The position numbers and the translations under genes were made by a program. Shown here in pieces: positions 1-64,000 of a stretch of 64,000 bases of DNA. Below the pieces are notes generated by a model, which saw only the letters and a program-made list of their open reading frames with translations, was not told the DNA's origin and made no database searches. Every line of letters begins with the position of its first letter. Positions within the stretch are counted from its first letter, which is position 1. This stretch comes from Thermoproteota archaeon. Its GTDB lineage: Archaea > Thermoproteota > Thermoprotei_A > Sulfolobales > Ignisphaeraceae. The stretch is from positions 160,001-224,000 of the forward strand of contig JAUQPB010000002.1 of NCBI GenBank assembly GCA_030550585.1, given 5' to 3'.

Positions 1-124
1 TCTTTTTATTCTCTATCTAAGTAAATTTAAGAAATCATGACGAGAATTTATTTGCTGTGTATAAATTCAATAGTTTAAACTTTAAATAGTGGAATAAAAT
101 GAGGTATCTTAACTGGTGTTTTCA

Positions 125-910
125 ATGATTGAGGGCAAGATGTTTGAAGAAAGAATATCGAGAAGCATAATAAGGAATACAATGCTTGATCTGCTTAGAT
201 TAACAAATGTTGATGTGGTGATTGTTGGTGCAGGCCCTTCCGGCATGGTTGCTGCAAAGTATATTGCTGATAAGGGTTACAAGGTGGTGGTTCTAGAACG
301 AAGGCTTAGCTTTGGTGGTGGTATAGGTGGTGGGGGCATGCTATTCCATAAAATAGTTGTTGATGAGTCTGCTATTCCAATTCTAAAGGACTTTAATATT
401 AGGTTTCAAAAAGATGAAGAAGAGAATCTATATGTTTTAGATTCATCAGAACTAATGGCTAAGCTGGCTACTGGTGCTATTGATGCTGGTGCAAAGATTA
501 TTAATGGTGTGCATGTGGAGGACGTTATTTATAGGGAGAATCCTCTGAGGATAACCGGAGTTGTAATTCAATGGAGCGCAGTAGTGTTATCAGGTCTTCA
601 TGTAGACCCTCTATTCATAAGATCGAAGGCTGTAGTTGATGCCACAGGACACGATGCTGAGGTTATTAAGATTGTGGCTAAGAAGATTCCCGAGTCTAAC
701 ATTGTTCTACGTGGGGAGAAGTCAGCATATTCAGAGCTGTCGGAGAGAATAGTTGTTGAAAAGACGGGCGCAGTTTTGCCAGGGCTCTATGCAACAGGGA
801 TGTCTGTAGCAGCGCTATATGGTTTGCCTAGGATGGGACCAGTATTCAGCTCAATGTTGTTGTCTGGCAAGAAGGTGGCCGAAATTATTGTAAGCGATCT
901 AAAATCGTAA
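125..910 (+). CDS. thi4: Thi4-family thiazole synthase (sulfide-dependent, non-Cys type)
   Basis: GAGPSG dinucleotide motif, [21 protein letters not shown]; start moved to the ATG after a GGTG SD. Confidence 0.93.
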
Positions 911-957
911 CATAGTAGAAAAGTAGAAAAATTTTTAGCGTATTTGTAACAGTGTCT

Positions 958-1446
958 CTAAACCTTTCTAATCTTTTTGAGGTACTCTATAATTCCACCT
1001 GACATTAGTATCTCTAGTGCCATTCCACTTAAACCTTTGCATGCAACTTTTTTAGAATTGTTTATTGTAACCTCGCCAGACACTAGATCGATTTTTATAG
1101 AATCCCCATCTCTAACCTCTTTTGATATTCCTGGGCATATGATGACTGGCAAACCATTGTTTATTGCATTTCTATAGAATATCCTTGCAAAGGACTCTGC
1201 TACAACAGCCTTTACACCTGCAGCCTTAATAGCTATGGCTGCCTGCTCCCTTGAAGACCCCATTCCAAATACCTTACCAGCAACTATTATAGCGCCATTG
1301 GCTTTCTTATAGAATTCGGGGTCTATAGACTCAAAGACGTGTTGTGCAAGGTATTGTGGATCTGTATACTTTAGATGTTTAGCTGGTATAATGACATCTG
1401 TGTCTATCTTATCGCCAAGTTTTATAACCCTTCCCTCGATTATCAC
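958..1446 (-). CDS. leuD: 3-isopropylmalate dehydratase/homoaconitase small subunit
   Basis: [35 protein letters not shown]; GTG start overlaps the leuC stop. Confidence 0.9.
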
Positions 1447-2693
1447 ATTACATCACCTGGTTCAACAATCTTGCCGCTCACAGCTGTTGTAGCAGCTATA
1501 GCAGGGCCTGAGAGATATATTTTTGCTTGGGGGCTACCCATTCTACCAACAAAATTCCTATTTGACGTTGAAACAACAACTTCGCCGGGAGCTGCAATAC
1601 CGAAGTGTCCTCCTATGCAAGGACCACATGTTCCATATGTTACTATACAACCTGCTTCCACAAGGGTTTGTATGTAGCCTAGCTCCATAGCTTTTCTAAA
1701 CACATTCCAAGATGCTGGAACGGCTATGCATCTTGACTTCACCTTTTTCCCTTTCATTATTTTTGCAGCTATCTCAAAATCTGATAGTCTGCCATTGGTG
1801 CAGGAGCCTATGAATACATAGTCAACCTCTGTACCCCACACATCTCTAACACTTTTAACATTATCAACGCTGTGTGGGGCGGCTACAAGGAAATCAACTT
1901 TATCGAGTTCTATAGTGTATTCATCTACGTACTCAGCATCTGGATCAGGGGTTATAGTTTTGGGTTCGAAACCTCTTTCTGTCTTCACATAGTTTACGGT
2001 TACAGAGTCTGGCACAAACATTAGTGTATCGGCATTCATCTCTATACCCATATTAGCTACAGTCACTCTATAGTCCATTGGAAAGCTCTGTGGGTTGTCG
2101 ACAAATACCTCTATCGACATACCATTGAAATAGTCGGCTTTGAAAACCCTCAGAATCTCTAGTGCCACCTCCTTGCCCGTGCGCCACTCTTTAAGAGCTC
2201 CTGTAAGCTTTATCTTGAATGGCTGCGGAACAGTAAGCCAGGTTCTACCAGTTAAGACAATCGCTGCAATATCGCTTGCCCCAAGGCCTTGGGCAAACGC
2301 CCCTAGTGCACCAGATGTTGTTGTGTGGCTATCAGCCGCCATAACAACTTGTCCAGGTAAAACATACCTTTCTATCAAAACCTGGTGAAGAATTCCAAAG
2401 CCTACGTCATGAAAGTTTTTAATCCCGTGTTTCCTAGCAAACAATCTTATGTGTTGCTGAATTTCAGCGCTTCTAACATCTGGTGGTGGAACAAGGTGGT
2501 CAAAAGCTATGACAAGCGAATCAATATTGTGTATTTTTACATTGCCTGTTTTTTCCATAACTTCTATAACATGATATCCTGTTAGATCATGAAAAGCTAC
2601 AACATCTACGGCAACCTCTATAACATCACCAGGAGATACTACTCTTCCTGATGCCCTCTCTAAGATTTTTTCTGTGAGGGTCTTACCCACCAT
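1443..2693 (-). CDS. leuC: 3-isopropylmalate dehydratase/homoaconitase large subunit
   Basis: ADSHT, GSCTNGR, CGPCIG and [12 protein letters not shown] aconitase-family motifs. Confidence 0.9.
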
Positions 2694-2897
2694 CTATGCA
2701 CCAAGCAAAGTATCTTGAACACAAAATAAAAGCTTAAAATATTATTGTACACAATAAACATTTTTAATCACATCCAAAATGACCAGAGACAATATTTAGA
2801 CGCATGCTGGCATGATAATGGTTTCTATAAGCAGAAAGCATGTTGAGACAAGAAAACTATATGCATCTCAGCATCTTCCTTATCGAAAATGCAAACT

Positions 2898-3899
2898 TCA
2901 CAGCCTGAACCTCTTTGGCTGTTTTAAACTCTTCTTTTCCCAGTCAACAGTGACTTTTCTCTTTGCACCTTTAACCATATTGACATAGTTTATTGCAGAT
3001 AATGCTGCTATAACTCCTGAGGCAGCAGATATTATGGCTTGCTTGTATGGGGTGTTGCTTGCAATGTCTCCCGCGGCGAAGAGACCAGGTGTTTTGGTCG
3101 CCCCTAGGCTATCCACAATAATCTCGCCTTTTTCTGTAATGTCTACATATTGCTTTAGGAAGTCTATTCTTGTTTCAAAGCCTATTTCAACGAATAGCGC
3201 ATCTACCAAGAGCTCTACTTTTTCAGCACCTCTTTTAATAACAACCTTTTCTAGTTTTTTATCACCGTTTATCTCCTCAACAGTGTAACCCTCAAAGACC
3301 TTTACGTTGCTAAACTTCTTTGCATAGTCTATGCTGTGGTCACTATGATAGGGCACAATGTAATACACCTCTCTAGCTAGTGGTGCAAGCAACCCAAGGT
3401 TTTCAACACCTTTCTCACCGAAGCTCACTAATGCAACGGTCTTTCCCTTATATAGTGGGGCATCACAGATAACACAGTAGCTCAGCCCCTTACCAACGAA
3501 AGAATCTTCTTTGCTTAGACCAAGCTTCCTGGGGGCCTTACCACATGCTGCGATAACAGCTATAGACCTTATGACCAAGCCTTTCTTGGTTCTCGCTACA
3601 AAGAACCCATTAGCTTTCTCTAAGCTGACAACCTCATCAACTATGATCTCGGCATTAAATGACATAGCTTGTTGCTGTATCTTCAGAACCAACTCTATGC
3701 CTGGGGCTGGATCGAAACCAGGGTAATTCTCTATTATACTTGCATATGAGAGCTGGCCGCCAATGTCAAGAGCGACAACAGTTACCTTCAAGTTTTGCCT
3801 AGCGATGTAAAGAGCGGCTGAAAGCCCCGCTACACCGCCGCCAATCACTAAAACATCTGTGTTTATTTCCCTCTCCTCAACACCGAAATCTCTTTCCAT
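2898..3899 (-). CDS. trxB: Thioredoxin reductase-like FAD oxidoreductase
   Basis: GGGVAG, IENYPG, SYCVICD redox motif, GLFAAGD; NAD(P)H-binding motifs are degenerate. Confidence 0.8.
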   Translation of the reverse strand: MERDFGVEEREINTDVLVIGGGVAGLSAALYIARQNLKVTVVALDIGGQLSYASIIENYPGFDPAPGIELVLKIQQQAMSFNAEIIVDEVVSLEKANGFFVARTKKGLVIRSIAVIAACGKAPRKLGLSKEDSFVGKGLSYCVICDAPLYKGKTVALVSFGEKGVENLGLLAPLAREVYYIVPYHSDHSIDYAKKFSNVKVFEGYTVEEINGDKKLEKVVIKRGAEKVELLVDALFVEIGFETRIDFLKQYVDITEKGEIIVDSLGATKTPGLFAAGDIASNTPYKQAIISAASGVIAALSAINYVNMVKGAKRKVTVDWEKKSLKQPKRFRL

Positions 3900-4033
3900 A
3901 AACTACACCTGTGCTGAATCGACTAGATATTGCGGCAATGAGGCTTATAAGCATACCCATGTTTAAAGACAGCGTCAACCCCTCTTAATGTTCATAAAAA
4001 TTTATTTTAAGGCAAAGCACAATATATTTTAGA

Positions 4034-5947
4034 TTGGAAATGATTGGCATAATTCTTGCAGCTGGCTATGGAACTAGATTGCATCCTATAACACTCGAAA
4101 TGCCTAAGACGATGATTGAGTTGGAACCCGGTGTCTCTATTCTAGATTATATAGTAAGTGCATTTAAAGATGTTGAGATTTCTGAGATATATGTTGCTAC
4201 AAGAGAAGATGTTTCGCATTTCTTTTTGAAGAGAGGCGATGTAAAGGTTCTTGTTGTAGACGTTAAGGAGGGTGATGGAAATCTCTGGACACTCTACCAA
4301 GCAATTTCTAGTCTGAAGTCCATGGGCATAGAAGATGATGTTGTGCTTTCTATGTCTGATCATGTATATGAATACGCTATTATTAGAAAACTTGTTAAGG
4401 CAGCTAGAAACTCCTCAAAGCTCTATATATGCTTAGATAAGCTGATTCGTGGAAGAGATGCTGTTGAAGGCCTTAAAATAGTTGTTGATGGCAATACAGT
4501 TGTTTTATCAGGTAAAAATATACCGCCTTATAGCGGGATAGATACTGGGCTATTTTTTATACCTAAATCCATTTTTCCATATATAGAAAAGATTGTTTTG
4601 GAGAAGGGTAGAAAAGCATCGTTATCTGACATGATCAATGCTTTGGCTAAGGAGAACCTCGTTGGATATGTTGATGTCTCAGGCTATCTCTGGCAAGATG
4701 TAGACACTCTCGAAGATGTTGAAAGGGTTAGGAAACTCTATTGGAAGATACTGTCGAGAAACCTTGTAAAGGATAGTGACGGTGTTGTGTCAAGGTATAT
4801 CAACAGGAGGATATCTACAGCAATAAGTATCAGTATGTATAAAGCCAGGGTTTTCATACATCCAAACATATTAACAGTTATAGTGTTTATTATAGGTGTT
4901 GTGGCGTCGATATTGCTGTTTACTGGACATGATATTGTCGGAGCTCTTCTAGCTTTGCTATCATCTATACTGGATGGCGTGGATGGTGAAGTCGCTCGTT
5001 TATACAATGCTAAATCTAGATTTGGCGCAATGTTGGATACATTGCTTGATAGAATAGTTGATGTGTTGCTACTATCCGCGATATTTTATCAGATGGTGCA
5101 AGGCTCTATCCAGCTAGGCAACACAATACTTACTGTGTATGTACTATTGTATGCCTTGTCATTACTAGGCTCAATATATGTTAGCTATATCAGCAATGTC
5201 ATAGAAGATAAAGAGTATGTGGCTAGTCTTAGAAGTCAGTTCCCATGGGCAACAAGAGATGTAAGAATATTTGTTCTAGCACTTGCCACAGTTTTTAAAG
5301 CCTATGAATATGGCTTAATGTATATAGCTTTTTCGAGCTGGGTCTTCATAGCTAGGTCGTTAGCGCACAGTTTCAAAAGTGAAGCAAAGACAAGGTCAAA
5401 GCTGTTTACATTGCTCACTAGTAGACGTCAGATTAAGCCCTATATAGAGAAGCCATTTGCAGTATTAATTGAGGAAACAATATTCTATCTGTTGCTTCTA
5501 GCAATTCTGATACCCTTAACAAATACTGCTTTAGCCAAAATCAACAGCTATGTTGATCTTGATGTAAAAAGTCCATACCCTCTTCTATGGGAATTTATAG
5601 CATCTATAGAGATAGCTACAATAGTTTATCTATTCTACAGATTCATGAAAGGGTTTATCACAATTCTAACAACACTCAAAAATAAGGTGGTTGAGAAGTT
5701 ATGGATTACCCCAACTGTTTATCAAAGAATCATTAAAAGAGGTCTTATACTAGCTCTAATTATGTTATCTACATATCCGATAAACTACGTCATGGCATTA
5801 GCCGGTGTAGAAAAAGAGATCAAGGATCTTGGCAACTACATACTTATGATAATAACATTTGTTGCTATAGTAATGCTCTTACTAGATATTGCCAAAGCAT
5901 TTGAACATATAATTAGAGGCTATATTCTAAAGAAGAATAGAGATTGA
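4034..5947 (+). CDS. Bifunctional NTP transferase/CDP-alcohol phosphotransferase (IPCT/DIPPS-like) with extra C-terminal membrane domain
   Basis: ILAAGYGTRL, WQDVDT, DGVVSRYINRRIS, DGVDGEVAR...GAMLDTLLD. Confidence 0.8.
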   Translation: MEMIGIILAAGYGTRLHPITLEMPKTMIELEPGVSILDYIVSAFKDVEISEIYVATREDVSHFFLKRGDVKVLVVDVKEGDGNLWTLYQAISSLKSMGIEDDVVLSMSDHVYEYAIIRKLVKAARNSSKLYICLDKLIRGRDAVEGLKIVVDGNTVVLSGKNIPPYSGIDTGLFFIPKSIFPYIEKIVLEKGRKASLSDMINALAKENLVGYVDVSGYLWQDVDTLEDVERVRKLYWKILSRNLVKDSDGVVSRYINRRISTAISISMYKARVFIHPNILTVIVFIIGVVASILLFTGHDIVGALLALLSSILDGVDGEVARLYNAKSRFGAMLDTLLDRIVDVLLLSAIFYQMVQGSIQLGNTILTVYVLLYALSLLGSIYVSYISNVIEDKEYVASLRSQFPWATRDVRIFVLALATVFKAYEYGLMYIAFSSWVFIARSLAHSFKSEAKTRSKLFTLLTSRRQIKPYIEKPFAVLIEETIFYLLLLAILIPLTNTALAKINSYVDLDVKSPYPLLWEFIASIEIATIVYLFYRFMKGFITILTTLKNKVVEKLWITPTVYQRIIKRGLILALIMLSTYPINYVMALAGVEKEIKDLGNYILMIITFVAIVMLLLDIAKAFEHIIRGYILKKNRD

Positions 5948-5983
5948 CTATATTTAACCTACATCCTTAATAAATTTGTTATT

Positions 5984-8900
5984 TTATGAGATAGGCACTG
6001 TTATGTCTTCTATGCTGCTCCAGAACATCTTCATATCTTTTATGTCGTTAATGTCTATAGAGAACTTTGATAGACTTTTGGCAAATTCTAGTCCAAGTCT
6101 GTGATCTAGTATGAGCGGTATGACTAGGTCTGCTGCATATCTTCTAATCCTATAGTCTTTTTCTGGTGCATAGCCTGTTGTTATCACCAAGTCGATTCTA
6201 TTGTTTATCATATATTCAATGACCGTGGACTCTGGAACTGTGTCAGCATTTTTAACAGGCATGGTATCTACTGTAATGGTTTTGTATCCCATATCACTAA
6301 AGATTTTAGCGGCATCTTCAAGTTCCTTAAACAGTTTTTGAAGCGGATTATATATCAAAACCATATTGCTTTTTGAGGGTAGCCTATTTCCAGATACGCT
6401 AAGCCAACTCAATATAAGCGCATTTTCAAAGTTTCTAGAAATTGTAGCAACTTCGCCAACACTTCTCATTTCAGGCCCCAAAAATGGGTATGCACCTCTT
6501 AGCCTCGCCCACGAGAATTGAGGAGATTTAACTCCAAACCATTTTGGCACGAGCAAATTGAACTTATTTTCATGTACAGCAGACTCGATTCTGCCTAGTA
6601 GAGACGCCTCAACAGCAGCTTTCATTAGGTTGTAGCCTGTGACCTTGCTTGTAAATGGCATTGATCTGCTTGCTCTCAAATTCAATTCGATTACATATAT
6701 GTTTCCATCTTTATAGAGCATCTGTAAATTGTATGGACCTTTAATATTTAGAACCTCGTTTAATCTCATAGCTATTTTACAAGCCTCTACAACAACGTTC
6801 TCAGGGAGCGTTCTATATGGTATAGACATTGTGGCGTCGCCACTATGAACACCAGCATATTCTACATGCTCTATAACAGTTCCTATAGCCGTCTTCCCAT
6901 CTCCGACAGCATCAACCTCAAATTCTATTGCACCATCTATAAACTTTGACACGACAACAGGGTATTTCGGCGATATCTTTGCAGCCCTTGTTATATAGTC
7001 TATAAGCTCCTTTCTATTCCATGCAATATTCATTGCAGATCCACTTAGCACGTAACTCGGCCTTACAAGAACCGGGTAGCCAACGTCCTCAGCAAACTTG
7101 ATAACCTCATTAACATTTGACGCCTCTATCCATGGAGGCTGCTTAATGTTCAGTTCATCAAGTAGCTTACTAAACAAGGCTCTATTCTCGGCTCTATGAA
7201 CACTATAGCCAGCTGTGCCAAGTAGTGGCAAACCTCTTTTCTCTAATTCCCATGCAATATTATTAGATATTTGCCCTCCTAGAAATGCTACAATACCCTT
7301 TGGCTTTTCAACATCATATATATCCATAACCCTTTCAACAGTTATTTCATCAAAGTATAGCTTTTCATTCATATCCCAGTCTGTTGAAACAGTCTCTGGG
7401 TTATAGTTAACCACTATAACCTCATAGCCAAGCTTTCTAGCCTCATCAGCATAAGATACGATACTCCAATCAAACTCGACACTAACACCTATCCTGAATC
7501 CTCCAGCACCGAGAACCATTATCTTAGGCTTTGAACTGTCAAATGAGATGTCGTGCTCCCATCCATTATACGTTACATACAGATAATTGGTCTGCGCAGG
7601 CCACTCAGCAGCGAGAGTGTCTATCTGTTTCACAACAGGTTCTACACCAAACATCTTTCTAAGCTTTCTAACCTCATCTAGATCCATATTCAATGCTTTT
7701 GCAAGTTGCTCGTCACTGAAGCCTAACCTCTTACCCTCTGCTATTATACTTGCAAGAGTTTTTTCGTTGATGTTAGACGAATTTCTAAGTTTCTTTAAAT
7801 TCTCGTAAAACTCTACAACAATTTTTATTTGCTTCAAGAAGTGTTTGTCTATTCCGGTCAGCTCATATATTGTATCGACATCAACGCCATGTTTAAATGC
7901 TTTTGCAACCCATATAGGCCAGTATGGCTCTCTCCTCCTAATTCTCTCCAATACATAGCTAAGCGATATAGTATCATCCTCGTATATCCTCCCACCAACA
8001 AGACCAGGCTCGCCGATGTCAAGCATTCTCAATGCTTTCTGCAATGCCTCTAGAAACGTTCTTCCAATTGACATAACCTCTCCAACGCTCTTCATTTCTG
8101 TTCCAAGCGACCTTTCCACATATGGAAACTTGTCCAAATCCCATCTCGGGATCTTTATCACAACATAGTCTAGGCTTGGCTCAAAACATGCCGAAGTCTT
8201 GCCTGTAACCTTGTTCAGAACCTCGTATAGTCTATATCCAAGTGCGAGTTTCGCGGCTATATATGCTAGTGGATACCCGGTTGCCTTGCTGGCTAGGGCA
8301 CTGCTCCTCGACATTCTTGGATTGGTTTCTATAACATAGGCTTCTTCACTGTTCCAAGGATTTAGAGCGACTTGAACATTCCCCTCGCCCACAAGCATAA
8401 TAGCCCTTTCAGTGGCTATAGATAGGTTTCTAGATAGCTGGTACTCAAAATCTGTGAGTGTTTGACAGGGTGCTACAACAATTGACTCTCCTGTGTGCAC
8501 ACCCATTGGATCGAGATTCTCTAGACACGCCACAGCAGCTACATTGTCATAAGCATCTCTAACAACCTCAAACTCGATTTCTTTCCAATGATGGAGATAC
8601 TTTTCAATAAGCACTTCACCGATTTCTGATTGTGCAAAAGCTGCTCTAAGTTTCTTCACAAGCTCTTCTTTTCTCCAGGCAACAAAGCTCCCGGCTCCTC
8701 CAAGATTGAAACTCACTCTAACCATGACTGGGTATCCCATCTCCTCCGCTATTTTTGTGGCCTCCTCTATGGATGTTGTAGCTTTGCTTGGTGGAACAGG
8801 TATGCCGTGTCTAAGCATGGTTTCTCTAAATAATGATCTAGACAAAGCTCTTCTAACACCCTCTATTGGGGTTCCCAAAACCTTCACGCCATATTTCTCG

Positions 8901-9214
8901 AGAACCCCATCATCATGCAGTTTTACGCCAATGCTCAGAGCTGTTTGGCCTCCAAAACCTATGAGAATTCCATCGGGTCTCTCAATCTCTATAACCTTTG
9001 CAACGTACTCTGGTTTTAGGGGGAGCAGATAAACCTTGTCAGCAAACTTATAGCTTGTCTGGATTGTTGCTATGTTTGGATTGATCAAGATGGTTTCTAT
9101 ACCCTCCTCTTTCAATGCCTTTAAAGCTTGGTTACCACTATAATCGAATTCAGCAGCCTCTGCAATCTTGATGGCGCCAGAGCCTATCACGAGAACCTTC
9201 TTAGCCACCTCCAT
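5984..9214 (-). CDS. carB: Carbamoyl-phosphate synthase large subunit
   Basis: [26 protein letters not shown], duplicated ATP-grasp domains, 1076 aa. Confidence 0.97.
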
Positions 9215-10370
9215 GATTCAACACCATCTTTTTGAATTTTTCAAAAACCCATGTAGTGTCGTGGGGGCCTGGGCCACCCTCTGGATGAAACTGTGTTGCA
9301 ATTACAGGCAACTTCTTATGTATGACTCCCTCAACTGATTTGTCATCTATATTCTTGAACCATACAATCAAATCTGACTCTTCTAAGCTCTTCTCGTCAA
9401 CTGCATAGCCATGATTCTGCGTAGTTATATAACTTCTACCAGTTAGAACATCGACAACGCCTTTGTTTGGCCCTCTATGACCATATCTAAGCTTATATAT
9501 CTTAGCTCCGAGTGATAAGGATATGAGTTGAAGACCAAGGCATATTCCAAGAACAGGCTTACCAGATTCAACAAGTTCTCTAACAGTTTTGATCTGGTCA
9601 CTTAGAACAGCTGGGTTTCCAGGCCCATTACTAACAACAATTCCATCGGCATTGTCAAGCAATTCGTCTGCCTTGGACCAGCATGGATATCTAACAACCT
9701 TGAAGCCATATCTTAGCAACCATCTCAAAATACCATATTTTAAGCCACAGTCAAGAATGGCTATCTTTGCTACGGGTTTGGTAAGAGGCTCATACTCAAT
9801 TACTGTTTTGGGTGAAACAGCATAGGCAAAGTTCTTTATATCGTATCTTTCAGCTGTTTTCAGTTTTCTTTCTAGCTCCTCCCACGAAACCTCTTCGCCC
9901 TCTGGGAAAGTTGCTATAACACCCATCATAACACCCTGCTCTCTAATCTCCTTGACCAAGGCTCTTGTATCAACTTTGTACATGCCAGGGACACCGCTCT
10001 TCAAAAGCCATGTATGTAAATCGTATATGCTTAGATAGTGGTTTGGTGGAGGCAATTCAGAGACTATGAACCCCTCAACCTGTATTCTATCAGATTCGTA
10101 GTTTAGCGGAACACCGCAGTAGCTATGCGCTTTTGTTGGAACTCCATAGCATCCAACCATTGGATGTGTCCACAGAAGGATTTGCCCAGCATAGCTTGGA
10201 TCCGTCAAAGCCTCTACATAACCTGTCATGCTTGTTGAAAATACAACCTCTCCTACTCTAGTTTCTTCAGCACCAAAGCCACATCCTTCCACAGCATCAC
10301 CATTTTCAAGTAGCAAACGGCTACGTAGTCCTGTATCGCATTTCAGATGCTTAATTGTCTTAATCTGCAA
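9201..10370 (-). CDS. carA: Carbamoyl-phosphate synthase small subunit
   Basis: [34 protein letters not shown]. Confidence 0.96.
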
Positions 10371-10395
10371 TGACCCTCACCTACATTTTTCAAAA

Positions 10396-11802
10396 TTAGC
10401 TTAAAAGTGTTGAGGTACACTTCTCAATTGCTAGTGAAACGTTCTTAACATTACTTCTGTCTCTTTCAAGTCTTGTCCAAGCATCTTCAAGCACTCTCTT
10501 CATGTTTATTTCCATAGGCCTATTCTTAACCATGTTCCAAATATCTTCGGGCGTCAAGTTGAAATGTGATAGAACTTTTGATATGCATGCAGAGTCTATT
10601 GCTCCACAATCTTTAAACAATTTAGCGAGATTCAAATAAACTTCTCGTGCCGGTCTCCCGCTGGTTAAAGCAATGTATTCAACTAGATCACTGCTCCAAC
10701 AGGGCTTGTCCTCGATAAACTTCTGAACAAGGTTTTCGTCTATGGATAAACCATTTATAAAATCTTTGATAATATTCAATGTTTTTTGAACGATGTCGAT
10801 AGACTGCATCGCCACATTGTTTATTTCTTGAAGGTCTAGGTTATAGCCATAGGGAAGACCCTTGTATATCGACTGCGCTCCAAATGCCAGACCACAAACT
10901 TTTGCTGCGTTAGCTCTCACAATTTCCATTGTAACGAGATTTCTTTTGTGAGGCATAATGCTACTAGTTGCAATGTGTTCAACTGGAACCTTCAACGCGT
11001 TTGGTATAAGACTATTTAGAAATATCATATCCTCTGCCAACCTGCTCAACTCAAGCATTAGAAGCGATAGTGCGTTTAGATAATGGAGTATGAAAAGCCT
11101 TGATCCAGTTGAATAGTATGGCGGAATCGGGGAGGGATCGAGGCAGAGCATGGCTCCAACACTTTCCCTATCTAGGTTTATGATACTTCCACTGGCAGCG
11201 CCAGAGCCAAGTGGGTTTTCTCTCAACAGATCTAGACCTTGGTAAAGAAGCCTCCAGATATTGGCAAGGGTATGTTCATAAGATATGAAGTATGTGGAGG
11301 CCGAACCACATTGCGCGACCTGTCCATGGGTAAAGAAAGGTATTATAACATTTCTTAGCTCCGTCGCTTTACGTAGTAGAGACTCTCTAACATCTAAAAG
11401 CGTATTGAGAATCTCAATTATGGAATCTCTCAAATACATTCTTAGAACAGTTGCGATATGGTCGTTTCGGCTTCTACCAATAGCTATGTAACCGGCGTCA
11501 GCCTCCGCAAATTCGTAGAGATATGCTTCAAGAGCCTCAAAAGCATCTTCATACGAAGCTTTTGACTGCTCAATCCATTTGTATAACTGTTCTCCATCAG
11601 ATTTTGCCAAGTCCTTTAATATCCTAACAATCTCTTCGCCATGGCTCGTAGGGATTATACCTTGCCTCATTAGCGTTTTTACATGGGCTAACATGACCAT
11701 GATTATATATTTAACGATTCTTTTGTCGCTTTCTAAACTAGAAAAATACTTCTCAATAAAGTCTTTGGTTTGGCCAATAAAAATTCTGTATCGAAGAGTC
11801 AT
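10396..11802 (-). CDS. argH: Argininosuccinate lyase
   Basis: GRSRNDH, PLGSGA, SSIMPHKRN, GYNLDLQE; next to argG. Confidence 0.93.
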   Translation of the reverse strand: MTLRYRIFIGQTKDFIEKYFSSLESDKRIVKYIIMVMLAHVKTLMRQGIIPTSHGEEIVRILKDLAKSDGEQLYKWIEQSKASYEDAFEALEAYLYEFAEADAGYIAIGRSRNDHIATVLRMYLRDSIIEILNTLLDVRESLLRKATELRNVIIPFFTHGQVAQCGSASTYFISYEHTLANIWRLLYQGLDLLRENPLGSGAASGSIINLDRESVGAMLCLDPSPIPPYYSTGSRLFILHYLNALSLLMLELSRLAEDMIFLNSLIPNALKVPVEHIATSSIMPHKRNLVTMEIVRANAAKVCGLAFGAQSIYKGLPYGYNLDLQEINNVAMQSIDIVQKTLNIIKDFINGLSIDENLVQKFIEDKPCWSSDLVEYIALTSGRPAREVYLNLAKLFKDCGAIDSACISKVLSHFNLTPEDIWNMVKNRPMEINMKRVLEDAWTRLERDRSNVKNVSLAIEKCTSTLLS

Positions 11803-11831
11803 ATCATCAAAACCTTATTAAAGGATGGTTT

Positions 11832-13022
11832 TCATTTAGAGTTTCGAACCTTGAGAGCAGTTAATGCATATAATCCATGGATTGTTATAAAACCTCTCGC
11901 CTCCTCATCTGTTGGATACCATCCAGTGTTATAGTCTATGACCTCTCTTGAGTATAGAGAGAATGGGCTATCTCTGCCGACTACTGCGAGACTGCCTTTA
12001 AATACCTTTAATCTGACGGTTCCACTAACGTATTTATTCATCGAATTTATGACAGACTCTAGATGTTTTTTCATGGGATCTATCCAAAGGCCTTGGTATA
12101 CAAGATCACTCCACATTTCGTCAACAAGTCTCTTGAATCTCAGCTCCTTTGGTGTTAGAACCATTCTCTCTAAATCTTGGTGGCTCTCTATCAATGCTAG
12201 TGCTGCTGGCGCCTCATACACTTCTCTGCTCTTTAAACCAACAACTCTACTCTCTATTAAATCTATTCTTCCAAATCCATGCGAGCCAAGTAGCTTGTTT
12301 AGATATTTTATCATATCAACAGAATTCATTTTCTCTCCATCTACCTTTACTGGGATCCCCTCCTCAAACTCTATTGTTATATATGCTGGCTTGTCAGGTG
12401 CCTTTTCAGGGGGTACAGTCCACGCAAACGCATCTTCAGGCGGCTCTTGATATGGGTTATCCAGTTCTCCCCCCTCTATACTCCTTGACCAGAGGTTCTC
12501 ATCTACACTATACTTTTTATGTGTCTCGGATACGCTGTAGCCATATTCATTCAAAATTTTTATATTCATACTTCTCGTAAGCTTCAATTCTCTTACAGGA
12601 GCCATTATCTTTATATTCGGCTTTAGAAAAGCCTTCAAGGTGATGTCGAATCTGACCTGGTCATTGCCCTTGCCTGTACATCCATGGGCAACAGCATCAG
12701 CGTTCTCTTCTATAGCTATCTCTGCAATTTTCTTCGCTATTAATGGTCTTGCTAATGCTGTTCCAAGTGGGTATTTACCCTCGTAGAGAGCATTAGCCTT
12801 AATCGCATTGAATACATACTCCTCTACAAATTCTTTCTTAGCATCTATCGTATAGTGTTTGATTGCCCCAAGCTCATATGCCCTCTCCTCTACACCTTTC
12901 ATATCATCCTCTTGACCAACATCAACAGTTACTGTAACTACATCAGCATTGTATTTTTTCCTCAATAGCACAAGGATTGTTGAGGTATCCAATCCACCTG
13001 AGTAGGCTAGCACTACCTTCAT
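11832..13022 (-). CDS. argG: Argininosuccinate synthase
   Basis: LAYSGGLDTS, HGCTGKGNDQVRF, KSREVYEAP; ATG follows an AGGTG SD. Confidence 0.97.
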   Translation of the reverse strand: MKVVLAYSGGLDTSTILVLLRKKYNADVVTVTVDVGQEDDMKGVEERAYELGAIKHYTIDAKKEFVEEYVFNAIKANALYEGKYPLGTALARPLIAKKIAEIAIEENADAVAHGCTGKGNDQVRFDITLKAFLKPNIKIMAPVRELKLTRSMNIKILNEYGYSVSETHKKYSVDENLWSRSIEGGELDNPYQEPPEDAFAWTVPPEKAPDKPAYITIEFEEGIPVKVDGEKMNSVDMIKYLNKLLGSHGFGRIDLIESRVVGLKSREVYEAPAALALIESHQDLERMVLTPKELRFKRLVDEMWSDLVYQGLWIDPMKKHLESVINSMNKYVSGTVRLKVFKGSLAVVGRDSPFSLYSREVIDYNTGWYPTDEEARGFITIHGLYALTALKVRNSK

Positions 13023-13133
13023 TTTGTTGAGCACCTACAGCGATCAAATAGAAGAGAACTTGTTGGAACACATTTTTCCAGTTGGCGAAACATTTATAAC
13101 TAAGTGTACTAATAATTGTTCTGGGTAGAACAC

Positions 13134-13823
13134 ATGCCATCAATTTCAGATGTTGTTGCAGATGTAGTTTCAGGTGATCCTATAATTCAGCAGTGTATGG
13201 CAAGAGGCTTTATTAATTATAGTAAATTGGCGAAGAATATACAGCCGCTGGTATCGCAATTGCTTGGAAAAGAGGTTTCTACAGACTCGATAAAAATGGC
13301 GCTGATAAGATATTCAAATAAAATTGGTAGAGAGACTCAAATTAGAAGAGATGTGTTAGAGGTTTTAGCAAAGTCCTCTATCGAGATAAGAACAGATATA
13401 GTTATCATAACATTGAAGTTGCATGCCCTTAGCTACGTAGCAAGCCTTTTCAGCAAGGTTATGACCAAGGCAAGGTTTGTAGCTATAATGCAAAGTGTTA
13501 AAACAATAACCATTGTACTCGACAACGAGACCGCCAACGAGTATCTACCTATGTTGAAAAGCGAGGATATAGTTGATATCCAGAGAAACCAGGCGGCAAT
13601 AGTTATTGTAAGTCCTGTTGAGATTATGAGTACGCCAGGTGTCTTAGCTTACATCGCAAATGTTTTGGCTCAAAACAATGTGAACATCACACATATAGAG
13701 TCTTGCTACACAGACACAATAATTATTATCGCTAGAGAGGAACTAGAAAAGGCATTTACGGTTATAATGAGGCATATAGATAGTGCTAGAAAGAGATTGA
13801 ATAAAGAGCCTAAACATTTCTAG
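13134..13823 (+). CDS. ACT-domain protein with putative N-terminal helical DNA-binding domain
   Basis: C-terminal TPGVLAYIANVLAQNNVNI..IESCYTDTIIII ACT pattern; divergent from argG. Confidence 0.75.
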   Translation: MPSISDVVADVVSGDPIIQQCMARGFINYSKLAKNIQPLVSQLLGKEVSTDSIKMALIRYSNKIGRETQIRRDVLEVLAKSSIEIRTDIVIITLKLHALSYVASLFSKVMTKARFVAIMQSVKTITIVLDNETANEYLPMLKSEDIVDIQRNQAAIVIVSPVEIMSTPGVLAYIANVLAQNNVNITHIESCYTDTIIIIAREELEKAFTVIMRHIDSARKRLNKEPKHF

Positions 13824-13845
13824 CAAGGGGTAAGGCTGGTACATG

Positions 13846-14913
13846 CTATTGCTTTGCAGGTTGCAAAACCTCTTTTCTAATCTTTTCAAGCTCTTTTTTG
13901 GATATTGTTGCTACTGGCTTTTCTGGCAATAGACCCTGGGGTCTGAACAGCGTCAGCAATATTATTACCATGCCAATCAGTATATACTCTAGCCAGACAG
14001 GGTCAACGGGGATTACCTGTGAAATCTCGTATTTGTATACAGATATGATGCTCCTAGCACTAGACAGTATTAAGACTCCTAGGGCGACACCAAGATTGTT
14101 TCCAACCCCGCCAAGCATCATATAAGCCCACGGCAAGAACGTCCAGCTGTATCTTGTAAACACATCTGCTCTAACACTTTTTGTATATATTGAATATAGA
14201 GCGCCGGCCAATGCCGCCATAGCCGAACCTATCATAATTGCATATACTCTAACAATCATTATATCTCTTCCATAAACCTGCGAAGCGAGTTCAGAATCTC
14301 TAACAGCCTTCATAACCCTTCCCAACGGCGATCTGCTTATCCTCTCAGCAATGAAATAGCAGAACAAGGCCATCAAAAATATGAATGACAATGAGATGAT
14401 ATTTTCATAGGATCCTGCAAAGCCAAAGAATGACGGAGCGGCTATGCCTAATGTACCCCCAATCACATCTGGATAGTTATACATTATTGTTCTAAGGATT
14501 TCGCCAAAAGATAGTAGCGTTATACCCAAGTAAGATTCCCTCAGTCTTATTGCCGGCAATGCTGTGAGCAAACCTATTAAAGCACCTAGCAAGGCGGCTG
14601 TCAATATTGATAGTATTAGAAGGGCTATCGAAATAATTGCATGGGAAGATAAATAAGCATTTATCTGTGTTGTTATAGGGGCATTGTAGCTTATGAATTC
14701 GTTTCCTGTGGGGAGGCCGGCCAAGGCAGCAGCAACTCTTCCAATTATAGCGCCAACAGCTATAGAGCCTACTAAAGCCGCTGTTAGCCTACCAAATTCT
14801 GGGATCCCCGTAAAACCAACCTCTATATTCAAACTAAGCGTCAATATGAGGTATATGCCAAAGTTTAGCGCTATATTCAAGAGTATATATTGCAATCCTG
14901 TCTCTAGCGCCAT
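13846..14913 (-). CDS. livM: Branched-chain amino acid ABC permease (LivM-like)
   Basis: Hydrophobic; LRESYLGITLLSFGEI, SPLGRVMKAVRD, GGVGN. Confidence 0.85.
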   Translation of the reverse strand: MALETGLQYILLNIALNFGIYLILTLSLNIEVGFTGIPEFGRLTAALVGSIAVGAIIGRVAAALAGLPTGNEFISYNAPITTQINAYLSSHAIISIALLILSILTAALLGALIGLLTALPAIRLRESYLGITLLSFGEILRTIMYNYPDVIGGTLGIAAPSFFGFAGSYENIISLSFIFLMALFCYFIAERISRSPLGRVMKAVRDSELASQVYGRDIMIVRVYAIMIGSAMAALAGALYSIYTKSVRADVFTRYSWTFLPWAYMMLGGVGNNLGVALGVLILSSARSIISVYKYEISQVIPVDPVWLEYILIGMVIILLTLFRPQGLLPEKPVATISKKELEKIRKEVLQPAKQ

Positions 14914-15818
14914 CTCCTCTCCACCAGTCCTGCGAGACCTTTTGGATACAAAAGCAGTGTGGCTACAAGCATCACTAGGGGTATAGCAAATCTATAGGAG
15001 TAGATCCATGGAAAAACGGATGATAGATAGTATGGGATGAGCCTCTCACTCAAACCAACTAAAAGACCTCCAAATAATCCGCCAAGTATGCTTTGCAAAC
15101 CTCCAACTATTGACCCAGCAAAATAGAGTACAATTAGATCAGAGCCTATGGAGCTTGTTCCTTGCATTACCATGGTCAGCAACCCTCCTGAAAGGCCTGC
15201 TAGCGCTCCTCCTATCATCCAAGCTAGTGTATATATTTTATCGATATCTATACCTAGGATTGATGCGAGCTCAGGGTTCTCTATAGATGCTCTCATTGCT
15301 ATTCCGATATTTGTTTTATTCAAAAACATGTGAATGGAGACTAGAAAGAGAAGAGCTGTTAATGGTGCCACTATATGGACTCCTTTTATAGGTGTGTTAG
15401 CTACGGTGAGTATTGTAGGATCCGTTAAAACGATATTAACATTCTTTATATCCCATTTGTATACATTTGCAAAATAGTCTATGACCATATTTAGAAAAGC
15501 AAACAATATGAAATCAACACCTAAAGTGACCATCATCAACGTTATTTCGGATGCCTTGGCACGTATTAGCCTCCTTATTACAGACACATATATGGCAATA
15601 CCGATCAAACCGGTCGCTATTGTGGCTATGGGCATGAATAGATACGGCGATAGGCCAAACAATTTGTAAAATATGTAGGTTATGTAGAACCCCCAGCTGA
15701 CTAGAGAGGCGTGGGCAAAGTTAAATACGCGTGTAGATGCGTACCACAAGGTTATTGCAGCACAGCCGAGGGCTAGTATAGATGCATATGCTATCGATGT
15801 AAAAACTATTGTCAGCAT
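14904..15818 (-). CDS. livH: Branched-chain amino acid ABC permease (LivH-like)
   Basis: VFNFAH, GIAMRASIENPELASILGI, IVGGLQS. Confidence 0.85.
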   Translation of the reverse strand: MLTIVFTSIAYASILALGCAAITLWYASTRVFNFAHASLVSWGFYITYIFYKLFGLSPYLFMPIATIATGLIGIAIYVSVIRRLIRAKASEITLMMVTLGVDFILFAFLNMVIDYFANVYKWDIKNVNIVLTDPTILTVANTPIKGVHIVAPLTALLFLVSIHMFLNKTNIGIAMRASIENPELASILGIDIDKIYTLAWMIGGALAGLSGGLLTMVMQGTSSIGSDLIVLYFAGSIVGGLQSILGGLFGGLLVGLSERLIPYYLSSVFPWIYSYRFAIPLVMLVATLLLYPKGLAGLVERRWR

Positions 15819-16043
15819 TCATCTCACACCATTAGTTTTATTGTCGAGTAGTTGTATAGGCAATCGATTAGCTTTAGGTTGTTTATAGTATTTAGATATT
15901 TAGATTGTAGTATTAGCAGGGTATAAAATACTTTTATGTTTACTTTTATATTTGTAGGCTGAAAAGAGATTTATGGATTTTTAAGCGCGATATAAGTATT
16001 TATATCCCTATAGTTTGAAATAAGTAGATTTATGGTGAGCCAC

Positions 16044-17351
16044 ATGAAAAATGTCTTGGCAATAGTGCTAGCCATAGTAATGCTGATTATAGGCTATGTC
16101 ATAGGCTATGCAACATATCCATTAATATCAAAGCAAGGTGCAGGAACAGTCCAAACAGTAACATATACACCTGGCTCTGCAACATCAGCACTCTCTGGCG
16201 ATATACCAATCGGTGCGCTTTTGCCATTGTCAGGTGCTCTCGCTACATATGGTGCACAATGCAAGGAAGCATTTCTCCTAGCTGTTGACGATGTTAATGC
16301 GTGGTTACAGCAACTTGGGAAGCCGTGGAGGTTAAAGGCATATGTTGAAGATACTGCTGTAGATCCTGCAACAGCTCTGAATAAGTTAATGGATCTTGCA
16401 GCAAGAGGTGTAAAAGTCGTTGTGGGGCCTATGGCTAGTAGCGAGGTCAAGAACATAAAGAGTTTTGCAGATTCAAACAAGATATTGATAATTTCTCAGA
16501 GCTCAACATCAATGGAGCTTGCTATACCCAATGACTACATATATAGGTTTGTACCTCCTGACAAGTACCAAGGGATTGCAATAGCACATATACTATGGGA
16601 AAGAGGAATAAGATATGTAGTGCCTATCTGGAGAGGGGACACATGGGGTGACGGATTAGTTAACTACGCAAAGACGGAGTTCATGAAAATATGCAATACT
16701 GTCGGCGGCGGAAACTGCGGTTTTGCAGATGGTGTAAGATATGATCCCAAGGCACAAGAATTTTCCACAGAAGTTGCAAAACTAAATGACATTGTCACAA
16801 GCTATGTGAATAAATATGGCAAGGACAAGGTTGGAGTGTTGGCAGTATCATTTGAGGAAATAGCAAACATATTTACAGAAGCTCTGAACTACCCCATATT
16901 ATCCGAGGTTAAGTGGCAGGGTTCGGACGGAACCTATGGCACAGCCAAGCTAGTTGAGAATAGAGAGCTGGCAGATTTTGCAGTAAAGGTAGGTTTCTGG
17001 AACACGATGGCGGCTCCCGGCCAATCACCTTTGAGGGATTCGGTTAGACAAAGACTTATCCAGAAATTGGGTCAGGAACCTATAGCATATGCTTACTTCA
17101 CATATGATGCTGTATGGGCTGTTGCACTAGCTATAGACCATGTCGGTAAATATGATGGAGAGGCAATCAAGAATGCCATTCCACTAGTGCTAAAAACATT
17201 CATCGGAGCGTCAGGCCACTTCGAGCTCGATGAAAATGGTGATAGAGCGACAACAGATTATAGCATTGGAGCTGTAGTTAAAGAGGGAGATACATACAAA
17301 TGGAAAGACATTGGAGGATTTATAAATGGTCAACTAGTATTATATAGCTAG
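16044..17351 (+). CDS. Amino acid ABC substrate-binding protein (LivK/LivJ family)
   Basis: N-terminal membrane anchor, IGALLPLSG, VVGPMASSE, YDAVW, GASGHFELDENGDR. Confidence 0.88.
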   Translation: MKNVLAIVLAIVMLIIGYVIGYATYPLISKQGAGTVQTVTYTPGSATSALSGDIPIGALLPLSGALATYGAQCKEAFLLAVDDVNAWLQQLGKPWRLKAYVEDTAVDPATALNKLMDLAARGVKVVVGPMASSEVKNIKSFADSNKILIISQSSTSMELAIPNDYIYRFVPPDKYQGIAIAHILWERGIRYVVPIWRGDTWGDGLVNYAKTEFMKICNTVGGGNCGFADGVRYDPKAQEFSTEVAKLNDIVTSYVNKYGKDKVGVLAVSFEEIANIFTEALNYPILSEVKWQGSDGTYGTAKLVENRELADFAVKVGFWNTMAAPGQSPLRDSVRQRLIQKLGQEPIAYAYFTYDAVWAVALAIDHVGKYDGEAIKNAIPLVLKTFIGASGHFELDENGDRATTDYSIGAVVKEGDTYKWKDIGGFINGQLVLYS

Positions 17352-17548
17352 AACCTAAAATAGACTAGCTATATAGAATAGACAATTTTTATTTTATATA
17401 ACAATTTTTTATAAATGCTTTGATTTAATTAATGTGTATAGTTGTGTATAAAACATGCATAAAATTCTTAAAAACAATAGCTTAACAATACAGAGAGTGT
17501 TGTTGTGTAATATTGTGTAATTGCACATATATAGCAGGTGTAAATGTC

Positions 17549-18319
17549 ATGGCTCAGACCAGCCTGAATGGAACAATATTGTTGACGAGAAACCTCACAA
17601 AGAGATTTGGTGGTGTTGTTGCATTAGATTCCGTGTCAATTGATGTGAAGAGAAATAGCATCACATTGTTGATAGGCCCTAATGGTGCTGGCAAAACAAC
17701 ATTTATAAATGTTTGTACAGGTGTTTTGAAACCAGATCATGGAAAGGTTATATTCGATTCGATAGACATCACAGGATGGCCTCCTTACAAAGTTTATAGC
17801 ATTGGATTTGCAAGAACATTTCAGATACCCCAGCCTTTCAGAAGCCTAACAGTTTTGGACAATGTTCTTGTGGCAATGAAGAGCAGAGGCGAGAATCCTA
17901 TAAGGGCTTTATTTAAGAGGAGCTGGATCAGAGAAGAGAAAGAAAATATAGAGAAGGCGTTTAAAATACTAGACCTAGTTGGACTTGACTCCTTCTGGGA
18001 TTGGGAGGCCTATAAGCTGGGGGCGGGGCAACTGAAAATGCTTGAGGTTGCAAGAGCTCTTGCATCTGGGGCAAAGCTTTTAGCACTCGATGAGCCAATT
18101 GGAGGCACAGACCCTGGCTATGCCTCAAGGATTTTCGAGAGACTGAGCAAGATTAGGAGTGCTTTAGATGTCTCGTTTATTGTCATAGAGCATAGAATAG
18201 ATATTGCATTAAAGTACGCAGATAAAGTATATGTTATGGATAGAGGAAGAATAGTTGCTAATGGAGCTCCATCTGAGATTTTGAAGAATCCAAAAGTGGC
18301 AGAAATCTATCTAGGGTAA
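17549..18319 (+). CDS. livG: ABC ATP-binding protein (LivG-like)
   Basis: GPNGAGKTT, ARTFQ, LDEP, IEH. Confidence 0.88.
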   Translation: MAQTSLNGTILLTRNLTKRFGGVVALDSVSIDVKRNSITLLIGPNGAGKTTFINVCTGVLKPDHGKVIFDSIDITGWPPYKVYSIGFARTFQIPQPFRSLTVLDNVLVAMKSRGENPIRALFKRSWIREEKENIEKAFKILDLVGLDSFWDWEAYKLGAGQLKMLEVARALASGAKLLALDEPIGGTDPGYASRIFERLSKIRSALDVSFIVIEHRIDIALKYADKVYVMDRGRIVANGAPSEILKNPKVAEIYLG

Positions 18320-18325
18320 TCATGA

Positions 18326-19069
18326 TTGTCGCTATTATATGTTAAAAATCTGTACTCTGGTTATGGAAAGATAAGGGTTTTATTTAATGTGAATGTGGAA
18401 GTTGTAGAAGGATCCATAACAGCTATTATAGGCCCTAATGGTGCCGGCAAAACAACTCTTCTCAATAGCATATATGGTTTGGCTGATGTATACAGTGGCG
18501 AGGTTATATTCGATAAGCGTAACATTGTTGGCTTAAAGCCGCATCAGATCTCGGCGCTTGGAATAGGTTATGTTCCGCAATCAAATAATGTATTCTCCAG
18601 TTTGACAGTGTATGAGAATTTAAGATTGGCTTCAACTGGCTTATCCAAAACAGAGTTTGTTAAGAAAGTTAACGAGGTTTTGGAGATCTTTCCAAAACTA
18701 AAGGAGTTGTTGGACAGAAGAGCTGGTACACTGAGTGGTGGCGAGAGGAGGATGCTAGCCATAGCACTAGCGTTAATGAAGAAGCCAAGACTTCTTCTAT
18801 TAGATGAAATAACAACAGACTTGGCACCGATAATGGTTAAGAGAGTTTTGGAGAAGGTTGTCGAGCTAAAGAAAATGGGTATAACCATTCTACTTGTTGA
18901 ACAATATGCACACAGAGCATTAGAGATAGCGGATAGGGTCTATCTACTCGCTAGCGGAGAGATAAGATTTGCTGGCGAGCCCCAGGAACTTCTAAGTAAG
19001 AAAGAACTTCTCGAGATCTATTTAGGAGTTCAAAAAAGTTTTGGAGAAGGTTCTAGCCAATTATCTTAA
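18326..19069 (+). CDS. livF: ABC ATP-binding protein (LivF-like)
   Basis: GPNGAGKTT, AGTLSGGERRML, LLVEQ. Confidence 0.88.
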   Translation: MSLLYVKNLYSGYGKIRVLFNVNVEVVEGSITAIIGPNGAGKTTLLNSIYGLADVYSGEVIFDKRNIVGLKPHQISALGIGYVPQSNNVFSSLTVYENLRLASTGLSKTEFVKKVNEVLEIFPKLKELLDRRAGTLSGGERRMLAIALALMKKPRLLLLDEITTDLAPIMVKRVLEKVVELKKMGITILLVEQYAHRALEIADRVYLLASGEIRFAGEPQELLSKKELLEIYLGVQKSFGEGSSQLS

Positions 19070-20141
19070 AGAATTCCTCAACTGTCTTCATATAAGTTTC
19101 AGCGCCTTGAACGACCTCATCTATGCTTATCTCTTCTTCATCTGTGTGCGAAAGCTCTGATCTGCCGGGTCCATACGCAACAATGTTGTTATTGTATGTA
19201 CAAACATAGAGTATATTCATGTCGCTTGTCCCAAGTTTGTAAACAAATCTTGGTTTGATACCCGATCTTATCAATGCTCTTGTCAAAGATCTTACAATTG
19301 TGTTGTTTACAGAGACTTTGATTGGCAATGTGAAATCTATGACTCTATAGCTGCATTTGCTATAGTTTCTAACTATGCCGGCTATATCTCTTTCGACAGC
19401 ATCTATGCTACCGTCTACAGAGACTCTGATGTCCAACAGAAGATTGCCTTGCGTTGGATAAACATTGTATCTTTCTCTCTTTCCGCAGCCTATGTACAGT
19501 ACCACAGCAGAGTTTGACTGTGCATTAAATGAGCTGTAACCATTTCTAATCCTTGTCCATATATCGACAATCTTGTCACATGCCGAAGGCTCTTGAGAAG
19601 GTGATGAGGTATGCCAAGGCTTTGATTCACATACTATCTCTATTTTCATACTTCCTCTATATCCTAATACAATAGAGTTGTTACTGGGCTCTCCAATTAC
19701 TATTCCATCAGCTTTAAAATTGTTTTTTATAAGTTCCTTAGCGCCTCTGCTATCCCCTTCCTCGCCAACAACCGCTACTGCAGCAACTCTATACTTATCC
19801 AAGTTTATGACCTTTTTTGCTAGAGAGGCTCCTACAAACATTGCAACGAGCGGGCCCTTAGCATCAACAGCGCCTCTACCTCTAACGCTATGTCCATTGA
19901 ACTCTACTGGAATCTCCCCAGGTACAGTATCTATATGTCCCACTAGAGCAATGCTCTTTTTTCCATATCCTATTTCCGCAATTAGATTGCCAACACCATC
20001 TATATTAATGTTGTCAAATCCAAGGCTTCTAGCATATTCATACAGTATCTTTGTAGCCCTTTCCTCAGAACCTGTAGGGCTATAAGCCTTGACAATGTCT
20101 AGAAGCATATCAGCTACTAGCTTCTTCAATGCATTTGCCAA
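19053..20141 (-). CDS. lysK: [LysW]-lysine/ornithine hydrolase (M20 family)
   Basis: GHIDTVPG, GRGAVDAKGP, VGEE, GTSDMN, YGPG..HT; last gene of lysWXJK. Confidence 0.92.
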   Translation of the reverse strand: MANALKKLVADMLLDIVKAYSPTGSEERATKILYEYARSLGFDNINIDGVGNLIAEIGYGKKSIALVGHIDTVPGEIPVEFNGHSVRGRGAVDAKGPLVAMFVGASLAKKVINLDKYRVAAVAVVGEEGDSRGAKELIKNNFKADGIVIGEPSNNSIVLGYRGSMKIEIVCESKPWHTSSPSQEPSACDKIVDIWTRIRNGYSSFNAQSNSAVVLYIGCGKRERYNVYPTQGNLLLDIRVSVDGSIDAVERDIAGIVRNYSKCSYRVIDFTLPIKVSVNNTIVRSLTRALIRSGIKPRFVYKLGTSDMNILYVCTYNNNIVAYGPGRSELSHTDEEEISIDEVVQGAETYMKTVEEFFKIIG

Positions 20142-21264
20142 TAGAGTTCACCGCATATACAATATCATCCCCGTTTATTACATATGGTGGCAGCAGCCTT
20201 AACACTGTTACACCTGCTTTTAAGGCAAGCAATCCACTGTTTTGCAAACATTTTATAATCTTCGTAGGCTCTATTCTAAGATCAATACCTATCATAAGAC
20301 CAGAGCCCCTAACCTCTCTGACAATTCTATATCCACTCAGTTTCTTTCTAAGCATATCAATCAGCTGAGACCCTTTTTCAGCAGCCTTCAATGGTACAGA
20401 ATCTTGGATAAGCACTTCTGTTGCAGCCTTTACAGCAGCGCAGGCTAGTGGGTTTCCTCCATATGTTGATCCATGGGTTCCCGACTCTAGTTTGGAGGTA
20501 ATATCAGATGGTAAAAACGCTACACTAACCGGAAATCCGCCACCAATTGCCTTGCCTGCCAACAGGATGTCGGGTACTATATTATATTGTTCAAATGTCC
20601 ATGTAGAGCCTGTTCTACCAAAACCGGTCTGGATCTCATCTACTATGAGAATAGAGCCTGTTTCAAGGGTTCTTCTCCTAACCTCTTTAGCGAATTCTTT
20701 TGATGCTATGTTTACTCCACCCTCTCCCTGAATTAGCTCAACTATTACAGCAGCAGTCTCATTATCTACAATCTTCTCTAGACCCTCTACATCATTAAAC
20801 TTAGCCTGTACAGCATCTGCAAGTAACGGCTCTACACCTCTCCTATACTTAGCATTTGATGTAACTGACAACGCGCCGAATGTCCTTCCATGAAACGAGT
20901 TAGTGAAATAAACAATCTTTTTTCTTCCAGTAGCCTTTCTAGCGACTTTTAACGAAAAGTCTACGATCTCGCTACCACTATTCAGTAGATAGACATACTC
21001 AAATTTTTCTGGAACAATCTTTGATAGGACATCGAGCATCTCATCTCTTATCTTTATTCTAAAGGAAGTTGATAGGGTGTAGACCTTGTTTAACTGTTCT
21101 ATCAATGCATTGACTATATGTGGATTTCTATGCCCTAGAAACGCCACGCCATGCCCTGTATGCATATCTAGATATCTCTTGCCATTGACATCCCATAGGT
21201 ATTGGCCCTCTGCATAGGCTATTTCCAAGCCTCTATCTTCATAGAACATAAGGTATTTTAGCAA
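20110..21264 (-). CDS. lysJ: [LysW]-aminoadipate semialdehyde transaminase (class III)
   Basis: FHGRT, IQGEGG, DEIQTGFGRTG, HGSTYGGNPLAC. Confidence 0.92.
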   Translation of the reverse strand: MLKYLMFYEDRGLEIAYAEGQYLWDVNGKRYLDMHTGHGVAFLGHRNPHIVNALIEQLNKVYTLSTSFRIKIRDEMLDVLSKIVPEKFEYVYLLNSGSEIVDFSLKVARKATGRKKIVYFTNSFHGRTFGALSVTSNAKYRRGVEPLLADAVQAKFNDVEGLEKIVDNETAAVIVELIQGEGGVNIASKEFAKEVRRRTLETGSILIVDEIQTGFGRTGSTWTFEQYNIVPDILLAGKAIGGGFPVSVAFLPSDITSKLESGTHGSTYGGNPLACAAVKAATEVLIQDSVPLKAAEKGSQLIDMLRKKLSGYRIVREVRGSGLMIGIDLRIEPTKIIKCLQNSGLLALKAGVTVLRLLPPYVINGDDIVYAVNSIGKCIEEASS

Positions 21265-21302
21265 CTAGCTTTCACCATATCATTTCATAGTTTATAATTG
21301 CC

Positions 21303-22175
21303 TCACTTCTTTAACTGGCTTTTAACATATTCCATGATCTTCAAATGTAGTTTATAGCCAGTGGCGGCCACAGTATTCTTGAATTCTGGCACAGCATTAA
21401 TTTCATTGACTATGTAGCCTCTGTCCCTATCCTCAAAAACGTCTATACCAGCAATCTCTATACCAATGAGTTTGGCTACTTTCAAAACAAGCTCCCGGAG
21501 CTCATCATCTATCTTAGCAGGCTCTGCTTTGCCACCTCTCGCAGTATTTGTTATCCAGTGGCTACTCACTCTATAAATAGCTACGGGAACCTCATCACCA
21601 ACGACAAAAACTCTTATATCTCTATTGGGTTTATTAACAAATTCTTGTAGCATGTGAACCTTCATCGACGGGTTGGGTATGTAGCTCCTATGCTCAAGTA
21701 TTGCTCTAAGCTCTTCCTCATCTCTTGCCATAGCTATTAATCTTCCCCAACTACCGTCAATGGGCTTTAAAACTATTGGATATCCTAGTATCTGAGCATA
21801 CTTAAAACATGCTTCATCGCTAAACGCAACCAAAGTTCTTGGTGTTTTTATCCCGTATCTAGAGAGAATTGACAGTGTCCACAGTTTATTCATTGCAATG
21901 GACGTTGACATGGAGTTGTTTATCACTCTAACCCCGAGGGATTCTAGAGCAATAGTAGAGTTTAATGCAATTGTATGGCTTATAGCTCTTTGTAATGCAA
22001 TTTCAGCATTTGTTTTTAGAACATCTTTTAGTCCGTTAGATCCAACTTGAATAGCTGTGCTATATAAGTGAACGGGCTCCACATCCAAATCAATTTCTTT
22101 GGCTACATCAAGAAGGGCTTTTTCTTCCCACCTAATAACTTCATAAACTAGTAGAACTCTGGCAATAAACCCCAC
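21303..22175 (-). CDS. lysX: Alpha-aminoadipate--LysW ligase (RimK/ATP-grasp)
   Basis: RWEEK, GSWGR, DIRVF, HWITNTARGG, NEINAVPEFKN. Confidence 0.93.
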   Translation of the reverse strand: MGFIARVLLVYEVIRWEEKALLDVAKEIDLDVEPVHLYSTAIQVGSNGLKDVLKTNAEIALQRAISHTIALNSTIALESLGVRVINNSMSTSIAMNKLWTLSILSRYGIKTPRTLVAFSDEACFKYAQILGYPIVLKPIDGSWGRLIAMARDEEELRAILEHRSYIPNPSMKVHMLQEFVNKPNRDIRVFVVGDEVPVAIYRVSSHWITNTARGGKAEPAKIDDELRELVLKVAKLIGIEIAGIDVFEDRDRGYIVNEINAVPEFKNTVAATGYKLHLKIMEYVKSQLKK

Positions 22176-22180
22176 CCTTG

Positions 22181-22351
22181 TTACTCTCCCCAGTCCTCAC
22201 CTACGCCTTCTAAAGGCTTCACTTTTATAGTTTCTCCGTCTTTGACAACCTCTAAAGTCACTCCGCAGTCGTGTTCTACAACCTCGCCGGGCATAACGTC
22301 GTCTGGCAAGGTTACTTCACCACCGCATACAGGACATTTTGCTTTTATCAT
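22181..22351 (-). CDS. lysW: Amino-group carrier protein LysW
   Basis: CPVC...HDCG Zn finger and C-terminal EDWGE; ATG follows an AGGTGG SD. Confidence 0.96.
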   Translation of the reverse strand: MIKAKCPVCGGEVTLPDDVMPGEVVEHDCGVTLEVVKDGETIKVKPLEGVGEDWGE

Positions 22352-22429
22352 GTTTTTAACCACCTATCAAATATTTTTGCTGAAACCCAGCTTATGGGTT
22401 GCAGGGAATATATACAGTATGCTAATGTC

Positions 22430-22473
22430 TATGTGCGGACTCATATAAAGATCTATTTTAGGGTCCGCACTTA
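22430..22473. promoter_or_regulatory. Inverted pair of GTGCGGAC sites in the divergent lysW/lysY promoter (candidate Lrp/LysM operator)
   Basis: GTGCGGAC (22433-22440)-N22-GTCCGCAC (22463-22470); each site lies 17-18 nt upstream of a GTATAWAW TATA-like box on its own strand. Confidence 0.55.
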
Positions 22474-22559
22474 CATCATATCTTAACAGTATAAAAACTG
22501 CTCTACAAAGATAAGTTAGCAGGTTCAATATTATGTAATGCAATGTGGGTTGATAAGCA

Positions 22560-23624
22560 ATGTCGTCAAATAAAAAGAGGGTATGTGTAATAGGTGCGTC
22601 AGGATATACTGGTGGGGAGCTGCTAAGGCTGCTAGCATATCATCCAAATGTAGAGGTAACTATGGCAACATCTAGAGAGTATGTGGGTAAGCCTGTTCAC
22701 TATGTTCACTTTAATCTAAGAGGTATCTATAGAAATCTGAAATTTGTTGAACTCAATCTCGATTTGGTGTCGAAAAACTGTGATGCAGTATTTCTCTCTC
22801 TTCCACATGGGGTATCGCTAAACTATGTACCAAAGATATTGGAAATGGGGATAACAGTCATTGATTTGAGTGCTGACTTTAGGTTGAAGAATCCTGAGCT
22901 ATACAAGATTTGGTATGGTTTTGAGCATCCATATCCAGATCTGCTTAACAAAGCTGTTTATGGTTTGCCAGAGATTCATAGAGATGAGCTTAGAAATGCA
23001 AAGCTTGTGGCTTCTCCTGGATGCAATGCAACGGCAGGGATACTATCTCTATTGCCACTAGTCAAAAACAATATAATATTTTTGGATAGGATAGTTATAG
23101 ACGTTAAAGTTGGTAGTAGTGAGGCTGGTTCAAAACCATCTATATCTGATCATCATCCAGAAAGAGAAGGATGTATAAGACCGTACGACGCAGATGGGCA
23201 TAGACACGCTGCTGAGGTTGAGCAAGAGCTTTCATTAGTGTCCAACAAACGTGTGGTTGTTTCAATGGTTCCACATGCCGTGGGAAGCATAAGAGGTGCA
23301 CTAGCCTCTTCCCATGCTTGGCTTACACAAAACCTAGATGATATGGAGTTGTTGAAGGTTTATGTAGCTACGTACAGAAATGAACCATTCATTAGAATAG
23401 TCTACAAGGTGCCGCCAGGCTATCCCGATCCAAAGTATGTTATAGGTAGTAACTATGCTGATGTAGGATTTGCTGTAGAGAGAAGGGTTGGAAGAATAAC
23501 ATCGTTTGCAGCAATAGATAACCTTGTTAAGGGTGCAGCAGGCCAGGCTATACAAGCATTTAACATCGCTATGGGATTTGAAGAAACAGCTGGATTGCTT
23601 ATAGTGCCACCAAAGCCCGCTTAG
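22560..23624 (+). CDS. lysY: [LysW]-aminoadipyl-phosphate reductase (ArgC family)
   Basis: GASGYTGGEL, DLSADFRL, PGCNAT, IDNLVKGAAGQA. Confidence 0.93.
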   Translation: MSSNKKRVCVIGASGYTGGELLRLLAYHPNVEVTMATSREYVGKPVHYVHFNLRGIYRNLKFVELNLDLVSKNCDAVFLSLPHGVSLNYVPKILEMGITVIDLSADFRLKNPELYKIWYGFEHPYPDLLNKAVYGLPEIHRDELRNAKLVASPGCNATAGILSLLPLVKNNIIFLDRIVIDVKVGSSEAGSKPSISDHHPEREGCIRPYDADGHRHAAEVEQELSLVSNKRVVVSMVPHAVGSIRGALASSHAWLTQNLDDMELLKVYVATYRNEPFIRIVYKVPPGYPDPKYVIGSNYADVGFAVERRVGRITSFAAIDNLVKGAAGQAIQAFNIAMGFEETAGLLIVPPKPA

Positions 23625-23628
23625 GTGA

Positions 23629-24438
23629 ATGCCGATGGTCATAGTAGTCAAAGTTGGTGGCAGAGCCCTCAATAAAAATCTAGATGGGATTGTCAAGGAT
23701 TTGGCAGAGGTGAGTAAGAAGGAAAAGGTGGTCTTTGTTCATGGAGGTGGGGATATAGTTACAGAATACAGTAAGAGGCTTGGAATAGAGCCAAAGTTTG
23801 TTATATCTCCAGAGGGGATTAGAAGCAGGTATACGGATGAGAAGGAGCTCGAGGTATACGTAATGGTTATGGCGGGAAAAATAAACAAGACTATAGTGTC
23901 AAAATTGCAAGCTTTAAACGTTTCAGCAATAGGTATAACAGGAGCTGATGGACCGACGTTAATAGCGGAGAGAAAGAAAAGGATAATAATCGTTGATGAA
24001 CGGGGTAGGAAAAGGGTTATAGATGGAGGATATACAGGGAGGATAATAAGAGCCGAGACAAAGCTTCTGCAAACACTATTGGATAGTGGATTCACGGTAG
24101 TTGTGGCGCCAATAGCTATAGACAATGAGGGCACACTTCTAAATGTAGATGGAGATCAAGCTGCATATGCTATTGCAACAGCTTTAAAGGCCACGGATTT
24201 GATCATTCTATCAGATGTCGAGGGCGTAATAATAGACAACAATGTTGTAAAGGAGATAAAATCTTCTCTTGTAGAGAAGATTATTGAGAAAATAGGTCCT
24301 GGAATGAATAGAAAGGTTATGCTAGCTGGCAAAGCTGTAGATGAGGGAGTTGGAAGAGCAATAATAGCCTCTGGCGTCGTCGAGAACCCAATAGTAAATG
24401 CGTTGAATGGGGGAGGGACTGTGATAATTAAGGGATAA
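23629..24438 (+). CDS. lysZ: [LysW]-aminoadipate kinase (ArgB family)
   Basis: VVKVGG, VHGGG, SRYTD, GGYTG, LNVDGD. Confidence 0.93.
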   Translation: MPMVIVVKVGGRALNKNLDGIVKDLAEVSKKEKVVFVHGGGDIVTEYSKRLGIEPKFVISPEGIRSRYTDEKELEVYVMVMAGKINKTIVSKLQALNVSAIGITGADGPTLIAERKKRIIIVDERGRKRVIDGGYTGRIIRAETKLLQTLLDSGFTVVVAPIAIDNEGTLLNVDGDQAAYAIATALKATDLIILSDVEGVIIDNNVVKEIKSSLVEKIIEKIGPGMNRKVMLAGKAVDEGVGRAIIASGVVENPIVNALNGGGTVIIKG

Positions 24439-24443
24439 AATAG

Positions 24444-24863
24444 ATGCCTCTAGATGAACTAGATCTAAAGCTATTAAGACTACTTAAAGAAAATGCACGT
24501 ACACCATATTCAAAACTAGCAAAAGAACTTGGAATAAGCGAGTCGGCTGTTAGAAAAAGAATTTCGAGACTTATAAAAACCGGTATAATAAAAAAGATGA
24601 CTATTGAATACGAGCTTGAAAACGAGGTTAAAGCAATTATTTTAGTGAAGACCCAGCCTCCAATCCCAGTGCCCGAAGTGTCAAAAAATATTCTGAAAAT
24701 ACCTGGGGTCGAGGCTGTATATGAACTAACAGGCGAATATGATATTCTTGCTATAATTAGAGCCTCAGGTGTAGATATGATCAACAAGTTCATAGACGAA
24801 ATCCGCACCATTCCAGGAGTCATAAGCACGTATACAATGATAGTATTACGTACATGGGTCTAG
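24444..24863 (+). CDS. lysM: Lrp/AsnC transcription regulator LysM
   Basis: Lrp HTH (LKENARTPYSKLAKELGISESAVRKRI) plus RAM domain (TGEYD); follows lysYZ as in Sulfolobales. Confidence 0.85.
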   Translation: MPLDELDLKLLRLLKENARTPYSKLAKELGISESAVRKRISRLIKTGIIKKMTIEYELENEVKAIILVKTQPPIPVPEVSKNILKIPGVEAVYELTGEYDILAIIRASGVDMINKFIDEIRTIPGVISTYTMIVLRTWV

Positions 24864-25309
24864 ACCGCCCCAGCTTCCATAAAGCTTTTAAACTTGTACA
24901 AACAGATTTAAGACAAGCTTTACACCCGATCAACATAAAGTTAGGGGTGTTATGATGCGCCAAACAGGTTAGTATTTTATGAAGCAATGGATTTGGATAT
25001 CAGATCAGATTGTAGAGAATTGAGTATATGGGGGAATAGAAAGAAGCTCTTATTCTCCTCCTGTCTAAATTGGGTTAAACGCATATATGCGCTACCACAT
25101 ACCAATATTGTTTTAGATAACTATTTAAGAAAGTTAGAAAAGGTTTTGCTAACAAAAGATAGTGTGCGGAGGTGGGGCAAGATGTTACCATTGAGAACGC
25201 TGACAAATATGTTATTACATAGAGAAAAGACATTTTATTTACAAGCTTGGTGTAAGCCCATCTTTCATTTATTGATGTTTGAAATAGGAGGTTGGTAGGG
25301 GGTGAGATT

Positions 25310-26344
25310 ATGAGAAATGTGAATGTTGTTGTTATGGGTTTTGGTAATGTGGGAAGAGCATTTGTTAAAGTAGTGTCTCTAAAGAGGAAGATGATTGCTG
25401 AAAAGTATGGGATAAACATAAATATTGTGGCTGTTGGTGATTCGAAGGGTGTTGCGATAAAGAAGGAGGGGTTTGATGAATATGAGCTACTTAAGATGAG
25501 TGAATTGCCGAGATCCAGTCTCCATATGTTTGCTCCCTATGGTAGGCAAGAAGTGGATATTAAAGAAGTTTACAGGGAGACAGAACCGCATATACATGTC
25601 GAGCTGACACCTGCAAACTATCTTACTGGAGAACCCGGCTATTCAAACATATTATTTGCATTGAGAAACAATGCACATGTCGTGACAGCCAACAAGGCAC
25701 CTCTGGTGCTTCACTATAGCGAAATTATGAATGAGGCTAGGTCTAGGGGATTATCAGTAAGGTTTAGAGCGACTGTTATGGGTGGGACACCCTTCTTAGA
25801 AATGTTAAGCAGTATGAAGAGTCATGATATTGAAAGGGTTGAGGGGATATTAAATGCAACCACAAACTACATATTAACGGAGATGCACGAGAATCTGGTA
25901 GACTTTGAACAAGCTCTTAAAAAGGCTCAGGCAATAGGTGTGGCTGAAGCTGATCCAACACTAGATATCGAAGGATTTGATGCAGCAGCAAAGCTGTGCA
26001 TAATCTCTCATGTCATAGGCAAGCCAATCAATATGAATAGTGTATATAGAGAAAGCTTGTCGAAAGTTACATTAAAAGATGTATTGGATGCTGTTAGGCA
26101 AGGGCAAGTCATCAAATATGTTGCACTTCTTGATACACAAAATAAAGTGGCTTCGGTAAAAATTGTGCGGTTGCCTAAAGACAATATACTGGCTCAGGTT
26201 GGTGGAGTTCTAAATGCAGTAAGGGTGAAAACTGATGCCACAGAGCTATTCTTTGTTGGTAAAGGTGGAGGAAGGATTGAGACAGCACACTCTGTTTTCG
26301 ACGATGTGTTATCAATAGTTCTGGAGAAGGTGATTGGCAAATGA
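25310..26344 (+). CDS. hom: Homoserine dehydrogenase
   Basis: GFGNVG, HVVTANKAP, GILNATTNYIL, AEADPTLDIEGFD; ATG follows GGTGA. Confidence 0.93.
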   Translation: MRNVNVVVMGFGNVGRAFVKVVSLKRKMIAEKYGININIVAVGDSKGVAIKKEGFDEYELLKMSELPRSSLHMFAPYGRQEVDIKEVYRETEPHIHVELTPANYLTGEPGYSNILFALRNNAHVVTANKAPLVLHYSEIMNEARSRGLSVRFRATVMGGTPFLEMLSSMKSHDIERVEGILNATTNYILTEMHENLVDFEQALKKAQAIGVAEADPTLDIEGFDAAAKLCIISHVIGKPINMNSVYRESLSKVTLKDVLDAVRQGQVIKYVALLDTQNKVASVKIVRLPKDNILAQVGGVLNAVRVKTDATELFFVGKGGGRIETAHSVFDDVLSIVLEKVIGK

Positions 26345-27480
26345 AAGAGAGAAGAAGCTTATGTGTTGTTAAAGTTGGTGGGTCGCTACTTAGGGATGGA
26401 AGATCATACATAGAATCAGCTGAAAACATTAAAAAGACATTCGTCGACGCAGATAGGTTGCCCATAGTAGTTGTTAGTGCTGCTAAGGGTGTTACAGATC
26501 TTTTAATTGAGGTTGCAAAAGGCTCTAAGAAGCATCTAGAGGCTGTAACCGAAAAATACTTATCCATTGCAAGCGAATTTTCATCCCCCAAATTGTCTAG
26601 GCGTGTTCACGAGGAGCTTGAACATTTGAAAAGAGTGGCTAATACCATATCTGGAAGCTTCGATGCCGCATTACAAGACCTTATAGTCTCTTTCGGTGAG
26701 AGGATCAGTAAAATACTCATGGTGGAGGCTCTTGAACATGTCAACGTTAGGGCAGTAGAGTTGAATGCGAGGGAACTTATAATAACAAATAATATTCATG
26801 GAGATGCATCCATAGATTATGTTGCAACAGCAAACAATTTAGAGAAAATAGTTAAACCAATCTTAGAAACCTCGGCAACGCCTGTCATAGAGGGTTTCAT
26901 AGGGGCTACCGAAGATGGTGCAGTAACTACTCTAGGCAGGGGAGGATCCGACTATACAGCAACGGCAATAGCATCTCTTCTAGGCATAGACGATGTTTAC
27001 CTGGTTACAGAGGTTGACGGCATTATGACGGCTGATCCAGCGCTAATACCGTCTGCCAAAATAATTAAGGTGCTGAGTTATAGAGAGGCTATGGAGGCAG
27101 CGTTACACGGTGCAAAAAGAATCAATCCAAAGGCTTTCGAACCTCTTGAAAAGTTCTATGGTTCAACGGTTTTCATAGGGAGCTGGAGAACATTTGGTAC
27201 AAAAATCCAACGGGAGTTGCCCGCGGATTTAGCAGGGCCCAAACTGGTTATGCATAAAACTTCTGGCGATATACCATACATTGCTATTATTGGCGAAGGT
27301 GTTGGAAACACAAAGTTTTTGAAGATGATAATCGATATATTCTATGAAAAGGCTTTTAGCATTCTCGGTATACAGTCATACTATTATAGACCATCTATAT
27401 TGGTATATGTGCAAAAAACCGAGGAACTAAAAATTTTAAGAGAGCTTCACAAAAGTTTGTTTGAGGGAGCCAAACCATGA
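26341..27480 (+). CDS. lysC: Aspartate kinase
   Basis: VVKVGGS, VVVSA, SFGE, TTLGRGGSDYTA, VDGIMTADP; regulatory C-terminus is short. Confidence 0.9.
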   Translation: MKERRSLCVVKVGGSLLRDGRSYIESAENIKKTFVDADRLPIVVVSAAKGVTDLLIEVAKGSKKHLEAVTEKYLSIASEFSSPKLSRRVHEELEHLKRVANTISGSFDAALQDLIVSFGERISKILMVEALEHVNVRAVELNARELIITNNIHGDASIDYVATANNLEKIVKPILETSATPVIEGFIGATEDGAVTTLGRGGSDYTATAIASLLGIDDVYLVTEVDGIMTADPALIPSAKIIKVLSYREAMEAALHGAKRINPKAFEPLEKFYGSTVFIGSWRTFGTKIQRELPADLAGPKLVMHKTSGDIPYIAIIGEGVGNTKFLKMIIDIFYEKAFSILGIQSYYYRPSILVYVQKTEELKILRELHKSLFEGAKP

Positions 27481-28541
27481 AGAGGAGGGTAGCCGTTTTA
27501 GGAGCCACAGGCATTGTTGGGCAAAGATTTGTTCAATTGCTAGCTGAACATCCATGGTTTGACCTCGAACTCTTAATGGCTTCAGAGAGAAGTGCGGGTA
27601 AGAGGTATGCAGAGGCTGTTCACTGGGTCTTGGAAAAGCCTATGCCAAGGATAGCATACGAATTGCAATTGCATCCAATCGATATAGAGATGCTAAGCAA
27701 GGAGAAGATAGACATTGTTTTTACAGCGCTTCCAGCTGACGTTGCAAGAGATTTAGAGCCTCAGATTGCTAGAAAAGGAATTGTTGTGGTGTCTAATGCA
27801 AGTTCAATGAGGCTTGAGCCAGACATTCCACTTCTGAATCCAGAAGTTAATGCTGATCATGTTGAGGTCTTAGAGGCCCAGAAAAGGGTTAGGGGGTGGA
27901 GCGGGGTAATAGCGAAGGTGCCAAATTGTACTACAGCAATACTCACACTAACGCTCAAACCATTGGTAGACGAATTTGGGATCAGAAGAGTTGTGGTTTC
28001 GACAATGCAGGCACTTTCTGGCGCTGGATTGACAGGAGTACCATCTATGTTCATTTTAGATAATCTAATTCCATATATAGAAGGTGAGGAAGAAAAGGTT
28101 GAAAATGAGTCTAAAAAGATTTTGGGATCTGTAAAAAGTGGTAGAATAGAGTTTAACAATAATGTAGAGGTTACAGCCAGTTGCCACAGGGTGATGGTTC
28201 TAGATGGCCATACAGAGGCCGTGTTTGTTGAACTGAATAGAAAAGCATCTGTAGATGAGGTGGCAAAGGCTTTGGAGGAATTCAAAGGGAACAAGATCCG
28301 CGGTCTAGATCTTCCAACAGCACCTTCGAAACCTGTTGTAGTGAGAAAAGAAGTTGATAGGCCACAGCCAAGACTGGACAGAATGGAGGGAAATGGCATG
28401 AGTGTTGTTGTCGGTAGAATAAGAGAGGATAAAGTATTAAATGGGGTAAAATATGTTGTTGTTGGCAACAATACGATTAGAGGGGCTGCAGGCAACGGCG
28501 TTCTAATCGCAGAACTTTTAGTGAGGAAGGGATACGCGTAA
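27477..28541 (+). CDS. asd: Aspartate-semialdehyde dehydrogenase
   Basis: GATGIVGQ, PNCTT, TMQALSGAG, RPQPRLD, NTIRGAAG. Confidence 0.95.
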   Translation: MKRRVAVLGATGIVGQRFVQLLAEHPWFDLELLMASERSAGKRYAEAVHWVLEKPMPRIAYELQLHPIDIEMLSKEKIDIVFTALPADVARDLEPQIARKGIVVVSNASSMRLEPDIPLLNPEVNADHVEVLEAQKRVRGWSGVIAKVPNCTTAILTLTLKPLVDEFGIRRVVVSTMQALSGAGLTGVPSMFILDNLIPYIEGEEEKVENESKKILGSVKSGRIEFNNNVEVTASCHRVMVLDGHTEAVFVELNRKASVDEVAKALEEFKGNKIRGLDLPTAPSKPVVVRKEVDRPQPRLDRMEGNGMSVVVGRIREDKVLNGVKYVVVGNNTIRGAAGNGVLIAELLVRKGYA

Positions 28542-28560
28542 ATAGCAATAGCAAGTGTAT

Positions 28561-29346
28561 TTACTGTTTCTCTTCAATGCTCTTCAAACTCTTTTGAATG
28601 GATGGTAATAATTGGCTTAGCTGATGTAACTGCACATTCAAGTTTTTCAATGTTTCAGCAATTTTGCGACTTTCTTCAATTGCATGAATCATGGTTTGCC
28701 TATGGACAATCATTTGAGCGATTCTTTTTATTGATGCGAATTTTTTGGCCCACTTGGGTATTACACCAGCCCCCCTCATTTCATCTAAACGCCTGGCAAG
28801 GGTATTGACATCGATGCCCAGCTTCTCACATGCTTCGTCAATTGTCTGTGAATTTGCTATAGCTTTTAAAACCTCGAGCCACTCTTGCTTAATGTTTATA
28901 GGCATTGTGAAGAGCAGCTCTAGAAAATCTGCAAAAGCGTTTTCAATAACCTCTCTAACAATTGTTTCTAGCTCTTCGCTATCGACTAAAAATACATCTG
29001 ACAACTCGATAACCTTGATCCCCAGTTTCTCAGCCAGCTCTTTTGCAGCATCGTCAGCAAAGCCTTTGCATACAACCATTGGTTTAACATTTTCAATAAT
29101 CGAATTCACGTAAACCTGTCTAATCCCACTAACATCAATTCTGCCAGCCTTTATTTCAACACCCCATTTATCGCCATTGGAATCCTCCACTATGGCATCG
29201 ATCTCTCCAACTTCAATACCGTTCACCAAAACCTTTTTCCTTGTCTCCAATATTCTAAACCCCAGCTCCTCGAGAACTCTCAGAGCGATTCTTTCACTGC
29301 TTAGCCATTTCCTCGATGGTGAAAGGGCTCCTCCTTTGTTACTCAA
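28561..29346 (-). CDS. PD-(D/E)XK (YraN/Mrr-like) endonuclease-domain protein with HTH and coiled-coil tail
   Basis: E...GEIDAIV...VEIKAG nuclease pattern; TIDEACEKLGIDVNTLARRL HTH-like segment. Confidence 0.7.
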   Translation of the reverse strand: MSNKGGALSPSRKWLSSERIALRVLEELGFRILETRKKVLVNGIEVGEIDAIVEDSNGDKWGVEIKAGRIDVSGIRQVYVNSIIENVKPMVVCKGFADDAAKELAEKLGIKVIELSDVFLVDSEELETIVREVIENAFADFLELLFTMPINIKQEWLEVLKAIANSQTIDEACEKLGIDVNTLARRLDEMRGAGVIPKWAKKFASIKRIAQMIVHRQTMIHAIEESRKIAETLKNLNVQLHQLSQLLPSIQKSLKSIEEKQ

Positions 29347-29416
29347 CGCAACATCCCTTTGCTCTACCTTTTTGCTTTGCTCTATCTAATTAATAAGTGT
29401 TTGAGTATAAATATAG

Positions 29417-30352
29417 CTACCTTTGTGTATAGTCAAGATAGTACCAGCAACGAACAATTGATCCATTAAGTGCTGTGGGTGGCGGCATATGCTTTTTGCA
29501 TATATCTCTTGCCCATGGACATATTGGATTTATGGGACATCCAATTGTAGAGTACATCGGCTCTGCCACGGATTTGAATTTAGAGCTCTCAACAAGGATT
29601 TTTGTATATGGATGCAAGGGTTTTTCAACAATATTTTTTGTTGGCCCCTCTTCTATGAGGTAGCCGTTTAGCAGAACACCTATCCTATTGGAGATATACG
29701 AAACAACATTTAAATCATGAGAAACCATTATATAGGAGTACCCGAACATCTCCTTTAAATCCTTTAAAAGAGCCAGTATCTCAGACTGTGTAACTACATC
29801 TAGGTGAGATGTTGGCTCATCTAACAGCATAAGCCTAGGCTTTGTTATCAAAGCTCTTGCTATGGCAACTCTTTGCAACATTCCTCCGCTGAGTTGATGA
29901 GGATACTTGTTTGCAATCTGTTTATCTAGTCGAACCAATTCGAGTACATTTTCAACAGCTTGCTGAACAACTCTTTTAGATAAACCTTTTATTATAAGAG
30001 GCTCGCCGATTATATCCATTATCTTCATTCGTGGATCGACAGATGAAAAGGGGTCTTGAGGAACAAAACCGATTTTCCTAAGTACATCAACCTTTATCTT
30101 CCCATCATAATATAATTTTTCACCTTCAATATAGATTTCTCCTCTAAACGGTTTTACCAATCCTAGCAAGGCCTTCAATATAGTTGTCTTCCCGGAACCA
30201 CTAGCTCCGATCAATCCAAAGGACTCATTTCGATTAACACTAAATGAAACACCTTTAACTACAACATGTTTTGTTTTTCCCAAAAAACCAAACAGGCTTT
30301 CCTCATACGATACCCACAAATCTTCTACACGTACAATTTCTCTGCCCTCCAA
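29417..30352 (-). CDS. Peptide ABC ATP-binding protein (DppF/OppF)
   Basis: GASGSGKTT, YPHQLSGGMLQR, HPYT, C-terminal Cys cluster. Confidence 0.9.
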   Translation of the reverse strand: MEGREIVRVEDLWVSYEESLFGFLGKTKHVVVKGVSFSVNRNESFGLIGASGSGKTTILKALLGLVKPFRGEIYIEGEKLYYDGKIKVDVLRKIGFVPQDPFSSVDPRMKIMDIIGEPLIIKGLSKRVVQQAVENVLELVRLDKQIANKYPHQLSGGMLQRVAIARALITKPRLMLLDEPTSHLDVVTQSEILALLKDLKEMFGYSYIMVSHDLNVVSYISNRIGVLLNGYLIEEGPTKNIVEKPLHPYTKILVESSKFKSVAEPMYSTIGCPINPICPWARDICKKHMPPPTALNGSIVRCWYYLDYTQR

Positions 30353-31290
30353 CAGGCAACACCATGACCATTCTTAATAAACACAATGTTTGGCTCTTCA
30401 TAGCATTTGCTGAAGGCAAACGGACATCTATTGATATATACACATCCTTTACTGGAAGAGTGTGTGGCTATAGAGGCCTTTTTCGGTCCATTGCCTTTCT
30501 GAAGTGTTGCAGCCTCTATAAGCTCTATGGTATATGGATGAATAGGATTTGATAAAATATCCTCAACTCTACCAATTTCAATAATCTTGCCTCTATACAT
30601 TACAGCGATATTCCTACAGACATGAGATGCGAATAAAATGTCGTGTGTTATCACAATGAGTGTAATACCGCTGTTTACAAGCTCCCTCAATATGTTTCCT
30701 ATTGCGCCACGTAGATACGCATCCAAGTTGCTTGTAGGCTCATCGGCTACTATAATCTTAGGGTTAATCGAAAGAGATAGTGCTATGGCAACTCTCTGAG
30801 CCATTCCCCCAGATAGTTGGTGGGGATACATATTGAGAACATCTTCAGGAAGGTTAACCATTTGCAAGTATTTCCTTATGAGTTCTACGGCCTGCTCTTT
30901 GTTTATTCTGTTATAAGCGTTTCTAACAACATCCATAAACAAATCAGATATTTTCGTATATGGACTGAGAGCAGCTGATGGATTTTGAGGTATTCTTACA
31001 ACGGTGCCTCTAACAGATCTAAAGTCTGTTTTATCTTCATTTACCACATACTTGTTGTTAACAATAAGGACGCCTTTTGTTATAGAATACGGTGGAAGAA
31101 GCCCTGAAATGGCGTTTCCGATAGATGTTTTTCCAGAGCCGCTTTCGCCAACTAAACAAAAAGATGTTTTCTCAATAACATCGAAGGAAACTCCCTTAAC
31201 AGCCCAGACAACACCATCATCTGTTTCATATCCTATTTTCAAATTCTTCGCTGTAATAATGAATCGGTTGCTCATATCCATGGCTTCCAT
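30325..31290 (-). CDS. Peptide ABC ATP-binding protein (DppD/OppD)
   Basis: GESGSGKT, YPHQLSGGMAQR, ADEPT, HPYT. Confidence 0.9.
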   Translation of the reverse strand: MEAMDMSNRFIITAKNLKIGYETDDGVVWAVKGVSFDVIEKTSFCLVGESGSGKTSIGNAISGLLPPYSITKGVLIVNNKYVVNEDKTDFRSVRGTVVRIPQNPSAALSPYTKISDLFMDVVRNAYNRINKEQAVELIRKYLQMVNLPEDVLNMYPHQLSGGMAQRVAIALSLSINPKIIVADEPTSNLDAYLRGAIGNILRELVNSGITLIVITHDILFASHVCRNIAVMYRGKIIEIGRVEDILSNPIHPYTIELIEAATLQKGNGPKKASIATHSSSKGCVYINRCPFAFSKCYEEPNIVFIKNGHGVACWRAEKLYV

Positions 31291-32201
31291 CTCCTCCTTA
31301 TAACAGGGCTAAGATACTCGTTGAGTCCATCGCCAAGCAGGACCAGGCCCAGGGTTGTAGCCAGTAGAAAGATGCCTGGATAAACTACTATCCACCAATA
31401 GGTTCTAATGTATCTGAGACCAAAACCTATTATCATTCCCCAATCAGGCAAATCTATGGATTGCATGGATGCTGTACCAATTAGGAAATTTATTGATGAA
31501 ATTTCTATAAGTATAGACCCAGCATCTGTGATGGCTTGAACCAATACTATTGGAAAGGTGTTGGGTATCAGATGCCTCATTATAACGTACATTCTAGAGG
31601 CTCCCATAACTCTACAAAGCTTAACGAAATCAAGTTCTCTCAGCTCTCTAACGACAACATAAGCTGTTCTAGCGTACCACGGCCACCAAGTAGCTATTAT
31701 TGCAATAACAACTGATGTGAGGCCCCTGCCAAAGACTATTACAAGTGCTGCTGCCAAAACAAATGAGGGTATGATTAAGAACACCTCAGTCAAGTAGCCC
31801 AATAATCTTTCCAAGACAGGGCCACCATAACCAGTAAAAACGCCTATGAGAAGACCTAGAAAGAGGCTTGCCAGCAATGTAATAGATATTTGGAGCAGTG
31901 CGATATGGGCACCTATAAGAACTCTGCTTAGAAGATCTCTCCCCATTTCATCGGTTCCAAATGGGTGGTATATAGATGGGCAGGAAAACGGCAAGCATGG
32001 AGGCATACCTTGTCTGTGCATCGCCTCTTGTGTTACTATTCCCCAGCCTTCTTCTTTGTAAGGAGCGGCAACTAGACCGACAAAGCTTAGAAAGACAATA
32101 GAGACTGTTATTATCAAGCCAATTCTAAATTTAATGTTTTTAGATGCAACATTTATCGGATATAAAAGTGCAAGGCGAAGTGCATTGCCAATTCTATTCA
32201 T
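31272..32201 (-). CDS. Peptide ABC permease (DppC/OppC)
   Basis: HPFGTDEMGRDLLSR, PDWG, WW..YPG. Confidence 0.9.
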   Translation of the reverse strand: MNRIGNALRLALLYPINVASKNIKFRIGLIITVSIVFLSFVGLVAAPYKEEGWGIVTQEAMHRQGMPPCLPFSCPSIYHPFGTDEMGRDLLSRVLIGAHIALLQISITLLASLFLGLLIGVFTGYGGPVLERLLGYLTEVFLIIPSFVLAAALVIVFGRGLTSVVIAIIATWWPWYARTAYVVVRELRELDFVKLCRVMGASRMYVIMRHLIPNTFPIVLVQAITDAGSILIEISSINFLIGTASMQSIDLPDWGMIIGFGLRYIRTYWWIVVYPGIFLLATTLGLVLLGDGLNEYLSPVIRRRWKPWI

Positions 32202-33217
32202 ACCCTCACCCTAGGGTCTATTACTATATGGATAATGTCAGCAATTGTTATCGCTACAACAAATAATATTGAGACCATTGCTAGAAGGCCGATGATCAAT
32301 GGGTAATCATTTGCTAGAATAGCTTTTGATAGTGTAACCCCTATACCCTCTCTACCAAACACATTTTCAATTGTTGCAACATCTATGACACTATAGGCAA
32401 AGGAGATGCCTTGGATTTGAGCAAGTACTGGTATAACCCCCCTCAAGACATACCTTCTTATAACATGTCTGCCCCGCAGTCCATAGGATAGTAATTGTCT
32501 CACATATTCTTTATGAAGCTCCTCTGAAAGTGTATGACGAACAATTCTAGTTGTTAGTGCAAATGGGTAAAGAGATGCTAGAAAAACTGGTGGCATAGCC
32601 CTTAAGACTGCATCTATAAAAGCATCCATTCTACCATTCAATAAGCTGTCTATGATGTATGACCCAGTATAAACATTTATTGAAATAGCATAGCTTGTGC
32701 CCACTCTGCCAAAAATGTTTATATTTAACATTTGCAACAAAAGAATGGTGATAGCTGCTATCCAGAATCTTGGTGAGGAAGCAAGCAGTGATGCTAAACC
32801 ATATATAGTTTTATCAGCTATAGAATTTCTGTGAAGAGAAGCATATACCCCTCCCAAAATTCCAAGAGGTAATGCAATGATGTATGCCAGTACAACAAGC
32901 TCTAGTGTTGCGGCTAAACTTCTCATGGCAATGACTGAGACTGGCTGTTTAAATCTAATTGAAATGCCCCAATCAAAGGAGAAGAACCTTTTGATGAAGT
33001 TATATAGCTGTATATAAAATGGTTTATCGAGTCCAAGATCCTTCTCAGCAAGTTTAATAGCTTCAGCAGCCTTTGGCCCTGTAGGTTTGCCTACCCAAGT
33101 ATAAGCAGGGTTTCCAGGAGCTATGTAGACAAGAACATAGGATACAACAATAATTCCGAGGATAACCAGAATACTTAGACTAATCCTCTTCAATATGTAG
33201 TAGAATAATTTAACCAT
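32198..33217 (-). CDS. Peptide ABC permease (DppB/OppB)
   Basis: APGNP, GLDKP, ATLEL, ENVFGREGIG, DYP, DPRVR. Confidence 0.9.
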   Translation of the reverse strand: MVKLFYYILKRISLSILVILGIIVVSYVLVYIAPGNPAYTWVGKPTGPKAAEAIKLAEKDLGLDKPFYIQLYNFIKRFFSFDWGISIRFKQPVSVIAMRSLAATLELVVLAYIIALPLGILGGVYASLHRNSIADKTIYGLASLLASSPRFWIAAITILLLQMLNINIFGRVGTSYAISINVYTGSYIIDSLLNGRMDAFIDAVLRAMPPVFLASLYPFALTTRIVRHTLSEELHKEYVRQLLSYGLRGRHVIRRYVLRGVIPVLAQIQGISFAYSVIDVATIENVFGREGIGVTLSKAILANDYPLIIGLLAMVSILFVVAITIADIIHIVIDPRVRV

Positions 33218-33231
33218 CCTTCAACTCCTAT

Positions 33232-34920
33232 CTACTTCAACACCTCGATATACTGGAAAAATATTACATACATGTACATGGGGTTGAAAGCATCTTCGCT
33301 CAACCTGATTTTGTCTGGGTCGTAGAGGTATGGTTGAACGGAATCGCAGAGATTAATTGCAACAACATTATCAAATACTATTCTTTGTGCTTGCTCATAC
33401 ATCTCAAGAGCTTTCTCAAAATCTTTGCCTTCAAGACTTAGAGCAGAGTCTATAAGCGAATCATAGTCGCTGTTGACAAATCCGCTCCAATTCCATATTG
33501 TATTATTGCTGTGTAGCATATACAGATAGTCGTATGGTGTTGGATATGTCGGCCACCAATCATTTATTATTAGATGCGGAGCACTCTCAGCGTTTGTCCA
33601 TACACTAGCCCCTCTTTCCTTAACTTGTTCCCATGGAAGTGCTATAATATCTAGATCTATCCCTAGCTGTCTAAGCGACGATTTTAATAATGATGCAAAT
33701 CTCTTTTCTTCCTCGTACCCCGCTGTTATAACAATCTCTAGCTCTAGTTTGACATCTTTGATTCCGAGCCTATCCAAAATCTCTTTTGCTTTTGTCAAGT
33801 TGTATTCGTATCTTAGGTTAGGAACATATCCTGGGTAGCCATGGGGCACCAACCCACTTCCCAATAATCCGTAGCCTTGAAAAGCGAAATCCACTATCTC
33901 GTTCCATGGAGTTGCATATGCAATTGCAAGTCTAAATTCTGTTATATTTGTCGGCCACCTCCTAGTATTAAACATTAGTATGTAGTTGTGGAAAGTTGTT
34001 TGATTGTAGACAGCATATCCTAGCTTTGCTAGATTTGGAATACTGCTTTTGGCAACCCCAGTAGCAATATCTATGTCGCCAGAGAGCAACCCAGATTCTT
34101 GTTGAGCAGGTTCTTCAACTATTCTAATTACTACAACATCTGGTGCATTAGGATTGTTTATCTCCTTCCATCCCCACCACTCATCAAATTTCCTTAAAAC
34201 AACCTCTGACTCTGGTTTATAGGAAGCAATTTTGTAGGGGCCAGTTCCACAATCATTTCCGCTTTCAAACCAAAGCCTAACTCTCTCGTCTGTTAGGTTA
34301 GATGCCTTTGAGTAGTTTAGTACATTGGGACAGTATATGTAGCTACTATATGAGGCTGCTGAAATGAGATCTATGGGGGCAGGATATTTGAGCTTAAATA
34401 ATATCGCTGTATCATTTAAAACCACAACATCTTCAACAGCATCCCATATCCAGCCAGCTCCAATACCCTTCTCTTCATAAAGAGCCTTGTTTCTCAATAT
34501 GCTAAATCTCACAGACTCTGCTGTGAGTAGTGAACCATCATGAAATCTTACATTAGGTCTTAACTTAAAAATCCAGCTTGTTTCATTAACTCTCGACCAA
34601 GAGATTGCAAGAGCTGGTTTAAACTCTTTTTTAATTGGATCATAGTAAAGCAGGGGTTCATAGACAGCGCCCAAAACAACAATACCAGTATCATCCTCTG
34701 CCCCAGGATCTATCCCGGTAATGGCATCTCTATAGGCGTATACAACGATTTTTTCTTTCTTTGCATATGTGGATTGTGTTGTTTGACCAATATTTTGTTG
34801 TGTTGGGGGAGCAAACAATATTTGATAGACAATTATGCCAGCTATTACGATAGCTGCTATGGCAATTGCTATTAATGTTTTTTGTTTTCTGTTGCCAGTC
34901 ATTTTAAATTCTGTAGACAC
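33232..34920 (-). CDS. Peptide ABC substrate-binding protein (family 5)
   Basis: N-terminal anchor, FKLRPNVRFHDG, GTGPY; start may be the ATG at 34902. Confidence 0.88.
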   Translation of the reverse strand: MSTEFKMTGNRKQKTLIAIAIAAIVIAGIIVYQILFAPPTQQNIGQTTQSTYAKKEKIVVYAYRDAITGIDPGAEDDTGIVVLGAVYEPLLYYDPIKKEFKPALAISWSRVNETSWIFKLRPNVRFHDGSLLTAESVRFSILRNKALYEEKGIGAGWIWDAVEDVVVLNDTAILFKLKYPAPIDLISAASYSSYIYCPNVLNYSKASNLTDERVRLWFESGNDCGTGPYKIASYKPESEVVLRKFDEWWGWKEINNPNAPDVVVIRIVEEPAQQESGLLSGDIDIATGVAKSSIPNLAKLGYAVYNQTTFHNYILMFNTRRWPTNITEFRLAIAYATPWNEIVDFAFQGYGLLGSGLVPHGYPGYVPNLRYEYNLTKAKEILDRLGIKDVKLELEIVITAGYEEEKRFASLLKSSLRQLGIDLDIIALPWEQVKERGASVWTNAESAPHLIINDWWPTYPTPYDYLYMLHSNNTIWNWSGFVNSDYDSLIDSALSLEGKDFEKALEMYEQAQRIVFDNVVAINLCDSVQPYLYDPDKIRLSEDAFNPMYMYVIFFQYIEVLK

Positions 34921-34951
34921 AGCACAGAAAAGACTAATAAACTTTAATTAG

Positions 34952-35003
34952 AATCAGTGTGTAGGGGGTCATCACATTATCAGTAACCGGATTAAACATC
35001 ATT
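34952..35003 (-). ncRNA. Box C/D guide sRNA
   Basis: Minus strand: AUGAUGU (C, 35002-34996), UUAAUCCGGUUA, CUGA (D'), UAAU, GUGAUGA (C'), CCCCCUACACA, CUGA (D, 34957-34954); canonical 11-12 nt guide spacing. Confidence 0.85.
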
Positions 35004-36399
35004 ACCCTAGAAATCCTCTTATCTTAGCTAGTGCGGCTATATGGGGCTCCACAGGATTTAGCTCTAAGATATTCTTGTATGGTTCGTTCGGCTCTGGCTT
35101 TATGCCCATGTAGTCTAGAACTTCATTAACAGTCTTAACTATTGTTTCATCGAGTCTCTGCTTTGCTATGGATGGTACATAGAATTGTGATTCATACTCC
35201 CACTCATCTATAAGATAAGGCATATAGTTTAATATCTCGTCAATTTCGTTGTTCTTATATGCATTTAGTAGATATTCTGCATCTAGGTATGTGGGTGGGA
35301 GGCCTAGCACATACCAGGTAGCTGTATAGACTATAGCTCGTGGCACATTAATCGTTTTATCCTCTGTTGGGAATATTCTACCATACTCCTTCCAAGTGAT
35401 CCTATCCCTCGTTGATGGTATACTTGCTGCGTATTTTACTACGGTTTCTAGGTATCTTGTTACAGTCTTTTTATAGCTTTCACTTGCACTTCTTATAATC
35501 CTGAGGACAGTTGATGGAATGCTTTTCGGTTTTTTGCCAAGCCACTGGATAATAGTTGATGAAACCTTTCTATAGTCTGTGAAAGGAACATCGTATCTCA
35601 CAGCAGACTGTATTGTAGCTGTGCAGTAACCTTGGTAGTGCCTAACCTCGTATTCTACAAGTTTTGGATTGTTTATTCCTCCTCTAAACGAGGGCGAGCC
35701 CATACCTATTATTGGCTTGATATCCAAGTCCAGCTCCTCATCTATTTTCTGCAACTCGCTCAACGCATACATTAAACCCAAGGCTGATGCTATATGCCCT
35801 GCTCTCACAGCTGCATCGCTTTTTCCTAGGAAGACCCTTAAGTGATTCAGTTCAACGCCAAACTCCTTCACAGTGTTATACAATATAGTTATATATCTGT
35901 GGATCTCCAGAAAGCGACTTGTATCTTCCACTAGCGGAACTAGCTGTACATCCATTTTCGGAAGCCCGAGCTCTTCTTGAAATATTCTAGCCTTCTTTAT
36001 AACAAGTTTCTGAACAAGCCTTACGCTATTAGGATCCTCGACCATTGGCATTATAACCCATTTAACTGCCTGGGCATTTACATAGTGATGCGAATAGTAG
36101 TTGGCTATGAGTGATGCCTCAAGAGATAATGCAACTCTGTCGATATCCTCGAGTTTTGGATTGGGTATCCTAGGGGTAACAAAGTATTTCTCTCCAATTG
36201 GAATACCTAGTTTCACAGCTTTTGTGACAATATCCTTTGGCTGTGCATAGGGTGTTAGCTTACCCTCATAATCACTCATAACCTCGTCGCATTCATACAT
36301 TGTATAACCTTGGAGAGCTTCGTCGACTTCTTCTTGTGCTGTTATCTTCACTGAGGCATCTGGATGCTGAGTGCACATAAGCCTAGGTATAAACTCCAT
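35002..36399 (-). CDS. ppcA: Archaeal-type phosphoenolpyruvate carboxylase
   Basis: IPRLMCTQHPD, DYEGK, RVFLGKSD, GMGSPSFRG, PRAI, RGFLG C-terminus. Confidence 0.93.
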   Translation of the reverse strand: MEFIPRLMCTQHPDASVKITAQEEVDEALQGYTMYECDEVMSDYEGKLTPYAQPKDIVTKAVKLGIPIGEKYFVTPRIPNPKLEDIDRVALSLEASLIANYYSHHYVNAQAVKWVIMPMVEDPNSVRLVQKLVIKKARIFQEELGLPKMDVQLVPLVEDTSRFLEIHRYITILYNTVKEFGVELNHLRVFLGKSDAAVRAGHIASALGLMYALSELQKIDEELDLDIKPIIGMGSPSFRGGINNPKLVEYEVRHYQGYCTATIQSAVRYDVPFTDYRKVSSTIIQWLGKKPKSIPSTVLRIIRSASESYKKTVTRYLETVVKYAASIPSTRDRITWKEYGRIFPTEDKTINVPRAIVYTATWYVLGLPPTYLDAEYLLNAYKNNEIDEILNYMPYLIDEWEYESQFYVPSIAKQRLDETIVKTVNEVLDYMGIKPEPNEPYKNILELNPVEPHIAALAKIRGFLG

Positions 36400-36414
36400 T
36401 AAGATCACCTTACA

Positions 36415-37613
36415 CTAATAGCTAAAATATTTTGTGATGGTGTCCGGATCTTTAAGCGCATGACCAGTTGCAATAAGTACAGCAAGACCATTCCTGTCTA
36501 TGAGCCCCATCTCAACAGCCTTTCTATAACCAGCAAGCGAAGCTGCACTAGCAGGCTCAACCCCAATGCCCTCATATCGAGCCAAATCCTTTACACCCTC
36601 CAAAATCTCATTGTCAGATACTGTAATGAATACTCCACCAGATTCTTTAACAGCGTTCAGAGCCTTTAACCAGTTGACTGGCTTGCCAATTCTAATAGCA
36701 GATGCTATTGTCTGCGGTTTTTCAACTTCGATTAGAGCATTGCTTCCGGTTTTCCATGTAGCAACAAGTGGGGCTGCACCTTCAGCTTGAACTCCGATCA
36801 TTTTAGGCAACTTATTTATTAGGCCATAGTTGTAGAGCTCTTTGAACCCCTTCCAAATAGCTGATATATTACCTGCATTTCCAACAGGAACAACAACTGC
36901 TTCTGGCACCTCAGAAAGCTCATCAACAATCTCAAAAGCTATTGTCTTCTGCCCCTCTAGCCTCCATGGATTGTAAGAGTTTAGCGGATACAAATCTCTT
37001 TTACCATTTATAACAGCCTCGGTGAAAACCTCTTCCAACGCATCATCAAATACCCCATCAACCTCGACAATTTTCGCACCATGTAGAAGTGACTGAGCGA
37101 GCTTTCCTCTCGCAACACCACCACGCGGCAACACAACAACGCATTTAAGACCTGCTCTCGCAGCATAAGCCGCTGCTGAAGCAGCAGTATTGCCGGTGCT
37201 TGCAACAACAACACCCTCAACACCTAGATGCTTGGCTATTGTCACACCAACTGTCATTCCCCTATCCTTAAAGCTCCCAGTTGGGTTCCCACCCTCGAAC
37301 TTCACATACACATTTCCATTGACAGCTCTATTAACTCTGATAAGCGGTGTGCCACCTTCGCACATTGTAACAGGCTCTATATCATCATTTATAGGTAGTA
37401 GCTCTCTATATCTCCAAACGCCAAACCTTCTTCTTCTTGCTTTATCCCAGCTAAAACTTGTTTTAGCAGGCATTACAACTTCCAATAGGTTTTTACATCT
37501 TGGGCATATGAATAGCCATGGATCTGGATCGTAGACAGCTCCACATTTTATGCATCTAAGTTTTACTCCGTCTTTGAATATTTTCTTGTGTGGAGAACTT
37601 TCTATGTTTCCAA
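36415..37613 (-). CDS. thrC: Threonine synthase with N-terminal Zn ribbon; 5' end needs a frameshift or a non-canonical start
   Basis: NPTGSFKDRG, ASTGNT, RLEGQKT, PVGNAGN, TGHALKD; frame stays open upstream of 37485 through CIKC/CPRC to a TGA at 37617-37615 with no ATG/GTG/TTG. Confidence 0.88.
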
Positions 37614-37663
37614 GTCATCCACCATAGTCTAAATATACTTTGGGACAGGGGTTAAAAAACTTT

Positions 37664-38701
37664 CTATGAATGTATTTCAGAGTTTAGAACCTTCACAAGA
37701 GCATTAACAACATCAACTGTTTTGTAGGTTCCCCCTAGATCTGGTGTCAAAATTTTTAGATCTTCCACCACGGTATGTATAGCCTTATCCAAGTTTTTTG
37801 CCTTTACATGGAGATCAGCATCATCGAATTTTTCATATAGGTAGTAGAGCATCAACTTAGCAGCCTCTATCTCTCCAATAGGGTTGGCTATACCCTTTCC
37901 AGCTATATCGGGGGCTGTCCCATGAACAGGCTCAAAAACAGCTATGTCACTGCCTATTTGTGCAGAGCCGCATAGTCCAAGGCTACCAACCATAGCTGCG
38001 GCAAGATCAGATAGGATATCTCCATATAGATTTGGTGTAACCATAACCCCTAATCGTTCGGGGTTTCTAACAATTGTGTAAGCAGCTGTATCAACAATAA
38101 TCTCTTCTGCAGTTATATCAGGATATCTCTTAGCTACTTCAAAGAAAACATCTCTGAAGAGTCCATCGGATATCTTCAAAACATTGGCTTTGTGAACAAC
38201 TGTGACTTTTTTAAACCCGTTTTTCTTAGCATAGCTAAATGCATATTCTGCTATCCTTTTAGCACCTTCATAGGTAATGATCCTAAGAGATATGGCCGTT
38301 CCTTTAAATAGCCCCTCGATACCTACATAGACATCCTCGCTATTCTCTCTAACTATAACAAAGTTGAAATCCTTTAGTGAAAAGCCCTTGAAGCTCTTAA
38401 AAGGTCTCACATTGGCATACAAGTCAAGTTCTTTTCTAATCAAAATATTGATGCTTTTGAACTCTTTTTCATGTGGGGGTGTATAGAGAGGACCCTTCAA
38501 GATGGCATCCATCTTCTTGGCAACGTCAAAAAAGCCCTCCTCTAGTGGCTTTCCAAAACGCTTGTAGTATTCGTATCCAGCCCTCAGCTCAACAAATTCA
38601 GCATCTATTCCAAGGGCATTCAACACATGAAGTGCGGCATCAACTATTTCTGGCCCTATACCATCTCCCTTCAAAACCCCTATCTTGTACCTCTTGACCA
38701 T
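37664..38701 (-). CDS. Isocitrate/homoisocitrate/isopropylmalate dehydrogenase family
   Basis: GDGIGPEI, LYANVRP, VRENSE, HKANVLK, NLYGDILSD, FEPVHGTAPDIAGKG. Confidence 0.9.
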   Translation of the reverse strand: MVKRYKIGVLKGDGIGPEIVDAALHVLNALGIDAEFVELRAGYEYYKRFGKPLEEGFFDVAKKMDAILKGPLYTPPHEKEFKSINILIRKELDLYANVRPFKSFKGFSLKDFNFVIVRENSEDVYVGIEGLFKGTAISLRIITYEGAKRIAEYAFSYAKKNGFKKVTVVHKANVLKISDGLFRDVFFEVAKRYPDITAEEIIVDTAAYTIVRNPERLGVMVTPNLYGDILSDLAAAMVGSLGLCGSAQIGSDIAVFEPVHGTAPDIAGKGIANPIGEIEAAKLMLYYLYEKFDDADLHVKAKNLDKAIHTVVEDLKILTPDLGGTYKTVDVVNALVKVLNSEIHS

Positions 38702-39201
38702 GGAAGTCCACCATATCTCTTGATGTATTCTACAACTCCGCCAACCTCAAGAATGTCAAGAATTTCCTTGGGGAAGGGGGTAAACCTCTCTTCAACGCCT
38801 TTTGTAATGTTCCTTACAATGCCATTTGATATATCAACCTCTACCACATCTCCTGTCTCGCTAACATCTGGAATGATCTTTGCAACAATCACCGGCAGCC
38901 CAATGTTTATAGCATTTCTGTAGAATATGTGTGCAAAGCTCTTAGCAACAATAGCTCCAACTCCAACAAGCTTTAGTAGTCTTGGTGCCTGCTCTCTGCT
39001 AGAGCCTTTCCCAAAGTTTCTGCCACCAACAATTATATCGCCTTTTGAAACCAGTTTGTAGAATCCAGGTATAACGTCTTCAAGTACGTGAACAGCCATC
39101 TTATTCATATCATTTATGGCTTCGAATTTGTATTTCCCAGATATTATATGGTCTGTACTTATATTGTCTCCAAGCTTCCAACACTTTCCACGGACAATCA
39201 C
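38680..39201 (-). CDS. LeuD/HacB-type hydro-lyase small subunit
   Basis: [30 protein letters not shown]. Confidence 0.88.
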   Translation of the reverse strand: MIVRGKCWKLGDNISTDHIISGKYKFEAINDMNKMAVHVLEDVIPGFYKLVSKGDIIVGGRNFGKGSSREQAPRLLKLVGVGAIVAKSFAHIFYRNAINIGLPVIVAKIIPDVSETGDVVEVDISNGIVRNITKGVEERFTPFPKEILDILEVGGVVEYIKRYGGLPWSRGTR

Positions 39202-39213
39202 ATTGGCCCACCC

Positions 39214-40467
39214 CTAAGAAAGGTATTTCCTGGGATCAGCTATTCTACCCTCTATAGCTGTAGCAGCGGCTACAGCGGGTGATGAGAGGTACACCTTGCT
39301 ATCTCTATGTCCCATTCTACCCGGGAAGTTTCTGTTTGTTGTTGCCACAGCAACTTCGCCAGCTGCTAAAAGACCCATGTGAGCACCTACACATGGTCCG
39401 CATGTTGGGGGTGCTATAGTGCATCCTGCACTAGCAAGAATGTCTATATAGCCTCTTTTCAGAGCCTCCATATAGACCTTTCTAGAAGCTGGTGATACTA
39501 TACATCTTACACCATCTTTTACCTTTCTCCCATGCAATATTCGTGCAGCTATCTCTATGTCCTCCAACCTGCCATTTGTACACGAGCCTATGAAAACCTG
39601 GTCAACCTCTACGTTGCTTACTTCACCAACACCTTTAACATTGTCAACATCCGGTGGAGCAGCTACCACAGGCTCCAATTTAGAGACTTCAACAATAAGC
39701 TCATCAACATAGCCATCTTCTTTTTCCCAATCAACATCCCTGTAAATGGTATACCCTCTTTCATTTAGCCACTTCCTAGCAACCTCATCAACTGGCATAA
39801 TAGCCGACTCAGCGCTCATCTCTGTGCACATATTTGTTAACGTCATTCTAGAGTCTACACTTAGATACTTCAGTGTATCACCTCTAAACTCAACAGCTCT
39901 ACCAAGCATACCGTCAGTACCTATACTACCTATTATGTGAAGCGCTATATCCTTGCTCATAACACCTTTCGGCATGGCCCCTGTTAAAACAACCTTAGCC
40001 GTTTCAGGCACCTTAAGCCACAGCATCCCAAACATCATGGCAATAGCTGCATCGGTACTTCCAACCCCAGTAGCATAAACACCTATGGCACCAATTGTTG
40101 GTGTATGGCTATCTGCTCCAACAACAACCATGCCAGGTCTAACAAGACCATCTTCAACAACAACTTGGTGGCTAATACCATAACCCACATCGAATAGTTT
40201 CACCCCATACTCTTTTGCAAATCTCCTCATCTCCTTGTGAACAGTAGCAGCAGCAACGTGTGGGGCTGGAGAAGAGTGGTCAATGAAGAAAAATGCTCTT
40301 TCTACAGCAACTCTTCTCTTTAATTCGAGCTCTTTTTCAACAACATCTATTACAAGCGGCGCTGTGCCATCTTGTGCATAGACAGCATCAATGTTTATGA
40401 CAACTATCTCTCCTGGTGAGACATTTCTGCCAATTGCTTTAGACACTATCCTATCTATCAAGCCCAT
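39214..40467 (-). CDS. LeuC/HacA-type hydro-lyase large subunit
   Basis: QDGT, GADSHT, GSCTNGR, CGPCVG, TTNRNFPGRMG. Confidence 0.88.
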   Translation of the reverse strand: MGLIDRIVSKAIGRNVSPGEIVVINIDAVYAQDGTAPLVIDVVEKELELKRRVAVERAFFFIDHSSPAPHVAAATVHKEMRRFAKEYGVKLFDVGYGISHQVVVEDGLVRPGMVVVGADSHTPTIGAIGVYATGVGSTDAAIAMMFGMLWLKVPETAKVVLTGAMPKGVMSKDIALHIIGSIGTDGMLGRAVEFRGDTLKYLSVDSRMTLTNMCTEMSAESAIMPVDEVARKWLNERGYTIYRDVDWEKEDGYVDELIVEVSKLEPVVAAPPDVDNVKGVGEVSNVEVDQVFIGSCTNGRLEDIEIAARILHGRKVKDGVRCIVSPASRKVYMEALKRGYIDILASAGCTIAPPTCGPCVGAHMGLLAAGEVAVATTNRNFPGRMGHRDSKVYLSSPAVAAATAIEGRIADPRKYLS

Positions 40468-40503
40468 TCAAGGAACACCTCAAGAAAATCTTCGAATATC
40501 TTT

Positions 40504-41808
40504 TTACCGTGTCTTTCTCTCGACCTCGGGAAAATGCTTCTTCACGATTTCAAGCATTTCACTATCTGATAGTGGCTCAACTCTATTGGTCTTATTGAAC
40601 AGCTCTACAATTTCGTTGTATATTGCAACAACTCTTGGATCATCTTTTGATATATGGTTATATCCGAGATAGTTCTTAAGCCAGATTACAATAGCCGACC
40701 TTCCAGAGTATGGGGTTATTGCGACAGAGTATGGTAGTCCCAGAACCTTCACTGGATCGAATGGCAAGTAAACCTCCGGGTTCTTTAAAAGACCGTCGGC
40801 ATGTATACCTGCTTTTGTTCTAAAAGCATTCTTACCTACAATTGGGTAGTGCTCAATTATTTTGAGCCCCATCCTCTCAAAGAGTTCAGGTAGCTTTGAC
40901 AAAGCCTTCAAATTTATTCTGTTGTCACCTCTTATAGAAGCATAGTGAATAGCCATAATTTCTAGTGGGCAGTTACCAGCTCTTTCACCAATGCCTAGAA
41001 GAGTGCAGTTGCCAGCTGCTGCACCATAAATCCATGCCGCAAGTTGATTAGCTACAACAAGCCCAAAGTCGTTATGACCATGAAACTCTATATACTCTTG
41101 TGGAATGCCAGTAGCCCTCCTAATTGCTTGTATAATTGCTGGTATCCCTCTTGGAAGTGGCACCTCTGGAAATGGTAGTCCGAGCCCCAGAGTATCTGGG
41201 AGCTTTATCTTTACAGGTGTTCTGTACTTCTCGCTTAACTCGAGAAGCCTCTTTACAAAGGGTATCACAGCTCCGAAAATATCAGCTCTTGTAATATCCT
41301 CTAGAGACGCTCTAATTGTTATCCCATGACTAAGAGCCTTCTCAGCAACCTCTAAATATTTTCTAAAAGCCTCTTCCCTTGTCGCATTAAACTTGTACTT
41401 TATGTGATAATCAGATATAGACATGAGCATAACAGTCTCGTCAAGCTTCGCATCTATAACAAGCTGGAGATCTGTATGGGTGGCTCTTATCCAGCCTATT
41501 ACCTTTGGATACCTATATCCATATGATAAAAGCCTCTTCACAGCTTCCCTATCCTTTTCTGTATACAGAAATACTTCTGTGCTTTCAATACCTCCCCTAC
41601 CACCAATATCGGCTAAAAGCTCGTAGATCTCCTCACATTCTTCAACAGTGAAAACCCTCCAACCCTGTTGGCCATCTCTAAGTGTAGTATCGGTAAGAAA
41701 AATCTTACTTAGATTTTCCCTAAGCTCAGCATCTGTAACAACAAGTCTTGGCACACTATCAAATGGATAGAGATCTCTGAAAAACTTCATATCCCCATCT
41801 AATCCCAT
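40504..41808 (-). CDS. DRE-TIM metallolyase, Re-citrate synthase-like (homocitrate/isopropylmalate synthase superfamily)
   Basis: TDTTLRDGQQ, FLYTEKDREAV, GWIRA, MSISDYHI, LEDITRAD, HGHNDFG, AGIHADGL. Confidence 0.8.
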   Translation of the reverse strand: MGLDGDMKFFRDLYPFDSVPRLVVTDAELRENLSKIFLTDTTLRDGQQGWRVFTVEECEEIYELLADIGGRGGIESTEVFLYTEKDREAVKRLLSYGYRYPKVIGWIRATHTDLQLVIDAKLDETVMLMSISDYHIKYKFNATREEAFRKYLEVAEKALSHGITIRASLEDITRADIFGAVIPFVKRLLELSEKYRTPVKIKLPDTLGLGLPFPEVPLPRGIPAIIQAIRRATGIPQEYIEFHGHNDFGLVVANQLAAWIYGAAAGNCTLLGIGERAGNCPLEIMAIHYASIRGDNRINLKALSKLPELFERMGLKIIEHYPIVGKNAFRTKAGIHADGLLKNPEVYLPFDPVKVLGLPYSVAITPYSGRSAIVIWLKNYLGYNHISKDDPRVVAIYNEIVELFNKTNRVEPLSDSEMLEIVKKHFPEVERKTR

Positions 41809-42084
41809 GGAAACATCACCAGATATCGCTTAAGTTATACAAGTTTCGTGCAAACCTAAAATAATTGTCTTATAATGCTATGGTGCGTGTTTATGGACAT
41901 CAGTCTAAAGAACTCCGCACTATTAGTAAATAGTTTAATGCGGATTCTATAACATGAAAGTGCCGTGACAAAGAACCAAACCCTGTAATTGTTATATACC
42001 TTTTAAAATTGCTTAAACACGTTTTAGCCGATAAATTTATATACCGATAGGCTTGAACAGAGATTAAGATTTGGTGAACACCTT

Positions 42085-52465: not shown

Positions 52466-53029
52466 TTACTTCCCACTGTATCCACTGTACTCTGCGGAGG
52501 CACTTAGAAGATCTTTTATATCACCGTAAACCACGACCTCGAAGTTCTTCGAGACTTTTATGTATCCTATGCCTGCACCAGCATTCTCGGGGATTCTCGG
52601 GAATCTCGAAACACCTGTTTCATCTAGTATCTTTAGGAGTAGCCCTGCCTTAGGACCGCTGACGTATATCGGTGATCCTGCCTCAGCAAATGTCTTGATC
52701 AGCTCTTTAGTATCCTCCCTTTTGGCGTTGACCTCCAGCCACGCATCACTGATGATCACAACGGTGCCTCTATCCGCATACCTAGCAATGCTTACATCGG
52801 GCTTATCCACAGCCACAAAGTTCTTGACCTTCCCACCGAAAACCCTCTCCAACTCGGCCCTGAAGCCCGCTTCACCCAAGACAACCATGTTAGCCGGAAC
52901 AACATCACCTACACTATCTATATTTACCTTATTAGTAGATGAAGCTGCAGGGCGCATTGCCACCCCAGCAAACACCAGCCCAATAGCCGCTAGCAGGACG
53001 GGTATCGCTAGGAGGATGGGACGCTTCAT
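52466..53029 (-). CDS. Hypothetical secreted or membrane-anchored protein
   Basis: MKRP plus hydrophobic signal, GAGGTG SD; visibly higher GC than its flanks. Confidence 0.75.
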   Translation of the reverse strand: MKRPILLAIPVLLAAIGLVFAGVAMRPAASSTNKVNIDSVGDVVPANMVVLGEAGFRAELERVFGGKVKNFVAVDKPDVSIARYADRGTVVIISDAWLEVNAKREDTKELIKTFAEAGSPIYVSGPKAGLLLKILDETGVSRFPRIPENAGAGIGYIKVSKNFEVVVYGDIKDLLSASAEYSGYSGK

Positions 53030-53527
53030 TACGAGTCACACACCTCATATAGAAACTTTCTTTGCATAGCTTAAAATTTTTTGCTTTAATGCTATCTGGG
53101 GCTAGTCTAGGCACATAAATTGTCAATTACTTTCTTAGCAGATTTTTTATCGAGATGCTGGTCTAAATGTGTCATAACCAGCAACCGCCCTCACACCTTG
53201 CTCTCATCAACATCCCCTGTAGAACAGCTTCTTGTAATGCAAATCACCAACAACAACCTTCACCTCTCTAACTCGCTAATTAGCTCTAGAAATGTTGTAT
53301 GGTATGTGCATAAGGGCCTTCCAGCCATGGATAGCATCTGTCGTAGGTTTTTGTCAGTAAAACGCTGGTTTTAGACAAGGGTGGGAGATGTTTTACAATT
53401 TCATAATTTTTTGGAGAGGTATTACTGTTAGAGATGCTGGGTAAAAAGAAATAGAGAAATATTTTGGGATTGTTTAACTAAATCAATTCTTTAATTCAAA
53501 TATTTTCAACTACATTAATAACATTGT

Positions 53528-53989
53528 TTACACGCTAAATATCACGATGGCGCTTACCAGAGCTATTGTAAATGCTATAACATCTAGAAGCTTGCCATAA
53601 AATGGAATATTTCTTGCTAAGTTCATAATTCCTGTAACTAAAGATAGTCTATATAGCGCTTTAAGAGAAAACCTAGGTTCAGTTTCCTTTACCACTCTTT
53701 CTATAGTCTTTAGCGTAATGTATAAGGTGTAAAAGGCCATAAACATGGGTATAGCTATGAACTTTCTGTCCACAAGTTCAAGTAGTTCGTATACTGCACC
53801 CAGATCAGCATTTTGCACAACTAGAAAGTCGCCTCCAAAAGAATTAGAGTGTATGCCACTTGCTGCAGAGCCAAATATTCTAGAGATCTTTGCGGCGTTA
53901 GCCAATGGTATATTCCAAACAGTTTCCCCATCATATCTAACCCTCCTCACAAAACCGCCATAGCCGTGGCAAAATTTATATGACTGCAT
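53528..53989 (-). CDS. Hypothetical membrane protein (possibly a fragment)
   Basis: 153-aa ORF with C-terminal hydrophobic segments; no recognised motif. Confidence 0.4.
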   Translation of the reverse strand: MQSYKFCHGYGGFVRRVRYDGETVWNIPLANAAKISRIFGSAASGIHSNSFGGDFLVVQNADLGAVYELLELVDRKFIAIPMFMAFYTLYITLKTIERVVKETEPRFSLKALYRLSLVTGIMNLARNIPFYGKLLDVIAFTIALVSAIVIFSV

Positions 53990-54040
53990 ATAAAAGCATA
54001 TGCTCTTCGTGGCTTAGCTTATGTTCCCATCTGATTGTTT

Positions 54041-54184
54041 TTAATCACTTTCTTCTATTACCACCACCTTAACCTTCTTTCCGTGTAGTTTTGATAGCTT
54101 TTCTTGGTATTCTTTTGGTGGGTATATCAGGTATTTCCTCATGGTTTTTACAATCTTTGCCTCAAATACGTATATCGAGACCAT
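54041..54184 (-). CDS. 47-aa protein, possibly AbrB-like, divergent from tnpB
   Basis: MVSIYVFEAKIVKTMRKYLIYPPKEYQEKLSKLHGKKVKVVVIEE; beta-beta-alpha-beta pattern; a TTATAAA box lies between it and tnpB. Confidence 0.6.
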   Translation of the reverse strand: MVSIYVFEAKIVKTMRKYLIYPPKEYQEKLSKLHGKKVKVVVIEESD

Positions 54185-54255
54185 AACTCTCACTGCATAA
54201 ACTGTAGAGTGTAAAAGCTTATAAATTTGCACTCTGAATAACTAATGTTGTGAGC

Positions 54256-54303
54256 TCCGATGAAGGCGTTTATCCACCTAATCGGTAGGTGGATGTCTGA
54301 GGG
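54256..54303 (+). promoter_or_regulatory. K-turn hairpin enclosing the tnpB SD and start codon
   Basis: UCC-GAU-GA-AGGC...GUCU-GA-GGG capped by a perfect 9-bp stem ATCCACCTA/TAGGTGGAT. Confidence 0.6.
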
Positions 54304-54938
54304 TACATACTACAAAGCCTTTAAGGCAGAGGCTGAGGTTGTTGGTGGAGATGCAAATGGTTTGCTGTGGGATTTAACGATATATAGGTATGCTCTGCAA
54401 AAGGTTGTAGACGCTCTATGGGATTTTGATGGGCTTCCGAAGAAGAGTCAGCTACACCAAATGTTCTACCAAATGCTTAGAGAACATGGTTTTAGAGCAC
54501 ACGTAGCTAGAAACATCTACAGCTATGCACTGGCTCTAGAGGATTTAGAGCATCTGAGAGAGTCAATCAATGGCAAAAACAATGGTGTTAGGTGGAGGCT
54601 AAAGCTATTTGCCTATAGAAAGCTTCAACATGCAATCATAGCCAAATCCATTGAATACAACGTTCCAATACTCATTATAGACCCTAGGAACACCTCATCT
54701 ACATGCCCAAGATGCGGCTCTAGGCTAGTCTATGTACATAGACTAGCTATCTGCAAGACATGTAAATTCAAAAGAGATAGAGATTTTGTTGGAGCAATAA
54801 ACATCTACCTACGGGGGGATGTGGGGAAGCCTTGGGTCTTCCCCCAACGGGGATGGAATGAAGAATGAAACCCGACAAACCACCCCAAACAGAGATGAGC
54901 CGATGACCACTTATATAAAATCATATACAAACATATAA
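54293..54938 (+). mobile_element. tnpB: IS200/IS605-family (IS1341-like) tnpB remnant with internal deletion and 3' frameshift
   Basis: FRAHVARNIY joined directly to LEDL; PRNTSSTCPRCG, CKTC, DRDFVGAINI; RuvC-I region absent; extra G in the G6 run near 54813-54818. Confidence 0.85.
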
Positions 54939-54939
54939 A

Positions 54940-55382
54940 GAGGTGAACCCTCCAGATCCATAGTCTGTGACTATGAAACCTCCATCAACATGTAGTATAT
55001 CGTGTGGCCACTCACTATCACTAAGATGCAGAACCCACTTGATCTTGCCACTATCCCTATCTATCAAAACCCATCTACCATCTCTATCAGGGCAAATCAA
55101 ATCCCCTGCCACACCACCGATTCTGGGAATATCCTCTAGAAGCATGTGGGCCAAGTGGGGATTGGGAATCGATTTGCCTGGAACCGCAAACTCTTCTATA
55201 GAGTTTCTCTCTATATCGTATATGATTACGCTAAACCTGTTGTGAGGATCTGCCATAACAAGCTTTTCTCTGTGGTCAGTTGGATCAATGATATGCTCTG
55301 CGTAGTGAACAGCGAAGCCATGGCGATAAAAAGCACTCTGAACTTGAAGCTGTTGAAACCATAGATCATGGTGTTCATGGAT
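54940..55382 (-). pseudogene. Gene fragment (beta-propeller-like) cut by the tnpB element
   Basis: Frame open from 55382 with no start until 55256; LIDRDSGKIKW and WPHDI motifs; its last codons come from the element end. Confidence 0.45.
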
Positions 55383-55465
55383 TCACATTAGAACAGTAAT
55401 TGAATTGCAGATAATAAGTTTATATAGTAGAGTAATGCAATAATGTAATGTTTGGGGTGAAAAAT

Positions 55466-55783
55466 ATGGCTGACGTTATAGGAGCTGTGCTTAGCAACTA
55501 CCAAAGCTATATAGTGATTTTCATTCAATTTCTGCTTGGGCTGGCGCTTGGCTATGTATCTGTAAAAGCGTTGAAATATATCTTAGCATTCATAGCGATA
55601 CTAGCCCTAGGAACACTTCTATCTGTATGGTCTCTGGGAACAACACCATCGGATGTGCTGAAAACCGTTGGGCTAACGGTAGAGGGTCTAAAGAGCCTAG
55701 CTATTCTACTTGGGTTAATGACTATAGGGCCAGTATCCGTAGGCTTCATAATAGGTGCTCTAATAGCTTTGCTAAGAAAGTAA
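55466..55783 (+). CDS. Small membrane protein (FUN14-like)
   Basis: LLGLALGYVSVKALK and GFIIG patterns; GGGGTGA SD. Confidence 0.7.
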   Translation: MADVIGAVLSNYQSYIVIFIQFLLGLALGYVSVKALKYILAFIAILALGTLLSVWSLGTTPSDVLKTVGLTVEGLKSLAILLGLMTIGPVSVGFIIGALIALLRK

Positions 55784-55902
55784 AACAAATATGTTTTTCA
55801 TCACAATATTAATGCAGAAGGTTTTCTTCCACACATAACTGTCTCACAATATCATCGACGGCTGAAAGCCATTGCTTCACAGAAATGCATTTGCATAAGC
55901 TA

Positions 55903-55959
55903 TATCAGCGTTTGCACCGCTCATCACATTGCTCAGCCCCGGATACTCGATCATCACAC
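55903..55959 (-). ncRNA. Box C/D guide sRNA
   Basis: Minus strand: GUGAUGA (C, 55957-55951), UCGAGUAUCCGGGG, CUGA (D'), GCAAU, GUGAUGA (C'), GCGGUGCAAACG, CUGA (D, 55908-55905); all four boxes match consensus. Confidence 0.9.
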
Positions 55960-56015
55960 AGCATTTCAGCAAATCTTATATTAGAGCTAAACCTTATACC
56001 TTTTTCTGTGATTTA

Positions 56016-56525
56016 ATGAGTCTAAGATACATACCCATTTCGATTAATTCGTTTGGGAATACAAAGGCGAATCTAAGTGCTACACCGTTTAATGTTTCTT
56101 CAGAGCCGATAGAAATTGTCCAATACCCTGGGTCGGCACCCTCTTCATATGTAGTCACAAATTTTCCTATAGAATATGTTCTTCTATTCATTGGCTTCGC
56201 CCTCATATTTCTCATAGTATTGCTCTATACAAGGAGCTGGTACAGAGGGGGACACGATGTTTATGTTGTGCTTGGGGAGAAAGAACAGCGTGAAAGGGGG
56301 ATCAAGGTTGAATATAGCTACCACGGCATTAAAAGAATTTTAAGAGACTACTTTGTCAAATTCAGGAACAGGATAAGATGCCCCTACTGCACACCTAGAG
56401 AGACCTTAAACAAGCTGATATTTCTGAAAAAGTTCGTTGAAGTATACGAAGATGTTGTTTATGGAGATAAACAAAGATTAGATGCAGAAAATGTAATAGA
56501 TGAGGTAAAGAGGTTTGAGAAATAA
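56016..56525 (+). CDS. Membrane protein with DUF4129-like C-terminus
   Basis: One TM segment, TPRE...FVEVYEDVVYG; start moved to ATG 56016 because the upstream TTG lies inside the sRNA. Confidence 0.65.
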   Translation: MSLRYIPISINSFGNTKANLSATPFNVSSEPIEIVQYPGSAPSSYVVTNFPIEYVLLFIGFALIFLIVLLYTRSWYRGGHDVYVVLGEKEQRERGIKVEYSYHGIKRILRDYFVKFRNRIRCPYCTPRETLNKLIFLKKFVEVYEDVVYGDKQRLDAENVIDEVKRFEK

Positions 56526-57471
56526 GCTATTAGTATTTACCTTGATACTTCTATCCCTCGTAATATTTTCTCAGTACCAGAAGCCAATCGCAAGTATTCT
56601 AGATCTCGATCCACCATCCATCTACAATATTGGTCCAGGTGGCATCACATTTTTCTACAACTATGAAAAGACCAGAAGAAGTGTGCAGATAATTTACAGT
56701 CTTGATGAGCTAAAGTATTTTGACTCTCGAAACAATGTATTACTAATTCTAGGTCCTGATAAAGATGTGGGTGATATAGACACTTTATTTTCTTGGATAG
56801 AAAAAGGTGGGGTAGCTGTAGTAGGAGATGAGCTTAACCACAGCAAGCAGATATTGGATTATATAGGCATTGAACAAGGCAATGTCATACCCGGGGTAGG
56901 AGAAGCTTGGTGTATCATTGGCAATAAAGCCATTGAGATAGTCATAGATGTTGCCAAAGCATTGCAGTCATCTAATAGTAGATCAAACGTGTTATGTCTC
57001 TATGGTTCAATGCCTGTAGCTTATAATGTTAGTTACGGCAATGGATATATTATTGTCATTGGCGACTCAAGTATTGTTATTAACGAGATTCTAGCTAAAC
57101 CGAGCATCTCAGTCAATAACAGTCTTTTTATGGACTATATAATCGGTGGTAAAGGGCTCATAATATATGAGGGTGGCAGAGTCTATAGACCTGTAGAAGC
57201 CCAGGTAATTGCACAAGCAATGAGTTTTATTGTCGATGGATTATCGGATGCATTACAATGGCTATTATTTAGACAAGGTGTTTTAAGCTTGCTAGGGTTT
57301 TTTACTGGGTTGGCAATACTGTCAATGCTTTATCTAACTATAAGGTTTGGCATCGTGTCTAGCCCAAGAAAATATTTAAGTAGTGCTGTGCAGATCGATA
57401 GGAAATTCATTGAAAACATTCGCAGACAGATTTTAGCTGGTGTTGATAAATGGCAGAGCACTCGAAGATAA
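56515..57471 (+). CDS. DUF4350-like membrane protein
   Basis: SIYNIGPGG, WIEKGG, GYIIVIGDSSIVINE; N- and C-terminal TM segments; precedes moxR. Confidence 0.7.
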   Translation: MRNKLLVFTLILLSLVIFSQYQKPIASILDLDPPSIYNIGPGGITFFYNYEKTRRSVQIIYSLDELKYFDSRNNVLLILGPDKDVGDIDTLFSWIEKGGVAVVGDELNHSKQILDYIGIEQGNVIPGVGEAWCIIGNKAIEIVIDVAKALQSSNSRSNVLCLYGSMPVAYNVSYGNGYIIVIGDSSIVINEILAKPSISVNNSLFMDYIIGGKGLIIYEGGRVYRPVEAQVIAQAMSFIVDGLSDALQWLLFRQGVLSLLGFFTGLAILSMLYLTIRFGIVSSPRKYLSSAVQIDRKFIENIRRQILAGVDKWQSTRR

Positions 57472-58400
57472 GATTTTATGGTTCTATGATTGAAAAGGTT
57501 ATTGAGAATATTCAGAGAAAGGTTGTGGGTAAGAGAAAAGAGCTTGAGTTGATACTTGCAACACTCTTTTCAGAGGGTCACATTCTTCTTGAGGGTGTTC
57601 CAGGTGTTGCAAAAACTCTCATGGCTAAATGTGTGGCGCTATCTCTTGGGCTAGACTTTAAGAGGGTTCAGGCAACGCCTGACATGCTCCCATCTGATAT
57701 AATAGGTTTCCAGTTTTTTGATGCAAAGGAATCCAAGTTTGTGTATAGGAAAGGACCTATATTCACAAATATTCTATTTGTTGACGAGATAAATAGAGCG
57801 CCGCCCAAAACCCAAGCAGCTTTGCTTGAGGCTATGCAGGAGAGGCAGGTTACTGTAGAGGGTGTTACATATGCGCTACCCAAGCCATTTCTGGTTATAG
57901 CAACTATGAATCCAATAGAAATGGAGGGCACATTCCCGCTTTCAGAGGCTCAAGTGGATAGGTTTTTAGCAAAGGTTGTTATAGGGTATCCAACAATTGA
58001 TGAAACTGTTGAGATACTAGACAAATTTGAATCTATATCAAGTCTAGATGATATGCAACCCGTTTTGAATAGGGAAGAGGTTTTGACAATGATTAGACTT
58101 GTTAAGGACGTTTATGTGGAGCAAAACATTAAGAAGTATATTGCGGCTATAGTGGAGGCTACGAGGAATCACAGATTTGTTAAGATAGGCGCATCTCCAA
58201 GAGGTGCAATAGCGCTATACCTTCTGTCTAAGTCGATAGCAGTCATGAGGGGAAGAGAATATGTCACACCAGATGATGTGAAGTATGTTGCTCATGCTGC
58301 TCTCTCGCATAGGATAGTGCTCAGAGGAGAGGCTAAGGTATCTGGTGTGACGGTAGAGAATGTTATTAACGATATTCTTGAAAAGGTTGATGTACCCTGA
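57450..58400 (+). CDS. moxR: MoxR-family AAA+ ATPase
   Basis: GVPGVAKT, TPDMLPSDIIG, DEINRAPPKTQAALLEAMQE, GASPR. Confidence 0.95.
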   Translation: MAEHSKIRFYGSMIEKVIENIQRKVVGKRKELELILATLFSEGHILLEGVPGVAKTLMAKCVALSLGLDFKRVQATPDMLPSDIIGFQFFDAKESKFVYRKGPIFTNILFVDEINRAPPKTQAALLEAMQERQVTVEGVTYALPKPFLVIATMNPIEMEGTFPLSEAQVDRFLAKVVIGYPTIDETVEILDKFESISSLDDMQPVLNREEVLTMIRLVKDVYVEQNIKKYIAAIVEATRNHRFVKIGASPRGAIALYLLSKSIAVMRGREYVTPDDVKYVAHAALSHRIVLRGEAKVSGVTVENVINDILEKVDVP

Positions 58401-59647
58401 AAATAACGCTCTATGGACTTTCACACATTGTTTTATCTATAGCAGTACTTGTATACGGTTATTCTGTAAAAAATGTTTTTCTATACTCTATAGGACTGGG
58501 ACTTGTAATAATATTCTTTAAGGAGTATGCATCATTTAATAGAATAAGAAGAGTTGTATCACAATTATCGGTTAAGAGAATGTGTGATAAAAGTATTGCT
58601 AGAGAATTGGAAGATGTTACTATGAGTATTGTTATCAAGAATAGCAGTGGAGAGCCTATTTCAAGAGTTCTTGTAATAGACAAGACCCCCAGATACGCAA
58701 AGTCGACCAGCGATCCAATAGCGATGATCTCCATACCACCGAATTCAGCGGTGACCATCTCATATAAGGTTAAGTTACTTGCTCCAGGGACACACACATT
58801 TAGTGATGTGGTCATTATTGTTAGCGATTTCTTAGGATACTTTGCTGAGGAGCTGAGCTATAGTGACAGATTAACTGTTGTAGCATTGCCACAAGAGATC
58901 AGGGGAGAGCTGGGTATGAAGTCGTTGCAGAAGGTGGTAGGAGTCTATACAGCTGGCAAAGCAGTTGGCGGTCTTTATGACCTTGCAAATATAAGGGATT
59001 ATACTCCTGGAGACAATGTCAAGAAGATTATTTGGAGTGCTTATGCGAAAACAGGCAAACTCGTGGTTAGAGAGGATCTGGGGGAGACGAGAGCAAAAAT
59101 ACTACTACTAATAGACATAAGGCCACATGCATGGCTCATTGGCGAAACTCCTAATACCCTCGCCCATATCCAGTTAAGGTTTGCTGCTTCATTAGTTAAT
59201 TTCCTAACTAGGAATGGAATGGAAGTCGATGCCATTGTATGCAGTGGGATAATGCCAAAGGTTGTTGCAAACCTCAGGGGAGGTGAAGAATCTCTCTATA
59301 GAATATTCTCACTCATAGACGCTGGTGGCGGATGTAACTCGCAGCTAAATGGCTTCATAAATGCTATTGGCTATATCGATAAAGAGCTTTCGCAATACGA
59401 TATAGCAATCCTTTTGACAAATCCAATAACTCTTTCACTTGATGAGCCAACCAATTTGAGAGGCTTGGTCACATCACTTGAAAGACTGTTCATAGCGATG
59501 CCTATGTTTAAATACGATAATGTTATGGGGAGAGATGATATTGCCAAGCTTTTAAATGGGGTTTCAGAAACATTGGGTGAGACATTGATTGGCATGGAAT
59601 TTAGTGAAGAGGGTTTTGAGATAATATATGGTGGGGAAAAGCCTTGA
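58397..59647 (+). CDS. DUF58-domain protein, probably CTG-initiated
   Basis: IRDYTPGDNVKKIIWSAYAK, LLIDIR; frame open from a CTG overlapping the moxR TGA, adding two TM helices. Confidence 0.8.
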   Translation: MKITLYGLSHIVLSIAVLVYGYSVKNVFLYSIGLGLVIIFFKEYASFNRIRRVVSQLSVKRMCDKSIARELEDVTMSIVIKNSSGEPISRVLVIDKTPRYAKSTSDPIAMISIPPNSAVTISYKVKLLAPGTHTFSDVVIIVSDFLGYFAEELSYSDRLTVVALPQEIRGELGMKSLQKVVGVYTAGKAVGGLYDLANIRDYTPGDNVKKIIWSAYAKTGKLVVREDLGETRAKILLLIDIRPHAWLIGETPNTLAHIQLRFAASLVNFLTRNGMEVDAIVCSGIMPKVVANLRGGEESLYRIFSLIDAGGGCNSQLNGFINAIGYIDKELSQYDIAILLTNPITLSLDEPTNLRGLVTSLERLFIAMPMFKYDNVMGRDDIAKLLNGVSETLGETLIGMEFSEEGFEIIYGGEKP

Positions 59648-60297
59648 ATGTAATATTTGTAGCGATTATGATAATTGTTGAATTTATAGCCTCGATATAC
59701 GATTATAAGACAAAGAGAGAGGTTCTACCACTAACAGCAATAGCATTTCTGTTTATAGCTCTTATCATGTCCAATCCAATAGCTCTCTTAGCAACTGTTC
59801 TTGTAATTCCGATTAGCAGATTGCTGGCAATCTTTGTATTTAGAGGATTTGGCAAAGGATCGGTCTATCACATACTCTTAGATGTAATACCCACAATACT
59901 TGTTCTAGTAATGGCTTTTGCAGCATCTCTAATAAGTAAAAATGTTGAATTCTTGGGGATGAGCAAATGGAGCTCGCAAGTAATGTTCTCAACTCTATTC
60001 TTACTTTTATTCTCAATAGCTCTAGAACCATCTATAGAACTACCTGGCACTCTAGGGTTTGTAGCTCGAGCAGAAATAGACCATGTTATAAATATTGCGA
60101 AGGGTCTAGCACATATAGCAGGATTTATAAGCATAGTGATGCTATCTCAATTCTATGGAGCATATGCAGGTATATTAATGTTGATGTGGATCTTAATGCT
60201 ATTGGTTAGAGGCAGACTGGCTGGCTATATGAAAACATTTGTTGAAATAACTCCATACGCCATAACATTTTTAATAGCTTTAATCAAAGGTCTGTAG
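59644..60297 (+). CDS. Hypothetical multi-pass membrane protein
   Basis: Highly hydrophobic; TTGA overlap with the DUF58 gene. Confidence 0.75.
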   Translation: MNVIFVAIMIIVEFIASIYDYKTKREVLPLTAIAFLFIALIMSNPIALLATVLVIPISRLLAIFVFRGFGKGSVYHILLDVIPTILVLVMAFAASLISKNVEFLGMSKWSSQVMFSTLFLLLFSIALEPSIELPGTLGFVARAEIDHVINIAKGLAHIAGFISIVMLSQFYGAYAGILMLMWILMLLVRGRLAGYMKTFVEITPYAITFLIALIKGL

Positions 60298-60337
60298 AAA
60301 TGCAGAAATTTTGAAACAATATATACAGGTGTTGATA

Positions 60338-60532
60338 GTGTCTAGACATGCGAGCAGCAGGCTTGGGGCAGTATATGCATTATTGCTCTTGATTTGTGGT
60401 TTGGCTTTTCTATTCATATCAACATATTATATCTACATAGAGAAATATATTCAGTTTCTAGCAACATTTGCAATAGGTCTAATTTTGCTAAGCACTTCAA
60501 TAGCACTTTACAGGGAAATGCAAAAAACCTAA
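60338..60532 (+). CDS. Small two-TM membrane protein
   Basis: GTG after an AGGTG SD; two hydrophobic helices. Confidence 0.6.
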   Translation: MSRHASSRLGAVYALLLLICGLAFLFISTYYIYIEKYIQFLATFAIGLILLSTSIALYREMQKT

Positions 60533-60557
60533 ATTTTTCGGCAGTTCATCAGCCATC

Positions 60558-61622
60558 TCATTCAGACTTGAAAGCTAGGGCCTTGTCAGCGCTAAAACAT
60601 ATTTCAACAGAGTCTTTGTTTCCTACCATAGCTGGTTCCGGCAATAGAACTGTTAGAATCCCTATGTCAGTTTCCATTTCTGCTTCAATGGCATTTCCCA
60701 AAAAGCTCGTCCCTATTACCCTACCTGTAAACCTGTTCTCCATTGCATTGTCGCATTTCGTTGATATGTGGTGAGGCCTGATAACAATGTTTATAGAATC
60801 TCCTGGTCGAATCTCTTCGTTTGCTGTCTTCACAGCTTTGATAAGTTTGTTGCCTATTCTAGCTTCAATATACCTATTATCTATTCTAGTTGCTACACCA
60901 TTTATAACATTGGCTCTGCCAATGAATGTAGCTACAAAAACGTTTTTGGGGTTGTTGTAAATCTCTGTAGGTGTTCCGATCTGCATCACCTTGCCCTTGT
61001 TCATTACAGCCAATCTATCGGCTATTGCCATAGCCTCCTCCTGGTCATGTGTAACATATATAGCGGTTATTCCCAGTTTCTTTATGAGATTCCTAAGCTC
61101 TTCCCTCATATCTATTCTAAGTCTTGCATCCAAGTTGCTGAGAGGCTCATCCAAAAGAAGAATCTCTGGCTCAACCACAATAGCTCTTGCCAATGCAACC
61201 CTCTGTTGCTGTCCGCCAGAAAGCTGGTGTGGATACCTCTTCTCAAGGCCCTCGAGCTTTACAAGCTCCAAAGCCCATTTAACCCTTCTAGCTATCTCAT
61301 CCTTTGGCACACCCCTTATCTTTAATCCGTAAGCAATGTTATCAAATACTGTCATGTGCGGCCATAGAGCCCAGTTTTGGAATACCATCACAGCTTTTCT
61401 ATTCTGGGGTTTTTCAAAGGTTATATCAACTCCATTAACAATGATTCTCCCAGTATCAGGCACCTCTAGACCAGCTACAATTCTTAGAAGAGTTGTTTTT
61501 CCACATCCTGAAGGGCCTAGAATAGCGAACAACTCTCCTTTATCTATATGGAGAGTGACGTTGTCGAGAGCAATTGTGTTGCCAAACCTCTTGCTAACGC
61601 CAAGAATTTCTAGAAAAGCCAT
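60558..61622 (-). CDS. ABC ATP-binding protein (FbpC/PotA-like)
   Basis: GPSGCGKTT, LSGGQQQRVALARA, VTHDQEEA, TOBE-like tail. Confidence 0.92.
   Translation of the reverse strand: MAFLEILGVSKRFGNTIALDNVTLHIDKGELFAILGPSGCGKTTLLRIVAGLEVPDTGRIIVNGVDITFEKPQNRKAVMVFQNWALWPHMTVFDNIAYGLKIRGVPKDEIARRVKWALELVKLEGLEKRYPHQLSGGQQQRVALARAIVVEPEILLLDEPLSNLDARLRIDMREELRNLIKKLGITAIYVTHDQEEAMAIADRLAVMNKGKVMQIGTPTEIYNNPKNVFVATFIGRANVINGVATRIDNRYIEARIGNKLIKAVKTANEEIRPGDSINIVIRPHHISTKCDNAMENRFTGRVIGTSFLGNAIEAEMETDIGILTVLLPEPAMVGNKDSVEICFSADKALAFKSE

Positions 61623-64000: not shown

What the first reader, a model, noticed from the sequence alone, without database searches (positions are those of the whole stretch)
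37485..37625. thrC has no in-frame start: SD-TTG-GAA-ACA(Thr)-TAG needs a -1 shift at a Thr codon
Seen: the ThrC frame encodes the N-terminal Zn ribbon (CIKC...CPRC) but meets TGA at 37617-37615 with no ATG/GTG/TTG. The SD-positioned start (GGTGG-N5-TTG, 37613) and the upstream ATG (37625) read ...L/M-E-T-stop. A -1 slip at G-GAA-ACA (tRNA-Glu re-pairing on GGA, A site becoming AAC) gives a ~399-aa ThrC. The codon that must be bypassed is Thr, the enzyme's product. A third-frame ATG (37618) is also followed by Thr. serA shows the same design. Inference: hungry-codon frameshifting as an end-product sensor, an archaeal substitute for attenuation. Alternatives are a 1-nt assembly error in AAA or an ATA start. 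The long ORFs of the cluster otherwise look unbroken.
Basis: partly seen in the sequence, partly recalled or inferred. Interest (0 to 1): 0.85.

Follow-up and report, generated by a model that had tools for sequence, protein, structure and literature searches.

The report
Threonine-codon frameshift switch before thrC
The threonine synthase gene of this hot-spring archaeon has no normal start codon in its own reading frame; a three-codon mini-frame ending in a threonine codon sits one base out of step, and this layout is kept across a whole order of archaea, which suggests that ribosomes slip into the gene when threonine is short.

Summary
thrC (minus strand, 36415-37614) opens after TGA 37617-15 and has no ATG/GTG/TTG before its zinc ribbon. 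An SD-led TTG-GAA-ACA-TAG mini-ORF lies in the +1 frame. It is not an assembly error: four metagenome assemblies show no indel, and all 16 same-genus (Ignisphaera-like) genomes have the same block. Across the order, 78 of 104 sampled thrC loci carry a start codon followed within two codons by a Thr codon, with thrC in the -1 frame. Only 13 of 104 show this in the other frame, and 2 of 27 outgroup loci show it. Of the 104, 57 fit start-(0-2 codons)-X-XAA-ACN (G-GAA or C-CAA). All 16 distinct spacings to the first Cys keep the frame. 26 of the 57 lack any canonical in-frame start, and 5 lack even a near-cognate one. In this genus a serA-like gene has TTG-TCG (Ser). In this family pheS has A-TTG-TTY (Phe). 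Both use the same layout. Best reading (about 0.55): a P-site -1 slip gated by the cognate codon in the A site, working like RF2 autoregulation. Main rival for this genus: restart or initiation at the overlapping ATA. Nothing is shown at the RNA or protein level.

The parts
37648..37663 (-). TATA/BRE-like promoter box AAAGTTTTTTAACCC, just after the stop of the upstream leuB/ICDH-like gene (37664)
   Evidence: Sequence. A similar box sits at a similar distance in 15 of 16 same-genus loci (L012 differs). The promoter role and a transcript start near 37629 are inferred from the usual archaeal TATA-to-start distance (recalled), not measured.
37619..37623 (-). Shine-Dalgarno GGTGG, 6 nt before TTG
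   Evidence: The 16S rRNA 3' end of this genome reads ...GGATCACCTCCT. GGTG lies within 16 nt of the mini-ORF start in 52 of 57 motif loci, at a spacing of 5-8 with mode 6. The genome-wide GGTG-to-start spacing has mode 7.
37602..37613 (-). Mini-ORF TTG-GAA-ACA-TAG (M-E-T-stop) in the +1 frame relative to thrC
   Evidence: The start is TTG in 13 and GTG in 3 of 16 genus loci, the stop is TAG or TAA, and GAA-ACA is invariant.
37605..37611 (-). Proposed shift site G-GAA-ACA: tRNA-Glu(UUC) re-pairs from GAA to GGA, and the A site changes from ACA (Thr) to AAC (Asn)
   Evidence: X-XAA-ACN is found in 57 of 104 thrC loci of the order, always in the same frame relation. The slip itself is inferred.
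37603..37605 (-). In-frame ATA overlapping the mini-ORF stop (ATAG); the rival start or restart codon
   Evidence: kept in 16 of 16 genus loci, but it is forced by ACA plus TAR. It lies 14 nt from GGTG, a spacing seen in 6 of 297 genes.
37615..37617 (-). TGA closing the thrC frame upstream
36415..37611 (-). thrC reading frame from the shift site (GGA) to its stop
   Evidence: TIGR00260; PRK08197 aligns residues 18-396.
37495..37554 (-). N-terminal zinc ribbon CIKC...CPRC, which must be translated
   Evidence: The first CxxC was found in 104 of 106 sampled loci. 23 of 31 start-less loci keep CxxC...CxxC and the other 8 keep CxxC...CxC.
37483..37485 (-). First canonical in-frame start (TTG), after the zinc ribbon; gene callers start close relatives just after it (Met 5 codons downstream)
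   Evidence: 356-aa ORF. Database relatives are annotated at 350-363 aa.
42073..42108 (+). Same design before the serA-like gene: SD GGTG, then TTG-TCG(Ser)-ACA-AAT-ACA-AAG-TTC-TAA in the +1 frame
   Evidence: T-TTG-TCG is invariant in 15 of 15 genus loci.
42078..43013 (+). serA-like (short phosphoglycerate dehydrogenase-like) frame without a canonical start before its first beta strand
   Evidence: TIGR01327, 317.8 bits, below the 454 cut-off; profile position 1 aligns to residue 8.

Best explanation
thrC is expressed by programmed recoding. The ribosome is placed by the SD on the TTG at 37613 and reads GAA. It then waits with peptidyl-tRNA-Glu in the P site for Thr-tRNA at ACA. If Thr-tRNA arrives, the next codon is a stop and only M-E-T is made. 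If the A site stays empty, tRNA-Glu(UUC) slips one base back from GAA to GGA, the A site becomes AAC, and translation continues in the thrC frame (M-E-N-I-E-S-S-...). The yield of threonine synthase would then rise when charged tRNA-Thr falls. This is a sensor-effector loop that works like the RF2 (prfB) frameshift, but runs in the -1 direction and is gated by an amino-acid codon. What is shown: the conserved layout, its frame relation, the lack of in-frame starts, and the cognate codons. What is inferred: the slip, its direction of regulation, and the role of the SD.
For: 1. Not an error. No indel was seen in 4 of 4 laid assemblies; X3 (depth 213), X4 and X5 come from other studies. The block is present in 16 of 16 genus loci.
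2. Order-wide survey. 78 of 104 loci (45 of 58 genera) have a start codon followed within two codons by ACN in the +1 frame. The +2 frame shows this in 13 of 104 loci. Outgroup thrC loci show it in 2 of 27, and all 27 of those have a canonical in-frame start.
3. 57 loci fit X-XAA-ACN: GAA in 47 loci (24 genera) and CAA in 10 loci (8 genera). GAA is the minority Glu codon here (38%). The codon before CAA is TTC, CGC, CCC, CTC or AGC, always ending in C.
4. The start varies TTG 36, ATG 14, GTG 7. Thr varies ACA, ACG, ACC.
5. Sixteen different site-to-Cys distances (14 to 89 nt) are all 2 mod 3.
6. 26 of 57 motif loci have no canonical in-frame start. 5 of 57, from 3 families, have no near-cognate either.
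7. In-frame counterparts exist: L023 reads GTG GAA ATA AAT and L027 reads TTG AGA AAC AAT.
8. ATA at the stop overlap is not enriched: 4 of 32 genus-level TAR cases.
9. GGTG lies 8-13 nt before the P-site codon.
10. Parallel designs with the cognate codon. serA-like has TTG-TCG in 15 of 15 genus loci, 10 of them without an in-frame start. pheS has A-TTG-TTT or TTC in 23 of 23 family loci.
11. No known RNA family matches and no conserved structure is predicted, as expected for a slip onto an empty A site.
Against: There are no RNA, ribosome or protein data. No RNA run holds the locus, and the laid runs are contigs only.
ACA is the commonest Thr codon here (55%), not a rare one.
Re-pairing is imperfect: G.U in the middle position for G-GAA, C.U for C-CAA, and a purine clash for the G-GAT variant.
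31 of 57 motif loci keep a canonical in-frame start. In five genera an ATG follows AAC directly, at the position of this genus's ATA, so part of the order may simply initiate there.
ATA (and ACG) look like working start codons in this genome when 5-8 nt from GGTG.
A shift at codon 2-3 of an ORF has no documented precedent that I know of (recalled).
The loci are related, so counts overstate independence. The motif class was defined after seeing the data.
Confidence: 0.55

Rival explanations
1. Mini-ORF plus termination-reinitiation. Ribosomes translate M-E-T, terminate at TAG, and restart on the overlapping ATA (ATAG, a degenerate ATGA overlap). ThrC then begins M-E-S-S-P...
For: ATA and the adjacent stop are kept in 16 of 16 genus loci. 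Family f8 genus g27 has TTG GAA ACA TGA with an in-frame ATG in the same place, a true ATGA overlap. Genera g85 and g91 also have ATGA overlaps. ATA appears to be used as a start elsewhere in this genome. Termination-reinitiation is established in archaea (PMC6728339, search listing and abstract start only).
Against: ATA is forced by ACA plus TAR, so its conservation carries no separate information. ATA at the overlap is not enriched across genera (4 of 32 TAR cases, below the 1 in 4 expected). This reading does not explain the invariant GAA, the G-GAA / C-CAA covariation, or the Thr codon. It cannot serve the loci whose 0-frame stop overlaps CTA, TTA or GTA and which have no in-frame start, nor the serA-like gene. 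Stalling at Thr would lower ThrC when threonine is short.
Confidence: 0.2
2. Direct initiation in the thrC frame at a non-canonical codon (ATA 37605, or another near-cognate such as AAG or ATA further down). The TTG mini-ORF is then only a competing decoy, or ambiguous initiation.
For: Non-canonical starts seem common in this genome: ATA in a ValRS-like gene and a PP-loop gene, ACG in a thrB-like gene. One database entry for a relative starts at the I of IFR (P0033). Ambiguous initiation at overlapping start codons is documented in E. coli (PMC9841429, abstract).
Against: ATA 37605 lies 14 nt from GGTG, a spacing seen in 6 of 297 genes, whereas TTG lies at 6 nt. The downstream ATA (9 codons before the Cys) is replaced by GTA, TTA or GTT in 4 of 16 genus loci. 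Synonymous differences upstream of it in L005/L006 and L013/L017 suggest that translation starts further up (reading). Five loci have no near-cognate codon at all.
Confidence: 0.1
3. TTGGAAACA is a nucleic-acid signal (a site for a regulator on DNA or RNA) and its reading as a mini-ORF is incidental.
For: Nucleotide-level invariance holds across families whose ThrC proteins are only 55-60% identical. In 3 loci the flanks form a palindrome or hairpin.
Against: The first codon changes only among ATG, GTG and TTG. The Thr codon changes only synonymously. The element keeps one frame relation over 16 different spacings. An SD sits 5-8 nt before it. There is no Rfam match and no conserved structure. 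The CAA, GAT and TTG-ACR variants share codon logic, not sequence.
Confidence: 0.05
4. The gene is decaying, or makes only a truncated enzyme from TTG 37485 or ATG 37473 without the zinc ribbon, as the databases annotate it.
For: Gene callers give 350-363 aa products for close relatives.
Against: The ribbon's Cys residues and the frame upstream are intact in all start-less loci. The layout persists across 45 genera. thrC is a single-copy orthologue in a 99.9% complete genome.
Confidence: 0.03
5. A one-base assembly or sequencing error in GGAAAC.
For: None found.
Against: No inserted or missing letters in X1, X3, X4 or X5 over 37300-37900 (table 4). The same frame layout occurs in 16 genus genomes and many others.
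Confidence: 0.01

Closest known systems
RF2 (prfB) autoregulatory +1 frameshift of bacteria
   Same: A very short 0-frame ORF, an SD-like element upstream, an A-site codon read slowly when the gene's own product or pathway output is scarce, a P-site tRNA slip into the productive frame, and a stop that ends unshifted ribosomes (described in PMC5009743, passages; details recalled).
   Different: The direction here is -1, not +1. The gate is a sense codon for an amino acid, not a stop codon. The SD also serves initiation. The shift would happen at codon 2-3. The hosts are archaea.
Leftward frameshifting at hungry codons (Gallant and Lindsley 1992)
   Same: A one-tRNA P-site slip with a vacant A site when an aminoacyl-tRNA is limiting, with no RNA structure needed (as summarised in PMC8211752, passage).
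   Different: That phenomenon is known as an error or laboratory effect. Here it would be a conserved, positioned and gene-specific switch.
fucA1 -1 programmed frameshift of Saccharolobus solfataricus
   Same: A cellular archaeal gene needing a -1 shift. The review calls it the only reported archaeal case (PMC8211752, passage).
   Different: fucA1 uses an A-AAA-AAT tandem slippery heptamer (recalled) in mid-gene. No amino-acid logic is known for it.
Leader-peptide attenuation of thr, phe and his operons in bacteria
   Same: Ribosomes read cognate codons in a leader to sense charged tRNA. pheST of E. coli is controlled in this way (recalled).
   Different: Here there is a single codon, no terminator or antiterminator hairpins, and the effect would be on the reading frame, not on transcription.
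Ambiguous initiation at AUGUG/GUGUG (Kohl et al. 2022, PMC9841429)
   Same: Two overlapping start codons give two frames, and the choice depends on the SD. This is relevant to the A-TTG variants in pheS and in thrC of genera g24, g25 and g30.
   Different: Those are E. coli sites with a 2-nt offset, and no cognate-codon gate has been described (abstract only).
Translational coupling by termination-reinitiation (ATGA / TAATG overlaps)
   Same: Same -1 frame relation. True ATGA or GTGA overlaps occur in some lineages (g27, g85, g91, g96, g81).
   Different: In the window the restart codon would be ATA. Most lineages have no start at the overlap.

Membership tests
Threonine synthase (TIGR00260 / PF00291) | Profile match above the curated cut-off | tested here: met
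   306.9 bits against 167.1, residues 66-391. Relatives carry PF00291.
Threonine synthase, archaeal form with N-terminal zinc ribbon | CxxC...CxxC before the PLP domain | tested here: met
   C21, C24, C37 and C40 of P0001. These are invariant or nearly invariant columns in A1.
Classical -1 PRF (tandem slippage) | X_XXY_YYZ heptamer that lets both tRNAs re-pair | tested here: not met
   For G_GAA_ACA, tRNA-Thr cannot re-pair on AAC (sequence).
Classical -1 PRF (tandem slippage) | Conserved downstream hairpin or pseudoknot | tested here: not met
   RNAalifold gives an empty consensus for 16 genus sequences, and nothing folds at 85 C. The z-score is -0.8.
Programmed frameshift in general | Two overlapping frames in a fixed relation, conserved across species, with the downstream frame lacking its own start | tested here: met
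Programmed frameshift in general | A trans-frame protein product is detected | not testable with these tools
   No proteome or ribosome data were available. No RNA run is listed.
Hungry-codon P-site slippage | The P-site tRNA can re-pair one base upstream | tested here: met
   G-GAA to GGA gives G:C, G.U and A:U with tRNA-Glu(UUC), the only tRNA-Glu found. The C-CAA covariation supports it.
Hungry-codon P-site slippage | Shift rises when the A-site aminoacyl-tRNA is limiting | not testable with these tools
   Needs starvation or reporter experiments.
Leader-peptide transcription attenuator | A run of regulatory codons plus alternative terminator and antiterminator structures | tested here: not met
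   There is one Thr codon, no Rfam leader match and no conserved structure.
Termination-reinitiation overlap | Stop overlapping a functional start (ATGA, GTGA, TAATG) | tested here: inconclusive
   The window has ATAG. ATA seems usable as a start in this genome, but it is not enriched at the overlap across genera.
Phosphoglycerate dehydrogenase (serA) for the second gene | TIGR01327 above the cut-off | tested here: not met
   317.8 bits against 454. It is a short form without the ACT domain. PGDH is the best-scoring family and glyoxylate reductase is third. The name serA-like is therefore tentative.

The most novel reading that the evidence does not exclude
Thermoprotei of the Sulfolobales/Desulfurococcales order, including Sulfolobaceae model species, use a family of cognate-codon-gated frame switches. 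An SD-led start codon sits one base out of frame and is followed at once, or after one or two codons, by a codon for the amino acid that the gene supplies (thrC-Thr, serA-like-Ser, pheS-Phe). Ribosomes enter the gene's frame by a -1 slip, or by -1 register choice at initiation, only when that aminoacyl-tRNA is scarce. This would be a purely translational amino-acid sensor that stands in for bacterial attenuation.
Probability: 0.4. Interest if true: 0.9.

Novelty: new variant of a known kind. Interest (0 to 1): 0.8.

Why it matters
If true, this would be the second cellular -1 frameshift in Archaea and the first with a clear regulatory logic. It would be an amino-acid sensor built from about 20 nucleotides, with no RNA structure and no protein factor.

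It would offer one answer to an open question: how crenarchaea, which lack known attenuators and T-boxes, tune amino-acid genes to charged-tRNA levels. It is directly testable in tractable relatives. Sulfolobus acidocaldarius and Saccharolobus belong to the family that carries TTG-GAA-ACA before thrC.

There is also a practical consequence. Gene callers truncate or misplace thrC, serA-like and pheS starts in these lineages. Examples are 350-372 aa ThrC entries that lack, or start inside, the zinc ribbon.

Tried and rejected
- Assembly error: rejected (no indels).
- Transcriptional slippage: no homopolymer longer than A3 or C4 at the site.
- Hop from GAA to the GAA at 37602: the landing codon is not conserved.
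- Third-frame ATG 37618: not conserved.
- +2 slip of tRNA-Thr from ACA to AUA at the stop: possible only where the stop abuts Thr, so it is not general.
- Conserved RNA structure: none. A hairpin pairing the SD with UCCAC or UUCAC, with one compensatory change, exists only in L002-L004.
- Rfam: no match at E up to 1.
- RNA evidence: no RNA holder listed. The laid runs are contigs, so no transcript start or level could be read.
The rest are chance matches.
I used it only as an outgroup control.
- Genome-wide scans for the design: most other candidates have a nearby canonical or ATA start. Only thrC, the serA-like gene and pheS stood out.
- Other aaRS genes (12 domain matches from 3 Pfam families): ordinary starts, except a ValRS-like gene with ATA.
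- Literature: searches found no description of thrC, serA or pheS recoding in archaea. PMC8211752 and PMC5009743 were searched by terms only, and only the first 300,000 characters of the latter are held. Subscription papers and supplements (for example Sulfolobus transcript-start or proteome tables) were not seen and may bear on the claim.
- Rows dropped: L107 (run of N) and L068 (no CxxC found) from the 106 loci. L028-L031 (paralogues, 42% identity or less) were never included. 30 matches were unlisted. At most 2 loci per genus (1 per genus in f13) were sampled from the listed places.

Full report
**The sequence**

On the minus strand the thrC frame opens after TGA 37617-15. It reads CTT GGA AAC ATA GAA... 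through an intact zinc ribbon (CIKC...CPRC, 37554-37495). It has no ATG, GTG or TTG until TTG 37485. The 399-codon frame is threonine synthase (TIGR00260, 306.9 bits, cut-off 167.1).

One base out of step lies GGTGG (37623-19), then six bases, then TTG GAA ACA TAG (37613-02). The ATG at 37625 is in frame with this mini-ORF.

The window is contig C7:160001-224000 of a 1.76 Mb genome that is 99.9% complete. Its relatives are named Ignisphaera by the databases. In those databases, close ThrC relatives are annotated at 350-363 aa, starting after the ribbon (for example P0002). Others run upstream through 'LGNI' where a chance start allows it.

**Not an artefact**

Contigs of four metagenome runs were laid on 37300-37900. 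One run may be the source of this DNA and three come from other studies. They showed substitutions but no inserted or missing letters. The 94%-like strain in X5 changes the base before TTG, and changes ATG 37625 to GTG.

All 16 same-genus thrC loci, the window's own included, share GGTG-N6-(T/G)TG-GAA-ACA-TA(G/A). Eight of the 16 have no canonical in-frame start before the ribbon. The full block is unique in the genome.

**The order-wide pattern**

- Sampling. A search of 325 genomes of the order found ThrC at E <= 1e-90 in 180. I fetched the 5' regions of 80 more loci, at most two per genus and one per genus in family f13. With the 26 loci already in hand this gave 106, of which 104 could be analysed.
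- Start followed by Thr. A start codon followed within two codons by ACN lies in the +1 frame, within 100 nt of the first Cys, in 78 of 104 loci (45 of 58 genera). The +2 frame shows this in 13 of 104 loci.
- Outgroup. Among 27 zinc-ribbon thrC loci outside the order, 2 show the +1-frame pattern and all 27 have a canonical in-frame start. Inside the order, 31 of 104 have none.
- The X-XAA-ACN class. 57 loci fit start-(0-2 codons)-X-XAA-ACN: G-GAA in 47 loci (24 genera) and C-CAA in 10 loci (8 genera). Thr is ACA 45, ACG 9, ACC 3. The start is TTG 36, ATG 14, GTG 7. The codon before CAA is TTC, CGC, CCC, CTC or AGC, always ending in C. The 16 distinct site-to-Cys distances (14 to 89 nt) are all 2 mod 3. 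The 0-frame stop follows Thr by 0-13 codons.
- SD spacing. GGTG precedes the mini-ORF start by 5-8 nt in 52 of 57 loci.
- Lack of in-frame starts. 26 of 57 lack a canonical in-frame start, and five (L025, L059, L060, L026, L067) lack even a near-cognate one.
- Variants with the same logic. TTG-GAT-ACR occurs in family f2. A-TTG-ACR occurs in three genera of f8, where the thrC frame reads ATT GAC.
- In-frame relatives. L023 (GTG GAA ATA AAT) and L027 (TTG AGA AAC AAT) look like fused versions.
- Sulfolobaceae. Family f13, where all 13 sampled genera carry TTG-GAA-ACA, is Sulfolobaceae by the names of its proteins: Aramenus, Acidianus, Metallosphaera, Saccharolobus, Sulfurisphaera and Sulfolobus acidocaldarius. 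Most of these have an annotated M-K/R-C start two codons before the Cys. L067 and L099 have none.

**Two more genes with the same design**

- serA-like gene (window 42078-43013). Its best family is PGDH, below the cut-off. It opens after a TGA inside its own SD and has no start before its first beta strand. TTG-TCG-... lies in the +1 frame. T-TTG-TCG is invariant in 15 of 15 genus loci, and 10 of these lack an in-frame start. Other families have ordinary starts.
- pheS (G000 C7:305152-306645; NF003210, 524 bits). All 23 loci of the family have SD-N7/8-A-TTG-TTT or TTC, then a stop after 0-9 codons. The pheS frame reads ATT GTT. Its third codon begins only with T or C, although it encodes L, S, R or Q. 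The caveat is that ATT could itself be the start.

So thrC carries Thr, the serA-like gene carries Ser, and pheS carries Phe. Twelve other aaRS domain matches showed ordinary starts, apart from a ValRS-like gene with ATA.

**Mechanism**

The simplest single account is a P-site slip one base back while the A site waits for the cognate aminoacyl-tRNA.

- tRNA-Glu(UUC), the only tRNA-Glu found, can pair with GGA through G:C, G.U and A:U.
- XAA rather than XAG ensures a U34 tRNA. GAA makes up only 38% of Glu codons here.
- tRNA-Thr cannot follow to AAC, so the slip needs an empty A site.
- No conserved structure exists.
- The SD lies 8-13 nt before the P-site codon. This is the range reported to favour -1 shifts in bacteria (recalled).
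- In the A-TTG variants the initiator tRNA could sit on either AUU or UUG, and the first elongator tRNA would fix the register.

This account gives the biologically sensible direction: more enzyme when the amino acid is short. It works like RF2 autoregulation. All of this is inference.

**The main rival for this genus**

The main rival is restart or initiation at the ATA that overlaps the stop.

- ATA seems to be a working start in this genome when it lies 5-8 nt from GGTG. Examples are the ValRS-like and PP-loop genes, and ACG serves the same way in a thrB-like gene.
- Five genera have ATG exactly at that position, some as true ATGA overlaps.

Against this rival:

- ATA is forced by ACA plus TAR.
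- It lies 14 nt from GGTG, a spacing seen in 6 of 297 genes.
- It is not enriched at the overlap across genera (4 of 32).
- This reading leaves GAA, the X-X covariation and the Thr codon unexplained.
- It cannot serve the serA-like gene or the loci without start-like codons.

**Literature**

Six searches and term look-ups in two reviews found no report of this. The 2021 review states that only one archaeal -1 PRF case (fucA1) has been reported (passage).

**Verdict**

I put confidence in the frameshift reading at 0.55 and interest at 0.8.

Noticed in passing
window 42073-42108 (+) and 42078-43013: The serA-like (short PGDH-like) gene has no in-frame start before its first beta strand. An SD-led TTG-TCG(Ser)... 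mini-ORF lies in the +1 frame. T-TTG-TCG is invariant in 15 of 15 genus loci.
   Followed up: yes
G000 C7:305152-306645 (-), loci L138/L142 (outside the window): pheS starts in a conserved A-TTG-TTY block: TTG plus a Phe codon in the +1 frame, and ATT GTT in the pheS frame. This holds in 23 of 23 loci of the family. Most lack a canonical in-frame start.
   Followed up: yes
G000 C4:160614 (+), C4:577024 (-), C6:92524 (+), C7:24112 (+), C7:357934 (-), C7:352847 (-): Several long genes have no canonical start, but have ATA (ValRS-like, PP-loop ATPase-like, others) or ACG (thrB-like, and an FAD/NAD-binding-like protein) 5-8 nt after GGTG. Non-canonical initiation may be frequent in this organism.
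   Followed up: partly
window 37589-37626 (-): A predicted hairpin pairs the SD (GGUGGA) with UCCAC downstream and leaves GGAAACAUAGA in the loop. L004 has the compensatory pair GGUGAA/UUCAC. It is not conserved in the other 13 genus loci and is unstable at 85 C.
   Followed up: yes
window 35002-41808 (-): The gene order is leuA-like, leuC, leuD, leuB/ICDH-like, thrC, archaeal-type PEP carboxylase, with thrC and the carboxylase 6 nt apart. This links oxaloacetate supply with the aspartate-family end step.
   Followed up: no
L076, L105 (family f3, genus g66): The mini-ORF start position holds ATA or ACG instead of ATG (ATA CTC CAA ACC / ACG CCC CAA ACC). This suggests weak starts are tolerated there too.
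   Followed up: no
protein database entries P0002, P0026, P0029, P0087, P0092, P0124, P0171, P0175: Public ThrC annotations of these lineages are truncated to 350-372 aa. They lack the zinc ribbon or start inside it, which is a systematic gene-calling artefact of the missing in-frame start.
   Followed up: partly
G000 C1:27026-27994 (+): A 309-aa protein begins with a CxxC...CxxC ribbon and also lacks a canonical in-frame start for about 30 codons. GTG-GGG-CAG-AGA-TAG lies in the +1 frame. Its function is unknown.
   Followed up: no
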